Sequence record: PP047755
Length of the DNA stretch: 64,000 nt
Source: Escherichia phage KEP1
Reading direction: 5' to 3' (one strand)
How positions within the stretch are numbered: the stretch's first letter is position 1; every line of letters starts with the position of its first letter. Shown in pieces: positions 1 through 64,000 of this stretch. The position numbers and the translations under genes are program-made. Below the pieces are notes generated by a model, which was not told the origin of the DNA, did not search any database, and saw only the letters and a program-made list of their open reading frames with translations.

Positions 1-1032
1 CTGAAGGATGCTATTAAGCCACCAGCAATTACTCAGCAACCGACAAACCAAACAGTTAATGAGGGTGGCACGCTTACCCTAAGCGTTATCGCAACTAACG
101 CCACTGGATATCAGTGGAAGAAGGGTGGTGAGGACATCTCCAGTGCCACTTCTGCAACTTATACAAAACAATCTGTAGTGCCTTCTGACGCTGGTTCATA
201 CACTTGTGTTGTATCTGGAGAGGCAGGGACAAGTGTTACATCAGATGCGGCAACAGTTACTGTTAATGCGCTACCCGTGATTACACAGCAACCTTCTAGT
301 CAGACCATCAATGAGGGTGGAAATATCAACTTGGAGGTTACTGCAACTGGTGCAACAGGTTACCAATGGAAGAAAGATGGCTCTGACATCCCTTCAGCTA
401 CAGAAGCCACCTATAGCAAGTCTGGCGCACTGCCAGCAGATGCAGGCTCATACACTTGCGTTGTAACGGGTGCGGGTGGTTCTGTTACTTCTAGCCCTGC
501 GACTGTTGTAGTAAACGCTCTACCAGTGATTACCAAGCAGCCAACCAGCCAGGCAGTCAATGAAGGTAGTAGTTTGACGCTGAGTGTTGAGGCTACGGGT
601 GCAACAGGTTACCAATGGAAGAAAGACAATGTGAACATCCCTAGCGCAACTGGTGCAACTTACACGAAAGCTAAAGCAGCCCCTGCTGATGCTGGTTCAT
701 ATACCTGTGTAGTAACTGGTGCAGGTGGTTCAGTCACATCCAATGCAGCGACAGTTACTGTGAATGCTCTTCCTGTAATCACTCAACAGCCAACCAATCA
801 AGAAATCACTGAAGGTGAGACCTTAACGCTGAATATTGTGGCAACAGGTGCAACAGGCTATCAGTGGAAGAAGGGTGAGGAAAACATCCCAGACGCAACT
901 ACTGCAACTTACACCAAAGAAGGTGCAACCGCTGCTGATGCAGGAAGCTACACTTGTGTAGTAACTGGCGCAGGTGGTTCGGTAACATCTAATGCGGCAA
1001 CAGTTACAGTTAATCCAGCAGGAGGTGAATAA
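1..1032 (+). CDS. Ig-like domain repeat structural protein, 5'-truncated by the window edge (likely capsid decoration or fibre protein)
   Basis: Open frame runs from position 1 with no stop; four or more tandem ~88-aa repeats (PVITQQPT..ATGYQWKK..AGSYTCVVTGAGGSVTS..ATVTVNAL) resembling Ig I-set domains. Confidence 0.8.
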   Translation: MKDAIKPPAITQQPTNQTVNEGGTLTLSVIATNATGYQWKKGGEDISSATSATYTKQSVVPSDAGSYTCVVSGEAGTSVTSDAATVTVNALPVITQQPSSQTINEGGNINLEVTATGATGYQWKKDGSDIPSATEATYSKSGALPADAGSYTCVVTGAGGSVTSSPATVVVNALPVITKQPTSQAVNEGSSLTLSVEATGATGYQWKKDNVNIPSATGATYTKAKAAPADAGSYTCVVTGAGGSVTSNAATVTVNALPVITQQPTNQEITEGETLTLNIVATGATGYQWKKGEENIPDATTATYTKEGATAADAGSYTCVVTGAGGSVTSNAATVTVNPAGGE

Positions 1033-1496
1033 TGCAACTCTCAAGAAAAGGTTTAGAAGCCATTAAGTTCTTTGAAGGTCTTAAGTTAGAGGCTTACGAA
1101 GACTCTGCCGGAATCCCAACAATCGGGTATGGTACAATCCGTATTGACGGGAAACCTGTTAATATGGGTATGAAAATCACGGCTGAACAAGCTGAGCAGT
1201 ATCTTCTCGCAGATGTTGAAAAGTTTGTTGCAGCAGTGAACAAAGCTATCAAGGTTCCAACTTCTCAGAATGAGTTCGATGCACTTGTAAGTGAAACATA
1301 CAACATCGGTATCACAGCTATGCAGGACTCTACATTTATCAAGCGCCACAATGCTGGTAATAAGGTAGGTTGTGCAGAAGCTATGCAGTGGTGGAACAAG
1401 ATTACAGTCAAAGGTAAGAAGGTCACTTCAAACGGCTTGAAAAACAGACGTAGAATGGAAGCTGACATTTATCTTGACAGTGTATATCCAAAGTAA
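1032..1496 (+). CDS. endolysin, GH24 phage lysozyme
   Basis: Catalytic-region motifs FEGLKLEAYEDSAGIPTIGYG (Glu/Asp/Thr triad of T4/lambda-type lysozymes); no signal peptide; ATGA start overlaps upstream stop. Confidence 0.9.
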   Translation: MQLSRKGLEAIKFFEGLKLEAYEDSAGIPTIGYGTIRIDGKPVNMGMKITAEQAEQYLLADVEKFVAAVNKAIKVPTSQNEFDALVSETYNIGITAMQDSTFIKRHNAGNKVGCAEAMQWWNKITVKGKKVTSNGLKNRRRMEADIYLDSVYPK

Positions 1497-1505
1497 TATC
1501 TTCAT

Positions 1506-1530
1506 AGGCTCCTTCGGGAGCCTTTTTTAT
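1506..1530 (+). terminator. rho-independent terminator
   Basis: Hairpin AGGCTCC-TTCG-GGAGCCT followed by TTTTTTATTTT. Confidence 0.8.
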
Positions 1531-1547
1531 TTTCTAAGGGGAAAACT

Positions 1548-1946
1548 ATGAAGCTTTGGGCTAGTGACTTTGGGACTTTTAAATACACTCGTAATGGTTC
1601 GCTTGTACGCATCATTGGAAACAATGTAGTTTCAAGAGGCGACAAGGTGTATACACGGTTTACTGTAGAGCTTGTTGAACTGTCACCTATTGAGTCTGTG
1701 AACAATGGTATGTTCAAGTTTGAGACTTACAATGTCAATGAGCATGGACAATTCAATCCTCTTGGTGAAAGTGGACTTGATATTATTTCAGAGCACCCAT
1801 TGACAAAAGAGCAACTTGCAGGTTACTATAAAACTGTTCTGGAAAGGCAGTTAGCAACACATGAACAAGAAGCTAACTACCATTTACAGCATTGCGAAAC
1901 TTTAAGAGCAAAAATCGAACAAGCAGAGAGAGGTTTTTATGAATAA
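1548..1946 (+). CDS. hypothetical protein (132 aa)
   Basis: ORF follows terminator, GGGGAAAACTATG ribosome-binding site; no recognised motif. Confidence 0.6.
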   Translation: MKLWASDFGTFKYTRNGSLVRIIGNNVVSRGDKVYTRFTVELVELSPIESVNNGMFKFETYNVNEHGQFNPLGESGLDIISEHPLTKEQLAGYYKTVLERQLATHEQEANYHLQHCETLRAKIEQAERGFYE

Positions 1947-2334
1947 TAACAGTCATATCCACGTTAAAGTTGATGTCAGTCGTTACAGCGAAAATAAGGA
2001 ACTAGACCTGCGAGATGCTCTTCTATTTGAGAAGAATGGCAATCTTCATTTGCATTTTGAAGGTACAAATACGTACCTCCACAGATGCCGAGATGATGCA
2101 GACGGTTGTCCTGTTTTTGCTTGGTATAATTTAGAGTTTCCTCTTTATGCCATCCACTATCCAGATGGTGGAGAAGACTGGACTACCCAATCAATCTTTG
2201 ATGAGCTTAACGGTATTCCAGTTGAGCAAGAAGAGCAAGAACCTGTTGAACTCACCTTTACTTTCATCAAAGAAGAGAAAGTTGGTGATTTGTCTGTAAC
2301 TGAAGCAATTCAAGTTTCACAGGTTATTCGTTAA
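1939..2334 (+). CDS. hypothetical protein (131 aa)
   Basis: ORF with start overlapping upstream stop (translational coupling). Confidence 0.6.
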   Translation: MNNNSHIHVKVDVSRYSENKELDLRDALLFEKNGNLHLHFEGTNTYLHRCRDDADGCPVFAWYNLEFPLYAIHYPDGGEDWTTQSIFDELNGIPVEQEEQEPVELTFTFIKEEKVGDLSVTEAIQVSQVIR

Positions 2335-2627
2335 TGAGCAAAGTACAGGTTATCTTCCCTATTTGTGACTTCTCACTAGAGCGTGAACTTGACCTGTACG
2401 AAGAAATTACTGACGAAATTATCTGGTCTGTTGTAGAAGAGGCTATCAAGAAGCTGTATGGTGGCCTCTTAAACCCATCAAGTAAAAAGCTCAATACTAA
2501 ACAAGTAGCTGATACGTACACTTCATACGATGCCTACAACAAACCTTTTGAGAATACCTGCTTTAACCTTATGGTAGGTAATAACAAAGTCAACTATTTC
2601 TTCGTCAGAGAGTTTAACGATGAGTAA
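2334..2627 (+). CDS. hypothetical protein (97 aa)
   Basis: ATGA overlap with upstream gene. Confidence 0.6.
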   Translation: MSKVQVIFPICDFSLERELDLYEEITDEIIWSVVEEAIKKLYGGLLNPSSKKLNTKQVADTYTSYDAYNKPFENTCFNLMVGNNKVNYFFVREFNDE

Positions 2628-2964
2628 GCTCCATGTCACAGTGTACAAAAACTTCTCAGATATCAAAGAGTCTTTAACAAACAAGCTCGACATGCAACGG
2701 AAAAGACTCTTTTTGATGTATGACATTGACAACTACAACCATCCTAAAGAGTTTAACTACAAAGATGGTACAAAGGTTGTTGAATTTGAAGATTCTGTAA
2801 CAGTGTACGTCAAACATGACTTACCGGCAAAGTACATAGGGATGTTAGAGTACTATATATTCAAACATACAGGTATGCGTGGTGAGTCTGTCAAGATATC
2901 TTCTATAGAAGTTTTTGAGAAACCTAACACACAACTTAAAAAGTATTTAATGAGGAAACTATAA
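2620..2964 (+). CDS. hypothetical protein (114 aa)
   Basis: Overlapping start/stop in operon. Confidence 0.6.
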   Translation: MSKLHVTVYKNFSDIKESLTNKLDMQRKRLFLMYDIDNYNHPKEFNYKDGTKVVEFEDSVTVYVKHDLPAKYIGMLEYYIFKHTGMRGESVKISSIEVFEKPNTQLKKYLMRKL

Positions 2965-3545
2965 TGTCAGAAGAGCATGAACACATTCAACCAGAAGTTA
3001 CATTAGTCAAGCATTTCGGGAATGTAGAAGGCTGTGTAGCACTTTTTCAGACCAACATCAACTCTCCAGTCAAACTGTGCAAATTGACGATAAACACCAA
3101 CAACATCAGCGTATGTGTGAATGAAGAAGTCCAATACTTCAAATTCAATGATAAAGAGGTTGATGCTGCACTATTAAAATACAGAGCAAATCTTGAAAAA
3201 GATATTGACCATAAAGAGGTGGTGAGTCTCTTTGCAGACCTTCATAAGCTTCTTGACAAGGTTGAAAAAAGAACATACTACATGAATAATGGTTCTATCA
3301 TTACTACCATGATTTCACCATGTATCTCCGAGCCAATCTTCACAGATGACGGTGCTTATTACATTGTAGCTTCAGCGGTATCTGATTGGTGGTTAAAGAA
3401 CAACGCCCTGAAAACAGTGATTGATGCTATCAGAGAGCACATCCCTACATTCAGCCCGTGGAAAGGGAAAGGTGATGAGTTTATCGCACTATTGAGTGAA
3501 GAGAGTAACAAGCGCAGTGCATTACTGCCTAAAAAATACTCTTGA
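2964..3545 (+). CDS. hypothetical protein (193 aa)
   Basis: ATGTCAG start overlaps upstream stop; no recognised motif. Confidence 0.6.
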   Translation: MSEEHEHIQPEVTLVKHFGNVEGCVALFQTNINSPVKLCKLTINTNNISVCVNEEVQYFKFNDKEVDAALLKYRANLEKDIDHKEVVSLFADLHKLLDKVEKRTYYMNNGSIITTMISPCISEPIFTDDGAYYIVASAVSDWWLKNNALKTVIDAIREHIPTFSPWKGKGDEFIALLSEESNKRSALLPKKYS

Positions 3546-3628
3546 CCGAATATACAACATTAACTATGATGGGAGCTATCGAGAGGTAGTTCCCTTTTTA
3601 GTTTCTTGAGAAGATACGTGGTGAAAGA

Positions 3629-3847
3629 ATGAAAAAACTAACTACAGTTGAAGATTACTACAAACTGTCCCTCTTAGAGCAGTATCGTAGGAGTCAGAAC
3701 ATCAGAAAATGCTACGGTAAACACGCTGAAGGTGACTTTTACCATTGCTATGATGCAGATTTAAAAGGTGTAACACCTAGAGGTAAAGTACTACAAAGAC
3801 TTGTTGACCTTGAGTGGAACAAAAGATTGAGAGGGATTGAAAAATGA
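3629..3847 (+). CDS. hypothetical protein (72 aa)
   Basis: ORF in operon context. Confidence 0.5.
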   Translation: MKKLTTVEDYYKLSLLEQYRRSQNIRKCYGKHAEGDFYHCYDADLKGVTPRGKVLQRLVDLEWNKRLRGIEK

Positions 3848-4347
3848 TTTACGAAGAAAGATACAAAATAGACTACCAGAAGACTGGTCATCATACTTCC
3901 CTGAGAGTAACCAAACCAAATGGGGATACTGGTATCATAGCACATTTCGGTGGTGATTATTGGTACGGTACAGGTTGCTTTGAAGGCTACAGTCAAGAAT
4001 ACTTGAAAGCTTTCTACAGAGACTTTACAAATGACTACAACAGGGTTGTTGAAGAGAAGAATAAGTGCATTAAGCATGAATACCATGCCAGAGGTTGTCT
4101 GAATATTGTTATGATACTGGTTTTCTTCTTAGTAACATTACTAGCCGTCTCAGCAATCAGCTACATAGCTCAAGACTTGACCATTACACAGATTACTGCA
4201 AAGGTATATGATGTTTGGTACTTGTATGTTGTCCCTTTAGTTGGTATCATCATCTCACTAATAAGATTCGGAGTTCATAAGAAACGACTTAAGGATTCTG
4301 AGGTTAAACTTGAAGAGGTAAGTAAAGAATGCAACCTACAATTATAG
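3844..4347 (+). CDS. hypothetical membrane protein (167 aa, two C-terminal hydrophobic helices)
   Basis: Hydrophobic segments IVMILVFFLVTLLAVSAISYIA and VVPLVGIIISLI; ATGA overlap with upstream gene. Confidence 0.6.
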   Translation: MIYEERYKIDYQKTGHHTSLRVTKPNGDTGIIAHFGGDYWYGTGCFEGYSQEYLKAFYRDFTNDYNRVVEEKNKCIKHEYHARGCLNIVMILVFFLVTLLAVSAISYIAQDLTITQITAKVYDVWYLYVVPLVGIIISLIRFGVHKKRLKDSEVKLEEVSKECNLQL

Positions 4348-4423
4348 CTGTATGTGTTCGTTTTGCAATCGCTGAAATGATTAACAAGGCAATCTTGAAA
4401 GATGCCTATGGAGAGACTAAGTA

Positions 4424-4648
4424 ATGATTAAGACACCTGTACCAATTTTTGGATTTCCTTCTATAGAAGAGTTCAAAGTTTATCTTGACAAAAACTTCTA
4501 CAATGAGCAGCCTGTTACTTTGCTGAAGAGTGACTTATCAGAGCTTCTTGATATGGTTATCAAGGCAACTTCTGAAAAGGAACCTGAGCAGAAAGCTGAG
4601 AAGAAGACTAGTAAGAAATCCGATAAGAAGGCTGAAAAGTCTGAGTAG
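4424..4648 (+). CDS. hypothetical protein (74 aa, Lys/Glu-rich C-terminus)
   Basis: ORF followed by hairpin AGGGGTTA..TAACCCCT at 4654-4680. Confidence 0.5.
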   Translation: MIKTPVPIFGFPSIEEFKVYLDKNFYNEQPVTLLKSDLSELLDMVIKATSEKEPEQKAEKKTSKKSDKKAEKSE

Positions 4649-4702
4649 TAACTTGAGGGGTTACTTGATAACCCCTTTATAGAAACTTAGAAGGTAGCGA
4701 AT

Positions 4703-5131
4703 ATGCAAATCATTGCTGGTCAAGAACTTGACATCGTAGATGCAAAAACACAGAAGTATATCGCAACAGTGAAGGCTATAGGAGTCAGGGATTGGAATAC
4801 TGAATACCCCATTCAATGCCTTGTGCTGGAAAAGTTTAAAGCTAATGGTGTACACTTTTATCATGGTGACTACATCAGCTTTAACAAAGACGGTTATTGG
4901 CAAGGTAAGAACCATCCTCAAGCAAATGAGTTTGATATGCGTCTAGTGATACCACAAAAAGGTAAATCACAAAATGTAAAAGATATCCTTGTAGAAGCCT
5001 ATGAAGAAGGTATAATAGATGTTGTGCATGATGTTGAAGAAGCTTTAAAACTTATTATGCCACATTTAGAATCTGGAAAGCTGACTTTAGATATGCTTAA
5101 TAGGGTTATTCGGAGAGCTTATGAAAGTTAA
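4703..5131 (+). CDS. hypothetical protein (142 aa)
   Basis: ORF with GAAGGTAGCGAATATG ribosome-binding site. Confidence 0.6.
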   Translation: MQIIAGQELDIVDAKTQKYIATVKAIGVRDWNTEYPIQCLVLEKFKANGVHFYHGDYISFNKDGYWQGKNHPQANEFDMRLVIPQKGKSQNVKDILVEAYEEGIIDVVHDVEEALKLIMPHLESGKLTLDMLNRVIRRAYES

Positions 5132-5585
5132 AGTAGTAGTTCAAAAAGCAATGCTTAACAATTCAACTAAAGATAAAATGTACAAAGAGATTTGTGATAA
5201 GCTGAGTTGTTCAAGACATGCTGCTAAGGCTCTTGTGCATTGCTTTATCTTGGAATGCTCAGAAGCTTATATGAAACATATAGCTTTTGAAAGTTCTAAC
5301 TTACTAGGTGATGTAGAAGTTGGTGAGAAGCTAAAAGAACCTGAGATGAAAACAGTCCCCAAAGTTGGTAATGTATACCACCTTAAAGACTTCAAGACTG
5401 GGAAGATTGTTGCAAAAGGTGTAGTAGAATCTGTTTATCATGATGGTAAATACTTATTTAAAATATTTGAGTATGATAGCCACTACACACACTTATGTGG
5501 GATTACATTCTTAGTAACAGAAGAAGACCTCATTAAGGACAACGGCAACAAGTTTGCAGTTCCAGCTTACCAAGTTTTACGATAA
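5121..5585 (+). CDS. hypothetical protein (154 aa)
   Basis: Overlaps upstream gene end. Confidence 0.6.
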   Translation: MKVKVVVQKAMLNNSTKDKMYKEICDKLSCSRHAAKALVHCFILECSEAYMKHIAFESSNLLGDVEVGEKLKEPEMKTVPKVGNVYHLKDFKTGKIVAKGVVESVYHDGKYLFKIFEYDSHYTHLCGITFLVTEEDLIKDNGNKFAVPAYQVLR

Positions 5586-6147
5586 TGGTGTGATAGATAT
5601 GGAAAAAGATAACTTAAAAGAAGTTGAAGGTAACTACCTAGTCCTTGACTGGAATGATATTCGTGGAGCACTTTACGAAGAAAGCCTTAATAGGTTAGAA
5701 CAAATTATCTTTGCAGTACGGGGTTACAGAGAGGTTCAAAATGGTAAAGAGCCACTTGAAGGAATCTTTGTAGAGAAGTCGTATCCGTTCTATGAAGACA
5801 CTTTGCAGAAAGTTAAGATGCACTTTAAACAGAAGAATCGTAAAGTGGTCACTATGGTATCTCTTGGTGGACAGAGTATGTCTGTGATGGAAGATATCAA
5901 CCCTAAGAGACCGAGTAAAGGTGTTTGTATAAAAATCACAGGTCATGAAGAGTATATCTCGGTGGATGACTTTAGCTTATTCTGTAATGGTTCTTGTGTC
6001 TTTAATGGTTTTCACTATGATATCCGAGTGTACCCAATCAAGGGAGATGATATCATGATGCAGGTATTCGATAATAACAACGGATTTACTCATTTTTATC
6101 AGACAACCAAGTCATCATTGAAAACAGTTCTGGAAACACTGATTTAA
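5554..6147 (+). CDS. hypothetical protein (197 aa; true start may be the internal ATG at 5599)
   Basis: ORF; 32-nt overlap with upstream gene suggests a later start. Confidence 0.6.
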   Translation: MQFQLTKFYDNGVIDMEKDNLKEVEGNYLVLDWNDIRGALYEESLNRLEQIIFAVRGYREVQNGKEPLEGIFVEKSYPFYEDTLQKVKMHFKQKNRKVVTMVSLGGQSMSVMEDINPKRPSKGVCIKITGHEEYISVDDFSLFCNGSCVFNGFHYDIRVYPIKGDDIMMQVFDNNNGFTHFYQTTKSSLKTVLETLI

Positions 6148-6158
6148 AATATCTTAAG

Positions 6159-6186
6159 AGCCTCCTTAATCGGGGGCTTTTTAATT
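6159..6186 (+). terminator. rho-independent terminator ending the plus-strand operon
   Basis: GAGCCTCC-TTAATC-GGGGGCTT hairpin followed by TTTTTAATTTTTAT. Confidence 0.7.
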
Positions 6187-6189
6187 TTT

Positions 6190-7730
6190 ATAAAATTTTA
6201 TCGGTTGTCCCAACCTCTGGGTCACCATCATATGTGAATAAAATATCTACCCTTCTTAACATCCTTCTTAATCTTACTCTCTATATATAGTTATATAGTA
6301 CTATATAGTATCTTAGTAACTATCTAGTGGTCTTAATAGCCCCTCTGTATAGCCCTTCTAAACACTCTTCTAACAAGCCTTCTTAACAACCTATACAATC
6401 ACCTTAACCATACCTTTACACCCTCTTAGAAGCTCCTATACACCTCTTAATCTCTAGGTTAGCTATGTTACCCTCTATAGGTGTTCACTAGGAAATACTA
6501 AGCCTCTATATAGACTGTTTTAACAAACTTAACAGGAATATCTTTACAGACCTTATCTCACAAGGTCTAACACGGTACTAACAAGGTATCTTATAAGCCT
6601 GTTTATGCCTGTATTTTTAAAAGACTGTCTAGGTAATTATTCAGAATTTTAAAATTTTTATAAAATAGGACTATCAAGTCATTTTTTAGGGTCTTTGAAG
6701 GAACTGAAAAATATCTGTCTAGGATGTATATCTGCTTGGTAGCCCTTAACAGCTCCCTTACCATCCCTTTGCAAAATTTTAAAATATCCTTAACAATCTC
6801 TTAACAGCTACTACATCCTCTTAACATCTCTTCAGAGGTCTTAACAGATTCTTAACAGAACTAACAAGGGTGTAACAGTTTCTTAACAGTTGATACATAG
6901 GCTTTACAGAGTCTTAACAGATGACTAACAAGAGCTAAGTAGTTAAATGTTAAGAGTTATTTTGTTAAGATAATTAACAAGTTCCTAACAAGTGTTTAAT
7001 CTTTTTAACAAGCTATTAACATGGTCACTATCTCTTTTCTTATCGTTCCCTCTCTTTCTTAGTGATTCTCTTAACATGCCTCTTAAAAGCTCTCTATAGC
7101 CCCTTATAAGCTCTTTTAAGCCTCTTCCTAGTAGTTACACCCCAACTATACAAACACCTCTTTATAGAGCTTTACAGGAGCTTTTAAGACTATGTCAAAG
7201 ACTCTTACAAGGCTTTTACGTGGTCTTAACAGAGATTTAACAAGGGGCTAACAAGCATAACTATGTAGGGATTGTTAAGAAATTGTTAAGAAAATGTTAA
7301 GGGGGCTAGCATTTACGTAACTTTATAGCCTCTTTTACGTAACTTCAAAGTAACTTAACAGCCCCTATAACATACTTTTTAGAGACTATCAAGGGCTATT
7401 GAGTTATTCACAAGATAGCTAACGAGATGATAAAGCTTACACCCTTATAAGATTCTTTTGAGGCTATAGGAAGCTTTATAAAGGGCTTTTTAGAGTGGGT
7501 TAATGCAATCCCTTAAGTTAGGTTGATAAGGCTGTTATAGAGCTTTATAGAGCGTTTAAATGTGCCATCCCCTTTCTGGGGTTATTGGCTTTTATTTAAG
7601 TTGATTTGATAAGGGGCTATAGAGTAAGCTATAGAGTTATTGCTTTTAAGGTACGAGATAGATTCTGTCGAATTAGTGGGATAGATTCTGGAAAGGGAAG
7701 GAAAGGGATTGTATAGAGATTTGATAAGAC
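6190..7730. repeat. 1.5 kb non-coding region dense in short dispersed repeats (CTTAACA / TGTTAAG, CTATAGAG, ATATAGT)
   Basis: No ORF of 60 aa or more on either strand; about 18 CTTAACA-like copies including 7 within 6790-6900 and an inverted cluster GTTAAGAAATTGTTAAGAAAATGTTAAGG at 7270-7300. Confidence 0.75.
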
Positions 7731-7732
7731 GT

Positions 7733-7758
7733 AAAAAAGCCCCTATGAGAAAGGGGCT
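7733..7758 (-). terminator. rho-independent terminator ending the minus-strand cassette array
   Basis: On minus strand AGCCCC-TTTCTCATA-GGGGCT followed by TTTTTT; a second hairpin GGGGCTAAATAGCCCC at 7771-7786. Confidence 0.7.
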
Positions 7759-7796
7759 GTAAAGGTATCTGGGGCTATTTAGCCCCGCTGCGTCGA

Positions 7797-8045
7797 TTAG
7801 TTGTACCCTTGTTTGCTGTAGTACAGGGAGACAATCAAATCACCCCAATAATGGTAATGATGTTCATCGTTTAACGCCTCTTTTACTGCATCTTTCCAGA
7901 AGTCATCAGTAGGGTTATAATCTGGGATAACTTGCTTGATAACTGTCTTCACTAATGAAAAGCATTCATCAGTTCCACCAATATCAAATTTAACGTCCAG
8001 AGTGTAGCAGCCATAAGCATTAACAGTAGCGCGGATAGTAGCCAT
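7797..8045 (-). CDS. hypothetical protein (82 aa), cassette gene
   Basis: ORF preceded by conserved GGAGATTCAAAA-ATG 5'UTR element. Confidence 0.65.
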   Translation of the reverse strand: MATIRATVNAYGCYTLDVKFDIGGTDECFSLVKTVIKQVIPDYNPTDDFWKDAVKEALNDEHHYHYWGDLIVSLYYSKQGYN

Positions 8046-8110
8046 TTTTGAATCTCCTAGTTTAAGGTATTTATCTAGTGGGAGGTTATTACCTCCCGTT
8101 GATTAGTAAT
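8046..8110 (-). promoter_or_regulatory. cassette element A1: hairpin GGGAGGT-AATA-ACCTCCC plus conserved 5'UTR and ribosome-binding site
   Basis: Minus strand reads ATCAACGG-hairpin-CACTAGATAAATACCTTAAACTAGGAGATTCAAAA-ATG; one of 13 related copies. Confidence 0.7.
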
Positions 8111-8136
8111 TTACTGCATGTTGGCGTAGGTTGCAA
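8108..8136 (-). promoter_or_regulatory. sigma70-like promoter TTGCAA-17-TAAATT for the 7797-8045 cassette gene
   Basis: -35 at 8131-8136, -10 at 8108-8113, 17-bp spacer; the -10 contains the stop codon of the upstream gene. Confidence 0.55.
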
Positions 8137-8374
8137 GTCTTTTTTCGTTGTATTTTGTCAGAATCTCACAAGATAATACATCGTACTTTGTAATAGCGTT
8201 GCCTTTGTCGAGGTCAAAGAATCCGAATGCTTTACCGTCTTTGAATCCGACAACTTCGTAAGATTCTTTAATGATTTCACCATTGAACAAATCACTTTCG
8301 ATACGGTGGAATAGCGCTACATCCTCTTTGTCGGTTGCAATTTGTAAAAGTGTGGTCAGTTCGACGTGTTCCAT
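8111..8374 (-). CDS. hypothetical protein (87 aa), cassette gene
   Basis: ORF preceded by conserved 5'UTR element. Confidence 0.65.
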   Translation of the reverse strand: MEHVELTTLLQIATDKEDVALFHRIESDLFNGEIIKESYEVVGFKDGKAFGFFDLDKGNAITKYDVLSCEILTKYNEKRLATYANMQ

Positions 8375-8435
8375 TTTGAATCTCCAGTTTAGGATTTTAT
8401 TTAGTGGGGGAGGTCATCCCCCGTTGATTGACAAT
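8375..8435 (-). promoter_or_regulatory. cassette element A2: hairpin GGGGGA..TCCCCC plus conserved 5'UTR and ribosome-binding site
   Basis: TTGAATCTCCAGTTTAGGATTTTATTTAGTGGGGGAGGTCATCCCCCGTTGATTG on plus strand. Confidence 0.7.
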
Positions 8436-8461
8436 TTACAGACTTTTGATTGTCTCGTCAA
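8433..8461 (-). promoter_or_regulatory. sigma70-like promoter TTGACG-17-TAAATT for the 8111-8374 cassette gene
   Basis: -35 at 8456-8461, -10 at 8433-8438; the -10 overlaps the stop codon of the upstream gene. Confidence 0.55.
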
Positions 8462-8966
8462 TATCTTTTTCAATTTCTCTTAAAGTTTTTTCTAAGTTCT
8501 TGATATTCAGCATTAACCCCTCTCCCAGTGTCTTAGCGTAACCATTTGGGCGATGGTCATAAAGCTCGATTTCTTCCACTTCGTAAAGGCTGACATTGAA
8601 GCCCCCTACCCCGTAGGCTGTGGATGAAGTGCCTTCCGGTGCTTTGTAGTATTTATTGAGATTCTTTAAAGAGCGCTCGTAAGCCATACGATAACCGTTT
8701 AACACTGTTTTGGTGCAATCACGTACACTTTCACACTGTGCCGCATACTTTTCTAAGAACAGCGGGAGGAGTTCCGCTACCGCTTGCATGAAGTGACGAA
8801 CAACGAAAGTAGACATATTACGGCGGTGAATGTAGAAAACACCCGTATCAGATTTAGTGATAGTTGCGAAATGTTCACCATTGCAACGGAATTCATAGGT
8901 ATCTTTTACAGGCTTGGACATTACACGATTTGAACGAATGTAATTGATTGCTTGAAACTTGTTCAT
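8436..8966 (-). CDS. hypothetical protein (176 aa), cassette gene
   Basis: ORF preceded by conserved 5'UTR element. Confidence 0.65.
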   Translation of the reverse strand: MNKFQAINYIRSNRVMSKPVKDTYEFRCNGEHFATITKSDTGVFYIHRRNMSTFVVRHFMQAVAELLPLFLEKYAAQCESVRDCTKTVLNGYRMAYERSLKNLNKYYKAPEGTSSTAYGVGGFNVSLYEVEEIELYDHRPNGYAKTLGEGLMLNIKNLEKTLREIEKDIDETIKSL

Positions 8967-9035
8967 TTTGAATCTCCAGTTTAGGATTTTATTTAGTGGG
9001 GGAGGTCATCCCCCGTTGATTAGTAATTTACTTGT
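8967..9035 (-). promoter_or_regulatory. cassette element A3
   Basis: Near-identical to A2; upstream TTGCAA-17-TAAATT promoter-like motif. Confidence 0.7.
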
Positions 9036-9182
9036 TTTAATTTGTCTTTGCAAGCAATTTTTTAAGTTTATCTATAAAGAATCTTTTAAGTGAATCCCTT
9101 TTAGATAAACCCCCTCGAACAAATGTACTATTGTCAAGGGGTATCGTCAAGTAATTTTTTAAAGTTTTTTATAAGTTATTGA

Positions 9183-9524
9183 TTAACTGATGAATATTTT
9201 TTCAGGTTTTACATAACTGATACGCTGGCTTTTTAGCAAGTCATCCCAGATTAGCGCGGCAATGTGAGAATAGCCGGATTCACGTAAAAGCTTCATTGTT
9301 TTACTTCTCGTTTCAAAACGGCTTGCGTAGTATTCACTGTTCAAGGTCGTTTTGTTCCCTTCGTTATCTGTATGGATGATTTGCATCACTTGAAAGGGGC
9401 TTACATCCTCGCCTTTGTTCCACTGCTCAAAGTATTTTAGGCACTGCATAGGTGACATCTTATCACTAACCTGAGTTGACCAAGATGAATTCTCTTTATC
9501 GGTAATTACAGTTACATAAGCCAT
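9183..9524 (-). CDS. hypothetical protein (113 aa), cassette gene
   Basis: ORF preceded by conserved 5'UTR element. Confidence 0.65.
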   Translation of the reverse strand: MAYVTVITDKENSSWSTQVSDKMSPMQCLKYFEQWNKGEDVSPFQVMQIIHTDNEGNKTTLNSEYYASRFETRSKTMKLLRESGYSHIAALIWDDLLKSQRISYVKPEKIFIS

Positions 9525-9613
9525 TTTGAATCTCCTAGTTTAAGGATTTTACTTAGTAGGGAGGTTGTTGCCTCCCCGTTGATTGACACTCTACAAGCTT
9601 TTATCAGGCTTGT
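9525..9613 (-). promoter_or_regulatory. cassette element A4
   Basis: TTGAATCTCCTAGTTTAAGG..GGGAGGTTGTTGCCTCCCCGTTGATTG on plus strand. Confidence 0.7.
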
Positions 9614-9847
9614 CTAGTCTTTTTCAATGATAATTTCATATTGACCATCAACACTATCAAAATAAATGCCGTCTTCATCTTCTGTCTTAAAGTAGCATTG
9701 TATGTCATCACTGGCGGGATAGTCTTGTCTTGCTATCTGACAAACTTGAATGGCATTTTCTTTACTTCCTGTGAACTCCTCAAGCCCTTTAAAATCGCAT
9801 GAATGGCCGTTACAAATGGAAAGGATGAGATAAATGGTTGTAAGCAT
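9614..9847 (-). CDS. hypothetical small protein with N-terminal hydrophobic/signal-like segment (77 aa)
   Basis: MLTTIYLILSICNGHSC N-terminus; lacks the conserved cassette 5'UTR. Confidence 0.55.
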   Translation of the reverse strand: MLTTIYLILSICNGHSCDFKGLEEFTGSKENAIQVCQIARQDYPASDDIQCYFKTEDEDGIYFDSVDGQYEIIIEKD

Positions 9848-9913
9848 GATTTAAGCCCTCTAAAAGCCCCTACAAGGGGCTGATTAGTGTTTATAAGGTG
9901 ATTGCATAGGTTT

Positions 9914-10456
9914 TTAGAAAAAGCTCTTTAAATCCTCTTCTGCAATGTTTCCTGTCAGTGTATCCATGATGTCACAAAAAACCTGAATACTGTCTGAATG
10001 TTGAACACTTTTAGCGAGAAGCTCCAGAGACTCATTAAGATAGTTTAAATTTGGGTTATCCAATGAAGGAAGACAAAAAGGTGAATACATAGCGTTAAAC
10101 TCTGTTGTATAGACCTTTTTAATCCAATTTACATCAAAGTACTCTGTAAAACTTGCTACACTCGACATATTATCACAAGAATAATCATCATTTAGCTCAT
10201 CCTCTGGAATATCTAGTTCTAAGATAACAATATTTTGGGTTTTCATCTGGAAAGCTGCGGTGATAGTGGCATTTCCTAGAGCTTGTTGGATACCTTCTGA
10301 TGCTATTTCTTCCTCATCGTCGCCATAGATTTTATTTTCTGGATACACGTAAAAATTGCCGTCCATATCCGAACAATTCCATGCGCCTGATGGTTTATCA
10401 CCGTTATTAATCAGGTTGATGAAGTTTTCTTGAGTAGTACCGTGAAAGCATTTCAT
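9914..10456 (-). CDS. hypothetical acidic protein (180 aa), cassette gene
   Basis: ORF preceded by type B cassette element; terminator-like hairpin AGCCCCT-ACA-AGGGGCT downstream at 9865-9881. Confidence 0.65.
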   Translation of the reverse strand: MKCFHGTTQENFINLINNGDKPSGAWNCSDMDGNFYVYPENKIYGDDEEEIASEGIQQALGNATITAAFQMKTQNIVILELDIPEDELNDDYSCDNMSSVASFTEYFDVNWIKKVYTTEFNAMYSPFCLPSLDNPNLNYLNESLELLAKSVQHSDSIQVFCDIMDTLTGNIAEEDLKSFF

Positions 10457-10548
10457 TTTTGAATCTCCAGTTTAGGATTTAGTGGTAAAGCTCTTTATCT
10501 GGGGCTTACTTTATCGAACTATAAGCCCCCTGTAAAGTACTTTATCAG
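10457..10548 (-). promoter_or_regulatory. cassette element B1: long hairpin GGGGCTTA..TAAGCCCC preceded by TTTACA, plus conserved 5'UTR and ribosome-binding site
   Basis: Minus strand TTTACA-GGGGGCTTATAGTTCGATAAAGTAAGCCCC-AGATAAAGAGCTTTACCACTAAATCCTAAACTGGAGATTCAAAA-ATG. Confidence 0.7.
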
Positions 10549-10746
10549 TTAATTTTTGACAACTTTTAAAACTGCAAGATAACCTAAGCAATAAGAATCA
10601 CCGAAGAGAGTTCTACCCATGAAAGAATCCTCTTTAATATCCTTTGCAGTAACAGTTTTCTCTACGCCGTGGGAAAGGACTACATCACCAACTTTGATGT
10701 CTTTGATGTGTGTTGTTTCAATGTTTAAGCCGTTAATAATAGCCAT
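10549..10746 (-). CDS. hypothetical protein (65 aa), cassette gene
   Basis: ORF preceded by conserved 5'UTR element. Confidence 0.6.
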   Translation of the reverse strand: MAIINGLNIETTHIKDIKVGDVVLSHGVEKTVTAKDIKEDSFMGRTLFGDSYCLGYLAVLKVVKN

Positions 10747-10850
10747 TTTTGAATCTCCTAGTTTAAGGACTTTACTTAGTGGGGAAGGTCATTCCCTCCC
10801 CCGTTGATGAGTAATTTACTTGTTTTAAAAACCAAAATCAAGAGGAATTT
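10747..10850 (-). promoter_or_regulatory. cassette element A5 with TTGATT-17-TAAATT promoter-like motif
   Basis: Conserved 5'UTR, GGGGAAGG..CCCTCCCC imperfect inverted repeat. Confidence 0.65.
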
Positions 10851-11255
10851 TTATAGTTCTGCGTAAATTGCGTCACAGATATCACGGAAATCATGATTTG
10901 TTAAATTACGTTGCAACCATGTTGCAAAAAAGTCAGCGATTGCAAAATTTGCGTCATACTCGACAGATAGCCACACTTTCACGGCAAAACGAAACATCTT
11001 TAAATCAAGCTCTTTATTCATTATCTTTGATTTGCCTAACATGTCAGCCATTTCATATTGTGCACCGTCTAGCGTGATACCTGCTGCAACGTCAGCCAAT
11101 GAGTTTTTTACACTTTCAACGTCTAAGATAACACTTTGAATCTTCCCGATAATATTGTGCAATGTCTCATCAGGTGCTGATGATGTAATAACATTAATCC
11201 GGTTAACGGTTAAACGTGCTTTTAAGATTGATAACTCACGGTTATTAATAGTCAT
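10851..11255 (-). CDS. hypothetical protein (134 aa), cassette gene
   Basis: ORF preceded by type B element. Confidence 0.65.
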   Translation of the reverse strand: MTINNRELSILKARLTVNRINVITSSAPDETLHNIIGKIQSVILDVESVKNSLADVAAGITLDGAQYEMADMLGKSKIMNKELDLKMFRFAVKVWLSVEYDANFAIADFFATWLQRNLTNHDFRDICDAIYAEL

Positions 11256-11340
11256 TTTAGAATCTCCAATTTAGGATTTAGTGGTAAAGCTCTTTATCTG
11301 GGGCTTACTTTATCGAACTATAAGCCCCTTGTAAAGTACT
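11256..11340 (-). promoter_or_regulatory. cassette element B2
   Basis: Near-identical to B1. Confidence 0.7.
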
Positions 11341-11613
11341 TTATACTAAATGCAGCTTTTTACCTTTTACTATGATGTAACTTGATGCGCTATTGCCGCA
11401 CACATCTTGATAAATTCTGCGCAAACGGCCTTCGTAGTGGACTTTCCAGCTAGTTGGAATCTTTTTCCCGTATCCGGTAGCAGTTTTTTGGAGTCCTGCT
11501 ACTTGCCAATCTAAGATATGTTGCTCAGCTTGTAAATCCTCAAAGTGCATCACACCATCAACATAGTGACGTAGAGTGACATTTAAAGTACGACCGTTGT
11601 TAGTAGTATACAT
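11341..11613 (-). CDS. hypothetical protein (90 aa), cassette gene
   Basis: ORF preceded by truncated A-type element at 11614-11640. Confidence 0.65.
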   Translation of the reverse strand: MYTTNNGRTLNVTLRHYVDGVMHFEDLQAEQHILDWQVAGLQKTATGYGKKIPTSWKVHYEGRLRRIYQDVCGNSASSYIIVKGKKLHLV

Positions 11614-11640
11614 TTTTGAATCTCCTAGTTTAAGGCTTAT
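11614..11640 (-). promoter_or_regulatory. truncated cassette element (ribosome-binding site/5'UTR part only)
   Basis: TTTTTGAATCTCCTAGTTTAAGG without the hairpin. Confidence 0.55.
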
Positions 11641-11796
11641 TTTGACAGTTCACTAATTAAGACATCAAAGATTATATCATTATCTGCTACAGTTGCAACA
11701 CCAGTGATATAATCAATTTCTAAGATAACAACAACTTTCGTACATAAACCGTCATCTATATCATTCCAGACAACTTTATCACCTGCACAAAACATT
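11641..11796 (-). pseudogene. possible gene remnant: full cassette 5'UTR and ATG at 11794 but only a 12-codon frame
   Basis: ATG preceded by conserved GGAGACTCAAAAAA context; frame MFCAGDKVVWNV then stop. Confidence 0.35.
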
Positions 11797-11885
11797 TTTT
11801 GAGTCTCCTAGTTTAAGGACTTTATTTAGTAGGGAGGTTATTGCCTCCCCGTTGATGTGTAATTTAATCTATCTAAAAATCAGTG
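11797..11885 (-). promoter_or_regulatory. cassette element A6
   Basis: TTTTTTGAGTCTCCTAGTTTAAGG..GGGAGGTTATTGCCTCCCCGTTGATG. Confidence 0.65.
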
Positions 11886-12218
11886 TCAACAGTTTTGTTT
11901 TCGTTTGCTCAATTCTTGAACAATTACAGCGTAGTAGTCTTTTAAGTCACTGATATTTAAAGCATTTATCAGAGAATTATAATCATTGACTAACTGGAAA
12001 TCATCCTTGAAGATGTCACTTATCTGATAGGTTTTCGCTTTGAATCTGAAGCTCATCTCTAGCCGCTTTATTTGCTCATCACTGAGACGCCCTAGAAAGC
12101 TCTCTACAAGGTTATTGCTAACCTGCTGTGTGATTGCCTTATTTGCTAGATTATAGGCTTTATATGCCTTATATAGCGCGAAAATGGCAATAATTGCAGT
12201 GATACCAGTCATTAACAT
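11886..12218 (-). CDS. hypothetical protein with N-terminal transmembrane helix (110 aa)
   Basis: MLMTGITAIIAIFALYKAY hydrophobic N-terminus. Confidence 0.6.
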   Translation of the reverse strand: MLMTGITAIIAIFALYKAYKAYNLANKAITQQVSNNLVESFLGRLSDEQIKRLEMSFRFKAKTYQISDIFKDDFQLVNDYNSLINALNISDLKDYYAVIVQELSKRKQNC

Positions 12219-12508
12219 GGTGTTTCCTCTTTACGTGATACTTTGCCATTTACAGTTATCTCATAAGATTCTAATAAATCGCTTTTAGACTTTACAGGGC
12301 TTTTAAAAGTATCATCACAAACATTGACTTGCAATACAGGTTTTTTATACTCCCTGCAACTATTCCATAAGCAAATCACTACACGACGGCCTTTGATTTT
12401 TCCGTGTAACCATTCCATAACATCATGACTATTCCTTGATGTTTCAATAAAATCAATTTTGTTGAGTAACTTGCTTAGATTTTCACGGATTTTATTTGAT
12501 AATTTCAT
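12212..12508 (-). CDS. hypothetical protein (98 aa), cassette gene
   Basis: ORF preceded by type B element. Confidence 0.6.
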   Translation of the reverse strand: MKLSNKIRENLSKLLNKIDFIETSRNSHDVMEWLHGKIKGRRVVICLWNSCREYKKPVLQVNVCDDTFKSPVKSKSDLLESYEITVNGKVSRKEETPC

Positions 12509-12596
12509 TTTTGAATCTCCAGTTTAGGATTTAGTGGTAAAGCTCTTTATCTGGGGCTATCTTAACAGCTTGATAACCCCATGTAAAGAAATCTAT
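12509..12596 (-). promoter_or_regulatory. cassette element B3 (stem changed on both strands: GGGGTTATC..GATAGCCCC)
   Basis: Same flanks as B1 but stem sequence co-varies, loop differs. Confidence 0.7.
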
Positions 12597-13109
12597 TTAG
12601 TCCTTAAAGATATTCATCACTGAATCTTTTAATGCTTCCAAGCGTTCTAATACTTCAGATTCTGCGTCTGAATTGTTCACTTCCTCTTTTAGTCTGCTAT
12701 CTAAATCATCGCCGTCACTGTAGCACCAATCGAAAGCATAACCAATATAAAAACTGTCTAAAACCGTGCTACCGTTTGCATCTACAACTTTCGCGGCAAT
12801 GTTGTACTCTGAAGCCTCTAAATCTCTTTCTAATTCTTTCTGTAAACTGATGTAAGCCTCTTTTGATGGATTTTCCCGGCCTTGTTTTGCATAGTCACTC
12901 GAAAGCTGTTTAAGGCTGTAATGTAAAGGGATTGCATATTTAAATTCATTATGCTGGCAGTTAGGATTTTTAACAGTCACACCGCCTTGATGGTCATCTG
13001 TAAATTCCCAATTATCAAGATTATGGCTTGCTTCAAAGCAATTAACAGCTTCATAGATAATGGTGAATTTTTCTTTTACAACTTCAAAGGTAGCGTCTAC
13101 AGTTTTCAT
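12597..13109 (-). CDS. hypothetical acidic protein (170 aa), cassette gene
   Basis: ORF preceded by type B element. Confidence 0.65.
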   Translation of the reverse strand: MKTVDATFEVVKEKFTIIYEAVNCFEASHNLDNWEFTDDHQGGVTVKNPNCQHNEFKYAIPLHYSLKQLSSDYAKQGRENPSKEAYISLQKELERDLEASEYNIAAKVVDANGSTVLDSFYIGYAFDWCYSDGDDLDSRLKEEVNNSDAESEVLERLEALKDSVMNIFKD

Positions 13110-13197
13110 TTTTGAATCTCCAGTTTAGGATTTAGTGGTAAAGCTCTTTATCTGGGGCTTAAGATACCAACTTTTAAGCCCCCTGTAAAGTACTTTA
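13110..13197 (-). promoter_or_regulatory. cassette element B4 (stem GGGGCTTAA..TTAAGCCCC, different loop)
   Basis: Conserved flanks, variable loop. Confidence 0.7.
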
Positions 13198-13503
13198 TCA
13201 GTTAATTTCCAGTTTTGCATAGCCTCTCATTGTACGAATGGGGGATGTTAAGGCTACGCGTCTAATATATGCCTTTTTCGTGTATACATTTGTCTTCCCG
13301 ATAGTGTTTACACATGTAAAAAGGTTTATTGGTGAATTTTTTAACTTCAACTGTTTATCAGTCTTCACGCCCCATCTTACAGCAGATTGTTTTCCGTTGT
13401 CAACCACTTTCCCACCTAACTTTTTCGCCATAATGCGAGCGTCATCACGAGTTTTTGCAGGAATTACAACGTTTTTGATAGTAGCCATTTTTAAGTTCTC
13501 CAA
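13198..13503 (-). CDS. hypothetical basic protein (101 aa), cassette gene
   Basis: ORF preceded by type B element. Confidence 0.65.
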   Translation of the reverse strand: MENLKMATIKNVVIPAKTRDDARIMAKKLGGKVVDNGKQSAVRWGVKTDKQLKLKNSPINLFTCVNTIGKTNVYTKKAYIRRVALTSPIRTMRGYAKLEIN

Positions 13504-13576
13504 TTTAGGATTTAGTGGTAAAGCTCTTTATCTGGGGCTTACTTTATCGAACTATAAGCCCCTTGTAAAGTACTTT
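13504..13576 (-). promoter_or_regulatory. cassette element B5
   Basis: Near-identical to B1/B2. Confidence 0.7.
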
Positions 13577-13957
13577 TTATTTAATTTTGAAGATTGTCAC
13601 GTAGCCATCACTGCCGATGATTTGTGATACCCCAGCTTTTTCTACTTGATAGCCCATATTTTCCAGATGATAGATAGCATCGTCATAACCATATGCACCG
13701 CCCTGATAACGTCGCTTATCACATCTTACTAAAACCTTTCCACGTCCTGCCAGTGCATTTAGTACAGCTTTTTCACTTGATAGCATACCATCTATCATGG
13801 TTGCCGTGTAATGGTTGATTTTATTCCCGTTGATATCATACTTGAAATTGAACGAGTGAACAACGATAACGTTACCTTTAAAATTCTCATCAAGTGACTT
13901 CTCCAGTGCGTTGCGAAAGTTGTCTTTATTGATGAATTTAGGTGCACGGTATGCCAT
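13577..13957 (-). CDS. hypothetical protein (126 aa), first cassette gene
   Basis: ORF preceded by A-type element and a strong promoter. Confidence 0.65.
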   Translation of the reverse strand: MAYRAPKFINKDNFRNALEKSLDENFKGNVIVVHSFNFKYDINGNKINHYTATMIDGMLSSEKAVLNALAGRGKVLVRCDKRRYQGGAYGYDDAIYHLENMGYQVEKAGVSQIIGSDGYVTIFKIK

Positions 13958-14023
13958 TTTAGAATCTCCTAGTTTAAGGTTAGTTATTTAGTGGGGAAGG
14001 TTATTCCCTCTCCGTTGATGCAA
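13958..14023 (-). promoter_or_regulatory. cassette element A7 (hairpin plus conserved 5'UTR)
   Basis: TTTTAGAATCTCCTAGTTTAAGG..GGGGAAGGTTATTCCCTCTCCGTTGATG. Confidence 0.65.
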
Positions 14024-14052
14024 ATATTAGATAACCATAGCCAAAGAGTCAA
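14024..14052 (-). promoter_or_regulatory. near-consensus sigma70 promoter TTGACT-17-TAATAT heading the cassette array
   Basis: -35 at 14047-14052 and -10 at 14024-14029 (minus strand), 17-bp spacer, followed by the conserved hairpin/5'UTR. Confidence 0.6.
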
Positions 14053-14219
14053 GAAAAATTTTAAAAATATTTTTGAAAAAAAAAAAACTGTAATGGAACG
14101 GGCGCACGCGACTACCACAAAACAGAACTACAATCAAGAATTATTTTTCAATCCGCTACAAATTTTTCTCTTGACTTTTGGGGAGAGGGGGAGTAAGAGG
14201 GAAAGAGGGGCTTGGCTGG

Positions 14220-14410
14220 CTATCTATAAAAACCTACCTGCACAATTCTAAAATGATTTTTCTTGCCCGACCTGAGCGGGGTCTGCACGTTTTGAAAATG
14301 AAAAAGCTCTTTGGAGATTACCTGCACAATTTGAAAATGAATTTTCTCTTTGGAGTTCAAAATTCTCTCTACAGATTTCTCTACAGAACTCTACCTGCAC
14401 AATCCTAAAA
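14220..14410. repeat. three direct repeats of TACCTGCACAAT-NN-TAAAATGA, plus one degenerate copy, in a 530-bp intergenic region
   Basis: Copies at about 14226, 14318 and 14388; related GCACGTTTTGAAAATGAAAAAGC at about 14285. Confidence 0.6.
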
Positions 14411-14486
14411 TGAAAAAGCCCTCCTTACCTGAAAAATTTAACAGATAAGAAAGGCTTAGCCTATTGTGAATATTCTACAGAGTTTC

Positions 14487-15272
14487 TTAGTTCTTTGCGT
14501 CTAAGAAGGTAGCTTCTTGTGATGAGAAAATTTCCTCGATATCCTCATCAGTTCTTGCATAGATATAAGTATCTGCATCACTGCCAAATGTTACTGCAAT
14601 CCTGTGATTGCTCTTCGACAGGTGGGTAACTAGAGCGTTACTTAGAGACATCTTTTCAACCGGAGGGTTACTTTGATGTATCTTACCTTTTCTTCGTCTG
14701 AAGAGGGTAACTGTATTGTCTGTGAACGTTACTACACCTGCAAAGTATTCCGGTTCACAGTAGTTCTTCCAACCTGAGAGTAACTTGTGGTACATCTCTC
14801 CTTCGTAGACATACAGATAGACATCTGCACTCTTCATCACCTGATTAATGATAACGGTGACGGCTTGAGGGTCTAGTCCACCGATACCTGCACCAATCAT
14901 AGGTAACCCAACTTTCTTCAACTGATTAACTTCACAGTACCTGTTAAGCTGTTTCAAAGATGATTCTAAAGCACTGTATCGGGCATCTTTGCCAGTCTTA
15001 AGCTGAGTGTAAAGGTTAGCTATACGGCCTTGTTTTAAACGTGCTACAGAGAAATTACCTAGTAAGTTCTCACAGGGCTTGTGGCCTATGCCACCTGCAT
15101 ACAGATAAACTTCTGTATCAGTCTCATATGCTTTTGGGTAAAGTTTAGAAATCTTGTCAGCGATACCTGCACCCATTAAATTCATACAGTTGCAACCGTG
15201 ACCAATGACGTCAAACTTACCTTTATCAAATGCGGCAAAGATATCACCATTGATGATTTTTACAATACCCAT
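14487..15272 (-). CDS. macro domain protein, TARG1/OARD1-like (putative ADP-ribosyl hydrolase) with C-terminal domain of unknown function
   Basis: GDIFAAFDKGKFDVIGHGCNCMNLMGAGIA and LPMIGAGIGGLD match the TARG1 signature (GDLF..HCISEDCRMGAGIA, MPRIGCGLD). Confidence 0.7.
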   Translation of the reverse strand: MGIVKIINGDIFAAFDKGKFDVIGHGCNCMNLMGAGIADKISKLYPKAYETDTEVYLYAGGIGHKPCENLLGNFSVARLKQGRIANLYTQLKTGKDARYSALESSLKQLNRYCEVNQLKKVGLPMIGAGIGGLDPQAVTVIINQVMKSADVYLYVYEGEMYHKLLSGWKNYCEPEYFAGVVTFTDNTVTLFRRRKGKIHQSNPPVEKMSLSNALVTHLSKSNHRIAVTFGSDADTYIYARTDEDIEEIFSSQEATFLDAKN

Positions 15273-15473
15273 TTAACATCTCTCCCAAGATTCTTTATCT
15301 TCTGAAGGTTTTACACGTTGTCCTTCATGGTCTACCCAGATACATCCACAACCTTCACAGATTACTGGCATTGCATAGCCAGCTTTAAAGTCATCTTCAG
15401 TGATAAGACCTTTTAAGTCACCTGTATCACGTCCGAACATTTCGATAGCACAATCTTTGCAGAAGTCAGCCAT
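15273..15473 (-). CDS. small Cys-rich protein (66 aa from the MADFCKDC start)
   Basis: CxxC...CEGCGC motifs; ATG overlaps upstream stop (ATGGCTGA). Confidence 0.5.
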   Translation of the reverse strand: MADFCKDCAIEMFGRDTGDLKGLITEDDFKAGYAMPVICEGCGCIWVDHEGQRVKPSEDKESWERC

Positions 15474-15699
15474 GAATAATTGCCTCTTGAATGATGATAC
15501 CTTTACCACAACGATTTTTAAAGTCTTCCAATGGTTCAGAGAAGAAGTCACGGAAATGGTTACTGCACTCACGTTTCATCACCTTCTTGTAAGTTAACAC
15601 ATCTTCTCCTGTAAACGGGACGACTTCATGTCTCCCTTTGAATACTGCTGAACTTACAATCTTACGTGTCTTTTTATCTCTGGCTAGTATTACTTTCAT
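15466..15699 (-). CDS. hypothetical protein (77 aa)
   Basis: ORF in operon. Confidence 0.55.
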   Translation of the reverse strand: MKVILARDKKTRKIVSSAVFKGRHEVVPFTGEDVLTYKKVMKRECSNHFRDFFSEPLEDFKNRCGKGIIIQEAIIHG

Positions 15700-16039
15700 A
15701 GTTTACCTTCTCAGTTAGCTCATATAAATCAACATGCTCAATACTATCAATGTTGATACCAATCTTTTTGAAGCGTTCTATCACTTCGTTGTCAGTCATC
15801 CATATCAGACACCAATGATTGTGGATGGATTCTTCAAGAAGGTCAACACAATCTTTAAAAGTTTTTGTATCACTTCTTGTTCCGACTACTGCGATTGTCC
15901 CATACAACCACTTACCATTACCATAAGATACTTGTGCTACGCCAACTTCTTTATCTTTCTCGTAGTAAACGGCTACAAAGTCTCTTCCATTAATCTGCAT
16001 TTGTAAGTTCCTCTGTTGGTAATTCACCATTTTCAGCAA
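15674..16039 (-). CDS. hypothetical protein (121 aa)
   Basis: ORF in operon. Confidence 0.55.
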   Translation of the reverse strand: MLKMVNYQQRNLQMQINGRDFVAVYYEKDKEVGVAQVSYGNGKWLYGTIAVVGTRSDTKTFKDCVDLLEESIHNHWCLIWMTDNEVIERFKKIGINIDSIEHVDLYELTEKVNYESNTSQR

Positions 16040-16304
16040 AGTACTGAAGGTATGGCAATAACTCTTTCACCTGTTCTTGGTTGAGTTTCATTCTTTGGTT
16101 ACCTACAAAATCTTTGCCTACTAATGCTGGGATATCAAGTGTTTTCCAGCCACCATCTAGGTACTGAACAGAGACCTCTTTAGCACCTAACCAAATACAT
16201 GGTTCATATGATGAACTCTCTTGTAAAGTACAAATTTCCCCTTTAGCATCTTTAAATTCTGCATAAGAAAATCCACGATTTGTTGGCTGGAATTGCATAA
16301 TCAT
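15990..16304 (-). CDS. hypothetical protein (104 aa)
   Basis: ORF in operon. Confidence 0.55.
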   Translation of the reverse strand: MIMQFQPTNRGFSYAEFKDAKGEICTLQESSSYEPCIWLGAKEVSVQYLDGGWKTLDIPALVGKDFVGNQRMKLNQEQVKELLPYLQYFAENGELPTEELTNAD

Positions 16305-16570
16305 TTCCTCGTTTTGAGAACTGCTAAGATTTCTTTAGAGTCTGGTAAGAACCATGTGTAGTGATTCTCTTTGATTTCTGGATGAGTGTCAACCTTTATT
16401 TTGCACTCTTTACCAACGTGCTTAAGCTGTGCTGTGACACCTTGCATAAAGATATGACACATCACATTATCCATAATGGTTGGTAAGAAGTCAATTCGCA
16501 TATAAGTTTCTTTTGGTCGTGGTAACAGTAAGTAACCCTCTACGTAAAAAGTATCTTCATTCTCTGTCAT
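16301..16570 (-). CDS. hypothetical protein (89 aa)
   Basis: ORF, ATGA overlaps. Confidence 0.55.
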   Translation of the reverse strand: MTENEDTFYVEGYLLLPRPKETYMRIDFLPTIMDNVMCHIFMQGVTAQLKHVGKECKIKVDTHPEIKENHYTWFLPDSKEILAVLKTRK

Positions 16571-16836
16571 TGCTGTTTATTTCCTAATAAAATCATATCA
16601 ATAAGGTTATTAGCTTTGATTGTGCACTGGTAAAAACCATCACGATAAAACTCAAGGGCTGCTGCCACATCACTACCAGTATTACCTTTGACAGTGAATC
16701 TTGACTCTTCTTGAGTGTACTTGTCACTCTCACTTACTTGGGAGTTTTTGAATGTACTGTTCACTTTGTTCGTTGAACACCCTGATATAATTATCAGTAA
16801 CACAAACATTATAAAACTCTGGCTTAGTTTTTTCAT
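16567..16836 (-). CDS. putative o-spanin-like outer-membrane lipoprotein
   Basis: Signal peptide with lipobox LIIISGC; start lies inside the upstream TM/coiled-coil gene in another frame (overlapped architecture). Confidence 0.45.
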   Translation of the reverse strand: MKKLSQSFIMFVLLIIISGCSTNKVNSTFKNSQVSESDKYTQEESRFTVKGNTGSDVAAALEFYRDGFYQCTIKANNLIDMILLGNKQQ

Positions 16837-17077
16837 ATGTTAGTACCTCTTTTGTATGCTTATTCTTAGCAAGCACATCTTTCAAATCATTTTTGTAATT
16901 GGTGCTCAGTGTGGCTAAACCTTCCTGATAAGCGTCTTTAGCAACACTTATTAGTTTCTCATTGCTTAACTCAGCTTCAGCAACTTGGTAGTCTCTGTAA
17001 GAGTATCCTCCCCAGACACCTGCCCCAACTAAGAAAACAATTATGAAAGTAGCTTGACAGAACTCTTTAAATGTCAT
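16730..17077 (-). CDS. putative i-spanin-like protein (N-terminal TM helix plus coiled-coil)
   Basis: FIIVFLVGAGVWGGY hydrophobic helix then charged helical region; overlaps the lipoprotein gene. Confidence 0.45.
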   Translation of the reverse strand: MTFKEFCQATFIIVFLVGAGVWGGYSYRDYQVAEAELSNEKLISVAKDAYQEGLATLSTNYKNDLKDVLAKNKHTKEVLTYEKTKPEFYNVCVTDNYIRVFNEQSEQYIQKLPSK

Positions 17078-17090
17078 TTAACAATCTCCT

Positions 17091-17118
17091 GAAATGAAAA
17101 AGGCTCCCGAAGGAGCCT
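17091..17118 (-). terminator. rho-independent terminator
   Basis: Minus strand AGGCTCC-TTCG-GGAGCCT followed by TTTTTCATTT. Confidence 0.7.
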
Positions 17119-17129
17119 GTATCTTAACC

Positions 17130-17609
17130 TTAACCGAGGACTTTAGCAAGGATATTTGCAGCCATCGAAGAAGCTTTTGCAGCAGCAACTACGCCAGCTT
17201 TGACAGTGCTATCCTTAATAGCAGATACCGTTGCAGCATCAGTAAAGAGATAAGTGATTGTTTTAGAACCACTCGTAAAGGAAAGCATAAGAGTAGTTTC
17301 CAGATTGAAAGAGCGATACGGAGCACCTTCTTTAACGATACCTTCAGCACCTAACTCTGAAGCCTTACCCATATCATAGATAGTCATCAGGTTTTCTTTG
17401 TGTGCAGTCGTTGAACCAGCACCTTTTACGTGCTTTTTAACATTCAACAATGCACGGTATTCACGAATGCTGCCATCAGCTTTTACATTAACAGCACGGA
17501 AAATTTTACCTTCAAAGTTACCTTGAATCATTTTACGAACTACTTCAGATTTGTTTGCCGTATCGTCCAGTGCTACCGTAATGATATTGTTCATAAGTTT
17601 TTCTCTCAA
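17130..17609 (-). CDS. hypothetical protein (159 aa)
   Basis: ORF; no recognised motif. Confidence 0.6.
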   Translation of the reverse strand: MREKLMNNIITVALDDTANKSEVVRKMIQGNFEGKIFRAVNVKADGSIREYRALLNVKKHVKGAGSTTAHKENLMTIYDMGKASELGAEGIVKEGAPYRSFNLETTLMLSFTSGSKTITYLFTDAATVSAIKDSTVKAGVVAAAKASSMAANILAKVLG

Positions 17610-18301
17610 TGTTTAACTAACATGGTTTTAATGTGCGGAAGGATTCTGTTAACCTTCTGAACATTCTTCTCTGTATCTTCTATAAAGCATACTATATTAA
17701 AATAAGGCAGAATGCAAGACTGAATCATCCTCACTTTCAAACTTTCTGCACTTATAGAGTTAGTTCCAAAACCACGCATAAAAAGCATGTAATCATGCTC
17801 TATGTAATGCCTTAAAAACATCTCAGTAGGTACTCTCTGAGATTCACCCCTCGCTGTCAAGAGTCCAATGGTAGCATGATTAGAGATTGCATCAATAATA
17901 TTGAAAACATATGTTGGTTTTGCACTTACAGAGTCAAGCAAATTAGTGTACTGTGAAAATGACCCATCAATCAGTTCCGTTGAGCAATCTTCGTGATTAA
18001 AATTTGTAAGAACACCATCAATATCTGCTAAGATGAGGTTACCTTTTTCTACAAGGTCTTTATTAACTATGACTAAACTGTCACGTCTTACACCTATAGA
18101 TTGCCCTGTCTCTTTATCCACAACGTTCACAATTGGTTGTGATGTGTGGAACTCTTCAAGTGAACATACAACTTCTCTTGCAGTGTCTTCAAAATCCCTG
18201 CACTGTTCTGAAGTCCATACACAGGAATCAAGACCTAACTCATGAGGGTGCAAGTCATAAGCATGGCACAATACTTCATCAGACTTTCTTAATTTTTTCA
18301 T
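17606..18301 (-). CDS. HAD-superfamily hydrolase-like protein (putative phosphatase/nucleotidase)
   Basis: LADIDGVLTN (DxDGV motif I), LLTARGES (motif II-like). Confidence 0.45.
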   Translation of the reverse strand: MKKLRKSDEVLCHAYDLHPHELGLDSCVWTSEQCRDFEDTAREVVCSLEEFHTSQPIVNVVDKETGQSIGVRRDSLVIVNKDLVEKGNLILADIDGVLTNFNHEDCSTELIDGSFSQYTNLLDSVSAKPTYVFNIIDAISNHATIGLLTARGESQRVPTEMFLRHYIEHDYMLFMRGFGTNSISAESLKVRMIQSCILPYFNIVCFIEDTEKNVQKVNRILPHIKTMLVKH

Positions 18302-18827
18302 GGTTTACCTTAGAAATGTTTGTTGCAAATTCACATTGAGCGATGACTTTCATATTGTTGTAGACATCTTGAGAGTATTTCTTAGCTTTAGGGATTTTGT
18401 ACGAATACCCAGCATTATATGATGCTAAAACTTTTTGTAAAGTCTTCTTTGATTTTGGCTGACCATGTACCTTTGTCCAAAACTCAAGCTCTTTATGTGT
18501 TTCTTTTGCGGCATAATCAAAATCTTTTAAGAGTTTCTTTTTAGCCACATTAGGACTAATTTTGTTACGCTTTACAACAGTCTTCAAGTGATTCTGGAAA
18601 ATACCATAGTCGTGGGTCTTTTTATTCTCTACCTTCAGACCTAACTCTGACTCTTGTAAGGCTATAGCTGCTAGAGTAATACCCCAGCCTTTCCCCATAT
18701 TATTCTCACCATACTGGTAAGCTTTTAACATGTTTACTTTTTGGCTAATTGTTAGCTCTGGGCAGTCAACTGCATAAGATAAGTGTGCTGTAAACATTAA
18801 GCACAAGCCTAGAATCAATTTCTTCAT
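18279..18827 (-). CDS. secreted lytic transglycosylase-like protein
   Basis: Signal peptide MKKLILGLCLMFTAHLSYA; SLT-like LAAIALQESELG...HDYGIFQ motif. Confidence 0.5.
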   Translation of the reverse strand: MKKLILGLCLMFTAHLSYAVDCPELTISQKVNMLKAYQYGENNMGKGWGITLAAIALQESELGLKVENKKTHDYGIFQNHLKTVVKRNKISPNVAKKKLLKDFDYAAKETHKELEFWTKVHGQPKSKKTLQKVLASYNAGYSYKIPKAKKYSQDVYNNMKVIAQCEFATNISKVNHEKIKKV

Positions 18828-18927
18828 TGGTTCTCCTGTTTAGTTTATCGTGACAACAATTATACAGCACTCTGCACAAAATACAAATAAAAAAGGCCGC
18901 CGAAGCAGCCTTTTAAGAAATTACTTA

Positions 18928-20037
18928 TTAGATTTCACGTTTACGTTGAGAGATAAGTTCACCAGCAGTACCAACGATGACATGCAAAGCTTCAGTCTTA
19001 CCATCCCATGCTTTCAGCACTTTACGTTGATTATCAACGATTGCTGCAACTTCATAACGAGAGGAACGCATCTTCATATCGTTGTAATCAGTTGGAACAG
19101 ATACAACATCTCGTGGATGGACACGAACCTTCAGGATGGTATCACCTGAGAAGCAACGAACATAATCCCAAGCACCAACATGAAGACCTTGAGAGCAAGT
19201 TACGTTACGGTTGTTATCAACCATCCAACGTGGCATCTCTACAATGTTACCCAAATCATTAGGCACTTTGTAGGTGTGAGAGTCAACCAGCTTGCCTTCA
19301 CGAGTAGAGACTTTCTTCCAACCAATGATGTAGCCTTCTTCATCAATTTCAACATCAAGGTGTGATACAAATCCCCAAAGTTGTTCTACAGAATCTTTAG
19401 ATGGGTTTTCCATCAGTTTTTCGAAGAACATTACAAGTCGTTCAAAACCTTTATCACCAGTTTTCATCATATGAAGAATACGGTCAACCAGAGTAGAACG
19501 CATCTCAACAGCACCGTAGAAGAGCTTATCGCCTTTGATTGTGATAGCACCCTGAGTGAAGTTTTCGATAGACTTACGAATGTTCATTAGTTCAAATGCT
19601 TTCTTGAACTCACCTTTCACAACATGAACTACAATTTCTTGATAGTTCGGATGAGTAGACTCAACAATTTCAGATTCTGAACCGTAAGTCATAATTACAG
19701 AGTCACCAGTAATCATGTACTCAATCTTGTCATCTTTCTGCATAGCTTCATGCAGTTTATTTACTGGAGCTTTCTGTACAGCATCTTTAACGGCCTTTTC
19801 AACTGGTTTGCCAGCTTTCTTTTTAACTGACTTAGCAACTTGCTTCAAAGTCTTCGTAGCTGGTGTAGAAGCTGCCTTTTTCTTTCCTTTTAAGGTTGCT
19901 TCATGACGCTCTACAGCACGACCAACTGAACGGGTTGAAGTATTGAACTTCTGTGCAATAGCTGTTTTAGTCAGCTTACCTTCTTTAACCAGTTCGTAAA
20001 TTTCTGCGTCAATCTGTGCTTTAGTTTTAGTAGTCAT
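18928..20037 (-). CDS. rIIB: rIIB-like protein
   Basis: C-terminal region (LFYGAVEMRSTLVDRIL ... VRVHPRDVVSVPTDYNDMKMRSSRYEV) resembles T4 rIIB as recalled; sits directly downstream of an rIIA-like gene. Confidence 0.65.
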   Translation of the reverse strand: MTTKTKAQIDAEIYELVKEGKLTKTAIAQKFNTSTRSVGRAVERHEATLKGKKKAASTPATKTLKQVAKSVKKKAGKPVEKAVKDAVQKAPVNKLHEAMQKDDKIEYMITGDSVIMTYGSESEIVESTHPNYQEIVVHVVKGEFKKAFELMNIRKSIENFTQGAITIKGDKLFYGAVEMRSTLVDRILHMMKTGDKGFERLVMFFEKLMENPSKDSVEQLWGFVSHLDVEIDEEGYIIGWKKVSTREGKLVDSHTYKVPNDLGNIVEMPRWMVDNNRNVTCSQGLHVGAWDYVRCFSGDTILKVRVHPRDVVSVPTDYNDMKMRSSRYEVAAIVDNQRKVLKAWDGKTEALHVIVGTAGELISQRKREI

Positions 20038-20081
20038 CTTATTACTCTCTCTTGTTAGTTAATAAATCATTTTGTAAGGCT

Positions 20082-20111
20082 ATTCTAAGGGGCTTTGAAG
20101 CCCCTTGTCAA
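20082..20111 (-). promoter_or_regulatory. sigma70-like promoter TTGACA-18-TAGAAT with hairpin in the spacer
   Basis: -35 at 20106-20111, -10 at 20082-20087; spacer contains the inverted repeat AAGGGGCTT-TGA-AAGCCCCTT. Confidence 0.5.
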
Positions 20112-20116
20112 ACACT

Positions 20117-22483
20117 TTAATCGTAAATTGTAGTCCCTTCTGGAACACACTTCACATCAAAGCCTAAGAACTTACTCACTTCGATGGGTGACACTTTATT
20201 CCAATCTAAATGAGAAAGCAAGAAGTTTTCTTGTTTTCTTTTTGAAAGGTAGTTTGTCACCTTAATGACCATGCGGTCACCAGCTTTCTTAATTTTCTTG
20301 TACAGCTTTGTATCATTGTCAAGGCAGTCTTTCAAAGTTTGCAACCTACTAATAGTGTAAGTATATGCAAACGGTGCAGCAACGTATTGGATTTTACCAA
20401 ACATTGCCTCTACAGCATCTTCATTACCTTCTAAGAAGATAGTTTTGTTTGTATCCCGTGAATAACAATAGCCACGAGAAATCTTCCTGTTATTGAACGT
20501 AAAGTTTCTGGCAATAATCCAACTGCTTGTAAGGTCGAGGACACCATTCATATAGATACGTGTCATATACCTGTTATGATTAATCCAATGAACATCAGTT
20601 AAGCTGTCGTTCAAGAGTTTCTCATCTACTTCAATCCAGTCTTCTGGTATCTTTTTCCAATTTGCTTTTCGGAAAACATAGACTGTCTTACCTGTAACAT
20701 TAGCAACTGACTTAGCTACATCTTCTGGAGATGAGCAAAAACATTCACCATCAACTGTGTCACCGACTGCCTTAATGTAAAGCTGAGGTTCTTCAATTGT
20801 ATCAAAGTCCTCTGAAACCTCTTTATAGGAAGCTACACCTTCTGCTGGAACAGCTTTCCAAAGTTTTACAACGCCTCTTACAGCTTCTTTACGCTGATAA
20901 TGGTGTTCCTTATCAGACATCTTCACAATCTTTAACAAGCTTTTATCAAGTTTGTGCAGATTGATTAAGTCGTCTAGCTCTTTCTCTGTAGAGAATACAA
21001 AGACAATACCATTGTATCTGTGAAACAGACTTGACTCACTGGCATAGTCTCGACATGCACCACGCAAGATTTGGTTGCGTCCTACAGTCTTCTCAGTACC
21101 ATTTTTATTTCGACGGTCATTTATAACAAACAAAAACTGTTCAATTTGGCTTTTACGCATTGCGCCAAAGATATTGAACATACTTGCCTCTTGAGTGTAG
21201 GAAAGCGATGTTGCACGAATCTTACTCTCTAAAGAGTTGAACTTGACGTAAGCAACTGGGTCATAAAGATAATCTACTTTAGGGATATTGTTCCCGTTCC
21301 TATCAACCTTAATATTGCCTTTGCCGTCACGTTCGTAAATGACTGAGCCGTCTTCTGCGTAAATAATTCCACGACGAATGTTTAGTAATTCTTCTTCCAG
21401 AGAATCAAGCTTAACACCGCCCCACTCTAGCTTTGGACACACAGCATTAAACATCTCTCGTGAGTTCAAACGTAACTCAGCATAAGCCTGTGCAGCATCC
21501 ATGAGTGTAGGTTGGCTATTAACTTTCTTGATAACATCCTTTGTAATTGCTTCAGTTATCTTTTTAGTAGCCTCAATGATAACATTTTTTGTCGTGTCAT
21601 TCATCTGCAATGCTTCACGAGAAGCTGCAATAGCAACTGAACCAATAGGCATGTAGATGTTTACAAGGTCTACGCTCCTACGGAAAAATTCTGGCAATAC
21701 TTTGAAGAAATCATCACCAAGTAATGCTTCCATATTAACAGGGTAGGCAATGTTACCCATCACCACATTAAACTCTGTCCTGTTACCACTAGAACGCCAG
21801 CTTTGCTTATGAATCATGGCATCATAAACACCTTCTTCACGGGCAATGACGTTCATATCTGCTAATACATCGTCATACTCAATATTACTTTCTGGTTTTA
21901 CAGCAAAGTATGAGTATACATTACCAGCCTCTTCAAAGAACTTTGAAATACGGTGGTCAGCAACTGCTACACGTACAGCTAAGCCATTAGGTTCATTCGT
22001 TGGGTTGGTAGTTAGCTTAGTTACTTGAGGGATACCATTCTCAAGGTAAACAGAGTACTTATTAACAACACCATCAACATAGCTAGACACTGTGAATGAC
22101 TGAGCAATTGCAAATGGTGATTTTGAGCCGATACCCATTGCACCAATGTAGTCATTAGAGTCATTCTTCGTAGAAGCTCCATAGTTTAGGTACAAACTCA
22201 TAACTTTATCATGAGTCAACCCAGTTCCAAAATCACGAACTTCAAAGTAAGGCTCAAAACGAGTAGGTAAATGCACATGGAACGGGATGTTCTCTTTTCC
22301 AGCTTCTTTCTGAGCATCTACTGCGTTACATGACAGTTCACGAATCACTGCCCTTTCTTTAAAGGTATATACACCAGAACTCAAAAGGCTGAACATTTCA
22401 GGTGTCATTGTAATCTGTGCTTGAGACGTCTCTAAAGAAGTTGAACTCTTAATCACTTCTGCGTGGTCGTTTACCATGCGCAT
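20117..22483 (-). CDS. rIIA: rIIA-like protein with N-terminal GHKL-type ATPase fold
   Basis: GHKL motifs NAVDA, RDFGTGL, GAMGIGSKS; size 788 aa; precedes rIIB-like gene. Confidence 0.65.
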   Translation of the reverse strand: MRMVNDHAEVIKSSTSLETSQAQITMTPEMFSLLSSGVYTFKERAVIRELSCNAVDAQKEAGKENIPFHVHLPTRFEPYFEVRDFGTGLTHDKVMSLYLNYGASTKNDSNDYIGAMGIGSKSPFAIAQSFTVSSYVDGVVNKYSVYLENGIPQVTKLTTNPTNEPNGLAVRVAVADHRISKFFEEAGNVYSYFAVKPESNIEYDDVLADMNVIAREEGVYDAMIHKQSWRSSGNRTEFNVVMGNIAYPVNMEALLGDDFFKVLPEFFRRSVDLVNIYMPIGSVAIAASREALQMNDTTKNVIIEATKKITEAITKDVIKKVNSQPTLMDAAQAYAELRLNSREMFNAVCPKLEWGGVKLDSLEEELLNIRRGIIYAEDGSVIYERDGKGNIKVDRNGNNIPKVDYLYDPVAYVKFNSLESKIRATSLSYTQEASMFNIFGAMRKSQIEQFLFVINDRRNKNGTEKTVGRNQILRGACRDYASESSLFHRYNGIVFVFSTEKELDDLINLHKLDKSLLKIVKMSDKEHHYQRKEAVRGVVKLWKAVPAEGVASYKEVSEDFDTIEEPQLYIKAVGDTVDGECFCSSPEDVAKSVANVTGKTVYVFRKANWKKIPEDWIEVDEKLLNDSLTDVHWINHNRYMTRIYMNGVLDLTSSWIIARNFTFNNRKISRGYCYSRDTNKTIFLEGNEDAVEAMFGKIQYVAAPFAYTYTISRLQTLKDCLDNDTKLYKKIKKAGDRMVIKVTNYLSKRKQENFLLSHLDWNKVSPIEVSKFLGFDVKCVPEGTTIYD

Positions 22484-22511
22484 AATACTTTCCTCTTAGT
22501 TTACTGTTAAA

Positions 22512-22688
22512 TTACTTATTAAACATTTTACCAGAACCGCCACACATAGGGCAACAACCTGCTCTTGTATAGCCTTCTCCATTACAGCAGTCACATTTTT
22601 TGTGCTCTGCATAGTACTTGCAAAGAAGGTAAACAAATACTGCTACACTACCAAGTGACAGCAAAATTTCTATCCAATATGCTTGCAT
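22512..22688 (-). CDS. small membrane-anchored zinc-finger protein (58 aa), not in the ORF track
   Basis: ATG with GAGAGGTGA ribosome-binding site; hydrophobic helix IEILLSLGSVAVFVYLL then CDCCNGEGY..CCPMCGGSGK (DnaJ-like CxxCxGxG). Confidence 0.45.
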   Translation of the reverse strand: MQAYWIEILLSLGSVAVFVYLLCKYYAEHKKCDCCNGEGYTRAGCCPMCGGSGKMFNK

Positions 22689-23005
22689 GACTCACCTCTC
22701 ATATTCTTGTAAAGGATAAAGCTTCTGTCATGGACGATACTTGTAGATACTGCAAAGTTACTTTCAAGCATCTGTTTGTTTGGATTGTAGAAGCTTTCTT
22801 TAAACTCGTCAAGTGCAAATTGGTGATTATCTGGAAGACCTTTTACACACACCTTTATTGTGATTGCTGCTGCAATCTTGCCAGTCAGTTCTTCTTTAGC
22901 TGCTACTAAGATTTTATTGAGGAACTTATGACCATTTTCAGGCTTCTTGATGTTCTCCCAACGCTCTTCTAAGACAATGTTGATGTTCATCTCTTTGATT
23001 TTCAT
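22670..23005 (-). CDS. hypothetical protein (111 aa)
   Basis: ORF following terminator. Confidence 0.6.
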   Translation of the reverse strand: MKIKEMNINIVLEERWENIKKPENGHKFLNKILVAAKEELTGKIAAAITIKVCVKGLPDNHQFALDEFKESFYNPNKQMLESNFAVSTSIVHDRSFILYKNMRGESCKHIG

Positions 23006-23030
23006 AATCTTCTCCAGAAATTAAAAAGGC

Positions 23031-23054
23031 TCCCGTAGGAGCCTCTTATCATAT
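23031..23054 (-). terminator. rho-independent terminator
   Basis: Minus strand AGGCTCC-TACG-GGAGCCT followed by TTTTTAATTT. Confidence 0.7.
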
Positions 23055-23058
23055 ACTT

Positions 23059-24840
23059 TTAAAGCTGCTTGTCAATATTATTTCGAATATCACCAAGAGT
23101 TGTGTAGCCGAACTGCTCAGAGTCGCTAAAGACTAAACGTAAAGCACAAGCTGGATGCTCAAGTACATCTGCAAAACTCTGGAATCCATAGCCATCTACA
23201 GCTTTCAGGTTCTCACCATCCCACATAGGGGCTACACCACCAAAAGCAGACTTCTTAATACCACTATCTGTTTTAGGGTCTTTTGCAAGCATAATCTCTT
23301 TACCACCAATGCTTGCAAGAGTTGCTTTGACAGCAAATGCAAAGGTGTCACGAGTCATGTACTGGTAAGTGTAAGAACCTACACCAAACACTACGTTAGA
23401 ACTTGCAAAACCCATTTCATACAAACGCTTCAGGATTTCGTTTGCACGTTCCAACGTGATAGAGTCACCATAGATAAGGCCAATGTGCTCATCCAGTACC
23501 TTAAACCCTTTAGAGTTGATAGTTCCTCCAAAGATGTTATACAGGGTCTTAATGGCCCCATCAATCTCTGCTACAGGACGTGTTACAACGTTTGCAGAAC
23601 CAACCATATAAGCGTTTTTCAACATCACTGTATCAGCAACTTCAAAGTCTTCTCTGTCAACAACCATTTCGTAACCTTCTGACAGTAGCCATCCAGCAAT
23701 ACCATAATTGATGTTTTCAAGCTTCATGTTCAGAACAGCATTCAGCATTGTGTCGCTGGCTTCCAGCTTACTTAGGTGTTCGTAATAAGCCTTTTTAGCA
23801 CACTCTAAATGGATTGCTTTGTATCCTGTGACAATATGTACAGGGTCTCCAGAATCAGGACGAATTACCAGTTTGCCATCACGTTCCATAATCTCTTTAC
23901 GGAGTTCTGGCAATATGACTGATACAGTTCTCCAGAAGTTATAAGTATCTGAAACAACACTTGCAATACCAGTTGGGTAAGTTTTTGTTAAGAAACGACG
24001 GAAGGTTTGTAACTCACCTTTAAAGCGTCTTTCTTCTTCAATCAACTCGTTACCACCTTCCCAAGCAATGTTTGCACACATTACAGAATGTTCAGTGGCT
24101 GGTACAGAGCTACCAATATCAGAGATTGGGTAGGACTGTCCATAGATGCGTTTAGCTGTATACACAGCAGGGAAGCTATCAGTCCCTTTAAAGCTGGTTA
24201 AGTGGCCTACAGCGTTAAATGCGTCATCAGTAAAGCCGGACATACCACGCATAGCAAAGTCATGGCACTGATAAGGTAAATGCAAGTCGTTGTCACAAGT
24301 AAGGTCAGCCCACTTCTTACAGATACGTTTGTAGTGCAATGCAATAGTTGCAATGGTACAAGCCTTCCAAATCTCAGCAGAGAAAGCATCTTCCAGATAC
24401 CCCGCTACCCAATGGAAACCTGAAACAGTGTTCTGGAAGACAATCATCGGTACACGCATAGGGACAACTGTACCTTCTTCTACAGCGTAGACTTCGACTG
24501 GTAGATAACCTAAGTCGTGGAGTGCTTCCCAATGTTCTCGACCAATAGCATCTTTACCCAGAACACCGTTCATGACTTCTAAGATTTCGTCAATTGCTTC
24601 TTTTTTGTCACGTTCGAAGAATGTGGCGTTCCAGTGGTCTATCAGGTAATCTTTAACAAAACGTTGAATACCAAAAGCGACTACACCATCAATTGCTAAG
24701 GGGCTGTTAAACCACTTATCACTACGTGGTGTCAGATTGAACATCAAGTATTCTGTTGCACTAGGGTACTGGTAAATGTGACCAGATTTGTAAGCATCTG
24801 CGTTTAAACCTGCTGGTACTGCATAAAGTGATTTAGTCAT
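23059..24840 (-). CDS. nicotinamide phosphoribosyltransferase family protein (NAMPT/NadV-like; alternatively a Namat-type enzyme)
   Basis: VVSDTYNFW, IRPDSGDP, IYGDSI, VFGVGSYTY, KDPKTDSGIKKSAFGG match the NAMPT family (VVSDSYD, IRPDSGNP, IQGDGV, AFGSGGG). Confidence 0.75.
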   Translation of the reverse strand: MTKSLYAVPAGLNADAYKSGHIYQYPSATEYLMFNLTPRSDKWFNSPLAIDGVVAFGIQRFVKDYLIDHWNATFFERDKKEAIDEILEVMNGVLGKDAIGREHWEALHDLGYLPVEVYAVEEGTVVPMRVPMIVFQNTVSGFHWVAGYLEDAFSAEIWKACTIATIALHYKRICKKWADLTCDNDLHLPYQCHDFAMRGMSGFTDDAFNAVGHLTSFKGTDSFPAVYTAKRIYGQSYPISDIGSSVPATEHSVMCANIAWEGGNELIEEERRFKGELQTFRRFLTKTYPTGIASVVSDTYNFWRTVSVILPELRKEIMERDGKLVIRPDSGDPVHIVTGYKAIHLECAKKAYYEHLSKLEASDTMLNAVLNMKLENINYGIAGWLLSEGYEMVVDREDFEVADTVMLKNAYMVGSANVVTRPVAEIDGAIKTLYNIFGGTINSKGFKVLDEHIGLIYGDSITLERANEILKRLYEMGFASSNVVFGVGSYTYQYMTRDTFAFAVKATLASIGGKEIMLAKDPKTDSGIKKSAFGGVAPMWDGENLKAVDGYGFQSFADVLEHPACALRLVFSDSEQFGYTTLGDIRNNIDKQL

Positions 24841-24885
24841 CTTTTAATCTCTCTCAAAATGGGGCTTTGAAGCCCCTATAAACTT

Positions 24886-25767
24886 TCAATCAAGGTTTGC
24901 TACAGTAACTTGACTGTAATGTGTTAAGCCACGGTCTTTAGCTTCGCCTAAAGAGTTTGTAGTGTAAATATGGTCGATACCATTGTCAAGAAGGTTTTCA
25001 ACATCTTTAGAGAAGATACCATGTGTTACATAAAGTTCCACACGTTTTGCACCTGCTTCACGAAGATGTTTCGCTGCTTCTATGAAGGTTCGACCACCAT
25101 CACAGATATCATCCAGAATCATAACGGTTTTATCTGTCAAATCAACATCATCAAGGATTCGCATACCAGTAATTTCACCAGTCTTAAGGTTACGCACTTT
25201 AGACATTGTGATGTATGGTTTATCCACCTCTTTAGCAGTCTCTGCAACCTTCTTAGCAGCACCTGCATCTGGGGCTACTAAGTAATCAACCAGTGGGTCA
25301 TTTGCATAGTGGACTGCAATTTCCTTTTGAGGAATACTCTGGAAGCAGTTAAACAGGTTATCTGGTACATAGCTGTGAGGGTCAACTGCACAGACTGCAC
25401 CAAATCCCATTGCATTTACCTGTTTAGCAAAAACCTTTAAAGCTGCTGCGTCGCCTTTAAACATGTGACGGTCATATCGTGCATTTGGTAAGTAGTAAAA
25501 GATGACAGTCTTTAAAGCATAATCATGAGGAATTAAATCATCAATTGCTTCTTTAGCAAGTGCCACAGCAAACAATGTGTCTTTATCATAACCTTTTACA
25601 ATCATAATCACATTGTTAATGGATGATGCTGCATAAGCAGTAAAATCAACAAACTCTGGCGAAAAGTGTCCACCAATCTCACCAGAAGGGAATTGGATGA
25701 TGTTAAACTCTTCTTCATGAGTTCCTTTAGTTGGTGAATGAACTGTAACACGGATAGATGTTTTCAT
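24886..25767 (-). CDS. ribose-phosphate pyrophosphokinase (Prs) family protein; alternatively an ADPR-pyrophosphate synthetase-like enzyme
   Basis: Prs-family motifs: FPSGEIGG, YLPNARYDR, VDPH, VAPDAGAAKK, ILDDICDGGRTF, YVTHGIFS. Confidence 0.7.
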   Translation of the reverse strand: MKTSIRVTVHSPTKGTHEEEFNIIQFPSGEIGGHFSPEFVDFTAYAASSINNVIMIVKGYDKDTLFAVALAKEAIDDLIPHDYALKTVIFYYLPNARYDRHMFKGDAAALKVFAKQVNAMGFGAVCAVDPHSYVPDNLFNCFQSIPQKEIAVHYANDPLVDYLVAPDAGAAKKVAETAKEVDKPYITMSKVRNLKTGEITGMRILDDVDLTDKTVMILDDICDGGRTFIEAAKHLREAGAKRVELYVTHGIFSKDVENLLDNGIDHIYTTNSLGEAKDRGLTHYSQVTVANLD

Positions 25768-25779
25768 AGTTTTTCTCTC

Positions 25780-26058
25780 TCAATCAAAAGTTACGTTTGT
25801 TACTGCCATTGCAGATTTGCATTTTGCAGGGTCTACAACGTGATAAAGTACACTACAGTTACCTGTGCTGTCTGGTACAGGTTTAACCCATTGTTGCTTG
25901 ACAGTTGGTTCGCCTAAGTCTTTGTAAGAACCATCTGTAAAATTATTTATCATCTCAAGTGCAATTGGTTCTGGAATATGACCTCGTATCATGTACATCT
26001 CACAACCATTACCACCTTCACTAACTAATGGTAAAATCTCCCACTTTTCTTTAGCCAT
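25780..26058 (-). CDS. hypothetical protein (92 aa)
   Basis: ORF. Confidence 0.55.
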   Translation of the reverse strand: MAKEKWEILPLVSEGGNGCEMYMIRGHIPEPIALEMINNFTDGSYKDLGEPTVKQQWVKPVPDSTGNCSVLYHVVDPAKCKSAMAVTNVTFD

Positions 26059-26566
26059 TGTAAGTTGCCCTATAAACTGTCTCGAACTTCAACAGGAGAG
26101 ATATTGCCAAATCTGTATAGTTGTTGTCAAGCACATCTGGCATATTATTTTTGATATACCTCTCTTGCTCTTCATAGGTCATCTTAGGGATACTCAGGAG
26201 GCTATCTCCTTGCTTCTGGTTATCAGCTTTAGTTTGGATAAACCAGTTCGCACAGTGATGTTCGCCACCTTTTGTAACAGGTTTGTGGTGGCCTAGTGTA
26301 AATGTTTGCTTACCCGTATACCTGCAAAGATTGTTCAGTGTTGCAATGGTGTTCTTCACAACACACCATTCATACAGGTTATCTATTGTGTAGTGTGGGT
26401 AATAACGAACAAGTGCTCTTTCACGGAAGTTATCACGATTCCAAAGAACCATGTGATTAGAATTTGAAGGGTCATATTTGTGGGAGTCTATAAATTCTTG
26501 ACGCTCATCAAAGCTGAGTCTTAGAACTGACATTGCAACCGAACGTTTCAAGTTTGACAGATACAT
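26051..26566 (-). CDS. HNH endonuclease (free-standing homing-endonuclease-like)
   Basis: HNH motif GHHKPVTKGGEHHCANWFIQTKADNQKQG. Confidence 0.6.
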   Translation of the reverse strand: MYLSNLKRSVAMSVLRLSFDERQEFIDSHKYDPSNSNHMVLWNRDNFRERALVRYYPHYTIDNLYEWCVVKNTIATLNNLCRYTGKQTFTLGHHKPVTKGGEHHCANWFIQTKADNQKQGDSLLSIPKMTYEEQERYIKNNMPDVLDNNYTDLAISLLLKFETVYRATYNG

Positions 26567-26573
26567 TTTACCT

Positions 26574-26605
26574 CCAAAATAAAAAGGGAACCTTTACAGT
26601 TCCCC
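26574..26605 (-). terminator. rho-independent terminator
   Basis: Minus strand GGGGAAC-TGTAAAG-GTTCCCT followed by TTTTTATTTT. Confidence 0.65.
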
Positions 26606-26617
26606 TATAGTATCTGT

Positions 26618-26938
26618 TTACTGAGCTACTTTCAAGAGGCTTGTGAATGAAATCTCACTCTCATCCATAAGCTCTTTTGCTTTTCCAGTAACTTTTACAA
26701 AGTTATCTAGGCAGATAATCTTCTTATCTTTCTTGCTGTAGGTCAGTTTCACCTTTTCAATATCTTTCTTATAGCTTTCCTCTTCATTAAAGAGCTTCAC
26801 AGCTTCTTTGAATGGGAGGTATGAGCCATCATCATCACTAATAAAACCTGTACCACAATAGTAGAAGTTGTATTCTTTAGCCATAAACTGGCACAGTACG
26901 AAAATCTGTAATTTGCGAGTGTTATAAACTTTGCTCAT
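26618..26938 (-). CDS. hypothetical protein (106 aa)
   Basis: ORF. Confidence 0.55.
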   Translation of the reverse strand: MSKVYNTRKLQIFVLCQFMAKEYNFYYCGTGFISDDDGSYLPFKEAVKLFNEEESYKKDIEKVKLTYSKKDKKIICLDNFVKVTGKAKELMDESEISFTSLLKVAQ

Positions 26939-26940
26939 GA

Positions 26941-27198
26941 TTATTTAGCCTTCTTATTACGTTTACGGTTACGAGCTTTCTTAGCTGCTCGTTTAATAGC
27001 TGCTGCACCAGACGGGCGATGGGCTTGTTTCTTACCACCTTTGCCACGGCCTACATAGATACTTTCCATAATCTCATTAGCCAGCCGCTCATCCATCTTA
27101 AAGTTCTGCATAAGATGAGTTACATCAACCCCAGTGAGCATACCTAATGAAGCTAGTGCTGCTTTTACTTTTGATTTAAAGCTATTCCAGATTCCCAT
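26941..27198 (-). CDS. hypothetical protein with highly basic C-terminal tail (85 aa)
   Basis: C-terminus AAIKRAAKKARNRKRNKKAK. Confidence 0.55.
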   Translation of the reverse strand: MGIWNSFKSKVKAALASLGMLTGVDVTHLMQNFKMDERLANEIMESIYVGRGKGGKKQAHRPSGAAAIKRAAKKARNRKRNKKAK

Positions 27199-27321
27199 TT
27201 CGTGTCTCTCTCAGTCTTTTCAAAAATGTTTTAAGTTCTTCTTCAGTGACACCAACGGTTAAGTTTGTTCTGTAGAACATTGTAAAGTGGCCTTTACCGA
27301 TAACCTACTTTACGACGAGAC

Positions 27322-27807
27322 TTACTCGGCTCTCCACTGACAATCGCCTTGCCACCCATACTCTTTTCTCCAGAGGTTTTGGTTATCAGAACCACGATAT
27401 GGTTTAACTGTTGGTTTAGATGAATCATACTTACCATCAATCACCACGTCAACATATTTCATCACATCTAAGTGAATTTTTTCGTGTAACTGAAAACCTG
27501 TCCAGAGCCAGATAGATTTTTCTGGGTAAACAGTTTTAATACGTTTACAAATGTTGGTGACCTCTTGAATATTTCTATCATCCAGAGGCTCTCCACCGAG
27601 TATTGACAACCCACTGATGGCCTCATCATCCATTAACTTAATGATGCCGTAGAGGTTTGCATAAGTAAACACTTTACCAGCATTAAACTTCCAAGACTCC
27701 CTATTAAAGCAGCCTTCACAGTGATGTTTACAGCCAGCTACGAATAGGCTTACACGAACCCCTTCACCATTAGCTGTGTCAAATGGTCTAATCTCCATGT
27801 AATTCAT
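27322..27807 (-). CDS. nrdG: anaerobic ribonucleotide reductase activating protein (radical SAM)
   Basis: CxxxCxxC cluster GCKHHCEGC near N-terminus; follows nrdD. Confidence 0.8.
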   Translation of the reverse strand: MNYMEIRPFDTANGEGVRVSLFVAGCKHHCEGCFNRESWKFNAGKVFTYANLYGIIKLMDDEAISGLSILGGEPLDDRNIQEVTNICKRIKTVYPEKSIWLWTGFQLHEKIHLDVMKYVDVVIDGKYDSSKPTVKPYRGSDNQNLWRKEYGWQGDCQWRAE

Positions 27808-27842
27808 CTAGTTACCTCACCAATATTATTTAATTGTTTTAC

Positions 27843-28238
27843 TCATTCAAACACCGCCTGACAAGGAACCTGTTTAGTAATAAACTCTTCACAGTGTTCT
27901 TTAATGAAGTTTTGTAATGGCACACAGTCTTGTGCACAAGTCATTAACATAATGTACTCTGGATTCATAATGTTTTCAAGACTGTAGAAGACAACATCGT
28001 TAGATAATTCATGACCGTCTTCTTCAGACCAAGTTCCAGTGACTACAGCTAATTTGTCAAGCAATTCATTAGGTAATGCTACATCATCTTCTACGGAGTC
28101 ACTTAGAACGTTGTCGCTGATGTACAATGTGAATACCGTGTGGAATGTTGAGTATCTTACATGATTCTTTTCGCAAGAGCCACACTCTGAGGCATAATCT
28201 TTAATCCACTCTAACTGTTTTTGGTTCAACTTAATCAT
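27843..28238 (-). CDS. hypothetical protein (131 aa)
   Basis: ORF. Confidence 0.55.
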   Translation of the reverse strand: MIKLNQKQLEWIKDYASECGSCEKNHVRYSTFHTVFTLYISDNVLSDSVEDDVALPNELLDKLAVVTGTWSEEDGHELSNDVVFYSLENIMNPEYIMLMTCAQDCVPLQNFIKEHCEEFITKQVPCQAVFE

Positions 28239-28435
28239 AATTTCACCTTAGTTGGTAATGTACTGAATGCTATGGCTAACCCTAAAAATGGTTTGAAGCA
28301 TGACCATAAATCCATCTGACCATGATATGAGAAACTCCATTGTGGGTCTGAAAAGCCCCATACCATAACGCTAACCCCAAAGAAGAAGATTAGAATGTGG
28401 AGTATGTATATCATCGCTTTTGATATTTTAAACAT
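28235..28435 (-). CDS. small membrane protein (66 aa, two hydrophobic helices)
   Basis: MIYILHILIFFFGVSVMVWGF and FLGLAIAFSTL segments. Confidence 0.5.
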   Translation of the reverse strand: MFKISKAMIYILHILIFFFGVSVMVWGFSDPQWSFSYHGQMDLWSCFKPFLGLAIAFSTLPTKVKL

Positions 28436-28589
28436 TTTAACTTACCTCTCAACTCACAATAAGAGAGTCCTAAAAAGAACCCTAGTAAGACAGAACCTAT
28501 GAACAACCCAATAATACTCTCTGCCATATCTAACATCCAATAAAAAAGGTGATGTAAGCCTATCAAGACCCACATCACCTTGTCAAGTT

Positions 28590-30734
28590 TTACATAGAGA
28601 CTCTATCACGAATCTCAGCGATTTTTGCATCGTTCATTCGGGATTCGCCTTTAATCTTAGTCCACCCAAGATACCCACACACCCTGTTAATCACAGAGAT
28701 ATCATGTGAATGGCAAATCTCACATTCTTCGACATCAGCCTTTGGTCTGTTACCACAATGCTCACAGATTGCTAAGTCAAAGTTAAGTCCCTGATAAAAA
28801 CCTTTCAACATGCCTCTTGTAATACAGCTTTTAAGTGCTGTTAAGTTTTCTGGGTTAGCTACTCTGACATACTGGATTCTACCACCTCTACAGATATGGA
28901 AGAATGGCTCTTCTAAGTCCTGCTTCTCAAATGGTGAGATGTCTGCTGCAACATTCATATGGAAACTGTTTGTAAAGTATTCCTTGTCAGAAACACCTTT
29001 GATAACACCAAACATTTCTCTGAACTGTTTTAGCTGAGTTCCACAAAGTGATTCTGCTGGAGTACCATAGACAGCATATAAGAAGCCATCTTCATTTTTA
29101 AACTCTTCAGTTTTCATGTTGATGTATGCCAGAACATCGTATGCAAAACTAGAGCTTCCAACTTCATGAAGTCGTTTACCTTCAGCAAGAACAGATAACT
29201 CATCCAGTGCGGTAACCCCAAAAGAAGCTGTGAAGGACTTCACGATATCCCAGCCAACCTTGTCAGTAGATTTCTTAGTCCCTTTGTACAGACCACCTTG
29301 TGTGAATGCAAGAGGGTTAGAACTTGCTGGCATATTAGCAATCATTTCGTAGCGTTTCTTGTGGAAGCTACGAATCATCTCTAGGTACTTATCAAGCTCT
29401 TTCCAGAAATCTAAGTCATTCCCTTTAGAATACTGGTAAATCATTGGCAAGTTCAAAGACACAGCACCAATGTTAGCACGACCAACGTAGAACTCTTCCC
29501 CATCATCATTAAGATATGGAGACAAGAAAGCTCTGCAACCCATCGGTGAAATTACCTTACCAGAACGCTCAAAAGCCTCTGCTACAGCACCGTGACCAGA
29601 TACACTTAAGAAATCTGGATACATTGCTTTAGAGCAACACTCGATAGCTTTACTGTACAGGTGACCTTGACAGATATTTTCATCATGTCTCTTCTGGTCA
29701 TAGATATAAACCAGTTTAGGGAATACAACAGGTTTTTTGCTCTTACCTTGTCCATTCATACGAACATCTAGGAGAGTACTTGCAATCATGTATTGTAGTC
29801 GGTTGTCTTCATTAGACATATCTGAGTCAAGTAGCCCAAATGTTAAAGTTGTGAATGCAAAATCACCACGGCTGCAAGGTACGGTATTTAGTTTCATCTC
29901 TAGTGACTGGAAGCCTTGAGTTAATTCAATCTGTAGCTGCTCCATGACATAGTTATGGTAATGTTCTTTAGGAATACCGTAAGATGCTGCTTTCTCAGCA
30001 TGATAGCGTAGAGACTTCTTAGCATACGGTACAAGCACCTTATCAATCTCTGCTAAAGTAAAGCCACCAAATTGCTGTGCAGTTGCTGAAAGAACTACAT
30101 CACCAATAACCTGTAAGGCTGACAGTACAGACTTCGGTTCACAGTATTCGATGCCAGACATTTCAAAGCCACCTTTCAGTACTTTACCAATGTCAAACAA
30201 GCAGCAGTTAATACCACCAAAAATTAAGTCTCTTAAGTCATGGATGTAGATAAACCCTTTTTCAATGGCTTCAAGTTCCTCTGGTGTTAAATGGTATTGT
30301 TTAAAGATTTCTTTAGTCAGATAACCACGAATAATTGAACCTTTTGTAGAAATTAAACTGCTGTCAAAGTTGGCATTTTCACGGTCACCTAAGAAGAGTG
30401 TGTCTCTAGTCTTTTGGTAAAGCTCATCCCAATTTTGAGCAACCTCTTTACGGTAATTTCTATATGTTGAGTAAGACTCGTAAATCTCGTGATTGACTTC
30501 TGCCAAAGCACCCTCAACAATACTGTGAATGTCATTTACCGAGATGAGCAAATTATTCTGCTTAGTGGACTTCACCAGAATCCTCATAAATGCTGACTCA
30601 AGAGCTTGGGTAACATCTGGTGGGAGTTCTTTATACCCAACCCTGTTAGCTGACTTAGTTACTGCTGCTAAAACTTTTTTGATATCCGGTTCTTCAAGTG
30701 AGCCATTCTTTTTAATAATCTGTACTTTGTTCAT
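28590..30734 (-). CDS. nrdD: anaerobic ribonucleoside-triphosphate reductase
   Basis: C-terminal glycyl-radical motif RVCGYLG and zinc ribbon CEHCGN..CEICH; ~714 aa. Confidence 0.9.
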   Translation of the reverse strand: MNKVQIIKKNGSLEEPDIKKVLAAVTKSANRVGYKELPPDVTQALESAFMRILVKSTKQNNLLISVNDIHSIVEGALAEVNHEIYESYSTYRNYRKEVAQNWDELYQKTRDTLFLGDRENANFDSSLISTKGSIIRGYLTKEIFKQYHLTPEELEAIEKGFIYIHDLRDLIFGGINCCLFDIGKVLKGGFEMSGIEYCEPKSVLSALQVIGDVVLSATAQQFGGFTLAEIDKVLVPYAKKSLRYHAEKAASYGIPKEHYHNYVMEQLQIELTQGFQSLEMKLNTVPCSRGDFAFTTLTFGLLDSDMSNEDNRLQYMIASTLLDVRMNGQGKSKKPVVFPKLVYIYDQKRHDENICQGHLYSKAIECCSKAMYPDFLSVSGHGAVAEAFERSGKVISPMGCRAFLSPYLNDDGEEFYVGRANIGAVSLNLPMIYQYSKGNDLDFWKELDKYLEMIRSFHKKRYEMIANMPASSNPLAFTQGGLYKGTKKSTDKVGWDIVKSFTASFGVTALDELSVLAEGKRLHEVGSSSFAYDVLAYINMKTEEFKNEDGFLYAVYGTPAESLCGTQLKQFREMFGVIKGVSDKEYFTNSFHMNVAADISPFEKQDLEEPFFHICRGGRIQYVRVANPENLTALKSCITRGMLKGFYQGLNFDLAICEHCGNRPKADVEECEICHSHDISVINRVCGYLGWTKIKGESRMNDAKIAEIRDRVSM

Positions 30735-30751
30735 TATTGCCCCTTTACATG

Positions 30752-30776
30752 CTAAAAAGGTCTCCGAAGAGACCCT
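30752..30776 (-). terminator. hairpin/terminator
   Basis: Minus strand GGTCTC-TTCG-GAGACC followed by TTTTTAGCA. Confidence 0.55.
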
Positions 30777-30782
30777 TTCATT

Positions 30783-30989
30783 TTAAATCTTTTTAGAAAA
30801 CTTTGAAACGAGTTTTCTTAGTTTTTCAGTGATGCCTAGCTGTATCTCTAATATTTCAAAGATAACCCATAATAGCATGGCTCCAAACAATGAACCTTGT
30901 TCAAAATCAGTAAATAGGTTAACAACAAGCATACCAATCACAATGGCTGGTGCATCAACAACCAAACCTTCCCAAAGGCGTTTAAGCAT
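30783..30989 (-). CDS. small membrane protein (68 aa)
   Basis: Hydrophobic segments AIVIGMLVVNLF and FGAMLLWVIFEIL. Confidence 0.5.
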   Translation of the reverse strand: MLKRLWEGLVVDAPAIVIGMLVVNLFTDFEQGSLFGAMLLWVIFEILEIQLGITEKLRKLVSKFSKKI

Positions 30990-31224
30990 TATTCACCTCT
31001 GCCATAAAATTCTGTAGTGTCCCAACAGGTTTTAGATTTTGACCATCAGTCTTCATGATGAATGGCATCTGACGAACTGGCATCTGTGCAATATCCATCA
31101 GGTCTGACAGTTCATAATCCTGCCCTAACATTCTCACAACATGGTCAATACCACGAGCTTTTGCAAAATTCTTTGCAGTCTCACACTGAGGGCATCCAGT
31201 TTTGGAGTAAATTACATAAGTCAT
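30982..31224 (-). CDS. glutaredoxin/NrdH-like redoxin
   Basis: Active-site CPQC in SKTGCPQCETAK; adjacent to nrdB. Confidence 0.8.
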   Translation of the reverse strand: MTYVIYSKTGCPQCETAKNFAKARGIDHVVRMLGQDYELSDLMDIAQMPVRQMPFIMKTDGQNLKPVGTLQNFMAEVNNA

Positions 31225-32297
31225 TAAGGAACCTCTAAAAATCCACTATTCAAATCATCTACAACAGTATTCAATAAGTACGCACCGTTCTGTTGCTCCT
31301 GATTAGCATTCTGCTCTTTATCAATTTCCATCTTCTTAATCATATACTTCAAAGGTGGTTCTTTAGGAGCTACAAAATCTCTAGGAATGCCAAACATATC
31401 ATACAGTGGGGCAGCATTATAGTAAACCCACTCATGGAGAAGCTTTGTATTTAAACCAACTACAGCACGTCCTTCGGAGAAGATATAATACGACCATTTT
31501 TCTTCGCTTTCAACTACTTCATCTAAGATTACTTTAATCTCTGGAAGAATTTGTTGGAAAGCTTTTTGCCACTCATCGTCTCTTAAAGTTTCTTTTAAAA
31601 CTTCAATATCAATTTTAGTGTGAAGGATTTCATCAAGCATAATTTTCTGAACAGCTTGAGCAATACCCTGAAATTTATCTTGAGCATCAAGTGCAAAAGT
31701 ACATGCAAAGGATGCCATAAAAGATATACCTTCCAGTGCAGTCACTGCAAATAGACCTTTCAGAATCACTTTATGGAAGTGTAAAGGGTCTTTGTCCAGA
31801 AGTGAGTCACGGACATAACTCAGTCGATAGTTTATACCTTCATCCAGTAATTCTTCAAGAACACGATTCACAGTTTTTAATCGGTCTTGTACAGCAATGT
31901 TCTGGTTAATCTCATCTAAGATTGTTTCAGGATTTTTAATACATTGTCTTACAATCTCTGAGTAAGTGAGGGCATGTAAGTTTTCAATCTCAGACTGCTT
32001 CATAATTGCAGTTGCATAAATGTCATCAGAGATGAATGGTGCAAAAGCAAACGCTAAACTCTTAGCAACTTGGGTATCTGCTTCCCACTGCCACTTAAGA
32101 ATCTCAAGCATTACACCTGACATTGATGCTGGCACACTTTCAAAATCAAGACGTGATTGTTCAAAAGGGAACTCATCTTCTGACCAGTCTTGCGCTTTTT
32201 GTTGTTTATATAGCTCAAAGATTTTTGGGTAGTGCTTGTTAAGTGAGTCAAATGTCTTTCTCTCACCACCTAAAAAGATTGGGTGTTGGTTAATCAT
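31224..32297 (-). CDS. nrdB: ribonucleotide reductase small (beta) subunit
   Basis: Adjacent to nrdA, size consistent with class Ia beta subunit; the ORF extends to 32357 but the MINQHPIF start at 32297 avoids overlap. Confidence 0.8.
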   Translation of the reverse strand: MINQHPIFLGGERKTFDSLNKHYPKIFELYKQQKAQDWSEDEFPFEQSRLDFESVPASMSGVMLEILKWQWEADTQVAKSLAFAFAPFISDDIYATAIMKQSEIENLHALTYSEIVRQCIKNPETILDEINQNIAVQDRLKTVNRVLEELLDEGINYRLSYVRDSLLDKDPLHFHKVILKGLFAVTALEGISFMASFACTFALDAQDKFQGIAQAVQKIMLDEILHTKIDIEVLKETLRDDEWQKAFQQILPEIKVILDEVVESEEKWSYYIFSEGRAVVGLNTKLLHEWVYYNAAPLYDMFGIPRDFVAPKEPPLKYMIKKMEIDKEQNANQEQQNGAYLLNTVVDDLNSGFLEVP

Positions 32298-32551
32298 AAT
32301 GTGATTTCTCCTTTCTTTATCATCTCTAAGGCTTGTTTTCTGTCTAAAACTTCCCAATTTTCTTTATTAAACATGTCATAAGGTCTTGCATAGATTTTAC
32401 CATCTGCTGTAGAGATGTAAGAGACGCCATCGACCCATGAGTCATCATTTTGTTTTATCATCATGTCTGTGCTACTCACATAGTACAGCGTTTTTCGAGG
32501 TTTGTGGAGCAAGTATATAGGCCATTCATGGTTTGCTATTAAATCTTTCAT
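32294..32551 (-). CDS. hypothetical protein between nrdA and nrdB (about 85 aa from internal Met)
   Basis: ORF 32294-32635; the internal start MKDLIANHEW at 32551 avoids overlap with nrdA. Confidence 0.45.
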   Translation of the reverse strand: MKDLIANHEWPIYLLHKPRKTLYYVSSTDMMIKQNDDSWVDGVSYISTADGKIYARPYDMFNKENWEVLDRKQALEMIKKGEITL

Positions 32552-32606
32552 AGTCTCTCCAAAGTTAATTTTAGAGGGTCTTTTACGACCCTCATAGTTG
32601 TTAAAA

Positions 32607-34841
32607 CTAAACACCACAACCCTCGCAATAAGCATCTTGCAGTGCAGATTTACCTACACCAATGCGACTGTTAAGGTAGTACATGGTTTTCATACCTACT
32701 GAGTTGGCATAAATCATGTACTTCAAAGCTTGAGCCAATGATACCTTTTTAGACTTTGCATAGTCAACATAGAAATCTGAAGAGATAGCTTGACCAGTGA
32801 ACTTTTGAACAATTGCATAACAATCAATCAGGTCAAAGGTGTCGATATCCCAAGCAATTTCATAGACATACTTCAATTCTTCATAATCTGGAACAATAAA
32901 CAGTACGTTACCAGTTGCAGACTTTTTAGTTAAAATAAAGTCACGAATTGGATACAAGCCATTTGTCGTATTAGTTGCCAGTGAAGAACTCTCATTAGGC
33001 ATGTAAGCTTCTAATACAGAGTTACGGATTCCACCATTCTCTTTAATACGTTGTGCTAAGTCATCCCAATCATAACGAAGTTTTGCATCATGCTTCTCAT
33101 CAATCCTCCTGTTAGCTGTCTTCGGAGGAACCCAACCTTCAGGATACTTAGTGAACTGTATATACTCAGGTACACCGCGTTCTTTAGCAAGTCTTAAAGA
33201 GGCTTCGTGTAAGTAGTAAGAGTGCATTTCAGCAAGCTCATGAAGCTTCGTCTTACCTGCTCTTGAAGAGTAGTTCACGTAGTTTTTTGCAAGGTAATGA
33301 GCCACATTTGTAAGGCCAATACCAACAGAACGACGCTTCTGAACATGGTTGCGCATCGACGGATACGGATAATCCATAAGGTCAATAACGGAGTCAACCA
33401 TTGCAAGAGCATAATAAGCAACATCAGCGTATTCATCTTCTGAAATTCTCCCTGCAACCAAACTAGCTAGGAAGCAAAGAGCTACCTCACCATCCTCTTT
33501 CACAGCATCGTCTCTGTAAAGGTCTGTCTCTTTCTCAAAGCCGTACACTGGCAACACAATTTCCATACAAAGATTTGACATCTTCAAAGGTTCTTTAAAT
33601 GGTGTATGTGTGTTTGCATTATTCGTAAAGAATGGGTACACACGGCCTGTTGCATAACGCTGCTGGATAAACAGTTTAGCAATTTCACGAGCCTTTACTC
33701 GTCTGTGCTTAACACCTGAATGGACTGCGTGACCAACTGCCATAGCAAACTCATCAGCAGATGCTGTGTAGAACATGTCATAGAGCTTTGGTGCATCCTT
33801 GTAAGAGAATAGCAACCAGTCTGTATCATATTGAACACACTGCCAGAAATAATCATTTGTACCGAATGAGTAGTCCATCTCGTTAATACGTTTCGAAGGA
33901 ACCGTTGTAGGGTGCTTCAAACGCAGTAAATCTTCAATCTGCGGGTCTAGAGCAGTGTAGAAGTTGTTAGCTGAACCACCACGGCTCTTCTGTTTGTTTG
34001 CCTCTACAGATGAACGTACAAGCTTGTAATAAGGCAGTTTACCCATGTGCTCAATAGTATTTTGACGGATACCATCACCAATAGTGCGAGTCTCCATCAG
34101 CATCCCAATACCAGCTTGCTTTGTAGTCATATCATAAGCAACCTTTGCAGCAATACCAAGCGATTCAGCGGTATCATTCGCCTTAATCAAACAGCATGAC
34201 GCATAACCTGATTTAGTAGCTCTTAAACCGTTTAAATAAGGTGTAGGAGCGTTAATCTTCAGGTCAGATAGGTAAGTGTACAGCTTGATAACATCTTGCA
34301 GTCTACGGTGCTTTGGTTGCTTCTCAAAGGCTTTCATAGCCATACCCATAAACATAAATTGTGGTGACTCAAAAAGTCTTCCCGTTTTAATATCACGGAT
34401 ACCATACTTGTCTCTGAACTGTTTCAATACTGCATAACCGTAAGAGATATCTTTTGAGTGCACGATGTAACCTTGCAGGTATTCAAGCTCTTCCTGTGAA
34501 TAATCCATCTTCTCCCAAAGTCCTGCTCTCTCCATATTCTTAACGAAGGTAATCAGCGTAGGAACCTTAGTAAAGCCTCCAAAGGCTTCTTTGTAGATAA
34601 TACCCAGAAGTAGTCGTCCAGCCATGTCTGAGTACTCTTGAGTTTGTTTATCAACACAAACATCAATCATGGCTTGGTGCATCTCTTTTGTAGTGCAACC
34701 CTCATAGACACGTTTCATGGCTTCCATAGTGACTTCTGACCAGATGATTCCACGCTTATCTGCCCATGATGCCCACTTATTCAGTCTTTCTGGGTCAAAG
34801 CTTACTACTGTACCGTTTGATTTTTTAATTGTCTTAATCAT
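32607..34841 (-). CDS. nrdA: ribonucleotide reductase large (alpha) subunit
   Basis: 744 aa; C-terminal CEGCGV cysteine pair; radical-site region NLCMEI. Confidence 0.9.
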   Translation of the reverse strand: MIKTIKKSNGTVVSFDPERLNKWASWADKRGIIWSEVTMEAMKRVYEGCTTKEMHQAMIDVCVDKQTQEYSDMAGRLLLGIIYKEAFGGFTKVPTLITFVKNMERAGLWEKMDYSQEELEYLQGYIVHSKDISYGYAVLKQFRDKYGIRDIKTGRLFESPQFMFMGMAMKAFEKQPKHRRLQDVIKLYTYLSDLKINAPTPYLNGLRATKSGYASCCLIKANDTAESLGIAAKVAYDMTTKQAGIGMLMETRTIGDGIRQNTIEHMGKLPYYKLVRSSVEANKQKSRGGSANNFYTALDPQIEDLLRLKHPTTVPSKRINEMDYSFGTNDYFWQCVQYDTDWLLFSYKDAPKLYDMFYTASADEFAMAVGHAVHSGVKHRRVKAREIAKLFIQQRYATGRVYPFFTNNANTHTPFKEPLKMSNLCMEIVLPVYGFEKETDLYRDDAVKEDGEVALCFLASLVAGRISEDEYADVAYYALAMVDSVIDLMDYPYPSMRNHVQKRRSVGIGLTNVAHYLAKNYVNYSSRAGKTKLHELAEMHSYYLHEASLRLAKERGVPEYIQFTKYPEGWVPPKTANRRIDEKHDAKLRYDWDDLAQRIKENGGIRNSVLEAYMPNESSSLATNTTNGLYPIRDFILTKKSATGNVLFIVPDYEELKYVYEIAWDIDTFDLIDCYAIVQKFTGQAISSDFYVDYAKSKKVSLAQALKYMIYANSVGMKTMYYLNSRIGVGKSALQDAYCEGCGV

Positions 34842-34858
34842 TTTTGAATCCTACAGAT

Positions 34859-34881
34859 GAAAAGAGCCTCCGAAGAGGCTC
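34859..34881 (-). terminator. hairpin/terminator upstream of nrdA
   Basis: Minus strand GAGCCTC-TTCG-GAGGCTC followed by TTTTCATC. Confidence 0.55.
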
Positions 34882-34887
34882 CCTAGT

Positions 34888-35262
34888 TTAAATCTTGAAA
34901 ATTTGCTCATTCTGCCACATATCGTAAAACTTATCACTTACTTTTGTGACTGAAGAAGTGTGCATACAATTCAGGGAGAACCATGATGATGTATTATCAT
35001 CCATAAGTGTTTCAAGTTTTTGTGTAACGTTCACATCCATGTCTGCAACAACGTAATTACCTCGCATCTTGCAAACAATTCTTCCAAACAAGATTGCACT
35101 TCTCCCTCTTCGGTCATCACAGTACATAACTGTATCTCCGTGCTTAACGTCTTGTCCGATACTGTCAACACCTAACTTAGCACCTGAGATAATGTCATCA
35201 TAAGATAACTTTTTTTGCTTTAGACACGGTATTTCTCCAAGTTTCTTTTTAGATATAACCAA
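34888..35262 (-). CDS. hypothetical protein (124 aa)
   Basis: ORF. Confidence 0.55.
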   Translation of the reverse strand: MVISKKKLGEIPCLKQKKLSYDDIISGAKLGVDSIGQDVKHGDTVMYCDDRRGRSAILFGRIVCKMRGNYVVADMDVNVTQKLETLMDDNTSSWFSLNCMHTSSVTKVSDKFYDMWQNEQIFKI

Positions 35263-35552
35263 CCATAGTCTGTTCTTTCTACACCCATGAAGAGTGGAGC
35301 CATCACAACTTTACCAAAAGTATTTCTGTGTTGGCAGATTTCAAAGGAATACTCTTTTTCAATATCAATCCCATATTTGTACAGGACTGCTTTTAAAACT
35401 TGTTCATTATCCAGAAGTGTATCTGGAGTCTCACCATACTTCTCAAGTAACGGGTCATACATAAACACCGTCATAGAAATATTATAGTTTGAGAAGTGGC
35501 TCTTCTGAGCCACACCTTCTTTATTAATGTTCTGTGAATCCATTATAACCAA
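35220..35552 (-). CDS. hypothetical protein (110 aa)
   Basis: ORF. Confidence 0.55.
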   Translation of the reverse strand: MVIMDSQNINKEGVAQKSHFSNYNISMTVFMYDPLLEKYGETPDTLLDNEQVLKAVLYKYGIDIEKEYSFEICQHRNTFGKVVMAPLFMGVERTDYGWLYLKRNLEKYRV

Positions 35553-36279
35553 CCCCTTTTAACCAGCACTTCAGGTTATTAGCATCATAATTCAGTTTCG
35601 GGTATGAGGTTACATGGAACTGCTCACCATCATAGTAGACAATATCTGCAATCCATAGTCCATTCTCTTTACAGAAATCTTTATCTGCTTTAGAGGTAAT
35701 TGGATTAACTTCTACAAAACCATCTACACCCAAATCCTTTAAGCTACCTACAATACCTTTGCAGATAACGCATGTCTCAGATACTACCACAAAAAGTTCT
35801 TGGCTTTCAAGCTCTACAATGTATTCACCAAGCTGTACTTTAGGGAGATTTGATTGCTTCATAATCTTCCCATCTGCTGCACGGACAATCGCATACCACT
35901 CTTTACCATCAACTACTGACATTCTGATGATACACTCTTGACCAGTACGCTTCTCAATATCTGCAAGACGTTTTAAAGCTTCTTCATAGTCATCTGTGTA
36001 CTTCAGGTCATTATTATGACAAACAGCTTCCATAGCACCGTTATGGTCATGTTGTGACAGATAAATCAGACCATCAAGAACATATTGCAAATCTGCCTGA
36101 GCATCCAGTGTCTCAATGGGGTCTTTCTCTTCAATTGCTTTTACAAGCTCTTTTGCTTCTTCAAGCATACACAGAGACTGGGATTTTAAAGATTCCCAAT
36201 ACTCATCACTGTAAGGTTGCTTTTGGGTGTTTCCACAACGAAGATTCCAGTTTTTTACTGCTTCTCTTGAGTTAAACAT
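35524..36279 (-). CDS. hypothetical protein (251 aa); N-terminal region weakly MazG-like
   Basis: LEEAKELVKAIEEKD..DLQYVLDGLIYLS resembles all-alpha NTP pyrophosphohydrolase helices (weak). Confidence 0.5.
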   Translation of the reverse strand: MFNSREAVKNWNLRCGNTQKQPYSDEYWESLKSQSLCMLEEAKELVKAIEEKDPIETLDAQADLQYVLDGLIYLSQHDHNGAMEAVCHNNDLKYTDDYEEALKRLADIEKRTGQECIIRMSVVDGKEWYAIVRAADGKIMKQSNLPKVQLGEYIVELESQELFVVVSETCVICKGIVGSLKDLGVDGFVEVNPITSKADKDFCKENGLWIADIVYYDGEQFHVTSYPKLNYDANNLKCWLKGVGYNGFTEH

Positions 36280-36517
36280 TCGGACTCCTTAAAAATCTGT
36301 TAACTTTTAGCTCTCGTGTTTCAATATATTCCAGATGCTCACGTAACTCTTGACGTTTAAGCATTAGGTGCTGCATTTGAGATTCAACAGCTTCAACTTC
36401 TTTAATTATTGACTCTCTGGCATTTGCAAGAGTGCGCTCAAGTTCTTCAATCTTGCTGTCAACCTTTGCTACATGACTCACAGCTTTACTTTTGTTAAAC
36501 ATTTTATTCTCTCTCAA
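36272..36517 (-). CDS. hypothetical coiled-coil protein (81 aa)
   Basis: Heptad-like charged helix. Confidence 0.5.
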   Translation of the reverse strand: MRENKMFNKSKAVSHVAKVDSKIEELERTLANARESIIKEVEAVESQMQHLMLKRQELREHLEYIETRELKVNRFLRSPNV

Positions 36518-36523
36518 TAGTTA

Positions 36524-37024
36524 TCAAGCACAATTTGCTTTCATTACCTTATGGATTCTTTTTTCAGCATCTTCATAAGTTTCTTTAGTAATAAACTTAA
36601 TTGCTGCAATATTGGCATTGTAGAAGAGTCTGAGCTTAGAGTCAATCCTTTTTGTCATTACATCGAATTTATGTTGGAGGTTTGCTTCACCATAAACTAG
36701 GCCACCTTTCGTGTAGTAGGTTTGGATAATGTAAAAGTCAAAAAATTCTTTTCCAAAGCTCTCAATATCTTTTTTAACATACTCAGAAGAAGTCTCATAA
36801 GTCATCCAATCACTCTCCTTAGTGACTACCTTCTTCCGAGTCTTACCAGCAACTTTTCTTTTAGTCACACTATTAAGCTGTTTCTTACCCAAATAGTACT
36901 GTCCAGTCTTTTTGCAGTACACTAGGTAGACAAAACCAAAGTGCTTTGCTGGGTCAACTTCACCACATAGTGAAATCCAATGTCCATAAGTTGGACAACT
37001 CCCAAAACCTTTAACTTTAATCAT
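36524..37024 (-). CDS. GIY-YIG homing endonuclease-like protein
   Basis: FGFVYLVYCKKTGQYYLGKK matches the GIY-(10)-YIG signature. Confidence 0.6.
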   Translation of the reverse strand: MIKVKGFGSCPTYGHWISLCGEVDPAKHFGFVYLVYCKKTGQYYLGKKQLNSVTKRKVAGKTRKKVVTKESDWMTYETSSEYVKKDIESFGKEFFDFYIIQTYYTKGGLVYGEANLQHKFDVMTKRIDSKLRLFYNANIAAIKFITKETYEDAEKRIHKVMKANCA

Positions 37025-37521
37025 TCATAAGCTTCTCCGTGATTTGTAAACTCTTTATGGAGTTCTTCTCTTTTCTTTTTGACAACTAATTCAGCCTCAG
37101 CGATAGAGTCAAATAAACCTAGATGATAGCAAACTTTATTATGCTTGACTTGTGCAGCCCATCTACCTCTTTGCTTATGGTAATATACACCCTTCACACC
37201 AGATTTATTATCTCTTCTTTTGGCTGCATTACAGTTATTGTCTGACCTACTACACTCTCTCAAATTGTCGAACCAGTTGTCGTGCCTGATACCATTCTTA
37301 TGGTCAACAAATTTTGGTAGGTATCCTTTCATATACAAGAATGCCAGTCTGTGTGCTGCATATCTTTTCCCGAAGAGTTTTATGTAGATATAACCACTAT
37401 GATGTTTAAGACCCGCTACTGAGCCAGCTTTGGCCTTACCTTTTCTATTAACTAACCAAGTAAAGACCCCTGTTTCGGGGTCATAGTGCAGGTATTCTTT
37501 AAGAGTTTGTTGGGTTAACAT
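37021..37521 (-). CDS. HNH homing endonuclease-like protein with AP2-type DNA-binding domain
   Basis: LHYDPETGVFTWL, HRLAFLYMKG, VDHKNGIRHDN, GVKGVYYHKQRGRWAAQ; paralogue of 47385-47918; start taken at MLTQQ (ORF extends to 37545). Confidence 0.7.
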   Translation of the reverse strand: MLTQQTLKEYLHYDPETGVFTWLVNRKGKAKAGSVAGLKHHSGYIYIKLFGKRYAAHRLAFLYMKGYLPKFVDHKNGIRHDNWFDNLRECSRSDNNCNAAKRRDNKSGVKGVYYHKQRGRWAAQVKHNKVCYHLGLFDSIAEAELVVKKKREELHKEFTNHGEAYE

Positions 37522-38545
37522 TTGGTGTCCATCCATACTTATCAAAAGTGAAATCGTCTTTCTTATTTCTTTCCTGATAAGCTAAGAAAAAGTGTTGCTG
37601 CATTAACTCTAAAGGTGTTCTGGTAATTGTTTGACCATCCCACGAGACATAAGTGTATGACTCTTTCTTAGCATAAAGCTCATAAATTGCATCAAGACAC
37701 TCTTTGTAAGTGGTTTTACCTTCAAGGGCTTTCATTATAGTAACCTTACCAACACCCTTTAAACCGAAATAATTATCCGCATTATCACCAGCCACGGCTT
37801 GATAGCAAAGAAATTTAAAACCTACCCCAACTGTCTTCTTAGCTTTGGGTGTCGATTTTATTGGGCAATCCCAAATTTCACCAACGTTGTTATCAGCAAT
37901 GAAAATCAAAGGTGACTTTTCATAGGTCATATCAATGCAGTAAGTCCCTTCAGCTTGGCGAAGGTCTTTATCAATACTCATCAAGGCGGCCTTTTTACCC
38001 ATCTTTTCAGCTTTAGCAATAACGATAGAGTCGGCTTCAAATCCATCAAGAATTAGTTTGAACTCTGGTCTTGACAGAAGATATTCACGGCAAGCAACTA
38101 AGTGTGTTGGTGTGACAGCATCTTTACGGTTACCTTGATATTGGTGCTCAAGACCTTTAATGTCTTTATGTTTGTGTACACCTTTCTCTGTTAAGTAACC
38201 TACCCAAGTTCTTTCTTTACCAACAACCTTAAGCCATTCCTGAAGAACCTGTTGAGTAGCCATGATAGCTTCTTTTTCACTCTTAGCTTCTTTCCAAGTC
38301 TGTCTTTCCCATTCATCTTCATCAAATGCTAGGCCAAGCTCTTCTACAAGGATTCTCTGGTCTGCTAACCATCTTGCGGCATCTTTTGCATTATCAAATG
38401 GTTCAGATTCTTCTGCTGTGAGTTTATTGACATATTTATATTTTGCTTTCTCAACTACACAAGCACCTTTATAGGCAATACTATCAGAGTCAATAAAGAC
38501 ATGTGTAACTGAATCGGGAAGTTTTGTTAGTGTATACTTCTCCAT
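37499..38545 (-). CDS. flap endonuclease / 5'-3' exonuclease (RNase H-like)
   Basis: N-terminal HVFIDSDSIAY and GFEADSIVIAKA...LMSIDKDL acidic clusters typical of FEN/T4 RNase H. Confidence 0.7.
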   Translation of the reverse strand: MEKYTLTKLPDSVTHVFIDSDSIAYKGACVVEKAKYKYVNKLTAEESEPFDNAKDAARWLADQRILVEELGLAFDEDEWERQTWKEAKSEKEAIMATQQVLQEWLKVVGKERTWVGYLTEKGVHKHKDIKGLEHQYQGNRKDAVTPTHLVACREYLLSRPEFKLILDGFEADSIVIAKAEKMGKKAALMSIDKDLRQAEGTYCIDMTYEKSPLIFIADNNVGEIWDCPIKSTPKAKKTVGVGFKFLCYQAVAGDNADNYFGLKGVGKVTIMKALEGKTTYKECLDAIYELYAKKESYTYVSWDGQTITRTPLELMQQHFFLAYQERNKKDDFTFDKYGWTPNVNPTNS

Positions 38546-38607
38546 TGTGGCTCTCCATATGAAAAAGCCCCATACTAAGTACAGGGCTTTAAAGTAACTT
38601 TTAGAGA

Positions 38608-39465
38608 TTAATCTTCTGTATCGAAGTCTTCATCTTCTTCGTCATCTGGGTCTGGCAAGTCTTCATCGTCACCATCATCAGAATCATTAGAAGGTTTGTG
38701 GTCTTTTGCGTCTTCTTCAGTGATTTCACCGTTATCTTCAACACCATCAAGACCAAGCATAGCCAGTTCGTCTTCATCCAGTTCAGGTTCACCGTTAGCA
38801 CCGTTACCACCATTGTAAGGTACAAGAGTATCAATGATAAACTGCTCCTGAATAGGTTTTGTCAGAACATTGTTCTCAAAAGTGTAGAAGTGAGTAGAAA
38901 GAATCACACTACCAAAAGAACCGTTACCAACTGCAATGTCTGGATGAATTACATCATAGTTCTTGTCATCTTCGTGTTTGTCAGATGCTTGAGCTTTGAT
39001 TTTCTTCATCGGCTGTTTAACAGCTACACGCTTACCATTTACTTCTTCAATCAGCATTACAGGGAATGACTGTTTAGCTGTCCACACAGCACCATCTTTA
39101 TAAGCTGCTGCACGACTTACTTTCAAGATGTGGTAAGTGTCTGCTTCAAATGGTGGTTTGCAACCAAACTTCTCTTCGAAGTCATCTGCATCAACTGCTT
39201 CAGTAGTAACTTTATCCCAACCTTCTGGGTTTTTCTTAGACTTAGTAAACTCTTTAAACAGTTTGTTACCATCTTCTGCCAGAATTGAAACACTATAGTT
39301 GCAGTCTTTTCCTGGGAATTTCTTATCAATGGACTTGCCTTTTCCCGGACGTGGTGAAGTGTTCAGGTAATAAAACCAGACATCTTTCAGCAGGTAACGC
39401 AGAGTTTGACGTTCAGTACCGTTGTACTTCTCTACCGGAGCTTTCATTTTAACAACTTTAGACAT
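38608..39465 (-). CDS. putative single-stranded DNA-binding protein with acidic C-terminal tail
   Basis: C-terminus DDGDDEDLPDPDDEEDEDFDTED; located among replication genes. Confidence 0.5.
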   Translation of the reverse strand: MSKVVKMKAPVEKYNGTERQTLRYLLKDVWFYYLNTSPRPGKGKSIDKKFPGKDCNYSVSILAEDGNKLFKEFTKSKKNPEGWDKVTTEAVDADDFEEKFGCKPPFEADTYHILKVSRAAAYKDGAVWTAKQSFPVMLIEEVNGKRVAVKQPMKKIKAQASDKHEDDKNYDVIHPDIAVGNGSFGSVILSTHFYTFENNVLTKPIQEQFIIDTLVPYNGGNGANGEPELDEDELAMLGLDGVEDNGEITEEDAKDHKPSNDSDDGDDEDLPDPDDEEDEDFDTED

Positions 39466-39537
39466 TATTTAAACCTCTATCTCAATTTATGAAGAGTACC
39501 AATTCTAATTTGTTGATACTCTATTGTCAAACATTAA

Positions 39538-39687
39538 TTACTGGAAGTTGTGCTTATCTTTAGAAGCTGCTTTACGTGCAGTTTTTCCAGTTCTTACACG
39601 TTTTTCTTCATAGTATTTTGCTGGTTTTCCAGCAGTGGCTTTTAAGGAATCCCCAAAAACTTTTTCAAATGCTTTAGAGTGTTTCAT
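39538..39687 (-). CDS. small basic protein (49 aa), not in the ORF track
   Basis: ATG with GGAGAATATC ribosome-binding site; MKHSKAFEKVFGDSLKATAGKPAKYYEEKRVRTGKTARKAASKDKHNFQ. Confidence 0.4.
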   Translation of the reverse strand: MKHSKAFEKVFGDSLKATAGKPAKYYEEKRVRTGKTARKAASKDKHNFQ

Positions 39688-39977
39688 GATATTCTCCGAT
39701 ATACTTGATATTCAAACACATTTTCTTTCATTATAAACAGCCAACCAATATTATGCTGAGGCAGTGTAATGATGACTGTAATCATACTTTGATGGAACTG
39801 TTGTTCTATTTCAACTTCTCCATCGCATTTCATGTGGAGCATTCTATAGAACCTATCAATCTTTGTCAAACACTCTTCATGAAATTTATTTAAACTTTTT
39901 TCTTCAAAGAAGGGTGTGAACCCCTCTCTTTTATAGCTATCACTCAGTTTCGAACGGGCAGTCATCTGCATCCTCAC
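39684..39977 (-). CDS. hypothetical protein (97 aa)
   Basis: ORF. Confidence 0.5.
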   Translation of the reverse strand: MRMQMTARSKLSDSYKREGFTPFFEEKSLNKFHEECLTKIDRFYRMLHMKCDGEVEIEQQFHQSMITVIITLPQHNIGWLFIMKENVFEYQVYRRIS

Positions 39978-41931
39978 TTAATACAGGTGGAATCGTTGAG
40001 CTTTGACGCTGCTCTTCAGTATAGACTTCACCAGTCTCACGGTCAAACACTTCATCCTCATAATGTGGCAAAGAGTCATCGTAATGGTCTTCAGCTTCAC
40101 CAATACCAAACTGTTGGCGAATATTTTCTGCTGCACCATCAATGTCAACACCACATCCAGAAGCTTTGATGAGACGTCCTGTGTCTGGATTGTACCAAGT
40201 GTGTCCAGCAATACCTGTTGATTTACCATGACGACGACACTTAGTTAACTTGATTTTTGTCAAGTTTTTCTTAACAGGGTCTGGGTCAACCTTGTTACGC
40301 ATTAACAGAATGTTGTTCATAGAAATCTGGAAGTATGCACCAGAACCCTTAATATCCTCTTCAGAGATATCTCCACCTTCAGAGTTAGCTTTCTGACCAC
40401 CTGCACTCTTACGAACGTGACATACGTTTACCTGTGCATACTGGTAGCGTTTGCAACGACGCAATAGCTCAGACAAGACTTCCTCTTCATCCGTATCAGA
40501 ACGTGACAGAGCCAACGTAATAGGGTCAAGAATGATAATCTTGCAATCTAAGCTGTTAACAAGATAGTCAACAAACTCCAGCAAATTATCTTGGTCAATT
40601 GCCCCTTGATGGTCAACGATATGGATACGACGACCTTTAGATAGTTCTGCGTGTGCTCCCTTTAGTTCATCCCAATCCCGTTCATCATAAGGAATCTCAG
40701 AAATCTGTTTGCTCAGGTGAATTGCACAGAGCATCTCCATCAACTCTTCATAGGTATCTTCTACAGGAATTACACCGATATTATAATCAGTTTCTTTCCA
40801 AGCTGAATAAATCATCTCACGAGTGTAAGCTGACTTACCTACTGAAGATGGTGCTGCAATAGTTGTAATCTCACCTAAACCGTAACCACCATAAGTCAGT
40901 CTGTTCAAATCCCCGAAAGATTCTGGGAAAGGAATCAATGGAATCTGACCACGGTTCTTCATTGCCTCAAAACCATCTGCAAAGTTCTTGATACCAGCAG
41001 GGCAATAACGAGGTGCGTTGTAGATACGCTGCTTAAATCCTTCCAGAACTGTGTCTTTCTCTTTATAGAACTTTGTCCACCATTCGTTAAGGTCTTTTAC
41101 ACCCTCTGGATACTGGAATAAACGAACTTTCTCAATAGGTAAGATACCAGCAGCCTCTTTGGTAGCTTTAGCACCTGCTTCATCGTTATCAAAGCACAAG
41201 TAAATTTCATCAAATGATGTGATGTACTGATAGTTATCTTTGATAGACTTGATGTTTGCACCTGACGGAACAGATACATGACAGTAATTCTTACGACGAG
41301 ATTTGTCCTTAATCGCAAGAGAAGTCATATAGATTGCTGTCGCACATTCCATCTCACCTTCCCAGATGAATAAACGGTTACCACCTTCTGGAGCAATCCA
41401 TGAACCGAACATTGCCAGTTCACCTTTAATATCTCCAACACCACCTGAAAAGTCTTTTAGCTTACCACGTAGGTGTTCTTTTGGATGGTCTTCTGGGTAA
41501 CGGTGACGGACACGGTAGCCAACATGTTCTAACTTGCCATCTTCATTACGTTTGTAAGTTGGATAGAAATGTGCATCAATTTCACCATCACTATCAATGT
41601 CAACCTTGATACCTAAACGTTCAAGGACTTTTGCAGGAATCTTCCTGTCTTTCAAGTCCATTGCTTCTAGGTTTTCTTTTACATCATCTAAATCCATTCC
41701 ACGGAAAGTACGGTTTTTATTATCTGAACCAGTAGAATAAGTGCTCACGATTTGTCCTTTATCAAAATCCCACTCTGGGAAACCTTTGTTACAACTAAAG
41801 CAAGTCATCGAATAAGAATCATCGTCATGATGGTAGATTGAACCAGCATCTGATGAACCACAACGTGGACATGCACAATGACCAATAAACTGACCAGCTT
41901 CTTTTAATTTACGACCTTTAGACATTAGCAC
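39940..41931 (-). CDS. bifunctional DNA primase/helicase (T7 gp4-like)
   Basis: N-terminal zinc ribbon CACPRCG..CFSCNKG, TOPRIM region, helicase Walker A APSSVGKSAYT. Confidence 0.85.
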   Translation of the reverse strand: MLMSKGRKLKEAGQFIGHCACPRCGSSDAGSIYHHDDDSYSMTCFSCNKGFPEWDFDKGQIVSTYSTGSDNKNRTFRGMDLDDVKENLEAMDLKDRKIPAKVLERLGIKVDIDSDGEIDAHFYPTYKRNEDGKLEHVGYRVRHRYPEDHPKEHLRGKLKDFSGGVGDIKGELAMFGSWIAPEGGNRLFIWEGEMECATAIYMTSLAIKDKSRRKNYCHVSVPSGANIKSIKDNYQYITSFDEIYLCFDNDEAGAKATKEAAGILPIEKVRLFQYPEGVKDLNEWWTKFYKEKDTVLEGFKQRIYNAPRYCPAGIKNFADGFEAMKNRGQIPLIPFPESFGDLNRLTYGGYGLGEITTIAAPSSVGKSAYTREMIYSAWKETDYNIGVIPVEDTYEELMEMLCAIHLSKQISEIPYDERDWDELKGAHAELSKGRRIHIVDHQGAIDQDNLLEFVDYLVNSLDCKIIILDPITLALSRSDTDEEEVLSELLRRCKRYQYAQVNVCHVRKSAGGQKANSEGGDISEEDIKGSGAYFQISMNNILLMRNKVDPDPVKKNLTKIKLTKCRRHGKSTGIAGHTWYNPDTGRLIKASGCGVDIDGAAENIRQQFGIGEAEDHYDDSLPHYEDEVFDRETGEVYTEEQRQSSTIPPVLSEDADDCPFETE

Positions 41932-42118
41932 CTCTTCGTTGCAGTTCTGCCTTCAATCCGTTTTCAATCTTGTCCAGTTCATGAATTTCATCTGCAATCT
42001 CTTTCCTTCGTGATTCAACTCTCTTAAGACGTTCAATCATTACCTCATTGGAAAGAGATGAGAGTTCCACTAAACGATGGTCAATAACTTTGAAATTATC
42101 TTTTACTCTCATCTTCAT
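41918..42118 (-). CDS. hypothetical coiled-coil protein (66 aa)
   Basis: ORF. Confidence 0.5.
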   Translation of the reverse strand: MKMRVKDNFKVIDHRLVELSSLSNEVMIERLKRVESRRKEIADEIHELDKIENGLKAELQRRGANV

Positions 42119-42126
42119 TCTCTCTT

Positions 42127-42870
42127 TTAAATTTTCAGGATAGCTCTTAGCTTGCTTTCAAGGTCTTCAAGAGTACCATTATTATGGATAATGTCACGCG
42201 CATATTTGGTAGAAATTCCATTTTCTGAAACATGTGATGAAACCTTGTCCACATTGTCTCTTTTTACTTCAATAATTTGGTGTGCAAATCTGCTCAGCCA
42301 CTCAGCTTCAGAGTCAAATCTTAAGTCACTGATTAAAACAACACCTTCTTGATTCCTAAGTGAGCAAACATCAAAGAAATTTACCATTCGTTTTTCTAGG
42401 TCTTTAGCCCAGAACTTGTCACCCATAACTTTACGGATAACTTCAGTACCCCAAATCTGTTGAATTTGCCTTGATGAGAATTTATACTTTTTACTAAACC
42501 CCAGACGTGTCAATAGAGTTGGCTTAGCAACCCTCTTAAGTTCCATGATTAATCGTCCGGTTAACTCAGACATAAGCTTAAAGTCCATATGGTAACGTTC
42601 ATCTCTGAAGGTGAACTCCATAGCTTCCGTAACTTTACTCATAAGTTCAGGGTATGATAAATCAAAAACCTGTGGAGTCTCTTTAGTTTCTCCGTAAAGG
42701 TCATTCCATGTCAAGTCAAATATCTTTGATGCAGATAGCTTAAGGTTGTCGGCATAGGCCATTACTGCAACATTGTAGCCATACTCATCCTCTAAGATGT
42801 TCTTCACAATAGAACATGAGGTGTCTTTTCCAGAACGTGCCTTTCCAGTAAATGCAATAATATTACTCAT
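42127..42870 (-). CDS. deoxynucleoside monophosphate kinase
   Basis: N-terminus IIAFTGKARSGKDT resembles T4 gp1 dNMP kinase P-loop (LSGVKRSGKDT). Confidence 0.7.
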   Translation of the reverse strand: MSNIIAFTGKARSGKDTSCSIVKNILEDEYGYNVAVMAYADNLKLSASKIFDLTWNDLYGETKETPQVFDLSYPELMSKVTEAMEFTFRDERYHMDFKLMSELTGRLIMELKRVAKPTLLTRLGFSKKYKFSSRQIQQIWGTEVIRKVMGDKFWAKDLEKRMVNFFDVCSLRNQEGVVLISDLRFDSEAEWLSRFAHQIIEVKRDNVDKVSSHVSENGISTKYARDIIHNNGTLEDLESKLRAILKI

Positions 42871-42886
42871 TTTATCTCCCTTAATT

Positions 42887-42913
42887 ACTAAAAAGCCCCC
42901 AACTAAGGAGGCT
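42887..42913 (-). terminator. hairpin/terminator
   Basis: Minus strand AGCCTCC-TTAGTT-GGGGGCT (one G-U pair) followed by TTTTAG. Confidence 0.5.
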
Positions 42914-42931
42914 TGTAAGATTTATAAAGAC

Positions 42932-43732
42932 TTAGTGCAGTTGGTCAGCATACTCTTTTTCAGCCATAGCTGAGACTTGCTTCACAAAATCGTCACCAAA
43001 GTTAATACGAAGCTTCTCTTCAATGATTGAAGCGCCAATGTTTACCAAAACATCATTGATTGCTTGCATACTGACACCACCGGTCATCTCCTCAACGAAC
43101 TCAATGGTTACACCCAACATCTGAGAAAGTTGGATTAGTGCAACGATATTCATCATTGTAGAGATAGCAGGAATCATCAGAGCAACCTTAACCTGTAGTG
43201 GTTCTACATCAGCTACAGAATCATCTTTCACAGCTTCTGCTAAAGAGTCTTTAGTTTGCTGGATAATCTCTTTGATTCGTGGGTTTAACTCTTCTACACC
43301 CCAATCAAGTTTTTCATATCGTGACAGCTTCTCTTCCATTCGCTTCTCAAGAGCAGCCATAACAGCACTCGTTGACGAAATTAACAGGTCAACTAGCTCA
43401 TCATAACCTAAGAGCAGTAGCGAGTCTTTTTCTTCAGAGGTCATGGCAATATAGTCATTTTTCTGCATCTCATAGAAAATGAACTCTGCAAGAGCATCAA
43501 CACCTACAACAATAGATGCTAAGGCAAGCTTTTTGTCACACAGCATCATATTAACCTGTTCTGCAAAAGCACCGTTATCAGACTTGTCTTTAGGCAAGTT
43601 ATAGCTTGCAGGCATAAACTGTTCTGTGTAGTTGTTACCACGAAGAATCATAGCCATGCTTTCTACGGCATTGATTAAGAATGCTTCGTCAATACCTTTT
43701 TCTTTAAGCATCTGGTCTACAGTAGTGTTCAT
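42932..43732 (-). CDS. hypothetical protein (266 aa)
   Basis: ORF. Confidence 0.6.
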   Translation of the reverse strand: MNTTVDQMLKEKGIDEAFLINAVESMAMILRGNNYTEQFMPASYNLPKDKSDNGAFAEQVNMMLCDKKLALASIVVGVDALAEFIFYEMQKNDYIAMTSEEKDSLLLLGYDELVDLLISSTSAVMAALEKRMEEKLSRYEKLDWGVEELNPRIKEIIQQTKDSLAEAVKDDSVADVEPLQVKVALMIPAISTMMNIVALIQLSQMLGVTIEFVEEMTGGVSMQAINDVLVNIGASIIEEKLRINFGDDFVKQVSAMAEKEYADQLH

Positions 43733-43733
43733 A

Positions 43734-44156
43734 TTATTTCTCTCTCAGTTGGTTAAGTTTCTTTCTAGAACATTTTAAGTTTTCTGATGAAGAAAAGTCA
43801 AGTGTCTTTTCAGAACGTGGATAGTAATGCCTATCCCAAGAAGTTTCAACATCGTTAATCAGTGACGCTAGATTACACAGGTCTGTACCACTTTGCAACC
43901 TCTTTTTAAGAGAATCTAGTAAAGCAACTGTGTCTTTGGCTTTACGTCTAGCTGTAGCAACATCTTTCATATGCTCAAATACAGAGCATTTTAAGTCATC
44001 TTCATAGTTTTCAGACAACTCTATTTCATGTTGTATATCAACCATTCTCCTGTGATGGTGAGCATATTCCCGTTGAGCAGCAATGTCAAGTTCTTCCAAC
44101 TTCTGCAAAGCTCTAACAAAGTCAGCTATGTCTGGGTGAACAAACATTTTCTGCAT
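43734..44156 (-). CDS. hypothetical protein (140 aa)
   Basis: ORF; first gene of the minus-strand block, next to the divergent intergenic region. Confidence 0.6.
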   Translation of the reverse strand: MQKMFVHPDIADFVRALQKLEELDIAAQREYAHHHRRMVDIQHEIELSENYEDDLKCSVFEHMKDVATARRKAKDTVALLDSLKKRLQSGTDLCNLASLINDVETSWDRHYYPRSEKTLDFSSSENLKCSRKKLNQLREK

Positions 44157-44413
44157 GTAAGCCTCTTTTAAGTAACTATTAAGTTTTAATCTTTTATCTT
44201 AACGTATTCTATACGTTATACTTTAAAGCTTTTTAAAAGCTATTAAATAATCTTTTAAGAGTTTTAAAGTATCTGTATAGTTAAACTGTTAAGTAACCTT
44301 TTAAGTAAAAACCCACTTCGCAAAGATTAACACCTTGTCAAGTGCATTGTCAACTTGCTTTTTATAATTTTTTGCAGTAATGTATGTGGTTAATGATTTT
44401 AGAGGGAGTAAAA

Positions 44414-46556
44414 ATGGAAAACGTAGATTTTAAAAACTTACATTTAGTTGGTGATACAGAAACTGATGGTTTACTCCTTGAGTTCACTAAAGTGCACGTA
44501 ATGGCTTTCGCAGACTATAAATCTGACGATGAAGAGCCACCTGTATGGGTCTTTACAGATGAGCCTATCCTCGGTCACAAGTATACCAAGTACATTAAGG
44601 GTGGTTTGCGTGAAGGTGTTGAGTTTGCGTTAAAGGCGAAACGTCTTTGCATCCATAATGGTCTCGGTTATGACTGGTGGGTTTTCAATCACATTGCACC
44701 TGATTTATGGAACTTTGATAATCCAAAGTGTAAACCGTGGAGTAATTTCTTTCAGGATTCTCTTATCCAGTCTCGTGTTCAGTGGATGGATAGGCCAACT
44801 CCAAAGGGTTATAAAGGTGCTCATGGCTTGGCTGCATGGGGTGCTCGTGTTGGTGTTCGTAAACCAGAGATTGAGCATTGGGGTGTATGGAATGCAGAAA
44901 TCTTCACTCGTGTTGTAGAAGATATTCGTATTAACGCCAAAACTAAACGGGCACTTGATAATGAGTATCTCAAGCTTAAGAAGTGTGGCATAGACACTTA
45001 TGAAACCTATATGCGAGCTAAAGAAACATCTTTCTGGATGAGTCAACAAGCTATCAATGGTTGGAAAGCTGATAAAGAGCTTATGGAGTTTCATGTAAAG
45101 GAGCTTGACAAGTTGACTAATGAGCTTGCTTCAGAGGTTGAACCACATCTACCTCCAACTATTAAGACCAAAGGTAAAGTCACTGGAGAAGAATTTGCAA
45201 AAGCTTGGAATGAGTATGTTGAAACATTTGGTCATGCAGATGGACTGAAAAGAATTACCAAGTATCCTAAGACAAAGTATCGTCAACAGGTGCGTAACGG
45301 TGAGATGCAGACATACGAAATCAAGCCATTTGGTAAGCCAACTACAAAGATTTTTAACATTGAAAAGAGAAATTGCTATACACCAACCAACTCTGTAACT
45401 GGTGAAGAGTACAAGGAAGGTTTTGTAGCAATGAAGGATGCTCGTGCAATTTGCAATGAGTTGAATGCAAAGATTGGTAAGAAGTGCAAAGACTGGAAGC
45501 CAGTAAAAACAGTTAAAACTGTGAAGTACTATAACAGCCATGTCGTTAACCACTTTGAGCTTGAGTCAAGTCGCTACACAGGTTTGATTGATGCACCATA
45601 TACACCAATTGAGTTCGAAGTTTCTCGTATGACTCAGGTAGCAGTTGTTAAAGACTACTTGAAATCAGTTGGTTGGATTCCAGATGACTGGAACTATAAG
45701 AAAGACTCAGATGGCCGTCCTGTTAAGGTTTGTCGTTTCAAAGACAACAAAAAGAGGATTACTAAGCACCCTAAATGGGATGAGATGGTTGAACGGTGTG
45801 GTTTGAGTTATGTTGAACATGAAGGTGTACAGTACATAGAGCATAACTGGTCTGTTAAGAAATACACAGATTTGCTTGAACCTTGCTTAATCCGTACTTC
45901 ACCAAAACTTACTGAATCATCTTATGATACGATTGAAGGTGAGCTTGGACAGAAGATTGCTAAGTACTATACTTTGATGCACAGACGTAGAACTATTGAG
46001 AACTCAAAGGATGATGAAAAAGGTTGGTTGAACCAGATTCGTCCTGATGGTCGCCTTAGTGCTGGCGCAATGGTGTTTGGTACTTCAACTGGACGTATGA
46101 CACAATATGGTATTGTAAACGTACCGTCTGGTGCTGCTGTCTATGGAGCACCTATGAGGGAGGTGTGGATTTGCGAGGAGGGGACTAATATCGTTTCAGT
46201 TGACCAGAACTCTGCACAGCTAGTTCTTCTTTGTAACTTTATGGGTGACAAAGACTTCACTAAAGCGGTAACTGAGGGTAAAGAGTCAGTAGAGTTCACT
46301 AAGCAAGATGACGGTAGATACTATTGCAAGCATCTCGATAAGTATCTTAATCCAGAAACTGACAAGTATCTTCGTTATGATGCTGAGAACGACCTCTACG
46401 AAGTCTACACAGGGACTGATGCGCATACACTGAACAGTATTTACTTTGGTCTGAACAAGGAAGAAGACATTGTTCGTTGTAGGGAGACACAGGATGAGGA
46501 ACTTCTCCACGAGATTACAAAAGGTCGTAAGAAAGCCAAAAATGGCATTTATGCGT
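44414..46556 (+). CDS. family A DNA polymerase, exon 1 (3'-5' exonuclease domain through start of motif B)
   Basis: GGGAG ribosome-binding site before ATG 44414; DnaQ-like exo motif LVGDTETDGL; motif A VDQNSAQLVLL (cf. DYSQIELR); frame ends in RKKAKNGIY, the start of motif B. Confidence 0.8.
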
Positions 46557-46824
46557 CAGTGGCGCATGTAAAACGTTGTGAATTGCTGGAAGCCTAAGTC
46601 TGTAAAGATATGGTAATCAGCAGCGAAGCCTCTTAAGAGGAACGTTCAGAGACTATCGAAAAGCATACTTAACGTATGAACTGAGTAGAGTAGGGTGGTA
46701 AGCTAATGACCATTCCCAAGTGCAACGGTAGTATTACTACTACGTGATATAGTCCGACACTCCGTAGAAATGCGGAGAAGTTCATAAGAGAACTGGTACA
46801 CCTTGCGAGTGTATTGACCAGATG
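46557..46824 (+). ncRNA. group I self-splicing intron (268 nt) interrupting polymerase motif B
   Basis: Classical P/Q/R/S core elements: AATTGCTGGAAG (46581-46592), AATCAGCAGC (46615-46624), GTTCAGAGACTA (46644-46655), GATATAGTCC (46746-46755); P1 pairs exon ATGCGT with GCGCAT (46562-46567) with U-G at the splice site; terminal G at 46824. Confidence 0.75.
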
Positions 46825-47381
46825 TATTGTTCGGTGCAGGTGATGAGAAGTTTGCAAAAACTATCAAGGCATCATCTACGGAAGAAGGTGCATTGACTAA
46901 ACAAACTTACTATATGCGTCTGCCAAAGATTAAGAAGTTACTTGATAGCTTAGAAGCCGATTTTAAGGCGTCTAAAAAGGCTCTGGAAGAGGTTTTTGGG
47001 AAGAATTCTTCAATTGCTAAAGGTGGTTATATCAGGGTCGCTGGAGCATGGATATGGTGCAAATCTCCACATAAACTACTGAACTACCTCCTGATGAGTT
47101 CGGAAGCACAGATTCAGAATGAGGCCATCAACCTAGCAGCAAGAAAAGCCTGTGAAGATGGCCTGACAAAACTGAATGCTCGAAAACCAGCTATCGGAGC
47201 AAGGTTACTTCTGGCATATCACGATGAAAATAGTTGGGAATGTCCAGAGGGTATGACACATGATATGAAAGCAATTGCTGACTGGATGTATGGACAAGCT
47301 TCAAAAAACTTAGGTTTGAGGAAAGAAACACTTGTAACTGGTACAGCAAAGGTTGGTAAGAGCTGGTATGAGGTACATTGA
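46825..47381 (+). CDS. family A DNA polymerase, exon 2 (rest of motif B and motif C)
   Basis: Spliced junction reads IYALLFGAGDEKFAK, same length as T7 IYGFLYGAGDEK; motif C LLAYHDENSWE. Confidence 0.75.
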
Positions 47382-47384
47382 TTA

Positions 47385-47918
47385 ATGGATTTAATTTTAC
47401 AAAAACGTTTAAAGGAGCTGCTGCACTATGACCCCGAAACAGGGGTCTTTACTTGGCTTCGTAGAGAAGGTAAATCAAGAGCTGTTAGTGTTTTTAACAG
47501 TAATTATGCAGGAAAGGTGGCAGGTAATATCCAGACTGATTCAAGTGGTCATAAACAGATTAGTATCTATTTTGACAAGAAAGCACATAAAGCACACAGA
47601 CTCGCATGGCTTTACGTGTATGGCAAGATGCCAAAAGGTATCATTGACCATATCAACGGAGACTCACTTGACAACAGGATTGTAAACTTAAGGGAAGCAG
47701 ATGACTTTCAAAGTGCTTGGAATAAAGGTAAGCTAGTCACCAATAAATCTGGGTACAAGGGTGTAAGTCTTAAGAAGAAGTCTGGTAAGTGGGTCGCACA
47801 GATAAGTTATAGAGGTAAGAAGATGTTTTTAGGTTATCATGACACACCTGAAGAAGCCCATAAAGCTTACTGTAAAGCTGCTGTGAAACTCCACGGAGAG
47901 TTTGCAAAACTAAGTTGA
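47385..47918 (+). CDS. HNH homing endonuclease-like protein with AP2-type domain, directly downstream of the intron-containing polymerase
   Basis: LHYDPETGVFTWL, HRLAWLYVYG, IDHINGDSLDNR, GYKGVSLKKKSGKWVAQ; paralogue of 37021-37521. Confidence 0.7.
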   Translation: MDLILQKRLKELLHYDPETGVFTWLRREGKSRAVSVFNSNYAGKVAGNIQTDSSGHKQISIYFDKKAHKAHRLAWLYVYGKMPKGIIDHINGDSLDNRIVNLREADDFQSAWNKGKLVTNKSGYKGVSLKKKSGKWVAQISYRGKKMFLGYHDTPEEAHKAYCKAAVKLHGEFAKLS

Positions 47919-47969
47919 CAAGGTGCTCATGGAAGAGTACCTTATACAATATCTTATATAGGAGGGCTT

Positions 47970-48179
47970 ATGAGCCACCGTGGAAGAACCCATGCAGCAA
48001 TGATGAAAGGTGCTTCAAAGGAAACTATCAAGAATCGTAAGCAGAAGTTGTTTGAGAGAATAAACAGGTTGATTGACAATTCATCTCTTTCAGGTTCTGA
48101 GAAGGTTTTCTTGAAAGGTAATCTGAAAAGCATTGCACAAGAACTTGTAGATATTGAATATTGGAGACATCAAAAATGA
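47970..48179 (+). CDS. hypothetical protein (69 aa)
   Basis: ORF with GGAGGG ribosome-binding site. Confidence 0.55.
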   Translation: MSHRGRTHAAMMKGASKETIKNRKQKLFERINRLIDNSSLSGSEKVFLKGNLKSIAQELVDIEYWRHQK

Positions 48180-48394
48180 CACTTGCAGACGTTATTCAGC
48201 AACTTCATGATAACTGCTACACTCCAGAGTTAATTCAGGAGATGTCCATTGTAGTCATGCCTAGCAAGTTCGTAAAAACCTTTAACAACGACGCTTTAAG
48301 GTCTACACACATCCTTATCGTTGACGGTAAGATTGCAAAAGACCGTACTGGAGTACTTAAAGGTGAACGTATTGATATTCTGGAGTTGCTATGA
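48161..48394 (+). CDS. hypothetical protein (77 aa)
   Basis: ORF overlapping upstream stop. Confidence 0.55.
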   Translation: METSKMTLADVIQQLHDNCYTPELIQEMSIVVMPSKFVKTFNNDALRSTHILIVDGKIAKDRTGVLKGERIDILELL

Positions 48395-48531
48395 AGAAAA
48401 TGTACAGTCTCTGGGGAAGGGTTGGTAAAGGTTTTGACTGGACACTTCTTCGTTCAAACGTTAAACGTAGTGAATTACCAGAACTCATTACTCACTATTT
48501 AAAAACATACAGAGAGGTAGACTATCGTGAA
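48391..48531 (+). CDS. small hypothetical protein (46 aa), not in the ORF track
   Basis: ATGA overlap with upstream stop; MKKMYSLWGRVGKGFDW. Confidence 0.35.
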
Positions 48532-48784
48532 CAATAAGGTTAAGAGTTGTGTGAAAGCAATGGTTGCACTTGGAGTAATTTTTCTATCTGGCTGCAACCC
48601 CTCTTACGAGGACAAAAACGCTTCTTATAGCCTCCCACCAGAGATGCAAGACTGCAAAGTCTATAAGTTACATGGTGATGCCATAAGCAGAGATATTGTT
48701 GTTGTCAGATGTCCAAACTCTCAAACAACAACATCTTATAGTTATGGGAAAAATGGTCAATCACACACTACGGTTATTGAGTGA
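48527..48784 (+). CDS. putative lipoprotein (85 aa)
   Basis: Signal peptide with lipobox VIFLSGC. Confidence 0.55.
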   Translation: MNNKVKSCVKAMVALGVIFLSGCNPSYEDKNASYSLPPEMQDCKVYKLHGDAISRDIVVVRCPNSQTTTSYSYGKNGQSHTTVIE

Positions 48785-48791
48785 GGTTTTC

Positions 48792-49001
48792 ACGATGGAA
48801 GTCCTAGTAAACTATATCTATTGTTATGATGTTGTTCACTCCACTACAACCGTAGCTCAACGTAACCCAATCGTCCCACGAGAAGGTGAGTTGGTTCGCA
48901 TCGAGGGTTGGACTTACACTGTGGAAAGCATCATCCATAAGTTTGATGTTGCTGGTGATGTTCAAGTTATCGACGTAGAGATTGGTGGTAAGAGAAAATG
49001 A
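48792..49001 (+). CDS. hypothetical protein (69 aa from MEVLVNY)
   Basis: GAGG ribosome-binding site before ATG 48792; the longer ORF 48696-49001 overlaps the lipoprotein gene. Confidence 0.5.
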   Translation, partial: TMEVLVNYIYCYDVVHSTTTVAQRNPIVPREGELVRIEGWTYTVESIIHKFDVAGDVQVIDVEIGGKRK

Positions 49002-49153
49002 AACCTAAGCAAACAATGACAGATGCAACCTTCACAGTGCGCAGTTTCGAAAGGTTGCACATCAAAGATGCAAAAAATACACCAAAATGCGTTGTGCATT
49101 TCATTAAAAGGCGTAGTAACATGTCATATATGAAATCTGACAAAGGCAAGAGA
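48998..49153 (+). CDS. small basic protein (51 aa), not in the ORF track
   Basis: ATGA overlap with upstream stop; GAGAAA ribosome-binding site. Confidence 0.35.
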
Positions 49154-49157
49154 TAAA

Positions 49158-49349
49158 ATGAACAAAGAAGATAAGCATAAAAATGCTGTACGAACTCCTG
49201 ATGGAAAGGTTCAATCCTTCATCCTTACAGTTGATGGAAAGCCATTTCGTTGCCACTGCGGAGCAAACTGTTTTCATAAACCAGATAAAAATGACTTAGA
49301 GCTTTACGCATGTAATGCTTGCAATACTTGGTATCACTCAGAGGAATAA
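49158..49349 (+). CDS. small zinc-ribbon protein (63 aa)
   Basis: CHCGANC...CNACNTWYH cysteine pairs. Confidence 0.55.
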   Translation: MNKEDKHKNAVRTPDGKVQSFILTVDGKPFRCHCGANCFHKPDKNDLELYACNACNTWYHSEE

Positions 49350-49350
49350 A

Positions 49351-50454
49351 ATGACAACTCTATACAAACAAAATAAAGATGGCTCTTTTAACGTCTGGTC
49401 ATGTGTCGCTGTAGGTGACAAAGTTATTACAACCTACGGTAAAGAAAATGGCAAGATGATGTTTGAAGAGTATACAGCAGAACCTAAAAACATCGGTAAA
49501 AAGAACGAGCGTAACGCTGAACAGCAAGCTCTCTTTGAAGTTGCTGCTAAGTATAAAAAACAAGTTGACCGCAAAGGTTATGCTTACACAAAAGAGTCTG
49601 CACAGAATACTGAGAAGGTAGGTGTACAGCTTGCTCATGATGCTGCAAAGGTTAGTCATGCAAAGTATCTGAAGTTCCCTGCTGATGCTCAACCGAAACT
49701 TGATGGTGTCCGTTGTAGGATTTCAAGGCACTTAAGTATTGGCAGTGTATTCACAGCATATTCTCGTGAAAATACTGTTTACAAAATCCCTACTGAACTA
49801 ATACCTGACATTATGGCAATGTTAAGGCTCCACAAAGATGTTGATGAATTTGATGGAGAGATTTATGCTCATGGGTGGGACTTAGAAGATATCGTCTCTA
49901 TGATTAAAAATGAAGACAATCCTGACAGACACCTGCTCAAGTTTTACTGGTATGATATTTGTGACAGCACTAAGACGTGGCCTGAGCGTAGAGATATTAT
50001 TGAGACTTCACCATTGAATGACTTTAGAGACGGCTGTAGAGTTGTCCCTGTTAAGTCTCGTCGTGTAAATTCTTGGGAAGAGTTTGATGAAGCTCATGAT
50101 AAGTGGGTTGAAGCTAAGTTTGAAGGTGCAATGTACCGTTCAATCTCTGAAGACTCCTTCTATGAGTGTTGTCACCGTTCATACTTCTTGATTAAGCACA
50201 AGAAGATGCACACTGAAGAGTTTAAAGTGACTGGTGTAAAGACTGATAAGCGTGGTCATGGCAAGTTCGTTGTAGAGACTCTTCCTAACGTCTTTGTAGA
50301 TGTCTCATGGAAGACTACTCATGAGAAGAAACAGTATCTTGCTGAGCATCCTGAAGAGTTTATCGGGAAGCCTCTAACGGTTCAGTTCCAGAAGATGACT
50401 CGTAAGGGTTCTTTACAGTTCCCTGTCGGGCTAGTTATTAGGGATTATGAATAA
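49351..50454 (+). CDS. ATP-dependent DNA ligase
   Basis: Adenylation motif I PKLDGVRC (KxDGxR); GAGGA ribosome-binding site before ATG 49351 (ORF track start 49315 is probably too early). Confidence 0.85.
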   Translation: MTTLYKQNKDGSFNVWSCVAVGDKVITTYGKENGKMMFEEYTAEPKNIGKKNERNAEQQALFEVAAKYKKQVDRKGYAYTKESAQNTEKVGVQLAHDAAKVSHAKYLKFPADAQPKLDGVRCRISRHLSIGSVFTAYSRENTVYKIPTELIPDIMAMLRLHKDVDEFDGEIYAHGWDLEDIVSMIKNEDNPDRHLLKFYWYDICDSTKTWPERRDIIETSPLNDFRDGCRVVPVKSRRVNSWEEFDEAHDKWVEAKFEGAMYRSISEDSFYECCHRSYFLIKHKKMHTEEFKVTGVKTDKRGHGKFVVETLPNVFVDVSWKTTHEKKQYLAEHPEEFIGKPLTVQFQKMTRKGSLQFPVGLVIRDYE

Positions 50455-50457
50455 ACT

Positions 50458-50604
50458 ATGTTCAGTACAGTCATTCTGTTTATACTGGTTGTCTTTGTAT
50501 TGTCATACGTTGCAAGTAAGCTTTTGGACACATCTTTTGCAATGGGTGTCTTGTTTACAATCTTTTGTTTCGTGACACATATAGCTATCAGGACTTTTAT
50601 ATAA
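50458..50604 (+). CDS. small hydrophobic membrane peptide (48 aa), not in the ORF track
   Basis: ATG three nt after the ligase stop; MFSTVILFILVVFVLSYVAS...VLFTIFCFV. Confidence 0.4.
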   Translation: MFSTVILFILVVFVLSYVASKLLDTSFAMGVLFTIFCFVTHIAIRTFI

Positions 50605-50611
50605 AAAGCTG

Positions 50612-50639
50612 TTGACATAGAAAATTTGGTGAGTATACT
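50612..50639 (+). promoter_or_regulatory. near-consensus sigma70 promoter TTGACA-16-TATACT
   Basis: -35 at 50612-50617, -10 at 50634-50639. Confidence 0.6.
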
Positions 50640-50689
50640 GAGCAGCATAAACCAACAGGTACTCACCAGCATCACTTAAGAGTCTTTCT

Positions 50690-50940
50690 AAGAGGGTTTT
50701 TAAGTGATGTCCGGTCGGGTGAGGTAGGGTTAAGTATTGTCCGGTACGGTCGGGTAAAGTACGGTACGGTAAGGTAAAGTACGGTATGGTAAGGCAAGGC
50801 TAGGTCTGGTATGGGTAGTTAGTCTCAGCTACATTAAAATGAGACTTACCTTTTTAAAAGGTCTTTAAGAGGGTCTTTTAACAAGGCGGGGTGCGGCTCG
50901 GTCTGGTTGTGTGAGGTTCTGTTTGGCTAGGTAAGGTATG
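50690..50940. repeat. strand-biased G/T-rich degenerate tandem repeats (GGTAAGG / GTACGGT units)
   Basis: GTCCGGTACGGTCGGGTAAAGTACGGTACGGTAAGGTAAAGTACGGTATGGTAAGG...; no ORF. Confidence 0.65.
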
Positions 50941-51065
50941 GAAGGATGGCAGTAGCCTTATAAAAAATCTGCCAAATAAGCTATAAAATCTGTTGACAAG
51001 TCAGGTGTTATAGCTTATTTTTATACTCAATGTAATACAAAATTTAATATAACTTTGAGGTCATT

Positions 51066-51449
51066 ATGAAAAAGATTTTATTAGCTGCTGCAATGGTTAT
51101 GGCAATGAATTTACCAGTCAATGCAACAGAACTTCCAAATGTGGACTTATCAGGTGTTCCAGAAGACACTTGTCAGATTGTTAAAGGTGTTGCTCTAGCT
51201 AATGGCGAGCTACTTAAACCAATCTCTGAAGAGTCTTTAACAGAGATGACTGATAAGGTAACTGACTATCAGTATCGTGTTCTTGCAGAGTATTTCCTGC
51301 AATCTGCAAATATTAAAGAGAAGCACCCTGATGATATTGATGTACAGACTATGCTTAATCATCGTATCCAGTTTAAAGAGGATTTGATGCAAAAAGCCAT
51401 GTATGGTGTTGAGTATTTCTTAGAAAACAGAAGCTGCACAGGTATTTGA
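51066..51449 (+). CDS. secreted protein (127 aa)
   Basis: Signal peptide MKKILLAAAMVMAMNLPVNA; GAGG ribosome-binding site. Confidence 0.6.
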   Translation: MKKILLAAAMVMAMNLPVNATELPNVDLSGVPEDTCQIVKGVALANGELLKPISEESLTEMTDKVTDYQYRVLAEYFLQSANIKEKHPDDIDVQTMLNHRIQFKEDLMQKAMYGVEYFLENRSCTGI

Positions 51450-51450
51450 T

Positions 51451-51663
51451 ATGGCTCTTAAAAAGTTACATCCCAGAAGCGGTTATGGTAAGATAATTGA
51501 TGATACAGACGGCTTTACAGTCTTTACAGTTATCTGTCAAGATGATTCACAGATTGAAAAGATTCTTGACGATTATCTTAACGATGAACGTGAAAAGGTT
51601 AGGGCTACAAACATAGATTCATTGATTGACACTTCACGCAAACGGAAGAAGAAAGATGAATGA
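51451..51663 (+). CDS. hypothetical protein (70 aa)
   Basis: ORF. Confidence 0.55.
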   Translation: MALKKLHPRSGYGKIIDDTDGFTVFTVICQDDSQIEKILDDYLNDEREKVRATNIDSLIDTSRKRKKKDE

Positions 51664-51955
51664 GGTTTTTGACCCTTATGCTCCACAAGATGATTGGGAG
51701 GCTGACAGAGAGGCTGAAATGGAGAGTTATATTTGTCCAATGGATGTAGACGAAATGAGAGACTTCGTTGCACATCGTTTTAAGAGAGAGATTAAGTCCA
51801 GAGGTCTTTCTCAAGAGCAAGTTGCTAAAATTTGTGGTATCTCTCAGGCTCGTGTATCCAACATAATCCACCTCACTGGTAATGTCTCGCTTGAGTATAT
51901 GTTGGAAGTATGCGAAAAATTCGGTGTTAATTTTAATTTAAGGCTGGCAGATTAA
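51656..51955 (+). CDS. helix-turn-helix DNA-binding protein (XRE-like)
   Basis: LSQEQVAKICGISQARVSNI helix-turn-helix; start ATG 51656 overlaps upstream stop. Confidence 0.6.
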   Translation: MNEVFDPYAPQDDWEADREAEMESYICPMDVDEMRDFVAHRFKREIKSRGLSQEQVAKICGISQARVSNIIHLTGNVSLEYMLEVCEKFGVNFNLRLAD

Positions 51956-51956
51956 T

Positions 51957-52316
51957 ATGAAACGTGAAAACATTATCCACTCTGAAAACTTCGCATTAGG
52001 CTTTTATGGTGCACCTACTCACCTTGAAAAGTATTATGGCGTGAAGATTCTTTCCAATCTCATTATGGCTTACAAAGATGGTAAGATTAAGCATACTGAG
52101 AAGAAACGTGTCATGGGTTATATGGCTGTAGGTTCAGCAATCTCAAACATTAAGCTGGAGACAACCAGTAGCCAGATTGTGAAAGACCACTTCATCAAAG
52201 AACTTTACCACAATCTTGATGGTGTAGATGTTCAGGCTGTTTGGCTGGATGTTGATGGTCACAACTACACAAGCTTCGTTTTCAAAAACGATGACATCAA
52301 ATGTCTGTTCCCATAA
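51957..52316 (+). CDS. hypothetical protein (119 aa)
   Basis: ORF. Confidence 0.55.
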   Translation: MKRENIIHSENFALGFYGAPTHLEKYYGVKILSNLIMAYKDGKIKHTEKKRVMGYMAVGSAISNIKLETTSSQIVKDHFIKELYHNLDGVDVQAVWLDVDGHNYTSFVFKNDDIKCLFP

Positions 52317-52329
52317 TAGGTGATGAATT

Positions 52330-52845
52330 ATGATTGATATATACTTACAAGATGCTCATGCAGATTTCCTTAAAGTGATGCTTAAAAAGTTTATGGCTTC
52401 ACAGGGTGATAATGAAGCATCTTTTAAAATAGTTACATGTGGCGATGAAGCTGGTTTTGTTGAGATTGAACATGAAGGTACTGGAAAGATTGTTTGCAAG
52501 CTACCTGATAGCATGTTCTCTAGCACATTCTTAGCAAAGACTAGCATAAATGTTAAGCTTGTGCCTCAGATTGAAACATACTCTGGTACAGATTACCCTA
52601 AAGGTTTTAAGTCACTGATGAAGTACTTCTTAGATGACTTTGTGAGTAATCTTCTGAGAGAGGTAAAAGAAAGCCGTACAGTGTTGACTATAGAGAATAT
52701 GGGAGGCACTATTAGGGTTACTTCTGACTGTTTTGTTATGAGCCTCTTCGACTTCGTTCCTAAGAACTTTGATGGTATTCTGGATGAAGAAGATGACTGT
52801 GTAGACTTTATATTGGTTCTTGAACCAGTTTTTGAGGTTAAATAG
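52330..52845 (+). CDS. hypothetical protein (171 aa)
   Basis: ORF. Confidence 0.55.
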   Translation: MIDIYLQDAHADFLKVMLKKFMASQGDNEASFKIVTCGDEAGFVEIEHEGTGKIVCKLPDSMFSSTFLAKTSINVKLVPQIETYSGTDYPKGFKSLMKYFLDDFVSNLLREVKESRTVLTIENMGGTIRVTSDCFVMSLFDFVPKNFDGILDEEDDCVDFILVLEPVFEVK

Positions 52846-53106
52846 ATGAAAATTGAACACTGCTATGAGTCTGACGGAGCACCTATCCGTTGTCCACATT
52901 GTGGATGTACAGACTTACAAGGTGAGGTAAGTGAAATAGTCAACGGTCATATTGCTGAAGAGAGTACAAGGTGTACAGGGTGTAGTGAAATCATTGCTTT
53001 CTGGGCTTACGGTTCATACCAACCTACACCACACTTAATCTACCATAGCAATAAAGCTGTGAAGAATGTTATCAACTGGTTCATTAAGAAAGGGTTTACA
53101 AAATGA
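52846..53106 (+). CDS. small zinc-ribbon protein (86 aa)
   Basis: CPHCGC...CTGCSE cysteine pairs. Confidence 0.55.
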   Translation: MKIEHCYESDGAPIRCPHCGCTDLQGEVSEIVNGHIAEESTRCTGCSEIIAFWAYGSYQPTPHLIYHSNKAVKNVINWFIKKGFTK

Positions 53107-53648
53107 TTAAATTAATCTTTGCAAGTGGTGAAAATGGTGAGTTTGGCACTCCAACTGGTATGCCGTGGCCTCGACATAAACAGGATATGCAAGAGTTTAA
53201 GAGACTCACTAAAAACAACTTAGTAGTTATGGGTAACGAGACTTTCAAGACTCTGGGTAGTAAACCTTTACCAGAACGTGCAAACCTCATCTTAACAAAT
53301 TCTGTACCATACTTAGGCATAGACTTTGGCAAAGATGAGGTAATGTATGCTAAGGCCAGCAAAGAATCCTTTGGAGCATTTTTGAAGTATCTCGATAGCT
53401 CTATTGATGAAGATGTCTTTGTAATTGGTGGTGCAGGTGTCCTTGTCAATGCTTTACCATATGCTGGTGTAGTTTTCCATACAGTTTTCCATAAAGTTAC
53501 TGAAGAGGCCACTGTGTATTTACCTTTTGAAAACTTCTTTGAGAAGCTGTATGATAACCGTGTATTTACAAAGGTACAGTCAAAACCATCAGAGGATGGT
53601 AAAGCAACCTTTGAAATTTATGTTCCACAAGTAAAAGGACACTTTTGA
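53103..53648 (+). CDS. frd: dihydrofolate reductase
   Basis: N-terminal GTPTGMPWP and VVMGNETFKTLG...LPERANLILT match DHFR motifs. Confidence 0.85.
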   Translation: MIKLIFASGENGEFGTPTGMPWPRHKQDMQEFKRLTKNNLVVMGNETFKTLGSKPLPERANLILTNSVPYLGIDFGKDEVMYAKASKESFGAFLKYLDSSIDEDVFVIGGAGVLVNALPYAGVVFHTVFHKVTEEATVYLPFENFFEKLYDNRVFTKVQSKPSEDGKATFEIYVPQVKGHF

Positions 53649-53649
53649 T

Positions 53650-54549
53650 ATGTCGCAAGCAGATACAAGTTACAAAAATATCCTGAACCATGTTTTATCA
53701 GTCGGTGAACTGCGTACTACACGAACTGGAGATGTTATCTCTGCATTCGCTCCACCTCAGTTTCGTTTTGATATGCGAACTGGTTTCCCGCTCTTAACAT
53801 CTAAACAGGTGTTTACAAGACAAGTTATCGGGGAAGCTTTATGGTTCCTGAATGGTGAGAATAAGCTTGGTGAACTTCGTTACCGTACTTGGGATGAAAA
53901 TGACGGAGAACGCTGGACTATCTGGTCAGATGATTTTAAACGCTGGTTAAGCTCTAATTATTCTTCTGAACAAGATTGGTTAGATGATGCAGGTGGAAGG
54001 ATTTATGGGGTTCAGTGGAGAAACTTTGAAGGTCATAATGGTTGTGTTGTAGACCAACTAGAGACCTTAGTAACGAAGATGAAGGGTGATATCACAGACC
54101 GTTACATGCTTGTTAATGCTTGGAATGCAGCAGATATTGCAGCAAACTCAATGGCTTTAGCACCTTGTCATGTTCTGTTTCAGATTTATATCACTAACGA
54201 GGGTGAAGTTGACTTACAATGGTATCAGCGTTCAGTAGACACCTTTTTAGGACTTCCGTTTAATATTGCATCTTACGGTTTTATTCTGGAAGTTCTTTGT
54301 AAGATGACTGGATACACTCCACGGTACTTGATAGGTGTCTTTGGAGATACTCAGATTTATCAGAACCACATGAAACAGGTTTATGAACTACTGAACAACG
54401 AAGAGTTCCATGCACCAACTTTTGAGATTGGTATACCACTTAACACTTTAAGTGACTTAAAACATCTTACAGCAAGTGATTTTATTGGTGGGATTAATAA
54501 CTACCAACATGCAGGTAAGATTGAAGCACCTCTGTCAGTAGGCAAGTAA
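53650..54549 (+). CDS. thyA: thymidylate synthase
   Basis: Active-site region LAPCHVLFQIY and SVDTFLGLPFNIASY match ThyA (ALAPCH, DVFLGLPFNIASY). Confidence 0.9.
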   Translation: MSQADTSYKNILNHVLSVGELRTTRTGDVISAFAPPQFRFDMRTGFPLLTSKQVFTRQVIGEALWFLNGENKLGELRYRTWDENDGERWTIWSDDFKRWLSSNYSSEQDWLDDAGGRIYGVQWRNFEGHNGCVVDQLETLVTKMKGDITDRYMLVNAWNAADIAANSMALAPCHVLFQIYITNEGEVDLQWYQRSVDTFLGLPFNIASYGFILEVLCKMTGYTPRYLIGVFGDTQIYQNHMKQVYELLNNEEFHAPTFEIGIPLNTLSDLKHLTASDFIGGINNYQHAGKIEAPLSVGK

Positions 54550-54595
54550 AACAAAAAAGGCTCCCGTAAAAAGGAGCCTTAAATTTTATTTTTCA
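54550..54595. terminator. bidirectional rho-independent terminator between convergent genes
   Basis: AGGCTCC-CGTAAAAA-GGAGCCT flanked by AAAACAAAAAA upstream and TAAATTTTATTTTT downstream. Confidence 0.75.
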
Positions 54596-54957
54596 GTATT
54601 CTTTGTGTTCTTTTCAGTAATAGCTTGCAAGGCTGATACTGATTGAGCCAGATTGTTCACACTGTCAGAGAATTTATCAAGAGTCTTAGTAAGTTTTGCA
54701 TTCTCACCCTTAACATTCTCTAACTGAACTTTCTGGTTCTCCATCCCTAGCTGAATCAGTCTCATGTCAGACTGTAAATCACGAATAGCTGAGTAATTAG
54801 ATTTGCTATAATTATCTAGCTGCTGTAACTTTGTTGTGACAGACACTTCTTGCTTACCATCCGAGACTTGCATGGTGGTATACATCCCAATAACACTAAA
54901 AATACCAACTACAATTGCACCAATATTATTTTTAAAAGCTTCCTCTAGCCACTTCAT
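54586..54957 (-). CDS. membrane-anchored coiled-coil protein (123 aa)
   Basis: IGAIVVGIFSVIGMYTT helix followed by Gln/Leu-rich coiled coil. Confidence 0.55.
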   Translation of the reverse strand: MKWLEEAFKNNIGAIVVGIFSVIGMYTTMQVSDGKQEVSVTTKLQQLDNYSKSNYSAIRDLQSDMRLIQLGMENQKVQLENVKGENAKLTKTLDKFSDSVNNLAQSVSALQAITEKNTKNTEK

Positions 54958-55151
54958 TTATTCTCCCCCTTAAAAGCTTTTTCTAAGTTATCTACGAACT
55001 CATCATCAATAGGTGTGTCTGTCTTACTCGCAAGATATCTTGCAAGCTTAAAGAACACTTTCTCAATCATGTATTCACTTAGAAGGGATAAAATGAGTTT
55101 CCAGAAGAAGCTACCTAGATTTTTTAGAAGAATTGCTAGGATTGTAGGCAT
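54954..55151 (-). CDS. small membrane protein (65 aa; holin-like candidate)
   Basis: PTILAILLKNLGSFFWKLILSLL hydrophobic segment, charged C-terminus. Confidence 0.45.
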   Translation of the reverse strand: MPTILAILLKNLGSFFWKLILSLLSEYMIEKVFFKLARYLASKTDTPIDDEFVDNLEKAFKGENK

Positions 55152-55230
55152 TTAATCACCTCATCAGCCAAGATGGTGAGAATATCCATAAAGAATATTA
55201 ACACCATCTTAACAATCAGTCAACAAGTGA

Positions 55231-57777
55231 TTAAGCAGTTCTCACCCAAGCCATTAACTTGTAGAACTGGTTAGTAACACTAAATGCTGAACCAGAACCA
55301 GTACCACCTGTGTTACCGCTAACTGTGTGGCTGTGAGCACCAATACCAACAGTGTGGCTGTGGTTACCTGTTGTATTTGTTACACCAGACCAAGTTTTTG
55401 ACGCATTAAAGTTAGCAGGGATACCATAAGTGAAGTTAGAGCCAGTAAAACCCTTAGAAGCAGTTGAGCTACCAAGTGTAAATGCACCACTTGCTGTGTA
55501 GAAGCTGCTAGAGTCACTTCTAAAGTAACCTACTGTACCAGTAATCTCCATAGTCCCTCTGTTATGGTTATGGTTACCAGTTGTGCTGGAAGTCTTAGTG
55601 CCATAATCAAATGATGAAGTGGTAGCAGAGAAGCTATGCGTGTGTGAAGGTAAGTTGCCAACAGATAACGTTACAGAGTCTGAACCACCAGTTGTAGCAA
55701 CATCTGAACCGTTTGCTGCTGCAATTCTAATAGTTCTGCCAACACCATTGTTCAGGTACGTCCAAGTTAGACCAGGAAGTGCTGTATTAGGGTTAACATT
55801 ACTGTTAAACCATGTCACAATACCCACTGGATAGATTTTATTCAGGTCTGTAGAGTCACTAATCGCCTCTGCAATCTTCTGGTCAGTCTCTGCTTTAGTG
55901 TATGCACCAATATCTGAAGGGGTTGGTTTTTGCAAACTTGTGTAGTATTTTGCAATTGTACCCTTCACAATACCTTGTGGAGCATCATCAAATGTCTGTG
56001 GGACTTCAAACAACTGTACACTTGCATTACTAGAAGACTGAACCCTTGTCGTTGTGCTGTTTTGATACGTACCAGCAAGATAGTAAATATCATAGGTGTC
56101 TCCAGAAGTATTCACATAACCAATATCCCTGACAATGGTGTTATCTGATGTTCTCCAAGCAACAACATTTAAGCCCTTTGGATTGTTATTTGAAGTTCGC
56201 AGAACAATTTCACATTTACCTGCTTGTTGTGGTGTATTAATATTAAAACCTGACCCACCAAATACCTCAATAACAGCAGTGGATGCTGATTGTGGCATCA
56301 CAACAGTGGCAATTTTAGCCCACTTATCAGTGTTTCCCACATTGAAGCTAGTGCTTCTGATTCTTAGGTATCTGCTATCACTAGCACTTTGCGTAAAGTA
56401 TCTAGCATCTAAGTTAGAAAAATCTGAAGGTTGAACTTGTCCAGCAATAGTCAATGTTTTGTTAATGTATGATGTTGTATCCCCGAGAACCAATTGGGTT
56501 CCAGAATAACTGTTATTTAGGGTAACATCATTCGTATCAGCACCACCAACACCAATCCACCATCTTGATACATTAGCAGTGTCCACACCACGAATATATA
56601 ATGGTCTATTCTGAGTAGAGTTTTTAACAATCAGACCTTCATTATCCGTAACAACTGTCTGTACACCATTAAAAGTATTCCTTGCATTAGTTCTTGCAAT
56701 CGTACTTAATGTTGCTACCGGAATATATCTAGAGTCAATGTTAGCCCAATCTGAAGGTTGAACTTGTCCAGTGATTTGCACAGTTTTATTGATACCAATA
56801 GTAGTACCTAGTGAAACCTGTGAACCTGTAAGGTAGTTGTAAATGTTTAGACGTGTCTCATCAGAATCTGTACCAACATACCATTTATTTGTTCCATCAG
56901 ACTTCTTACCGAGAATGTAAAGTGCTGTACTTGCATCAGTATTCTGCAAAGTAATAGCATTAGCATTCTTCTTAGCAACAAGGTTAGTGAAAGTGTTAGC
57001 ACCTGTAAAAGTATTATTGCCAGCTAACTGTGCAAATCTCTGATTAGCAACTGTCTGAGTAAAATATCTAGCATCTAAGTTAGAGAAGTCTGAAGGTTGA
57101 ACTTGACCAGTGATTCTAAGTGACTTGTTAAATGCTGCTGTTGCATCAAGGGTTAACATTGCACCAGTAGCATGATTGTACAAATAAACATTAGTACTGT
57201 TTGCATTTCCCTGTCCAACATACCAAGTTTGCTGGTTATTAGCATCTCTACCTTGAATATATGAAGCACCTGCATTGGTTGCCTTCTTAAGAGTTAACTG
57301 CTCACCATCAGTTACAATTGCTTGCCTAATACTGAAGTTATTTGTAACAGCAAGCCTTGCATATCTTGCATCATTCTCTTCATTAGTTCTCATACCAAGT
57401 TCATTAGGGCTTGGTTTATTCAAAGTATGATAAACAGTTGCCGACCTTGTGGCATCTGCAATAGTGAGTTTAAGACCATTTGAGTTAATTTTAAAAGTCT
57501 TTAAAATATCCCCAATAGTAATCTCAGAAGAGCCTGTTGGGTCAAATACTGCCTTACCACCGTAAAGTAACTTGACAATACCTAAATCCCCAACCATAGT
57601 ACTCCCAGCAATCTGAACAAACCTTTCTAGTTTGAAGGAAGCTAAGAAGTCTTGATAGGTCATTCTACGGTCTTCGTCACCCAACATTTCAGGTCTTTTC
57701 TTAACTCTGATGTGCAATAGGTCTTCTGAACGAATTGTGTCGATTGAGTTTAATTGACTCAATTTGTAATCTGCCAT
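55231..57777 (-). CDS. tail fibre protein with internal shaft repeats and His-x-His C-terminal tip
   Basis: Three ~110-aa repeats (ITGQVQPSDFSNLDARYFTQ); C-terminal HTHSF, GNHNHN, GNHSHTVGIGAHSHTV; ends MAWVRTA. Confidence 0.8.
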   Translation of the reverse strand: MADYKLSQLNSIDTIRSEDLLHIRVKKRPEMLGDEDRRMTYQDFLASFKLERFVQIAGSTMVGDLGIVKLLYGGKAVFDPTGSSEITIGDILKTFKINSNGLKLTIADATRSATVYHTLNKPSPNELGMRTNEENDARYARLAVTNNFSIRQAIVTDGEQLTLKKATNAGASYIQGRDANNQQTWYVGQGNANSTNVYLYNHATGAMLTLDATAAFNKSLRITGQVQPSDFSNLDARYFTQTVANQRFAQLAGNNTFTGANTFTNLVAKKNANAITLQNTDASTALYILGKKSDGTNKWYVGTDSDETRLNIYNYLTGSQVSLGTTIGINKTVQITGQVQPSDWANIDSRYIPVATLSTIARTNARNTFNGVQTVVTDNEGLIVKNSTQNRPLYIRGVDTANVSRWWIGVGGADTNDVTLNNSYSGTQLVLGDTTSYINKTLTIAGQVQPSDFSNLDARYFTQSASDSRYLRIRSTSFNVGNTDKWAKIATVVMPQSASTAVIEVFGGSGFNINTPQQAGKCEIVLRTSNNNPKGLNVVAWRTSDNTIVRDIGYVNTSGDTYDIYYLAGTYQNSTTTRVQSSSNASVQLFEVPQTFDDAPQGIVKGTIAKYYTSLQKPTPSDIGAYTKAETDQKIAEAISDSTDLNKIYPVGIVTWFNSNVNPNTALPGLTWTYLNNGVGRTIRIAAANGSDVATTGGSDSVTLSVGNLPSHTHSFSATTSSFDYGTKTSSTTGNHNHNRGTMEITGTVGYFRSDSSSFYTASGAFTLGSSTASKGFTGSNFTYGIPANFNASKTWSGVTNTTGNHSHTVGIGAHSHTVSGNTGGTGSGSAFSVTNQFYKLMAWVRTA

Positions 57778-57823
57778 TATAAATTTTCCTCTTAAAAGGG
57801 GCTACAAAGCCCCTGTAAAGAAA

Positions 57824-58999
57824 TTAAGCTGTTCTCTGCCACACATATACTACAAAAGATGGTTGCTCAACACTGAAAGCTTGACCACCACCAACAGAAC
57901 CAGATGTCCCTGAGTGTGTATGCTCAGAGCTAGAAACAGTAACAGTGCCCGTATGACTGTGTGAACCAATATTAACAGTGTGGCTGTGAGCACCAATTGC
58001 AACAGTATGGCTATGAGCACCAGATGATGCAGTTGTGCCTGAGAAGCTATGGGTGTGAGCACCAGCTAAATCAGTATACATAGCATTACCAACACCAGCA
58101 TCAGCAGATGCAGTAATAGCATTTGTACCGCCCCTATCATTACCCCTCATAGGTACTCTGTGGTTGTGGTTACCAGCATTACTTGTTGTACCACTAAACG
58201 TGTGAGTATGAGCACCAGCACTATTAGTCGTTTTTGTACCGTAGTCAAAAGTTGATGTACTCTTTGAACCATAATCAAAACTAGAGATAGATACACTTGC
58301 AGAGTGTGTATGACCACCACCTGTTAGATAGATAGAGTGTGTGTGTGCTGGTAAATTATTATTCGTTAATGCTACAGTCTGAGAACCAAACATTGAACCA
58401 ACAGGTCTAGAATCTGTATCATAACCAACTAGTGCTCTACCTTTAGAAACTAACTCCCAAGTACCTCCACAAAGCAAGTAAGTTGATGGGTTAGCAGAGT
58501 TAACAGATAGATGAATAGTTCCTACTGGATATGATGCTTGGATAGCTTTGTATAAATTATTCACCGCTCTCGCGGTAGCGTACTTATCAGCATCTTCATT
58601 GTACAGATTAGATGTTGTCCAGTTCTGAACATTACTTAAACCGACCTGTGCTTTCGTTGTATTGTGTGGGTTACTTTTGTCGTCAATATGTTGCTGAATT
58701 AAGTTATTCACTTCTTCTGACGACATAATTTGTAGATTTGCTCTTGCCTCAGCAACATTCACAATGTCTGACAAGTTATTGGCTGCAACTAATTGGAGAG
58801 AGTTAATAACATTATCAAGACCCACTTGCGATTTGGTTACACCATGAGGATTATTCCTCAGAGATGCGTGAGGTGCTAACAACTGTTCAAGCGTACATCT
58901 TTTATCCTCAACACCTTGCTTAAGGTGGAAGATATCACTTAAATCAACTGGTAAGGCCGCTTGTGGCAAGGCACTAATTTGAATTTCACCTACTGCCAT
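57824..58999 (-). CDS. second tail fibre protein with His-x-His repeat tip
   Basis: GAHTHT, GNHNHR, GAHSHTVAIGAHSHTVNIGSHSHTG; C-terminus VYVWQRTA parallels the larger fibre. Confidence 0.8.
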   Translation of the reverse strand: MAVGEIQISALPQAALPVDLSDIFHLKQGVEDKRCTLEQLLAPHASLRNNPHGVTKSQVGLDNVINSLQLVAANNLSDIVNVAEARANLQIMSSEEVNNLIQQHIDDKSNPHNTTKAQVGLSNVQNWTTSNLYNEDADKYATARAVNNLYKAIQASYPVGTIHLSVNSANPSTYLLCGGTWELVSKGRALVGYDTDSRPVGSMFGSQTVALTNNNLPAHTHSIYLTGGGHTHSASVSISSFDYGSKSTSTFDYGTKTTNSAGAHTHTFSGTTSNAGNHNHRVPMRGNDRGGTNAITASADAGVGNAMYTDLAGAHTHSFSGTTASSGAHSHTVAIGAHSHTVNIGSHSHTGTVTVSSSEHTHSGTSGSVGGGQAFSVEQPSFVVYVWQRTA

Positions 59000-59001
59000 T
59001 A

Positions 59002-59304
59002 TTAAGCTCCTACATATTCATATGTGTAAAGGTTTCCTGTACTTGTTGATGCAGTCCCTGTCTCAGATTTAATCAGATTCCAGCCATTAGCCACTAAATC
59101 TGGTTGCTCAGTTGCATATGAGCGAACTTCACCAACAGTGCCGTTTACTTTATTAAGCAGGTAGTTGATAATATAGTTGAACCACTGCCTACCCATAGGT
59201 TCACCCTTTAAAAGACCTGTCTCTTGAACTTCCGGTGGTGGTAAAACTTTTAACTGGTTACCATCAGTATCTACTTCATTTGTAGACCAATTTAAAACTG
59301 CCAT
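59002..59304 (-). CDS. hypothetical structural protein (100 aa)
   Basis: ATGA-coupled within baseplate/fibre operon. Confidence 0.55.
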
Positions 59305-60158
59305 TAAGAATTTCCTTCTTGTTGTGATTTATCTTTTCTGCCTTTGACAATTTGTGCAACCTCAGCCATGATTCCATATGCACCACCTGCAATAGCTTCT
59401 TTACCAACGATGAAATAGCCACTATTATTGGACCTATCTACAGTCATATAATCATCACTCTGTGAGTTTGCTGTTCTGTCAACCCTAAAGTAACCATCAA
59501 TAACACCAGCATCTGCAAGGCTACCTACTAAGTTGGATTCCAGAGAGCCACCAGTGTTATTTGTGACAAGACCTCTGTTAGCATCAGTTACAAACCAGTT
59601 CTCTTTATCATCAACAATAGCAAGTGATGAATCAGCAACCTCTACAGGTGTCCAAGCAGTTCCATTTAAAGTAACATCTCTTAAGATAACAGCAGAACCA
59701 GTAGTTGTTGCAGAAATCTTTGACAGTGTATATGCAGCATCTAGAACGCTTTTTCTAGTGTTGATACGGATAACGATACCACCAGTCTTAGGAGTAATAT
59801 GCTCAAAAATCTGAGAGAAAGTTGCACCATATAGTGTCATAATTGCTTTTTGCAAGAATGTTGGAGTAGTGTCAGAGCGTCTTAGGAAGATTTGGATATA
59901 AAGCATAGCTCTATATGTTTCATCATCTGCGCCTAAAGGTCTAGGAACTTTAATCAGTGAGCCAATATTATCAAGTTGTTGGCCTACTGACGTCCTGATA
60001 TTTCTCTCTGTGTGCATCTGCCAGCAAACATCCTCTAGAGTTTGTAATTCATCAGTGATTGCTTTCAAGATACTTGTATAGATAAATTTATCTTTAAACT
60101 GTGTTACAGTCCTTTCATCAAGTGTTTTGTAATAAACACTATCAATCTTCTCAAACAT
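59304..60158 (-). CDS. putative baseplate protein (P2 gpI-like by position)
   Basis: Position between J-like gene and fibres; overlapping starts. Confidence 0.5.
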
Positions 60159-60160
60159 TA

Positions 60161-61629
60161 TTACTCCTTAGTGATGGTATACTGGCTGCTTTCCCAAACA
60201 GTATATTGGTCACCATCAACAGTAATTCTTGCTGTAGTATACTGCCCGTCACTAGGTGGGACTGATTGGCTGTTTGATAAGGCTACTTTAACCTCATTAA
60301 TCTCAATACCTTTAATTACGTCATAGATATATCCATAGATTCTGTTAGGGATAACATCATTACCAACCTTAAGAGTTCTCCCATAAGCATTAATACCTTG
60401 TACAATGCTGTCTCTGATATCCTCTTCAGGGATTGTCAAGCTTTCTTCATCATATAAAGAGTAAGATACTTTAACAAATGCGTATTTTGGTGTTGGTCTG
60501 CTAAAATAAATATTATGTGCCAAACCACCTAAATCATGGGCTGTACCAAAAATTGAGCCATAAGCCCTAATACCAGCAGGTTTTGTATCCCAGATTGCTT
60601 GAGCAACATTATCATTTTGACCACCAACTACAACAATCTTAAAAGATTTTGGTGGAAGACCTTCTGAGCTTGTCTCTTCAGTATCATTCTCAACACCTGA
60701 AGCATCTGAGACACCTTGAACTCTTTTAACAGCAGCTACAATTGCATCCAAAGTCCCTACACCAGTAACTGCTAAAGATTCTAAATATCTCTGTCTAAGT
60801 TCTGTGTCAGTTTCTTCGTTTCTACCAGTTGTTAAGTCATACCTGTTATAAATACTGTCAAGACCATCAACAGTTGTCTCAATCTCAATAAGCGTACCAG
60901 CCAAAGCAGGGGTAGCACCAACCTCTTCAGCTACTACATCTGAAATAGTTGTAATTTTTGTAAAGGTCAGAAACGTTGTTGCAGTGACAACCATAGGGTT
61001 TGTTCTTGCAATGATATCACCCTCGTCTTTATAGACTCTTAATGCGGCTCCATCATTAATAACTTCTGCTTTTGCTACAATACCACCATTAATAGCTTCT
61101 GCCAATTTTGTTAGCAGCGTGGTGATTGTGTCTAATGAGGTTGGTTTATATGAGAAAATGACGTTATCAATAATAATAACATAATCTGCATCAGTTCGTA
61201 AAGAGTTAACTTCAAGGATAGCTTCAACACAATATGATGGAGTAAGGGTAATGTTATTAACTGGATAAAAGATGTTTCCGGCAGTACTTCTTAATCTTGT
61301 TGTTGAAGGAATGGTAGCACCAGTCGTTCCAGTAAACTCAACTTGACCTCTTGTTGCCTGAGCAACATATCTGTATACCGCATTTAAAGCTGTAATATCA
61401 TCAAGGTTAAAGCCTTCAGCCTTATCAATTGTACCTCCATCGTAGATTTCTGATAGAATCTCATGAGTATCTGCTAAAGACCTTGCAATTGAAGCTAGGA
61501 AGAGTCCTAATTGACTATCTTCAGAAACGTCAAGGTTGGGTGAAATATCTCTAAGAAGTCTTGATTTGATATTATCAAAAATTTCCTGATATCTTAGAGT
61601 TTGTAATCCGGTTGTAGTTAATCCTGCCA

Positions 61630-61630
<1 letters not shown>
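60161..61630 (-). CDS. putative baseplate J-like protein
   Basis: 489 aa, gene order V-W-J-I-fibre typical of contractile-tail baseplate modules. Confidence 0.5.
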
Positions 61631-63999
<2,369 letters not shown>

Positions 64000-64000
64000 C

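Follow-up and report, generated by a model that had tools for sequence, protein, structure and literature searches.

In the 64,000-nucleotide stretch of Escherichia phage KEP1 DNA that we analysed (PP047755; referred to as the window), a minus-strand gene at 14487..15272 raises the question as to what a phage may do with a macrodomain protein that departs from TARG1 in its active site. The original prediction described this protein as a TARG1-like macrodomain fused to an uncharacterised C-terminal domain, and suggested that it could either counteract DarT or process the ADP-ribose products of NADase defences.

Gene and genomic context

The reading frame proved to be genuine. It begins with ATG, codes for 261 residues, and ends with a TAA stop codon according to the ORF list and the sequence. 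A Shine-Dalgarno-like GGAG precedes the start codon by 9 nt (15282..15285, minus strand). Immediately upstream lies the gene for a 66-residue CxxC...CxxC protein (15273..15473, minus strand, from the ORF list). Its match to PHROG 2210 begins at Met34 of a longer ORF, and in Bas63 and Pr103Blw a 201-nt coding sequence is annotated as its ortholog. The TAA codon of this gene directly abuts the ATG of the macro gene; the two genes probably belong to one transcription unit and are probably translationally coupled. The promoter that had been proposed to head a small-ORF array downstream of the macro gene is also present, as a sigma70-like TTGACT-17-TAATAT sequence at 14052..14024 (minus strand). 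The macro gene resides in a conserved phage region, and its position beside rIIA/rIIB and the small-ORF array suggests that this region is expressed early. The neighbouring ORFs are small phage ORFs that match no Pfam family, and no darT is found among those adjoining the gene.

The KEP1 genome belongs to Felixounavirus, and the protein is the ortholog of bas63_0095, which in this genus is annotated as "putative phosphatase" or "macro domain-containing protein". The counterpart in phage KEP3 is 98% identical, and full-length relatives occur in 269 phage records. Both synteny and purifying selection are maintained throughout Ounavirinae-like phages, with dN/dS values between 0.02 and 0.25.

The N-terminal domain adopts a macro fold

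The predicted N-terminal macrodomain of about 150 residues is well supported. Residues 1–156 (14805..15272, minus strand) are assigned by the Pfam Macro and DarG profiles, and by AlphaFold combined with Foldseek, to the ALC1-like class of macrodomains that comprises TARG1, DarG, Poa1p, and SCO6735. The Pfam family PF01661 matches residues 25–141 with 32.3 bits (cutoff 22; E 1e-7). The PADLOC profile for DarG (PDLC02990, E 8e-13) is matched at positions 14–146 of 329, which correspond to the macro part only. The NCBIfam profile for DarG (NF048014, E 4.6e-12) is matched at positions 12–150 of 338, with 45.9 bits versus an equivalog cutoff of 250. In both collections DarG is the best and essentially the sole family match. 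PHROG 335, labelled "phosphatase", matches the protein over its whole length (E 1e-111). All of these scores are well above chance.

Structure prediction gave a consistent picture. The AlphaFold model (pLDDT 84.6, pTM 0.85) contains a three-layer alpha/beta/alpha macro fold, in which both glycine-rich loops (MGAGIA and GAGIGG) align with those of known macrodomains. The best PDB matches in Foldseek are TARG1 (E 6e-9, TM 0.82), DarG from Thermus aquaticus (Taq; TM 0.78), and Poa1p (TM 0.74). In total, 203 PDB entries match at E<=1e-3, and the best 50 of these 203 are essentially all macrodomains. A profile search of the PDB returned TARG1 (2e-17), Mycobacterium tuberculosis (Mtb) DarG (2.5e-15), SCO6735 (1.6e-14), and Poa1p (4e-14). 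Strong purifying selection acts on the macrodomain (dN/dS 0.02–0.10). The predicted class and architecture, a macrodomain of the TARG1/DarG/Poa1p type joined to an uncharacterised C-terminal domain, are therefore correct.

A glutamine replaces the catalytic lysine

The details of the active site required revision. Of the motifs on which the TARG1 assignment had been based, GDIF (residues 9–12) and MGAGIA (residues 33–38) are indeed present. In contrast, the expected HC.S.D reads H-G-C-N-C-M-N, and the expected IG.G.D reads IGAGIG.

The codons for His25-Gly-Cys-Asn28 lie at 15189..15200 (minus strand), where gtg at 15198–15200 is read as CAC (His) and gtt at 15189–15191 as AAC (Asn). We take His25 and Asn28 as the counterparts of His24 and Asn27 in SCO6735; Asn28 also aligns with Asn23 of PhiKZ AdfM. 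The first glycine-rich loop, M33-G-A-G-I-A38 (15159..15176, minus strand, read from the sequence), binds ADP-ribose in macrodomains and is conserved in the alignment of TARG1, DarG, PhiKZ AdfM, and the phage clade. Gln90 is the last residue of an N-L-Y-T-Q motif and is encoded at 15003..15005 (minus strand; ctg, the reverse complement of CAG). HMMER, BLAST, and MAFFT alignments all place this residue at the position of the catalytic lysines Lys84 of TARG1, where it is the Schiff-base nucleophile, and Lys80 of DarG, and it aligns with the Lys of the FPTK motif in Mtb DarG, Taq DarG, and PhiKZ AdfM. Its equivalence to Gln85 of SCO6735 follows by transitivity via K84 and K80, as stated for SCO6735 in PMC9411070. 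The second glycine-rich loop, which binds phosphate, is G127-A-G-I-G-G132 (14877..14894, minus strand, from the alignment). It has the same length as the corresponding loops in DarG (GVGNGG) and TARG1 (GCGLDR), and Gly131 aligns with Asp125 of TARG1.

His25, Asn28, Gly127, and Gly129 are invariant in 19 of 19 two-domain homologs; Kolesnikvirus phages have Gln in place of His25. Gln90 is invariant in these 19 sequences and in a wider alignment of 17 Gln-type sequences that includes T4 Tk.4. In a few bacterial and viral relatives the Thr before the Gln varies (NLYAQ, NLYGQ, NIFGQ) or a regular-expression scan did not pick up the motif. T4 Tk.4 carries the same Gln at the catalytic Lys position.

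We also considered Asp134 (in GGLD) as the counterpart of TARG1 Asp125 by way of a two-residue gap. This assignment was rejected because the loops are of equal length and pair Asp125 with Gly131. A role of Asp134 as the catalytic Asp is also contradicted by the Pro at the same position in Taq DarG.

The anticipated TARG1-type catalytic site is thus not present: in the alignment to TARG1 and DarG, Lys84 is replaced by Gln90 and Asp125 by Gly131. Loss of the Lys/Asp pair need not be fatal to function, since SCO6735 has and needs a Gln at this position and cleaves thymidine-linked ADP-ribose. His25, Asn28, Gln90, Gly127, and Gly129 match the set His24, Asn27, Gln85, Gly126, and Gly128 of SCO6735, with the equivalence of Gln90 being transitive.

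The C-terminal domain is an orphan

The remaining 105 residues (157–261; 14490..14804, minus strand) are predicted to form a helix, six beta strands, and another helix. The earlier statement that this part contains no recognisable motif still stands, as these ~105 residues have no match in Pfam, the PDB, or viral structures. A word-index homology search with the domain alone as the query also found nothing, and an exhaustive profile search over 1.84 billion representatives recovered it only within the same two-domain family. No paralog was found elsewhere in the 64,000-nt window, and no separate gene for this domain is present beside T4 tk.4, beside the bacterial homologs, or in T5. Its orphan fold occurs in Ounavirinae-like macro proteins only. 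The domain is under purifying selection, yet its divergence is about twice that of the macrodomain.

Several candidate relationships were examined and discarded. Weak multi-stretch matches to long repeat proteins (PQQ/beta-propeller-like and adhesin-like) were regarded as compositional noise. The DarT-binding domain of DarG was rejected as a relative, because the C-terminal domain is hit by neither DarG profile and has no structural match. Charge was dismissed as an indicator of DNA binding or of DNA mimicry, because the pI among homologs ranges from 4.6 to 9.5 with no trend. The C-terminal 105 residues of the Erwinia phage Roscha1 protein were rejected as a homolog (hhalign probability 0.07). 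By eye, some versions of the C-terminal domain share a faint P-x-x-[FY]-[DA]-G motif at the start, which is insufficient for homology.

We surmise that the domain may be a lineage-specific accessory module which would recruit the enzyme to DNA or to the replisome, or would bind a toxin. The one basis for such a role is the parallel with two-domain DarG, and this is the weakest point of our reading.

Homology to an anti-DarTG2 protein of T4

After establishing the fold and the active site, we turn to the question as to what this protein may do. Over 134 residues, the macro part and T4 Tk.4 share 40% identity (E 3e-24), and the tblastn match in the T4 genome falls at tk.4. Tk.4, also named AdfM(T4), gave the sole significant hit when T4 was screened by transposon insertion on DarTG2, and T4 becomes sensitive to DarTG2 when tk.4 is cleanly knocked out (bioRxiv 10.1101/2025.11.20.689424). 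Another phage macrodomain, PhiKZ gp104 (AdfM), frees DNA of DarT2-made ADP-ribose in vitro and relieves the toxicity of DarT2 (PMC13309987). In T5, a DarTG2-sensitive phage (bioRxiv 10.1101/2025.11.20.689424), we detected no macro homolog across the entire 121,750 bp.

The 40% identity to a protein whose knockout sensitises T4 to DarTG2 leads us to the best reading of the KEP1 protein, an accessory anti-DarT2 DNA de-ADP-ribosylase, to which we assign a probability of about one half. The predicted anti-DarT role thereby gains indirect support from homology. According to this reading the macrodomain would bind ADP-ribose on thymidine of single-stranded phage DNA and would then hydrolyse the N-glycosidic bond, undoing the replication-blocking modification introduced by the host DarT2 of DarTG2. 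Catalysis would be of the SCO6735 type rather than rely on the Lys-Asp pair of TARG1: Asn28 would hold Gln90, which in turn would place the distal ribose, with an activated water performing the chemistry. In the sheets examined from the lab-host and defence-strain tables of PhageMaP, the Bas63 ortholog scores as dispensable, and the defence panel of these tables does not include DarTG. Such dispensability is as expected for a conditional anti-defence gene.

Several observations count against the anti-DarT2 reading. Tk.4, the one relative with a genetic test behind it, shares just 40% identity; no DarT was recognised beside the bacterial Gln-type homologs in the neighbourhoods described below; the DarG equivalog score is far under its cutoff (45.9 versus 250 bits); motif 1 (H-x-C-N-C) is nearest to that of the phosphatase Poa1p; and the C-terminal domain shows neither likeness to the DarT-binding domain of DarG nor a consistent charge. 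A more elaborate version, in which the macro protein is an independently evolved phage analogue of full-length DarG that combines a Gln-type eraser of thymidine ADP-ribosylation with a fast-evolving domain of novel fold able to bind and block DarT2-like toxins or another host factor directly, appears quite unlikely to us. If true, it would imply that the C-terminal versions of Felixounavirus, Kolesnikvirus, and related phages track different variants of host toxins.

Alternative substrates and functions

The main rival, which we consider unlikely, assigns the protein to small-molecule metabolism. As a Poa1p-like enzyme serving NAD+ reconstitution by NARP1, it would convert ADP-ribose-1''-phosphate, hydrolysed ADPR-pyrophosphate (ADPR-PP) or ADPR-cyclic phosphate (ADPR-cP), or O-acetyl-ADP-ribose to ADP-ribose. 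The ADP-ribose returned would feed Adps/Namat, avert loss of the pool once NADase defences fire, and close the salvage loop. Public labels agree with such a role ("phosphatase" for PHROG 335, "Poa1p-like" for relatives), and the protein shares with yeast Poa1p the H-x-C-N-C...G-x-G-I-A motif, the absence of the Lys, and a TM score of 0.74. Felixounavirus does contain NARP1: in the Bas63 genome, bas63_0079/0080 are encoded on the strand of the macro gene, 9.6 kb upstream of it. They are not adjacent to it, however, being separated from it by rIIA/B, PNK, spanins, and six small ORFs. Deletion of genes 79–80 alone abolished the anti-SIR2-HerA effect, and gene 95 was given no reported role. SIR2-HerA cells infected by Bas63 contain ADPR-PP and its breakdown product ADPR-cP, but ADPR-cP builds up in wild-type infection and is thus evidently cleared inefficiently; its use would also require a cyclic phosphodiesterase, and none was identified. 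Some homologs elsewhere fit the metabolic role. The Pleionea homolog is part of an NrtR-linked island with KptA/Tpt1, the maker of ADP-ribose cyclic phosphate, and a Tpt1-to-Poa1p pathway is described in the literature. The relative P0027 carries a fused cyclic-phosphate-processing receiver domain, and the macro gene of Vibrio phage Ceto adjoins a ribose-phosphate pyrophosphokinase-like gene. On the other hand, T4 carries the same macro clade, and its loss there results in a DarTG2 phenotype; T4 is not known to carry NARP1.

It is also unlikely that the protein is a general eraser of RNA or protein ADP-ribosylation rather than specific for DarT2. Such an enzyme would reverse the action of other host ADP-ribosyltransferase toxins (mRNA-modifying, CmdT-like, or RNA-end/uracil-modifying) or limit a phage transferase. 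Promiscuity is common in this class, since SCO6735 handles DNA and protein substrates and TARG1 several substrate types, and RNA-ADP-ribosylating defences are known from the literature. The bacterial homologs are found near ARH and PARG enzymes and not near DarT. We scanned a genome collection for Gln-type homolog loci using a five-sequence alignment: no DarT was identifiable beside the homolog in 12 of the 12 neighbourhoods inspected, and clustering of the neighbours over all 35 bacterial loci gave no DarT-like partner. Pfam scans covered the Pleionea and Undibacterium neighbours; in these two genera the homologs have ADP-ribosylglycohydrolases, microbial PARG, NrtR, and KptA/Tpt1 around them, a setting that suggests a broader ADP-ribose role. 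Within the phage, a weak likeness to the Tpt1 NAD-binding domain has been reported for a nearby early ORF (9914..10456, the bas63_0107 ortholog). Searching Pfam and PDB sequences with this ORF gave no support for a recognisable ADP-ribosyltransferase, and no such transferase was confirmed by sequence within the window. The sole genetic evidence for the Gln-type phage clade concerns DarTG2.

Far less probable is a non-catalytic binder that sequesters gcADPR or His-ADPR signals, or occupies DarT without hydrolysis. Effector macrodomains of Thoeris II do bind His-ADPR, catalytically dead SCO6735 still blocks DarT through interaction (PMC9411070), and the canonical catalytic Lys is absent from the macro protein. 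Invariance of the SCO6735-type catalytic set among the 19 two-domain homologs and the low dN/dS of the macrodomain (0.02–0.10) speak against mere binding. The protein also resembles no known sponge, with macro and DarG as the only families that PADLOC and Pfam return.

Significance

That phage macrodomains undo DNA ADP-ribosylation is a counter-defence role that has been recognised only recently, with T4 Tk.4 and PhiKZ gp104. Felix O1-like phages are broadly used as candidates for typing, biocontrol, and therapy of Salmonella and E. coli, and if the present gene neutralises DarTG2, it would help to explain and predict their host range. The two-domain form would then be a natural test of what an orphan antitoxin gains from an accessory domain. 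Should the protein be a NARP1 partner instead, this recently found route to NAD+ would acquire a recycling step. Hundreds of phage records bear the label "phosphatase", which is probably incorrect or only part of the truth. A Gln-type active site, known at first from a single Streptomyces protein, is the norm throughout a large clade of phage and bacterial proteins, and the fusion of such a macrodomain to a 105-residue C-terminal domain is a new two-domain version of a known kind of protein.

Comparison with known systems

TARG1/OARD1 (4j5r, 4j5s) is the best PDB match (E 9e-6 with the single sequence, 2e-17 with the profile; TM 0.82) and shares GD[IL]F, the His, and MGAGIA with the KEP1 protein. 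It differs in the catalytic dyad, where K84 corresponds to Q90 and D125 to G131, and has a Ser where the phage protein has Asn28. DarG from T. aquaticus (5m31/5m3e) and M. tuberculosis (5m3i) is similar in structure (Foldseek TM 0.72–0.78) and likewise has two domains with the macrodomain at the N-terminus; DarG and PhiKZ AdfM also agree with it in how long the G-x-G-x-G-G-L-D loop is and in having the conserved Asn. Unlike DarG, the macro protein contains Gln90 instead of Lys80, lacks a DarT-binding domain, and has no darT adjoining it among the neighbouring ORFs. Poa1p (6lfq) resembles the phage protein in motif 1 (H-S-C-N-C...G-G-G-I-A versus H-G-C-N-C...G-A-G-I-A) and in having no Lys after the conserved Thr, and we see in this likeness the source of the "phosphatase" annotation. 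Poa1p differs by a Ser, not Gln, which follows an insertion at this position, by a long insertion before loop 2, and by its single-domain architecture.

SCO6735 from Streptomyces coelicolor (PDB 5e3b) is the model for the active site. Its Gln85 corresponds to K84/K80, the Q85A variant is inactive, and activity is abolished or nearly so in Q85A and N27S; the enzyme removes ADP-ribose from thymidine in ssDNA and confers protection from DarT (PMC9411070). Like the macro protein, SCO6735 contains neither Lys84/Asp125 of TARG1 nor Lys80 of DarG, and uses Gln, His, Asn, and Gly-x-Gly instead. In contrast, SCO6735 is a bacterial, stand-alone, DNA-damage-inducible protein with no C-terminal domain, and the phage protein offers no clear counterparts to its loop lysines Lys34 and Lys89. 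Pairwise similarity is weak (E 0.41), whereas the clade profile finds SCO6735 with E 1.6e-14.

Of Tk.4 and the macro protein, it is Tk.4 alone that has a genetic phenotype. Tk.4 is a single domain of 155 residues, whereas the macro protein carries the additional 105-residue C-terminal domain, and the two differ after the G-x-G-x-G loop (GKGNWD against GGLDPQ). Both are nevertheless phage-encoded, both are early accessory genes as judged from genome position, and both contain H-G-C-N-C, M-G-x-G, N-L-Y-T-Q, and I-G-A-G-I-G.

Phylogenetic Spread and Fold of the Macro Protein

The window belongs to a phage genome of the genus Felixounavirus (Felix O1-like, Ounavirinae). Over 13500-16500 it shares 98% identity with Escherichia phages KEP3 and vB_EcoM_DE17 and 92-94% with many others. 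The open reading frame predicted at 14487..15272 is indeed present on the minus strand as a 261-aa coding sequence with an ATG start and a Shine-Dalgarno-like GGAG 9 nt 5' of this codon. The protein is present at full length in 269 phage records; it is labeled "phosphatase", "macro domain-containing protein", or "hypothetical protein", and the counterpart in BASEL phage Bas63 is bas63_0095. Pairwise dN/dS among four orthologs spans 0.02-0.10 in residues 1-156 and 0.02-0.25 in residues 157-261, which shows that each half of the protein is translated and under constraint. In the PhageMaP sheets covered for laboratory hosts and for defense strains, the latter carrying systems other than DarTG, bas63_0095 has positive fitness scores, meaning that the gene is dispensable there.

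As the original prediction had proposed, a macrodomain makes up the N-terminal half; its class is that of TARG1, DarG, and Poa1p. The Pfam Macro profile matches at 32.3 bits, above its cutoff of 22. DarG is the sole matching PADLOC family (E 8e-13) and the sole significant NCBIfam family (E 4.6e-12), with both matches confined to the macro part. An AlphaFold model built on 19 homologs (mean pLDDT 84.6, pTM 0.85) was compared with the PDB by Foldseek. Nearly all of the matches listed are macrodomains, led by TARG1 (E 6e-9, TM 0.82), Thermus DarG (TM 0.78), yeast Poa1p (TM 0.74), and Mycobacterium tuberculosis DarG (TM 0.72). A profile of the clade recovers TARG1 (2e-17), M. tuberculosis DarG (2.5e-15), BT1257 (4.5e-15), SCO6735 (1.6e-14), and Poa1p (4e-14) from the PDB; by these scores the clade is roughly equidistant from all characterized members of the class.

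A Glutamine-Type Active Site

The macro protein had been described as carrying a TARG1 signature. This holds for the macrodomain class but not for the catalytic residues: in an alignment to TARG1 and DarG, where missing catalytic equivalents had been named as refuting the original prediction, the Lys and the Asp are both absent. The TARG1 and Poa1p sequences used match the PDB exactly, and those of DarG were drawn from HMMER alignments. The Thr of an LYT motif is identical in every protein aligned by HMMER, BLAST, or MAFFT. The residue that follows is Lys in TARG1 (K84), both DarGs (K80), and PhiKZ AdfM, but Gln (Q90) in the macro protein, in 19 of 19 two-domain homologs, and in T4 Tk.4. Most of the bacterial and viral relatives have Gln as well; some few of these relatives differ at the preceding Thr, or yielded no such motif in a regular-expression scan. 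Gly131 aligns with TARG1 Asp125, and loop 2 is as long as in DarG and TARG1.

Loss of the TARG1 Lys and Asp does not imply an inactive macrodomain, because the Streptomyces hydrolase SCO6735 (PDB 5e3b), a member of the same class, lacks both and is active. Gln85 of SCO6735 occupies the Lys position, and the Q85A variant is dead; activity also needs Asn27, and His24 and Gly126/Gly128 are present as well (PMC9411070). The macro protein carries the same set as H25, N28, Q90, G127, and G129, where Q90 is equated with Gln85 by transitivity through K84/K80 rather than by direct alignment to 5e3b. All five residues are invariant in the 19 two-domain homologs. Mutation of the residue that aligns with Asn28 lowers the activity of PhiKZ AdfM (PMC13309987). 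Judged from these alignments, the active site is not TARG1-like.

An Orphan C-Terminal Domain

Whether modeled alone or within the full-length protein, residues 157-261 are predicted to fold into a helix, six strands, and a second helix (pLDDT about 77-89). The original prediction saw no recognizable motif here, and broader searches agree: Pfam contains no family for this domain, BFVD returns the same phage family and nothing else, and a profile search run exhaustively over 1.84 billion representative proteins yields the same two-domain proteins plus repeat-protein noise. A separate gene for this domain was not found near T4 tk.4, close to the bacterial homologs, or at any other place in the window. 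We rejected the DarT-binding domain of DarG as a candidate, as neither of the two DarG profiles and no structure matches there. Identity to homologs ranges from 16 to 92%, compared with 40-96% for the macrodomain; only P174, G179, and Y236 are conserved, and charge differs among homologs with no trend.

Members of the macro clade in IMG/VR are mostly single domains of about 150 aa, and long C-terminal extensions (about 75-120 aa) are confined to contigs of 84-94 kb, the size of Ounavirinae genomes. There are at least three types of extension that cannot be recognized in one another by sequence: the Felixounavirus type, that of Erwinia phage Roscha1 (Kolesnikvirus; 260 aa, L010 4998-5780, same genomic position as in Felixounavirus), and that of L109, a 281-aa protein on an 84.7-kb IMG/VR contig. 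Similarity of the C-terminal ~105-120 aa of the latter two to the Felixounavirus domain is not detectable; Roscha1 also has Gln at the His25 position. Distant two-domain homologs (33-41% identity) keep the rIIA-rIIB...PNK...macro synteny. The diversity of extensions fits either one domain diverging very fast or repeated replacement, a pattern typical of modules that contact a variable partner. A 339-aa metagenomic protein (P0027) fuses a macrodomain of the Gln-type clade to cREC_REC (PF20274, "cyclic-phosphate processing receiver domain").

Genomic Surroundings

From its position, the macro gene is taken to lie in the early region. The TAA stop of its 5' neighbor (15273..15473, minus strand), a 66-aa CxxC...CxxC zinc-ribbon-like protein of PHROG 2210 kept at the same place in Bas63 (bas63_0094) and Pr103Blw, immediately abuts the macro ATG. 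Further 5' in the same orientation, the annotations of the close relatives D4 and Bas63 place genes for spanins, polynucleotide kinase, rIIB, and rIIA, and beyond them the NARP1 pair, whose products are labeled ribose-phosphate pyrophosphokinase and nicotinamide phosphoribosyltransferase.

On the 3' side of the coding strand follow a 530-bp spacer, a sigma70-like promoter (TTGACT-17-TAATAT, 14052..14024, minus strand), and the small-ORF array, the arrangement originally described. Between gene and promoter, the intergenic region 13958-14486 contains 34-nt direct repeats (14223-14428). Within them lies TACCTGCACAAT, present in three exact copies (14235, 14319, and 14392), along with a degenerate fourth at about 14283; this 12-mer, for which chance predicts 0.4 occurrences in the window, has no exact copy outside the repeats. 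The repeats may be operators, phage-specific promoters, or regulatory repeats of another kind.

A 180-aa reading frame at 9914..10456 (minus strand; start MKCFHGTT, PHROG 3303) is the ortholog of bas63_0107. The PhageMaP preprint reports that bas63_0107 weakly resembles the NAD-binding domain of RNA 2'-phosphotransferase (Tpt1) in structure and matters more on E. coli S17-1. Pfam and PDB sequence searches with the product were negative. The product is possibly a small protein that uses NAD or resembles an ADP-ribosyltransferase, encoded in the early array to which the macro gene belongs.

Possible Reversal of DarT Modification or Recycling of ADP-Ribose

An anti-DarT role is the best-supported reading, to which we give about an even chance; it rests on homology to Tk.4 and on the SCO6735-type active site. 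By tblastn, the nearest relatives outside Ounavirinae are in T-even phages, adjoining the vs gene; in T4 this is Tk.4 (40% identity over 134 aa, E 3e-24). An earlier paper had found that T4 without AdfA and AdfN still resists DarTG2, and predicted another factor. In the HIDEN-SEQ preprint, tk.4 was the one gene to score significantly when a T4 transposon library was grown on a DarTG2 host, and a clean knockout of this gene, named adfM, makes T4 DarTG2-sensitive (bioRxiv 10.1101/2025.11.20.689424). SCO6735 is efficient at cleaving off ADP-ribose linked to thymidine on ssDNA, and it shields cells from DarT (PMC9411070). PhiKZ gp104, a separate phage macrodomain with Lys and 23% identity to the macro protein, strips DNA of DarT2-made ADP-ribose in vitro and also rescues DarT2 toxicity (PMC13309987). 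DarTG2 restricts T5, and neither tblastn nor the clade HMM, which gives exactly one match in the window, finds a homolog anywhere in the T5 genome. T5.102 (L047 6447-7265), in this phage without a macrodomain, is annotated as a Sir2-like NAD-dependent deacetylase/ADP-ribosylase.

The macro protein may instead recycle ADP-ribose metabolites together with NARP1. The NARP1 genes of Bas63 remake NAD+ from ADP-ribose via ADPR-pyrophosphate, and a cyclic-phosphate breakdown product was detected. The substrate that Poa1p dephosphorylates, ADP-ribose-1''-phosphate, arises from ADP-ribose cyclic phosphate, and the first motif of the macro protein is closest to that of Poa1p. Bacterial homologs point the same way. 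One sits in an NrtR-linked island of Pleionea sp. CnH1-48 (L015 2135-7268, NZ_JAMXSB010000015.1) that encodes KptA/Tpt1, an ADP-ribosylglycohydrolase (ARH), the NrtR regulator, the Gln-type macrodomain, a microbial PARG, and a second ARH; another lies in an ARH-macro-ARH operon of Undibacterium (L020 4070-6424) with overlapping stop and start codons. However, the macro and NARP1 genes are not adjacent, and removal of genes 79-80 alone abolishes the anti-SIR2-HerA effect of Bas63. The clade is also present in T4, which is not known to carry NARP1.

New here are the orphan, quickly diverging C-terminal domain and the possible NARP1 link. The macro protein fits neither the DarG equivalog nor the Lys-Asp type of TARG1; within the Gln-type macrodomain clade of phages, it is a variant with two domains.

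Follow-up and report, generated by a model that had tools for sequence, protein, structure and literature searches.

A two-gene operon in Escherichia phage KEP1 is very probably the NARP1 counter-defence system known from Felixounavirus Bas63

In a 64,000-nucleotide stretch of Escherichia phage KEP1 DNA (sequence record PP047755; hereafter the window), we found two intact minus-strand open reading frames, 25767..24886 encoding a 293-aa Prs-like protein and 24840..23059 encoding a 593-aa NAMPT-like protein. Both lie exactly where the initial annotation, made by reading the sequence, had placed them. That annotation described the NAMPT-like gene as directly followed by the Prs-like gene, which is correct in plus-strand coordinates only; transcription runs the other way, from the Prs-like gene across a 45-nt gap into the NAMPT-like gene, and this is the published order of adps and namat. 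The locus contains the following features:

23024..23047, minus strand: terminator-like hairpin, 11 nt past the namat stop codon (consensus scan and fold)
23059..24840, minus strand: putative namat, nicotinamide ADP-ribose transferase, Nampt family, 593 aa (ORF and match to Bas63_0080)
24861..24876, minus strand: stem-loop GGGGCT-TCAA-AGCCCC, then AUUUU, in the 45-nt adps-namat spacer (sequence and fold)
24886..25767, minus strand: putative adps, ADP-ribose pyrophosphate (ADPR-PP) synthetase, Prs family, 293 aa (ORF and match to Bas63_0079)
25780..26566, minus strand: two small ORFs in the orientation of adps, 171 aa (26051-26566) and 92 aa (25780-26058)
26584..26635, minus strand: promoter-like site TTGAAA-17-TACTAT, then a terminator-like hairpin (consensus matches only)

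The 593-aa protein matches Pfam NAPRTase (E=1.9e-34), NCBIfam PRK09198 (468 bits, cut-off 405) and PHROG 448 (E=1.4e-201), and scores 24.9 bits with NAMPT_N, slightly below the 25-bit cut-off. The 293-aa protein matches Pfam Pribosyltran and Pribosyl_synth and PHROG 619 (E=8.4e-97), and TIGR01251, a broad subfamily, is the sole NCBIfam Prs model that it passes (124.5 bits, cut-off 113). These profile scores are far beyond chance and bear out the family calls made earlier for both genes. We also considered pseudogenisation and rejected it: neither ORF is truncated, and both have kept the residues that are invariant across the homologue alignments, catalytic ones included.

The KEP1 stretch is that of a Felixounavirus, matching 253 phage records with a top DNA identity of 98%. 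In this genus, NARP1 (NAD+ reconstitution pathway 1) was defined through deletion of genes 79-80 in Bas63/JohannRWettstein, which caused an approximately 20-fold plating loss on SIR2-HerA (bioRxiv 10.1101/2024.02.11.579819). In Bas63 infections in vivo, ADPR-PP was seen only when the genes and the defence were both present. The enzyme chemistry and structure of NARP1 were established with SPbetaL1 proteins; the published assays were run on these and none on Felixounavirus enzymes because the Bas63 protein did not purify. When we compared KEP1 with Bas63, we found that the Prs-like protein aligns with Bas63_0079 over the full 293/293 aa with 229 identical residues (78%), and that 580 of 593 residues (98%) of the NAMPT-like protein are identical in Bas63_0080. 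By BLASTP score, the KEP1 Prs-like protein appears nearer to the validated Adps enzymes of three phages (Bas63, 479 bits; Vibrio phage Gary, 120 bits; SPbetaL1, 100 bits) than to E. coli Prs (62 bits). Its K190 aligns with the active-site K162 of SPbetaL1 Adps, a lysine that is also present in Bas63 and whose K162A mutation inactivates the SPbetaL1 enzyme.

In the NAMPT-like protein, the Namat core is conserved (D15, Y17, F195, R198, D221, A248, H251, R327, D329 and G458-D459); R327 is the equivalent of R306, and the residues that bind NAM and ribose-phosphate and the catalytic His are intact. The clamp helix described as specific to Namat reads GSXΦXΦXΦTRD, its third and seventh residues being aromatic (PMC12774641), and KEP1 Namat carries the adenine clamp helix motif GSYTYQYMTRD at aa 488-498. 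The corresponding segments are GAQTYQRNTRD in H. ducreyi NadV and GGALLQKVDRD in the Nampt-family chain 7yqo (annotated as pre-B cell enhancing factor related protein), and the aromatic clamp residues are missing in both. The selectivity-clamp loop of KEP1 Namat reads PRSDKWF, with K42-W43, and is identical in Bas63 Namat, for which a published AlphaFold3 model stacks the adenine on the residue after the clamp-loop Lys; on this model, the K42-W43 loop of KEP1 would supply the adenine-stacking residue. Among solved structures, those of SPbetaL1 Namat (9w5w/9w5x) match KEP1 Namat best in both sequence and fold, and the AlphaFold model of the KEP1 protein (pLDDT 92.7) superposes on them with a target-length normalised TM of 0.95.

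These comparisons bear on a different reading of the locus, canonical salvage, in which NMN is the joint product of an ordinary PRPP synthetase and an ordinary Nampt, and NAD+ is completed from it by NadR or PncC-dependent routes of the host. The database names of both genes agree with it, as does the TIGR01251 score of the Prs-like protein, and Namat retains some PRPP-to-NMN activity in vitro. However, KEP1 Adps falls under all NCBIfam Prs equivalog cut-offs (for example 104.8 vs 296, 92.1 vs 297 and 64.5 vs 438 bits), its 62 bits to E. coli Prs compare with 100-479 bits to validated Adps, and KEP1 Namat has the adenine clamp that is missing in Nampt. SPbetaL1 Adps yielded no product in the ribose-5-phosphate/PRPP reaction, and the rescue of Bas63 from SIR2-HerA was independent of host pncC and nadR, the phage overcoming this defence even in a ΔpncC ΔnadR host. 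We therefore consider canonical salvage highly improbable. The initial annotation had held that sequence alone cannot separate Prs/NAMPT from Adps/Namat, and this did not stand, as orthology, the Namat-specific clamp motif and the higher Adps than Prs bit scores do separate them; the comparison of both proteins with characterised Adps/Namat and Prs/NadV that it proposed as a check came out in favour of NARP1, by the BLASTP bits for Adps and by the Namat crystal structures as best fold match.

In a NARP2-type arrangement, a Nampt would work together with an NMN adenylyltransferase whose gene lies in another part of the phage genome, and our view of KEP1 spans only ~64 kb of a roughly 87-kb phage genome. 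The search for NMNAT also covered the complete Bas63 genome. Pfam scans of 38 KEP1 ORFs (most ORFs of at least 130 aa in the window) gave no member of the cytidylyltransferase/NMNAT family, KVP40 Nmnat and E. coli NadD, used as tblastn and phmmer queries against the window and all of the Bas63 genome, reached a best E of 0.15, and a regex scan of the six frames gave no match to the (H/T)xGH signature of nucleotidyltransferases. The complete Bas63 genome has no NMNAT by annotation or Pfam. In addition, a published survey of phages, 859 of them with NARP1, contains no phage holding both NARP1 and NARP2. Against this evidence, the NARP2-type reading has almost no probability left. The earlier observation that the window contains no NMNAT gene thus held under Pfam, tblastn and phmmer, and the canonical NadV/NatV route is, as had been noted, unsupported, given the missing Nmnat in the window and in Bas63 and the Namat clamp motif.

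Although the catalytic C-terminal half of Adps is ~97% identical between KEP1 and Bas63, there is marked divergence elsewhere in the protein, mainly in the N-terminal ~150 aa. DNA identity to Bas63 is 65-75% over 25330-25830 and 90-99% in the flanking DNA. KEP1 carries a divergent N-terminal Adps allele, and two groups of alleles are seen among Felixounavirus records: 154 have 90% identity or more, and 91, Bas63 among them, have 60-80%. The sharply local divergence and the two groups speak for a reading in which the operon is NARP1 but its N-terminal allele alters substrate range, regulation or host-factor sensitivity relative to Bas63. In contrast, the residues common to KEP1, Bas63 and SPbetaL1 Adps are all kept, as is the near identity of the C-terminal half, and mosaic allele exchange is frequent in such phages, which makes a functional cause unnecessary. 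A functional change brought by this allele is thus improbable.

Around the two genes there are several putative signals. The 45-nt spacer as a whole folds at -12.6 kcal/mol (z=-2.8), its stem-loop is the same in KEP1 and Bas63 save for one loop base, and the namat ribosome-binding site GAGAGAG comes after it; the stem-loop may act as a weak attenuator or RNA-stability element. The hairpin past namat has a 10-bp stem with 5 G-C pairs and a T-run by consensus scan and folds at -16.6 kcal/mol (z=-3.8); immediately upstream of it, at 23075-23048, there is a promoter-like site (TTGACA-16-TATGAT, 11/12). From their sequence, the elements at 26584..26635 probably form the upstream boundary of the adps-namat transcription unit. 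Between this boundary and adps, the 171-aa and 92-aa ORFs have 8 nt in common, and the 92-aa ORF stops 12 nt ahead of the adps start. They belong to PHROG 3500 and 4726 (function unknown), have Bas63_0077/0078 as homologues and gave no match in a Pfam scan. Both are probably co-transcribed with adps and are candidate members of the pathway at most; Bas63_0077/0078 lay outside the published NARP1 deletion. Elsewhere in KEP1, the DNA polymerase gene contains a group I intron.

Some NARP1 operons have an associated ADPR-1''-phosphate phosphatase, Adpp, and the extended system NARP1-AP is recognised by a Macro domain within two genes of adps-namat; in KEP1, the two flanking ORFs on each side have no Macro-domain match. 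There is, 7.8 kb downstream of the operon, an Adpp-family Macro gene (14487-15272) for a conserved 261-aa protein with an N-terminal Macro domain and an uncharacterised, beta-rich C-terminal domain of ~100 aa. The Macro domain matches the Adpp family with an hhalign probability of 100% (E=2e-47), and the protein has P135 where 12 aligned Adpp sequences share an invariant Trp. In structure it is nearest to DarG, TARG1 and Poa1p alike, and the family takes in T4 Tk.4 and ~2,850 phage records, many of which do not have NARP1. Adjacency of the Macro gene to NARP1 in more distant relatives would have spoken for a functional link, but in two metagenomic contigs whose Namat is ~50% identical the Macro gene again lies 9-10 kb downstream, a spacing that ruled out an ancestral adjacency. 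One proposal, which we regard as rather unlikely, is that the extended pathway is "split" in Felixounaviruses, with the Macro protein feeding the distant adps-namat operon in trans. If the protein did convert ADPR-1''-phosphate to ADPR in trans, protection would extend to NAD+ phosphorylases of the RES type (aRES). Such an arrangement would have escaped the published survey, which covered two genes to each side of an operon and listed no Escherichia phage; in the literature, we found no test of Bas63 or another Felixounavirus against aRES and no listing of one as a NARP1-associated Macro carrier.

Taken together, these data indicate that the KEP1 pair is very probably a two-gene NARP1 counter-defence operon, orthologous to the founding Bas63 operon, and by analogy it would have the same NARP1 activity as its orthologues. 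The NARP1-type reading first proposed for the locus is upheld by orthology to Bas63 genes 79-80, synteny, the Adps lysine, the Namat core and the clamp motif. A host defence (SIR2-HerA, type I Thoeris, DSR1/DSR2 or SEFIR) would cleave NAD+ to ADP-ribose and nicotinamide; Adps (25767..24886) would then make ADPR-PP by pyrophosphorylating the free ribose of ADP-ribose at the expense of ATP, and Namat (24840..23059) would swap the pyrophosphate of ADPR-PP for nicotinamide, giving NAD+ directly. In this scheme, NAD+ would be rebuilt without NMN and without an adenylyltransferase.

The system is already known and published for the Felixounavirus genus, and our analysis adds no new biology: NARP1 was discovered in this genus and the gene pair is present in ~250 sequenced relatives. 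It does confirm that reading raw sequence can flag a real counter-defence module. KEP1 is predicted to resist SIR2-HerA, type I Thoeris, DSR1/2 and SEFIR, the defences whose cleavage of NAD+ leaves ADPR and nicotinamide. It is also predicted to be sensitive to aRES, unless the Macro protein encoded at a distance makes up for this. Both predictions are relevant to the choice of therapeutic Felixounaviruses.

Among known systems, Bas63 NARP1 (bas63_0079 adps and bas63_0080 namat, MZ501086.1) shares with KEP1 the gene order, the 293/593 aa lengths, the 45-nt spacer and the flanks, with NrdG upstream and rIIA/rIIB downstream; it differs in having the other allele in the N-terminal ~150 aa of Adps and a small gene, bas63_0081, just downstream of namat that is missing from the KEP1 window. 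SPbetaL1 NARP1 (Adps gene 190, Namat gene 191) shares the two-gene order, the catalytic lysine, the Namat core and the clamp helix, with identities in three-way alignments of 33% for Adps and 47% for Namat. Compared to SPbetaL1, KEP1 Namat has extra segments of ~15 aa (aa ~258-272) and ~85 aa (aa ~340-426), the longer of which is Ounavirinae-specific, and in the clamp loop K42-W43 where SPbetaL1 Namat has R40. In Vibrio phage Gary NARP1-AP (Adps, the Macro-domain phosphatase Adpp and Namat), Adps is 38% identical to that of KEP1 and the Macro gene is in the operon, whereas the KEP1 Macro gene lies outside it and encodes an extra C-terminal domain. KVP40 NARP2 (Nampt NadV and Nmnat NatV) likewise restores NAD+ during infection with a Nampt-family enzyme; in contrast, KEP1 has no Nmnat in the window, has the Namat clamp motif that Nampt-type enzymes lack and pairs its enzyme with a Prs-family partner. 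Finally, the cellular enzymes (E. coli Prs, 29% identical to KEP1 Adps; H. ducreyi NadV 9ke8; human NAMPT) share the folds and the core phosphoribosyl-transfer chemistry but act on R5P/PRPP, while the NARP1 orthologues, according to the literature, act on ADPR/ADPR-PP.

The two genes proposed in the initial annotation are both intact, and their coordinates are exact:
23059-24840, minus strand: namat, the NAMPT-like gene, an intact ORF of 593 aa
24886-25767, minus strand: adps, the Prs-like gene, an intact ORF of 293 aa
They are adjacent, as described, with a gap of 45 nt; however, the wording of a NAMPT-like gene followed by a Prs-like gene does not hold for strand and gene order, since both ORFs are on the minus strand and the Prs-like gene is therefore transcribed first and the NAMPT-like gene second. 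The 593-aa protein matches Pfam NAPRTase (E=1.9e-34), NCBIfam PRK09198 (468 bits, cut-off 405) and PHROG 448 (E=1.4e-201), and its Pfam NAMPT_N match of 24.9 bits is slightly below the 25-bit cut-off. The 293-aa protein matches Pfam Pribosyltran and Pribosyl_synth, the broad subfamily model TIGR01251 (124.5 bits, cut-off 113) and PHROG 619 (E=8.4e-97), and it misses all NCBIfam Prs equivalog cut-offs widely (e.g. 92 vs 297). Judged by sequence, membership in the NAMPT-like and Prs-like families is unambiguous, and the Pfam, NCBIfam and PHROG matches agree with the families first assigned.

To place the proteins within these families, we compared them with the enzymes of NARP1, the phage pathway in which Adps (ADP-ribose pyrophosphate synthetase) and Namat (nicotinamide ADP-ribose transferase) rebuild NAD+. 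The 293-aa protein scores 479 bits against Adps of phage Bas63, 120 against Adps of Vibrio phage Gary, 100 against Adps of Bacillus phage SPbetaL1 and 62 against E. coli Prs. Its K190 aligns with SPbetaL1 Adps K162, whose replacement by alanine gives an inactive mutant (bioRxiv 10.1101/2024.02.11.579819). In the 593-aa protein, D15, Y17, F195, R198, D221, A248, the catalytic H251, R327 (the equivalent of R306), D329 and G458-D459 are conserved with SPbetaL1 Namat, where crystal structures show this set in contact with nicotinamide, the ribose-phosphate of NMN and the AMP phosphate. Namat enzymes are distinguished by a clamp helix motif, GSXΦXΦXΦTRD, whose positions 3 and 7 are aromatic (PMC12774641); the window protein reads GSYTYQYMTRD, whereas the same site is GAQTYQRNTRD in the true Nampt of H. 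ducreyi (HdNadV) and GGALLQKVDRD in the Nampt-family chain 7yqo. The clamp loop carries K42-W43, identical to Bas63 Namat, in which, according to the published paper's predicted model, the residue that follows the Lys stacks on the adenine. An AlphaFold model of the protein (37 homologues, mean pLDDT 92.7) has the Namat crystals 9w5x/9w5w as its best PDB neighbours (TM 0.95 normalised to target length), with HdNadV and human NAMPT ranking behind them. The initial annotation had proposed a profile and structure comparison of both proteins, and the Adps scores, the clamp motif and the fold match side with Adps/Namat.

The crystallised SPbetaL1 Namat lacks an insertion of ~85 aa that Ounavirinae Namat carries after the DSGDP loop (aa ~340-426, ~23563-23823, minus strand). 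The segment is absent from Nampt too, is modelled as a small alpha/beta subdomain (pLDDT ~90-96) and is restricted to 253 Ounavirinae records; other Namats have different, unrelated inserts at this site, and the text of the Namat structural paper never uses the term 'insertion'.

No NMN adenylyltransferase (Nmnat) gene had been seen in the window, and our searches bear this out. Pfam found no NMNAT or cytidylyltransferase family among 38 window ORFs, which include most of those of at least 130 aa, and tblastn and phmmer searches of the window and of the whole Bas63 genome with E. coli NadD and the Nmnat of Vibrio phage KVP40 (sequence from the aRES preprint supplement) reached E=0.15 at best. 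In KEP1 these searches cover the window, and ~23 kb of the phage lies outside it; for Bas63, neither the annotation nor Pfam scans of the larger ORFs without an assignment that lie beyond the region equivalent to the window revealed an adenylyltransferase. NARP1 was defined by deletion of genes 79-80 in the Felixounavirus Bas63 (JohannRWettstein, MZ501086.1), which causes a ~20-fold plating loss on SIR2-HerA; ADPR-PP was seen only with these genes and the defence together, and host pncC and nadR were not required for rescue (bioRxiv 10.1101/2024.02.11.579819). Since the Bas63 protein could not be purified, the enzymology was carried out on the SPbetaL1 homologues (bioRxiv 10.1101/2024.02.11.579819). 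Two rival routes, canonical PRPP/NMN salvage that the host completes and a NARP2-type pathway in which Nampt works with a phage Nmnat, are contradicted by the Bas63 result in a ΔpncC ΔnadR host, the clamp motif, the sequence affinities of Adps and the lack of an Nmnat in the window and in Bas63. In the NARP1 route, a defence NADase would release ADPR and nicotinamide, Adps would transfer the pyrophosphate of ATP to ADPR to give ADPR-PP, and Namat would let nicotinamide displace that pyrophosphate to give NAD+; we infer these steps from the orthologues, the window itself holding only sequence features of the mechanism.

Two predicted hairpins flank four tightly packed minus-strand ORFs, in the order 171-aa, 92-aa (homologues of Bas63_0077/0078), adps and namat:
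26606-26584, minus strand: terminator-like hairpin (consensus and folding prediction), with a sigma-70-like promoter match directly before it
23047-23024, minus strand: terminator-like hairpin (same basis), likewise with a sigma-70-like promoter match directly before it
Such a hairpin could terminate upstream transcripts, and those of the overlapping promoter would begin inside it. A compact intergenic layout of sigma-70-like promoter, GC-rich hairpin with T-run, ribosome-binding site and ATG occurs twice (26635-26584 and 23075-23024, minus strand). Sequence and folding prediction also place a conserved GC-rich stem-loop within the adps-namat spacer.

Some phages carry NARP1-AP, an operon with an added Macro phosphatase, Adpp, which acts on ADPR-1''-phosphate, the product of the RES-type defence aRES that NARP1 cannot use (10.64898/2026.01.28.702374). 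We found a Macro ORF in the window:
14487-15272, minus strand: 261-aa Macro protein, homologue of the Bas63_0095 'putative phosphatase' (Pfam PF01661, 32.3 bits, cut-off 22)
Its N-terminal 159 aa share 26% identity with the characterised Adpp of phage Gary, and their hhalign alignment to the NARP1-associated Adpp family has a probability of 100% (E=2e-47), so that this domain is, by sequence comparison, homologous to Adpp. The gene is 7.8 kb from the NARP1 genes and would therefore escape the published survey, a January 2026 preprint that covered at most 2 genes from each operon and has no Escherichia phages in its table (10.64898/2026.01.28.702374). Against a specific Adpp link, the family also takes in T4 Tk.4 and ~2,850 phage records, of which many lack NARP1; Pro replaces the Trp that is invariant among the 12 Adpp sequences aligned; and in distant relatives the gene is still 9-10 kb from namat. 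The protein structurally resembles DarG, TARG1 and Poa1p. It is conserved across Ounavirinae, and its C-terminal ~100 aa form a beta-rich domain.

Elsewhere in the window, the family A DNA polymerase gene (44384-47381) is interrupted by a group I intron (46494-46777, plus strand; Rfam RF00028, 64.2 bits, E=5.5e-14). Against the Bas63 polymerase, exon 1 has 96% identity to aa 1-724 and exon 2 (46827-47381) only 78% to aa 726-909; a homing endonuclease ORF of HNH_3+AP2 type (47385-47918) comes next. In Bas63, in contrast, the polymerase is uninterrupted and nrdD, intact in the window, is interrupted. The replication gene block contains two adjacent ORFs of homing-endonuclease type (36524-37545, minus strand):
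36524-37024, minus strand: GIY-YIG SegE-like ORF
37021-37545, minus strand: HNH_3+AP2 ORF

The 2.7-kb region is matched by 253 phage records (best identity 98%), nearly all from Escherichia, Salmonella, Shigella or Citrobacter phages of Felixounavirus/Ounavirinae type. The surrounding 24 kb shares 91-94% identity with the closest genomes, and the neighbouring genes are the usual Felixounavirus block, with NrdA/B/D/G upstream and rIIA/rIIB downstream. Compared with Bas63, Namat is identical at 580/593 positions (98%, Bas63_0080) and Adps at 229/293 (78%, Bas63_0079); both protein lengths and the spacer length are equal, the spacer hairpin is conserved and the flanking regions are collinear. Over its first ~150 aa, Adps is of a different allele from that of Bas63. 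Across phage records Adps forms two allele groups, 154 at ≥90% and 91 at 60-80%, with Bas63 in the second; in the DNA, the 5' part of adps (25330-25830, minus strand) is a sharply bounded block of 65-75% identity to Bas63 between flanks of 90-99%. Two small Bas63 genes are also missing from the window: bas63_0081 (114 aa, no match in a Pfam scan), just downstream of namat (~23008), and, close to nrdG (~27832), bas63_0072, whose 99 aa match DUF5499 weakly. Taken together, the Bas63 orthology, the Adps scores with K190, the Namat clamp motif and the negative Nmnat searches support the NARP1-type interpretation first put forward, with the gene pair being the already known NARP1 in the genus of its discovery.

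Follow-up and report, generated by a model that had tools for sequence, protein, structure and literature searches.

Phage introns of subgroup IA2 occur in genes of nucleotide and DNA metabolism, as in td, nrdB and nrdD (sunY) of phage T4, where td and nrdB hold an ORF in the P6 region and natural isolates include copies that lack the ORF or whose endonuclease is defunct. Bonocora & Shub reportedly described IA2 introns in the polymerase genes of phages PhiI and W31 in 2004, and Bonocora & Shub and Zeng et al. are said to have described collaborative homing for the T3/PhiI polymerase and S-PM2 psbA systems in 2009. In E. coli Pol I numbering, the intron sites of polymerase genes fall at 881 (PhiI, W31), 674 (Pf-WMP3, SPO1, SP82, Bastille) and 676 (phiL7), and subgroup IA2 is recognized by helices P7.1 and P7.2 lying between P7 and the 3' strand of P3 and joined by GUA (PMC3428280). 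The concept of collaborative homing, in which an intron and a separate endonuclease gene are paired, has been reviewed (PMC3984707). Closest to the locus considered here is that of Salmonella phage Meda, whose genome announcement reports an intron without an HNH gene in the DNA polymerase gene (PMC6486253).

We analyzed a 64,000-nucleotide stretch of Escherichia phage KEP1 (PP047755; hereafter the window, with all features below on its + strand), a member of Felixounavirus (Felix O1-like). The intron that it carries is already known, having been reported for the sister phage Meda (MH586731), where the same element is 268 nt long, 98.1% identical, at the same site and likewise without an ORF, and where the polymerase is given in GenBank as a joined CDS. 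The Meda announcement is silent on structure, splice sites and subgroup and reports no experiment; otherwise nothing of substance differs.

Reading the window's sequence, we consider it very probable that positions 46557-46824 are a small group I intron without a gene, which splits the polymerase at motif B and is spliced out. That the polymerase gene is split by a group I intron in motif B had been proposed in a first-pass annotation, and it is borne out by the intron-less alleles and by the covariance-model scan which that annotation had suggested as a check: Rfam RF00028 matched the 268-nt element with 64.2 bits, where the gathering score is 50, at E = 5.5e-14 in a search of the full 64-kb window, and the match covers all 253 model positions (1-253). 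This was the sole Rfam match across the 64-kb window, and a tRNA scan of the window found zero tRNAs. The RF00028 alignment misplaces P1 (match start 46494) and ends at P9 (46777); the true intron ends were taken from exon comparison, the site being empty at the exact point in HY02, Felix O1 and wV8. Within the 268-nt gap the Rfam alignment places the core elements P, Q, R and S, also claimed earlier, in that order at ~46581-46591, 46615-46624, 46644-46655 and 46744-46755. The intron has no internal ORF, as had been stated: besides the exon 1 read-through, no + strand ORF of at least 30 aa was present, and the 268-nt copy holds no homing endonuclease gene of its own.

In the family A DNA polymerase gene, exon 1 (44414-46556; ORF list and Pfam DNA_pol_A) comprises 714 codons and the first base of a Leu codon, begins at an ATG (44414) with GGGAG upstream, ends in AAT GGC ATT TAT GCG T, and has a product labelled 'DNA polymerase' in GEP101 and other records. 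Exon 2 (46825-47381) completes the Leu codon with its remaining two bases and adds 184 codons before the stop; it opens with TA TTG TTC GGT GCA GGT GAT GAG, covers DNA_pol_A profile positions 218-381 and carries YHDE (motif C). The first-pass annotation had exon 1 stop at 46597 directly after RKKAKNGIY, and here only the stop (TAA 46595-46597) stands, with 14 more codons (ASVAHVKRCELLEA, nearly all intron) lying between that motif and the stop. It was right that the frame resumes at 46827, where a TTG begins an open stretch that ends with the stop at 47379-47381.

A U precedes the predicted 5' splice site (T46556), and the G before the predicted 3' splice site is the last intron base, G46824, with exon 2 starting at 46825; T46556/G46824 is the only pair of sites that satisfies both the group I rules and the amino-acid sequence of intron-less phages. 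The predicted ligated exons read TATGCGT/TATTGTTC (slash, junction) and the predicted junction peptide of the spliced polymerase is NGIYALLFGAGDEK, with NGIYA/LLFGAGDE identical to the sequence of intron-less relatives; intron-less HY02 reads NGIYALLFGAGDE, equal to the spliced product at the junction, and the tblastn match runs unbroken over the junction in many intron-less phages. Splicing at these sites would give an 899-aa family A polymerase that scores 51.7 bits against Pfam DNA_pol_A (cut-off 34.3), whereas the separate halves score 16.9 and 25.2 bits, both under the cut-off. The spliced protein combines the profile match with motif B (RxxAKxxxYxxxYG) and motif C (HDE) of family A. A motif B of exactly the T7 length would be restored, as had been predicted, in a gap-free junction alignment to T7 DNA polymerase residues 517-621, where RKKAKNGIYALLFGAG aligns to T7 RDNAKTFIYGFLYGAG. 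The junction falls at T7 G527/F528, with the intron splitting the Leu codon that matches F528 in motif B (O-helix) between its first and second bases, a site that would lie near position 764 in E. coli Pol I numbering. An exact look-up of the predicted spliced polymerases of the window and Meda in a 15-billion-sequence protein collection found neither present.

We built a structural model by hand that contains P1, P3-P10, the P3/P7 pseudoknot and P7.1/P7.2, without P2. As modelled, this helix layout is that of subgroup IA2, GUA linking P7.1 to P7.2 in the interval from P7 to the 3' strand of P3. P1 (46550-46568) pairs exon UAUGCGU (46550-46556) with GCGCAUG (46562-46568), confirming an internal guide 5 nt into the intron, and includes a U46556.G46562 wobble at the splice site; its pairs were checked and are constant in 10/10 intron-bearing alleles. 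The P1 loop CAGUG (46557-46561, intron bases 1-5) is the P10 guide for exon 2 UAUUG (46825-46829), with five possible pairs, two of them G.U, and TATGCGT/TATTGTT is present in every intron-bearing allele, the whole string in no intron-less allele. The 5' strand of P3 (46574-46580) follows the Rfam alignment, and P4 (P and Q elements; 46584-46589 with 46617-46622) and P5/P5a with its GUAA tetraloop (46592-46614) come from that alignment and from RNAfold of the P4-P6 domain; P6/P6a with a UUAA loop (46623-46645) is placed by the Rfam alignment, RNAfold and alignment with ORF-bearing variants. P7 (R and S elements; 46649-46656 with 46749-46755) is given by Rfam, domain folds and RNAalifold of 13 introns, P7.1 (46664-46678) and P7.2 (46693-46717) by domain folds and by their covariation among 30 related loci, and the GUA linker (46690-46692) stands before P7.2 with 11 extra bases between P7.1 and GUA. 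The 3' strand of P3 (46721-46727) comes from the manual model, P8 (46728-46743) from that model and from RNAalifold of 13 introns, and P9 with its GAAA tetraloop (46760-46777) from the Rfam alignment and the manual model, while P9.1 (46779-46794) and P9.2 (46795-46815), invariant in the genus, are helices of the energy-model fold alone. Folded whole by minimum free energy, the intron does not take a group I topology, since that method has no means of representing the pseudoknot; the domain folds and the Rfam alignment were used in its place.

Evaluating this model across the genus, all 83 of its 83 base pairs are standard in 10/10 variants, a figure that is partly circular because the structure was drawn from this same sequence; as a control, sliding the partner strand by 1-3 columns left 25-50% paired. 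Six pairs vary in the genus and all stay paired, two of them changing on both sides (P6a, where U-A becomes C-G, and P8), such that genus-level covariation rests on two pairs because the ribozyme is almost invariant there; P1, P10, P9.1 and P9.2 never vary and are uninformative for or against. Among 13 related introns, RNAalifold independently recovered P7, which is conserved, and P8, which covaries strongly with 3-8 compensatory sequences per pair. In 30 loci with the core motif GTTCAGAGACTATCGAAAAGCA, P7.1 and P7.2 differ in sequence yet each forms a perfect hairpin, a covariation judged by eye since the MAFFT alignment of distant relatives used for RNAalifold misaligned both.

On this reading, the polymerase gene would be transcribed as a single pre-mRNA in which the intron would fold into P1, P3-P9, P7.1/P7.2 and the P3/P7 pseudoknot. 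Free guanosine would then attack the phosphate 3' of U46556, held in P1 as the U.G wobble, and the released end of exon 1 would attack after the terminal G46824 while P10 aligns exon 2, yielding a joined message for one 899-aa polymerase (RKKAKNGIYA-LLFGAGDEK). Both the splicing and its autocatalytic nature are what we would predict from sequence.

Two other readings of the split gene must be weighed against this one. It is very unlikely that the intron is a dead, non-splicing relic and that polypeptides of 727 aa and ~184 aa assemble into an active polymerase, even though most database records annotate two 'DNA polymerase' CDSs and a literature search for splicing results on any Felixounavirus, by RT-PCR, RNA-seq or in vitro assay, turned up none ('intron' mentions in PMC4837284 and PMC8594841 were irrelevant or generic and set aside as evidence of Felix O1-like splicing). 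Such two-CDS annotations are the output of automatic gene callers. The break would fall inside the O-helix, between two catalytic tyrosine positions, and the unspliced transcript would encode a truncated 727-aa protein in which half of motif B and the entire motif C are missing. Exon 2, for its part, has no ATG or GTG start, ribosome-binding site or promoter of its own: its frame opens only after TGA 46815-46817, the sole start codon is TTG 46827 with no Shine-Dalgarno-like run seen upstream, and no promoter-like site was found in or near the intron. The ribozyme is also at least 97% identical across variants, compared with ~70-80% in the exons and ~77% in the endonuclease gene, and every substitution in it keeps its base pair, which would be unexpected for a relic. 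At least 33 database records of plaque-forming phages hold the same 268-nt form in this presumably essential gene.

Splicing at an alternative 3' site after G46821, raised in the first-pass annotation, would preserve the frame as stated there, and cryptic 3' sites are sometimes used by group I introns. It would produce a 900-aa polymerase with one extra residue (GIYAYVLFGAG), and this residue (IYAYVLF) is present in no intron-less homologue (0/26 intron-less alleles examined). Only the G46824 junction gives the gap-free T7 alignment, and P10 (CAGUG with UAUUG) sets the start of exon 2 at 46825, leaving use of G46821 with little probability. Removal of the intron at T46556/G46824 thus stays our preferred reading.

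Across Felixounavirus, the same nucleotide position exists in four states. It is empty in Felix O1, HY02 and wV8, is occupied by the ORF-less 268-nt form in at least 33 database records (the window's type), by a form of ~800 nt whose P6 carries a homing endonuclease gene of the Endonuclease VII type in 36 records, and by a 311-nt remnant after deletion of the endonuclease gene in Tf. In the sister copies, the P6 loop encodes a 161-aa Endonuclease_7 protein (PF02945, 2.7e-19), and the endonuclease-gene series runs from intact (LinBro) through a 22-nt deletion (VpaE1) and the 311-nt remnant (Tf) to the ORF-less window and the empty site. The intron-less site sequence reads TATGCACTGCTGTTCGG / TATGCACTGCTGTTCGGTGCAGG in the wV8 type and TACGCCCTGTTATTTGGAGCCGG in the HY02 type.

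Exon identity around the site points to movement. Compared in 30-nt bins, the exons of the window and HY02 share 87-100% identity, which falls to 77% and 80% in the two bins that flank the site, whereas window and LinBro exons are mostly 57-87% identical (~400 nt on the exon 1 side nearest the site and all of exon 2) but 97% and 93% in the two 30-nt bins flanking the intron site. Identity thus switches within 30 nt of the site, and both presence/absence and co-conversion are observed; a few exon bases per side accompany the intron in polymerase alleles that have diverged, and therefore the intron moved between alleles. Selection for P1/P10 pairing could explain part of the flanking-exon signal. 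We infer that the intron reached the window's allele by DNA-level transfer that converted less than 30 nt of exon per side, the agent likely being the Endonuclease VII-type enzyme from P6 of sister copies or ordinary phage recombination, and that the 268-nt copy would now be unable to promote its own spread.

A free-standing endonuclease gene with HNH_3 and AP2 domains (47385-47918; Pfam 9.1e-15 and 3.1e-11) starts 3 nt past the polymerase stop, and in relatives this slot is either empty or filled by one of four or more diverged alleles. As an addition to the main reading, one could suppose that the ORF-less intron and the HNH-AP2 gene form a collaborative (trans) homing pair, in which the endonuclease would cut intron-less polymerase genes at the motif B site and repair would then copy the intron into them, which we regard as improbable. 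Consistent with such a pair, the free-standing gene adjoins the interrupted gene (3 nt) and an HNH gene is downstream in 5/5 related ORF-less loci plus the window, against 4/13 endonuclease-bearing introns. Intron-less HY02, L006 and L007, which have the same HNH allele, show ~12 substitutions clustered exactly at the site, synonymous except in one codon, that could be cleavage-resistant recoding. Set against this, the site beside Meda-type or Tf-type HNH genes in intron-less L008, L009 and L025 is identical to that of HNH-less L020, L022 and L027, and therefore those alleles need no protection there. The 268-nt form with the window-type HNH gene is also one close lineage (96-97% over 3.7 kb), which may be simple linkage. 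Over the final ~250 nt of the polymerase gene, identity drops sharply between phages with different HNH alleles (window versus Meda), which hints that the HNH enzyme acts near its own insertion point, although the link to HNH type is not clean. An association of HNH gene with site state, sought across 37 tabulated loci and eight more database records, was likewise not clean. The comparative data on trans cleavage are thus ambiguous for the window-type HNH gene and negative for the Meda and Tf types, and from sequence the HNH-AP2 gene would seem to have no convincing functional link to the intron.

A further and equally doubtful proposal is that the 268-nt form is an ancestral intron that never held an ORF, that the ~800-nt form is the same ribozyme after an Endonuclease VII-type gene invaded P6, and that HNH-AP2 might mobilise the ORF-less form. 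The window intron's short P6 hairpin, GAAGCCUCUUAAGAGGAAC, resembles GAAGCCUUUAAAGGAAC of a distantly related intron that lies in an RNA polymerase gene. Were this proposal true, living isolates of the genus would preserve the states before and after a mobile intron arises, and the origin of mobile introns and collaborative homing could be tested by crosses of sequenced coliphage and Salmonella phage isolates.

For annotation, the consequence of the preferred reading, that of a spliced group I intron, is that intron-bearing genomes should carry one joined polymerase CDS; ~96 database genomes have this intron, and most list the polymerase as two genes or hypothetical pieces. The element is real but ordinary and leaves the current understanding of group I introns unchanged. 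Its site, in the O-helix, brings to four the intron sites of family A polymerase genes, those studied experimentally being 674, 676 and 881, and the Felixounavirus series (empty, ORF-less, intact, decaying, remnant) would be a convenient system for the study of intron homing.

Compared with the known systems, the introns of PhiI and W31 (T7-like) and cyanophage Pf-WMP3 likewise lie in phage family A polymerase genes, are IA2, lack P2, have GUA between P7.1 and P7.2, and hold their endonuclease gene, if any, in P6/P6a, as do the window's sister copies (PMC3428280). The window site (motif B, T7 F528) differs from the 674, 676 and 881 sites. Introns of the PhiI/W31/Pf-WMP3 type encode I-HmuI-like HNH enzymes and were shown to self-splice, whereas the window's sister copies carry an Endonuclease VII-family gene and self-splicing of the window intron is a prediction. 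N4-like coliphage KarlSchell_Bas89 (PQ850613, joined CDS) also has a group I intron in polymerase motif B that shares part of the P3-P5 core sequence with the window, but it has an endonuclease ORF in the intron and belongs to another phage family; its site was considered as the same and rejected, being reconstructed 6 nt downstream (AFN/YGAGD, in a Tyr codon) with a junction inferred from motif length. In the T3/PhiI polymerase and S-PM2 psbA pairs, as in the window, an ORF-less intron stands beside a free-standing endonuclease gene; there the endonuclease was shown to cut the insertion site (PMC3984707), whereas the window's genes are at most a candidate pair, and for at least two HNH alleles the comparative data do not favour such cleavage. 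Finally, the T4 introns differ from the window's in host gene and endonuclease family, and in Felixounavirus, by comparison, the whole series of the homing cycle, with its gain, decay and loss, is visible within one genus.

Over the 3.7 kb surrounding the intron, the window shares 96-97% identity with many genomes of Felixounavirus, the Felix O1-like myophages that infect Escherichia and Salmonella; Escherichia phage L27 is the top match (97.3%). Most of these records show a pair of 'DNA polymerase' CDSs here and, after them, an HNH endonuclease. The ORF list likewise holds two plus-strand polymerase frames, from ATG 44414 to TAA 46595-46597 and from TTG 46827 to 47381. The first-pass annotation had joined these across splice sites 46556/46825, and protein matches to intron-less alleles bear out that junction, with T46556 as the final exon base and G46824 as the final intron base of a 268-nt intron (46557-46824). 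The frame does stop at 46597 as first read, though not directly after ...GIY, as 14 further codons, nearly all of them intron, precede the stop. In phage HY02 the polymerase gene is uninterrupted and its site reads NGIYALLFGAGDE, protein identical to that of the window spliced at 46556/46825, while the codons differ (GCC C|TG TTA TTT in HY02 versus GCG T|TA TTG TTC in the window). A junction-spanning 109-aa peptide also aligns in one piece in many intron-less phages, including wV8, Moogle, phiEa21-4 and BASEL phage JohannRWettstein, and the Felix O1 gene is an uninterrupted 2721 nt, in accord with the genome paper's statement that introns are absent (PMC3185647). Shifting the splice sites one base either way yields AVLF or ASLF, and the alternative 3' site first raised at G46821 yields AYVLF; no homologue matches any of these. 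The 899-aa spliced product scores 51.7 bits against Pfam DNA_pol_A (cut-off 34.3), whereas the unspliced halves fall below the cut-off at 16.9 and 25.2 bits. T7 DNA polymerase is the top match among solved structures, with GRKKAKNGIYALLFGAGDEKF aligned gap-free to its TRDNAKTFIYGFLYGAGDEKI; this puts the intron one base into the codon that corresponds to T7 F528, between Y526 and Y530 in the O-helix.

A covariance-model scan, whose failure had been set beforehand as a refuting outcome, supported the group I assignment: Rfam RF00028 matched 46494-46777 with a score of 64.2 bits against a gathering score of 50 (E = 5.5e-14), the sole Rfam family matched within the 64-kb window, and its alignment recovered the proposed core elements in order as P AAUUGCUGGAA, Q AAUCAGCAGC, R GUUCAGAGACUA and S GUGAUAUAGUCC. 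From this alignment and domain folds, we drew a secondary structure by hand. It comprises P1 (46550-46556 with 46562-46568, 7 pairs with U.G at the splice site), P3 (46574-46580 with 46721-46727), P4 (46584-46589 with 46617-46622), P5/P5a (46592-46614, GUAA loop), P6/P6a (46623-46645, UUAA loop), P7 (46649-46656 with 46749-46755, with a bulged A and crossing P3 as the group I pseudoknot), P7.1 (46664-46678), P7.2 (46693-46717, preceded by GUA), P8 (46728-46743), P9 (46760-46777, GAAA loop), P9.1 and P9.2 (46779-46815) and P10 (46557-46561 with 46825-46829), with no P2 and with 46824 as the terminal G. All 83 pairs in this manual model are standard. When 10 Felixounavirus variants were aligned, every cell paired, versus 25-50% once the 3' partners were shifted by 1-3 columns, a comparison that is partly circular because the structure was drawn from the window sequence and most pairs are invariant. 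The six variable pairs all remain paired, two of them through double-sided changes (P6a U-A to C-G, P8 C-G to U-A). More distant relatives lend the structure independent support: the core string GTTCAGAGACTATCGAAAAGCA recurs in 30 viral contigs, which keep P7.1 and P7.2 as perfect hairpins of quite different sequence, and RNAalifold on 13 of them recovered P7 along with P8, the latter with 3-8 compensatory sequences per pair.

Judged from sequence, the intron is very probably a functional self-splicing element. Our literature search found no published splicing assay for any Felixounavirus, and the indirect case is strong. The break falls mid-O-helix in a presumably essential enzyme, and separate expression of exon 2 is implausible, its frame opening only past TGA 46815-46817 with TTG as the only start codon, and with neither a Shine-Dalgarno-like run upstream nor a promoter-like site nearby seen. 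Splicing is further argued for by plaque-forming phages with exactly this 268-nt form, represented by no fewer than 33 database entries, and by a ribozyme conserved at 97% identity or more where, in the same phages, flanking exons are only 70-80% and inserted endonuclease genes ~77% identical, with all ribozyme substitutions preserving the helices.

Across Felixounavirus, one nucleotide position exists in four states: empty (Felix O1, HY02, wV8; 26 of 37 sampled loci), a 268-nt form with no ORF (the window, GEP101, Meda, BPS15S6; 33 database records), a 780-805-nt form (LinBro, EC6, VpaE1, BPS15Q2, JH2; 36 records) and a 311-nt form (Shigella phage Tf, NJ12, GEC_vB_NS7). The long form has an unchanged ribozyme and an extended P6 holding a 161-aa Endonuclease VII family ORF (PF02945, 2.7e-19), which in VpaE1 carries a 22-nt internal deletion. 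Because the 311-nt form retains the extended P6 stem together with the ORF leader and tail, it derives from the long form by deletion, and the states resemble the well-known cycle in which an endonuclease gene is gained, decays and is lost. The short P6 of the 268-nt form differs from that of the long form and resembles that of a distant relative (L042), so the 268-nt form may never have borne an ORF rather than being a deletion product. Three P8 haplotypes (GUAGUAUUACUACUAC, GUAGCAUCACUGCUAC and GUAGCACCACUGCUAC; window 46728-46743 in the A2 alignment) each occur in both 268-nt and ~800-nt forms, which points to recombination between forms inside the intron.

Signs that the intron has moved come from exon sequence at the insertion site. 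Against intron-less HY02, the window exons are 87-100% identical per 30-nt bin except for 77% and 80% in the two bins touching the site; against LinBro, over the ~400 nt of exon 1 nearest the site and exon 2, they are mostly 57-87% per bin, and here the two site-touching bins are the exception at 97% and 93%. Every intron-bearing allele reads TATGCGT|TATTGTT, and intron-less alleles read TATGCAC|TGCTGTT or TACGCCC|TGTTATT, with two exceptions matching in the exon 1 half only. This switch in identity fits DNA-level transfer with short co-conversion tracts, and also selection keeping P1 and P10 paired, two readings that are inseparable here. HY02-type intron-less alleles (L002, L006, L007, L014, L019, L021 and L026) carry ~12 substitutions clustered at the empty site, TACGCCC|TGTTATTTGGAGCCGGAGA, at positions equivalent to window 46533-46556 and 46825-46841, synonymous except within one codon, and in HY02 itself the remainder of the gene is nearly identical to the window. 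An HNH gene of some kind lies downstream in all seven, and the cluster may reflect recoding of the site to resist cleavage, or a short tract acquired from a different lineage.

Three bases past the polymerase stop, Pfam identifies a 177-aa HNH_3 plus AP2 protein gene (47385-47918), in a slot that in relatives either is vacant or carries one of four or more alleles whose mutual identity is only 40-50%. Collaborative homing pairs, in which a free-standing endonuclease mobilises an ORF-less intron in trans, are on record from T7-like phages and from cyanophage S-PM2 (PMC3984707), and the window likewise has an ORF-less intron with a free-standing endonuclease gene adjacent. That these two collaborate is an improbable explanation in our assessment: an HNH gene follows every ORF-less intron examined versus 4 of 13 endonuclease-bearing ones, but the 268-nt form with the window-type HNH represents one closely related lineage, the window-type HNH also accompanies the intron-less HY02 polymerase, and Meda-type and Tf-type HNH genes adjoin intron-less polymerases whose site sequence equals that of HNH-less phages.

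The post-polymerase slot (window 47130-47918; compare loci L003, L008, L009, L014 and L023) is a hot spot. Between the window and Meda, exon 2 identity stays at 97-100% in every bin 30 to 300 nt beyond the splice site and falls to 43-83% over the final ~250 nt of the polymerase gene, a drop that looks like endonuclease-driven mosaicism. One locus (L026) combines a Meda-type HNH with a window-type polymerase end, so the link between HNH gene and gene end is not clean. A second HNH-AP2-type endonuclease gene lies on the minus strand at 37045-37536 (~42% protein identity to the post-polymerase one), giving at least two free-standing family members in the window.

The intron is already reported, though in one sentence only: the Meda genome announcement mentions an intron without an HNH gene in the DNA polymerase gene (PMC6486253), and the Meda GenBank polymerase CDS is a join. 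For a related phage, a second paper includes two introns in the list of non-coding RNAs (PMC9951933). To this we add the precise splice junction, verified on intron-less alleles, a secondary structure with the subgroup it implies, the site mapped to T7 F528, and the four-state polymorphism with its conversion-tract signature, all of them incremental for an already known element of a familiar type. Among database records, MG065664 and MG065668 ('Campylobacter phage A132/A126') are 96.4% identical to the Felixounavirus region over 3.7 kb, with the A132 record at 99.6% across the intron; such identity being unexpected for Campylobacter phages, this suggests that they are mislabelled or contaminated. 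ARAGORN found no tRNA genes in window 1-64000, and as Felix O1-type genomes carry ~22, the tRNA cluster evidently lies outside it.

The closest ribozyme relatives beyond the genus sit in other genes, including the Gamaleyavirus RNA polymerase gene of Escherichia phage vB_EcoP-ZQ2 (72.8% over 209 nt), the polymerase gene of a crAss-like phage (cr3_1), and an apparent single-subunit RNA polymerase split in L042 (IMGVR_UViG_3300000369_000011). Exon 1 of the latter ends ...ELDASA (GTGCGT|) and its guide GGCGCAC nearly equals the window's GGCGCAU, which hints that related introns colonised similar short targets in different genes. IA2 introns have a classic location in the family A polymerase genes of phages, where they occupy E. 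coli Pol I position 674 in SPO1, SP82, Bastille and Pf-WMP3, 676 in phiL7 and 881 in PhiI and W31 (PMC3428280), with others in many Bastillevirinae (PMC11878797); positions 674, 676 and 881 all differ from the window site in motif B. N4-like Escherichia phage KarlSchell_Bas89, annotated with a joined polymerase I CDS, has an endonuclease-bearing intron in the same motif, its reconstructed site RDNAKTFIYAFN|YGAGDAKLG probably 6 nt downstream of the Felixounavirus one. With P7.1 and P7.2 joined by GUA and P2 absent, the window intron has the layout reported for IA2 introns in the polymerase genes of PhiI, W31 and Pf-WMP3 (PMC3428280).

Follow-up and report, generated by a model that had tools for sequence, protein, structure and literature searches.

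The free-standing HNH-AP2 homing endonuclease gene that follows the DNA polymerase gene of Escherichia phage KEP1 and the small ORF-less group I intron inside that polymerase gene are, on balance, probably two independent selfish elements sharing a hot spot at the polymerase 3' end, and not an obligate pair. Both lie in the window, by which we mean the whole 64,000-nt stretch of record PP047755 analyzed here. It derives from a Felix O1-like myovirus (genus Felixounavirus), and its region 44000-48500 matches 262 phage records, the best of them at 95-97% identity.

In the model that we propose, the gene at 47385-47918 would be one of at least four interchangeable cassette alleles of a free-standing HNH-AP2 homing endonuclease. 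They would occupy a slot between the polymerase stop codon and the next gene that is polymorphic for presence and absence among Felix O1-like phages. From the sequences we infer an enzyme that would most likely cut or nick slot-empty genomes near the polymerase 3' end or at the intergenic insertion point, after which recombinational repair, with short co-conversion tracts, would copy the cassette in. The 268-nt intron would be a separate selfish element, an ORF-less version of a group I intron that is highly mobile and that, in sister phages, has an Endonuclease VII-type homing endonuclease of its own in the P6 loop. Cassette and intron would have in common a recombination hot spot covering the last ~900 nt of the polymerase gene, from ~300 nt upstream of the intron insertion site to the stop codon. 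The coordinates of the features discussed are collected in Table 1.

Table 1. Features of the window bearing on the polymerase intron and the endonuclease-like genes (+, strand as given; aa, residues of the 177-aa protein).
Feature	Position	Strand	Evidence
DNA polymerase (family A), exon 1	44384..46556	+	ORF list; weak Pfam DNA_pol_A match; relatives' GenBank annotation; intron-less alignment
P1 pairing, exon AUGCGU (46551-46556) with intron guide GCGCAU (46562-46567)	46551..46567	+	Sequence
ORF-less group I intron, 268 nt	46557..46824	+	Rfam RF00028; boundaries from alignment
Short hairpin of the P6 region, CCUCUUAAGAGG	46629..46640	+	Alignment of short and long introns
DNA polymerase, exon 2 including stop	46825..47381	+	ORF list; alignment
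HNH-AP2 homing endonuclease gene, cassette allele A, free-standing, intact 177 aa	47385-47918	+	Pfam; PHROGs
HNH_3 domain	about 47589-47696	+	Pfam; aa 69-104
AP2 domain	about 47748-47897	+	Pfam; aa 122-171
3' tail of the HNH-AP2 gene, ~95% conserved across alleles A-D	47840..47918	+	Matches restricted to query 456/466-534; allele comparison
Second HNH-AP2 homing endonuclease gene (paralogue)	37021..37545	-	Pfam HNH_3 and AP2
SegE-like GIY-YIG gene, abutting the paralogue	36524..37024	-	PF19835, E 9.7e-27, 94 bits against a cut-off of 25; PHROG 447/7363
ORF with weak HNH-like similarity, assignment uncertain	26051..26566	-	PHROG

The HNH-AP2 gene and its counterparts in the window

The protein encoded at 47385-47918 matches Pfam family HNH_3 (PF13392; E 9.1e-15, 54.5 bits against a cut-off of 24.8) and, toward its C-terminus, family AP2 (PF00847; E 3.1e-11, 43.8 bits against a cut-off of 33.3). 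It also matches PHROG 99, a large family named “HNH endonuclease” (E 1e-70), and its C-terminal third aligns with the solved AP2 domains of plant ERF/WRI1. The translation shows the HNH_3 motif IIDHINGDSLDNRIVNL, and residues 88-102 form the catalytic-type motif DH-ING-DSLDN-RIVNL. The preliminary description, made from the letters of the window, had proposed an HNH endonuclease gene with an AP2 domain, starting 4 nt after the polymerase stop and about 560 bp from the intron insertion site. All of this holds: both domains exceed their Pfam cut-offs, the stop codon ends at 47381 and leaves a 3-nt spacer, the ATG beginning at the fourth base past the stop, and the exact intron boundaries set the distance at 560 bp. 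The ATG has a GAGG 11 nt before it, and a scan for a promoter or terminator belonging to the gene gave nothing above shuffled expectation, a combination that points to a gene probably co-transcribed and translationally coupled with the polymerase. Full-length matches to it at 95% identity or more (hereafter allele A) occur in 41 phage records. The gene is of a mobile type, the same site being filled or empty among close and otherwise collinear relatives.

The same description counted four homing-endonuclease-like genes in the window, and three of them stand. The second HNH-AP2 copy near 37 kb has both domains and is 42% identical over 173 aa to the protein at 47385-47918, with the common N-terminal motif LHYDPETGVFTWL. 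Its first start is a TTG at 37545, and the ATG at 37521 chosen earlier is in frame with it. This paralogue is itself present or absent among relatives: at least 80% of region 36300-37800 is covered in only 42 of 242 matching records, and many of the others miss just the paralogue. The abutting GIY-YIG gene is indeed of SegE type and is near-universal in the genus. Its frequent label “NAD synthetase” is probably an annotation error propagated via PHROG 447. The fourth gene, described as a plain HNH, is the weak one: no Pfam family match was found for 26051-26566, the best PHROG match is phrog_3500 (unknown function; E 7e-93), and the HNH family phrog_2214 is matched marginally (E 2.7e-6); an HH..GG..N..N-like motif can be made out by eye. 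A tblastn search with all of these endonuclease-like proteins found no further copies in the window.

The polymerase intron and its forms in relatives

A single group I intron is recognized by Rfam (RF00028; E 5.5e-14, 64.2 bits with a gathering score of 50), whose boundaries were fixed by alignment to the intron-less polymerase of phage bumzen. The 5' splice site is preceded by U46556, which forms the U-G wobble in P1, the last intron base is G46824, and the reading frame ...NGIYALLFGAGDE... is restored once 46557-46824 is removed in silico. Apart from the exon 1 read-through, there is no plus-strand ORF of 40 aa or more inside these limits, so that the intron is ORF-less as first described. 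It is thus a group I intron with correct splice-site features, and self-splicing is predicted. In the relatives' annotation, the polymerase starts at the ATG equivalent to window position 44414. The minus-strand ORFs of 54-62 aa at window positions 46669-46867, which overlap the 3' half of the intron and are annotated as “hypothetical protein” in several relatives (e.g., FG1m, LinBro, and Sl26), are almost certainly spurious, being inside the ribozyme core.

The polymerase intron occurs in 96 of the ~262 records, always at exactly one site, and in three sizes: 268 nt (44 records), about 311 nt (e.g., Mushroom, garuso, and Tf), and about 801-811 nt. Where the short form has its hairpin, the long form carries an ORF of 160-161 aa in the P6 loop, with the layout UCUCUGUUAGGA...(160-aa Endonuclease VII ORF)...UCCUAACAGAGA. 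The encoded protein is of the Endonuclease VII type (ββα-Me; PF02945, E 6e-20; PHROG 307, E 8e-43), and about 40% of intron-bearing relatives have it (in our set, loci L009:4786-5268, L023, L024, and L039-L051). In GenBank it is variously labeled “endonuclease VII,” “endonuclease,” “DNA polymerase I,” or “hypothetical protein.” A single megablast query with this ORF gave 26 long introns, which is a lower bound because it missed the EC6-type variant; the long-intron calls used here are based on locus lengths and directly fetched records.

Decay of the Endonuclease VII-type ORF is visible in two places. In VpaE1 (L025), a 22-nt deletion with frameshift truncates it to 101 aa. The 311-nt form (L035-L037: Mushroom, garuso, and Tf) derives cleanly from the long one by loss of the sequence between the imperfect direct repeats ACTCCTAAA/ACTACCTAAG, located around intron positions 70-130, and it keeps the ORF stop codon and a 3' untranslated remnant. 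The 268-nt form was also considered as a simple deletion of the known long forms, and this was not borne out: its hairpin stem reads CCUC/GAGG vs. UCUC/GAGA. Because the stems differ by a compensated pair, the 268-nt form may be either ancestral or an older derivative. Exact-pattern metagenome scans with the short-form hairpin and with the conserved intron 3' core returned zero matches, and IMG/VR added only one short-intron genome, already known.

Between genomes whose exons are 20-25% different, the intron core has 0-2 differences over 184 nt, and the intron is therefore mobile in its own right. Donor-type exon sequence beside each copy spans only about 20-60 nt. An invariant core with such short donor-type flanks is the classic sequence signature of repeated homing at the insertion site. 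Sister phages have both the intron ORF and its decayed forms, and the genus therefore already has a dedicated intron endonuclease and a route to ORF-less copies. The 5' flank of the insertion site is TATGCGT in all intron-bearing alleles; most intron-less ones read TACGCCC or TATGCAC. Two of 24 intron-less alleles, both from IMG/VR and phiSUSP1/SUSP2-like (L022 and L026), keep TATGCGT, which is needed for the P1 pairing and is a possible footprint of intron loss or partial co-conversion.

A slot filled by alternative cassettes

The region was compared across 57 loci (29 from IMG/VR, 27 from GenBank, and the window). Between the polymerase stop and the next gene there is either a 61-nt spacer or one of four HNH-AP2 families: A, found in the window and with a sub-type “a” at 84% identity; B; C, the Felix O1 ORF95 type; and D. 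The four proteins are 40-50% identical to each other, which makes them as distant from one another as A is from the 37-kb paralogue. Sequence common to these divergent alleles is limited to the last 69-79 nt of the gene. The conserved tail is likely the right-hand homology arm for cassette exchange, and together with the end of the polymerase gene it suggests a pair of such arms. Three loci (L004, L053, and L054) have allele B in a polymerase background that otherwise equals that of the allele-A genomes, the differences being confined to the last 20-25 nt of the polymerase. Altogether, allele B spans six polymerase 3' backgrounds and allele A only one, with exon 2 about 99% identical in all allele-A genomes.

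The polymerase 3' end is itself a mosaic. Divergence among Felixounaviruses is concentrated at 46200-47381, the last ~900 nt of the gene, where identity drops to 69-85%. The first 1.8 kb are 91-100% identical, with the exception of one bin at 86-95% near 45700. Left, middle, and right parts of the divergent region reassort almost freely, each in ~10 sequence types.

In Salmonella phage GEC_vB_BS (MW006475; L038, locus 2314-2460), most of exon 2 and of the HNH gene is missing, and what is left of exon 2, 93 nt, runs straight into the conserved 3' tail of the HNH gene. The record reflects either a faulty assembly or a defective genome, and GE_vB_NS7 may be similar. This Felixounavirus locus, with intron and allele A included, is matched at 96% identity by MG065664 and MG065668 (“Campylobacter phage A132/A126”), two records that are likely mislabeled or contaminated.

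Co-occurrence of intron form and cassette

Lists of GenBank records were made complete by tightening the E-value until only full-length matches remained. The short intron is then present in 44 records and allele A (at least 95% identity) in 41, with both in 31. Ten of the 41 allele-A records lack any intron (bumzen, HY02 twice, Z31, CRP22, FGS030, ph2-2, ULIM9, ECOH1, and AN17P8), and 13 short-intron records have another allele, for example B in Meda, phiWec174, 35FD, BPSELC-1, and BPS17L1, C in tootiki and fBSPA4, or D in HMD-P8. These counts led us to reject a simple pairing of allele A with the short intron, and the 268-nt intron is found beside all four HNH-AP2 families. The slot is occupied in all 41 short-intron records that were checked out of 44 (phiWec172, phiWec177, and fKMPT1 were left out). 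Among 20 long-intron genomes it is empty in 14 and occupied in six, and among the intron-less genomes of an unselected IMG/VR sample it is occupied in 16 of 24.

To reduce pseudo-replication, the loci were collapsed to distinct combinations of three polymerase segments, intron class, and allele. The slot is occupied in nine and empty in none of the haplotypes with an ORF-less intron, occupied in three and empty in five of those whose intron has an ORF, and occupied in nine and empty in four of those with no intron. In Fisher tests on these haplotypes, any intron vs. none gives p = 1.0, ORF-less vs. ORF-containing introns p = 0.009, and ORF-less introns vs. all others p = 0.029, values that are nominal, given that the haplotypes share ancestry and that a slot, once filled, should tend to remain so. 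The nine ORF-less haplotypes represent two independent forms (268 and 311 nt) in nine background-by-allele combinations. For a co-occurrence of intron and endonuclease across relatives, as looked for from the preliminary description, the picture is thus mixed: introns in general give no association and allele A is often found without one, and the ORF-less introns alone point toward it.

Full independence of the two elements does not predict this last pattern, which could still come from linkage together with the one-way nature of homing. It is also the reason why trans homing or endonuclease turnover, in the style of T4 mobE and nrdB, keeps a small share of our confidence, though we consider it rather unlikely. 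Here, the ORF-less intron would have lost its endonuclease or never had one. With trans homing, any HNH-AP2 cassette 560 bp away would start a gene conversion that sometimes carries the intron along; with turnover, an idea discussed for other phages (PMC10448857), the neighboring endonuclease would relax selection on the intronic one, which then decays. The contrast between ORF-less and ORF-containing haplotypes (occupied 9/9 vs. 3/8) and the uniformly occupied short-intron records fit well, as do the pairing of the 311-nt deletion form with allele D and the existence of a genome with a long intron and D (PC79-13), and 560 bp is within the T4 co-conversion range (PMC2790892). However, the haplotypes are phylogenetically non-independent, a slot once filled tends to stay so, and allele B also accompanies long introns without loss of the ORF (VSe11, FG1m, and Si3). 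The narrower proposition that the ORF-less intron persists only with an HNH-AP2 cassette (one of several, of unrelated specificity) 560 bp away is possible but doubtful. If true, a free-standing endonuclease would functionally replace the intron's Endonuclease VII-type gene, and turnover or trans homing would have been caught in all its intermediates within one genus: intact ORF, frameshifted ORF, 311-nt form, and 268-nt form.

Footprints of gene conversion

Natural recombinants indicate where the cassettes may enter. Loci with allele B (L015/L020), D (L019), and a (L013) scarcely differ from empty-slot relatives in the compared 600 nt of exon 1 or in exon 2 up to about +250-300, and from there to the polymerase end they diverge by ~25%. 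In two loci with allele B (L039/L041), exon 2 differs from that of L044 only from about +350, and in another (L012) the differences from L011 are found only in the last ~60 nt. The tracts of alleles B, D, and a therefore start between +250 and +540 of exon 2, downstream of the insertion site. The polymerase positions most strongly associated with slot occupancy, in a comparison of 51 unique haplotypes, fall at +300 to +557 of exon 2 (p down to 5e-9), and the 50 nt around the insertion site show no comparable association. One pair is particularly informative: L055 (short intron with allele B) and L047 (long intron with empty slot) are of one background and have an identical exon 2 from +41 to +535 except for a SNP at +132. 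Since exon 2 is the same in between, the intron swap and the insertion of B must be two separate short patches.

Whatever lies between the cleavage site and the endonuclease gene has to be co-converted, which argues that the target of alleles B, D, and a is not the intron insertion site. Indirectly, from these recombinants, it would be placed in the 3' part of the polymerase gene or at the slot. Such comparisons weaken the case for trans homing or turnover, as the tracts of B, D, and a end 250-540 nt short of the intron and, in the L055/L047 pair, intron form and endonuclease gene were replaced in two distinct patches that left the resident exon 2 in the middle untouched. They are consistent with two elements that move independently within one hot spot.

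Allele A deserves separate treatment. Its eight loci show a nucleotide diversity of 5.6% on the left side of the insertion site that falls to 1.2% in exon 2 and is 2% across the HNH gene, and this drop gives the allele-A block a left edge at the insertion site. Allele A never occurs with the common “type 2” intact site; wherever it is found, the site is either interrupted or of one specific intron-less variant. This left edge and the limitation to two site states count against our two-element model. Taken as they stand, they fit the strict collaborative homing toward which the preliminary description leaned, where allele A would cut the intron-less polymerase at the intron insertion site, the intron would disrupt the cut site and shield its carrier, and intron and endonuclease gene would be copied together. 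The geometry, an ORF-less intron with a free-standing gene 560 bp away and so close enough for recombination to span both, is as in T3/phiI and S-PM2 (PMC3984707), and 31 of the 41 allele-A records do have the short intron. The arrangement itself therefore stands as first described, but the comparative data mostly speak against a specific partnership, and we regard strict collaborative homing as improbable. It is unsupported because ten of the 41 allele-A records keep an uninterrupted site, the short intron accompanies four cassette families, any intron vs. none gives no association with occupancy, the tracts lie off the site, and relatives already have an Endonuclease VII-type gene dedicated to this intron, mostly where the slot is empty. 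Furthermore, the sub-type a (84% identical to A) coexists with three different intact insertion-site sequences, and a break at the site should homogenize both flanks, whereas only the right one is uniform.

There is also no direct sign that allele A has moved between polymerase backgrounds, and because it occurs in a single background, the informative pair of genomes is absent in its case. Homing of the intron itself could explain the left edge equally well, as could a barrier formed by the 268-nt heterology against tracts arriving from the right. A pile-up of synonymous changes at the insertion site, which would mark an immune target, was looked for in the intron-less allele-A genomes: 9 of 12 codons differ by eye, about as many as the background, which is a rough estimate of local divergence between two polymerase types, and at this level of comparison no enrichment is apparent.

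That the gene is an inactive or domesticated remnant, such as an AP2-type DNA-binding regulator without current homing, is very hard to believe: AP2 domains have been co-opted as plant transcription factors (Magnani 2004, cited in PMC10448857) and allele A gives no evidence of transfer between polymerase backgrounds, but none of the eight allele-A loci that we examined has lost the full 177-aa ORF, the protein retains the residues of the HNH_3 motif, and presence/absence and cassette polymorphism are typical of selfish genes and not of a required regulator. The better-supported view is that cassette and intron are probably separate selfish elements meeting at the polymerase 3' end.

Relation to known homing systems and outlook

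The locus shares traits with several known systems. A Felix O1 protein was reportedly listed among the viral examples of Magnani, Sjolander, and Hake in 2004. HNH-AP2 homing endonucleases are a described family, credited to Magnani 2004 in a study that treats them as a phage endonuclease class (PMC10448857). As in that family, the protein described here has an N-terminal HNH_3 and a C-terminal AP2 domain, and its small free-standing gene lies by an essential replication gene and is present or absent among close relatives. Unlike the family in general, four cassette alleles here alternate at one slot with only a 70-80-nt 3' tail in common.

Collaborative homing is known from F-CphI and the psbA intron of cyanophage S-PM2 and from the T3/phiI DNA polymerase (Zeng et al., 2009; Bonocora and Shub, 2009; as summarized in PMC3984707), and the geometry of collaborative and trans homing has been described (PMC3984707; PMC2790892). 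In its strict form, cleavage occurs at the insertion site and the intron acts as protection (PMC3984707). That defining cleavage is indirectly disfavored in the present case, the endonuclease gene is often without an intron, and the intron's own endonuclease in relatives is from a different family. As this latter enzyme is of the Endonuclease VII family, the HNH-AP2 neighbor would not be the precursor of the intronic gene. In T4, mobE mobilizes the nrdB intron with its defunct I-TevIII by trans homing (PMC2790892). The likeness is in the adjacent free-standing HNH endonuclease and in an intron without a working endonuclease, and in this type of homing the cut need not be at the insertion site; the difference is that natural recombinants here have tracts usually ending short of the intron. 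Endonuclease islands are also found at boundaries of genetic exchange in ICP1 and other phages (PMC10448857). As in those islands, endonuclease genes flank an essential gene, identity shifts sharply there, and a free-standing gene sits beside an intron. Here, however, the genus is different and one intron is seen in three states (with ORF, 311 nt, and 268 nt) across ~260 genomes.

For this genus, multiple HNH genes in Felix O1 were noted in 2010 and the intron is absent from that type phage (PMC3185647), and an ORF-less polymerase intron was mentioned in the genome announcement of Meda (PMC6486253). Dozens of Felixounavirus records in GenBank label the gene “HNH endonuclease,” and the Mushroom record calls it “HNH homing endonuclease, AP2/ERF domain.” Our literature search found no paper analyzing this locus as a homing system or a Felixounavirus enzyme of this kind. 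The gene alone is routine and already annotated, and the value of the finding, a modest one, is in its population context.

For phage taxonomy and annotation there is a practical side, as the polymerase is often annotated as two genes and spurious ORFs are called in the intron. Above all, ~260 sequenced and easily grown coliphages and Salmonella phages present, at a single locus, combinations of three states of the intron and five of the slot, which makes it a tractable natural system. It can serve to ask where HNH-AP2 enzymes cut, how the mosaic 3' end of an essential polymerase gene arose, and whether free-standing endonucleases mobilize or replace intron endonucleases.
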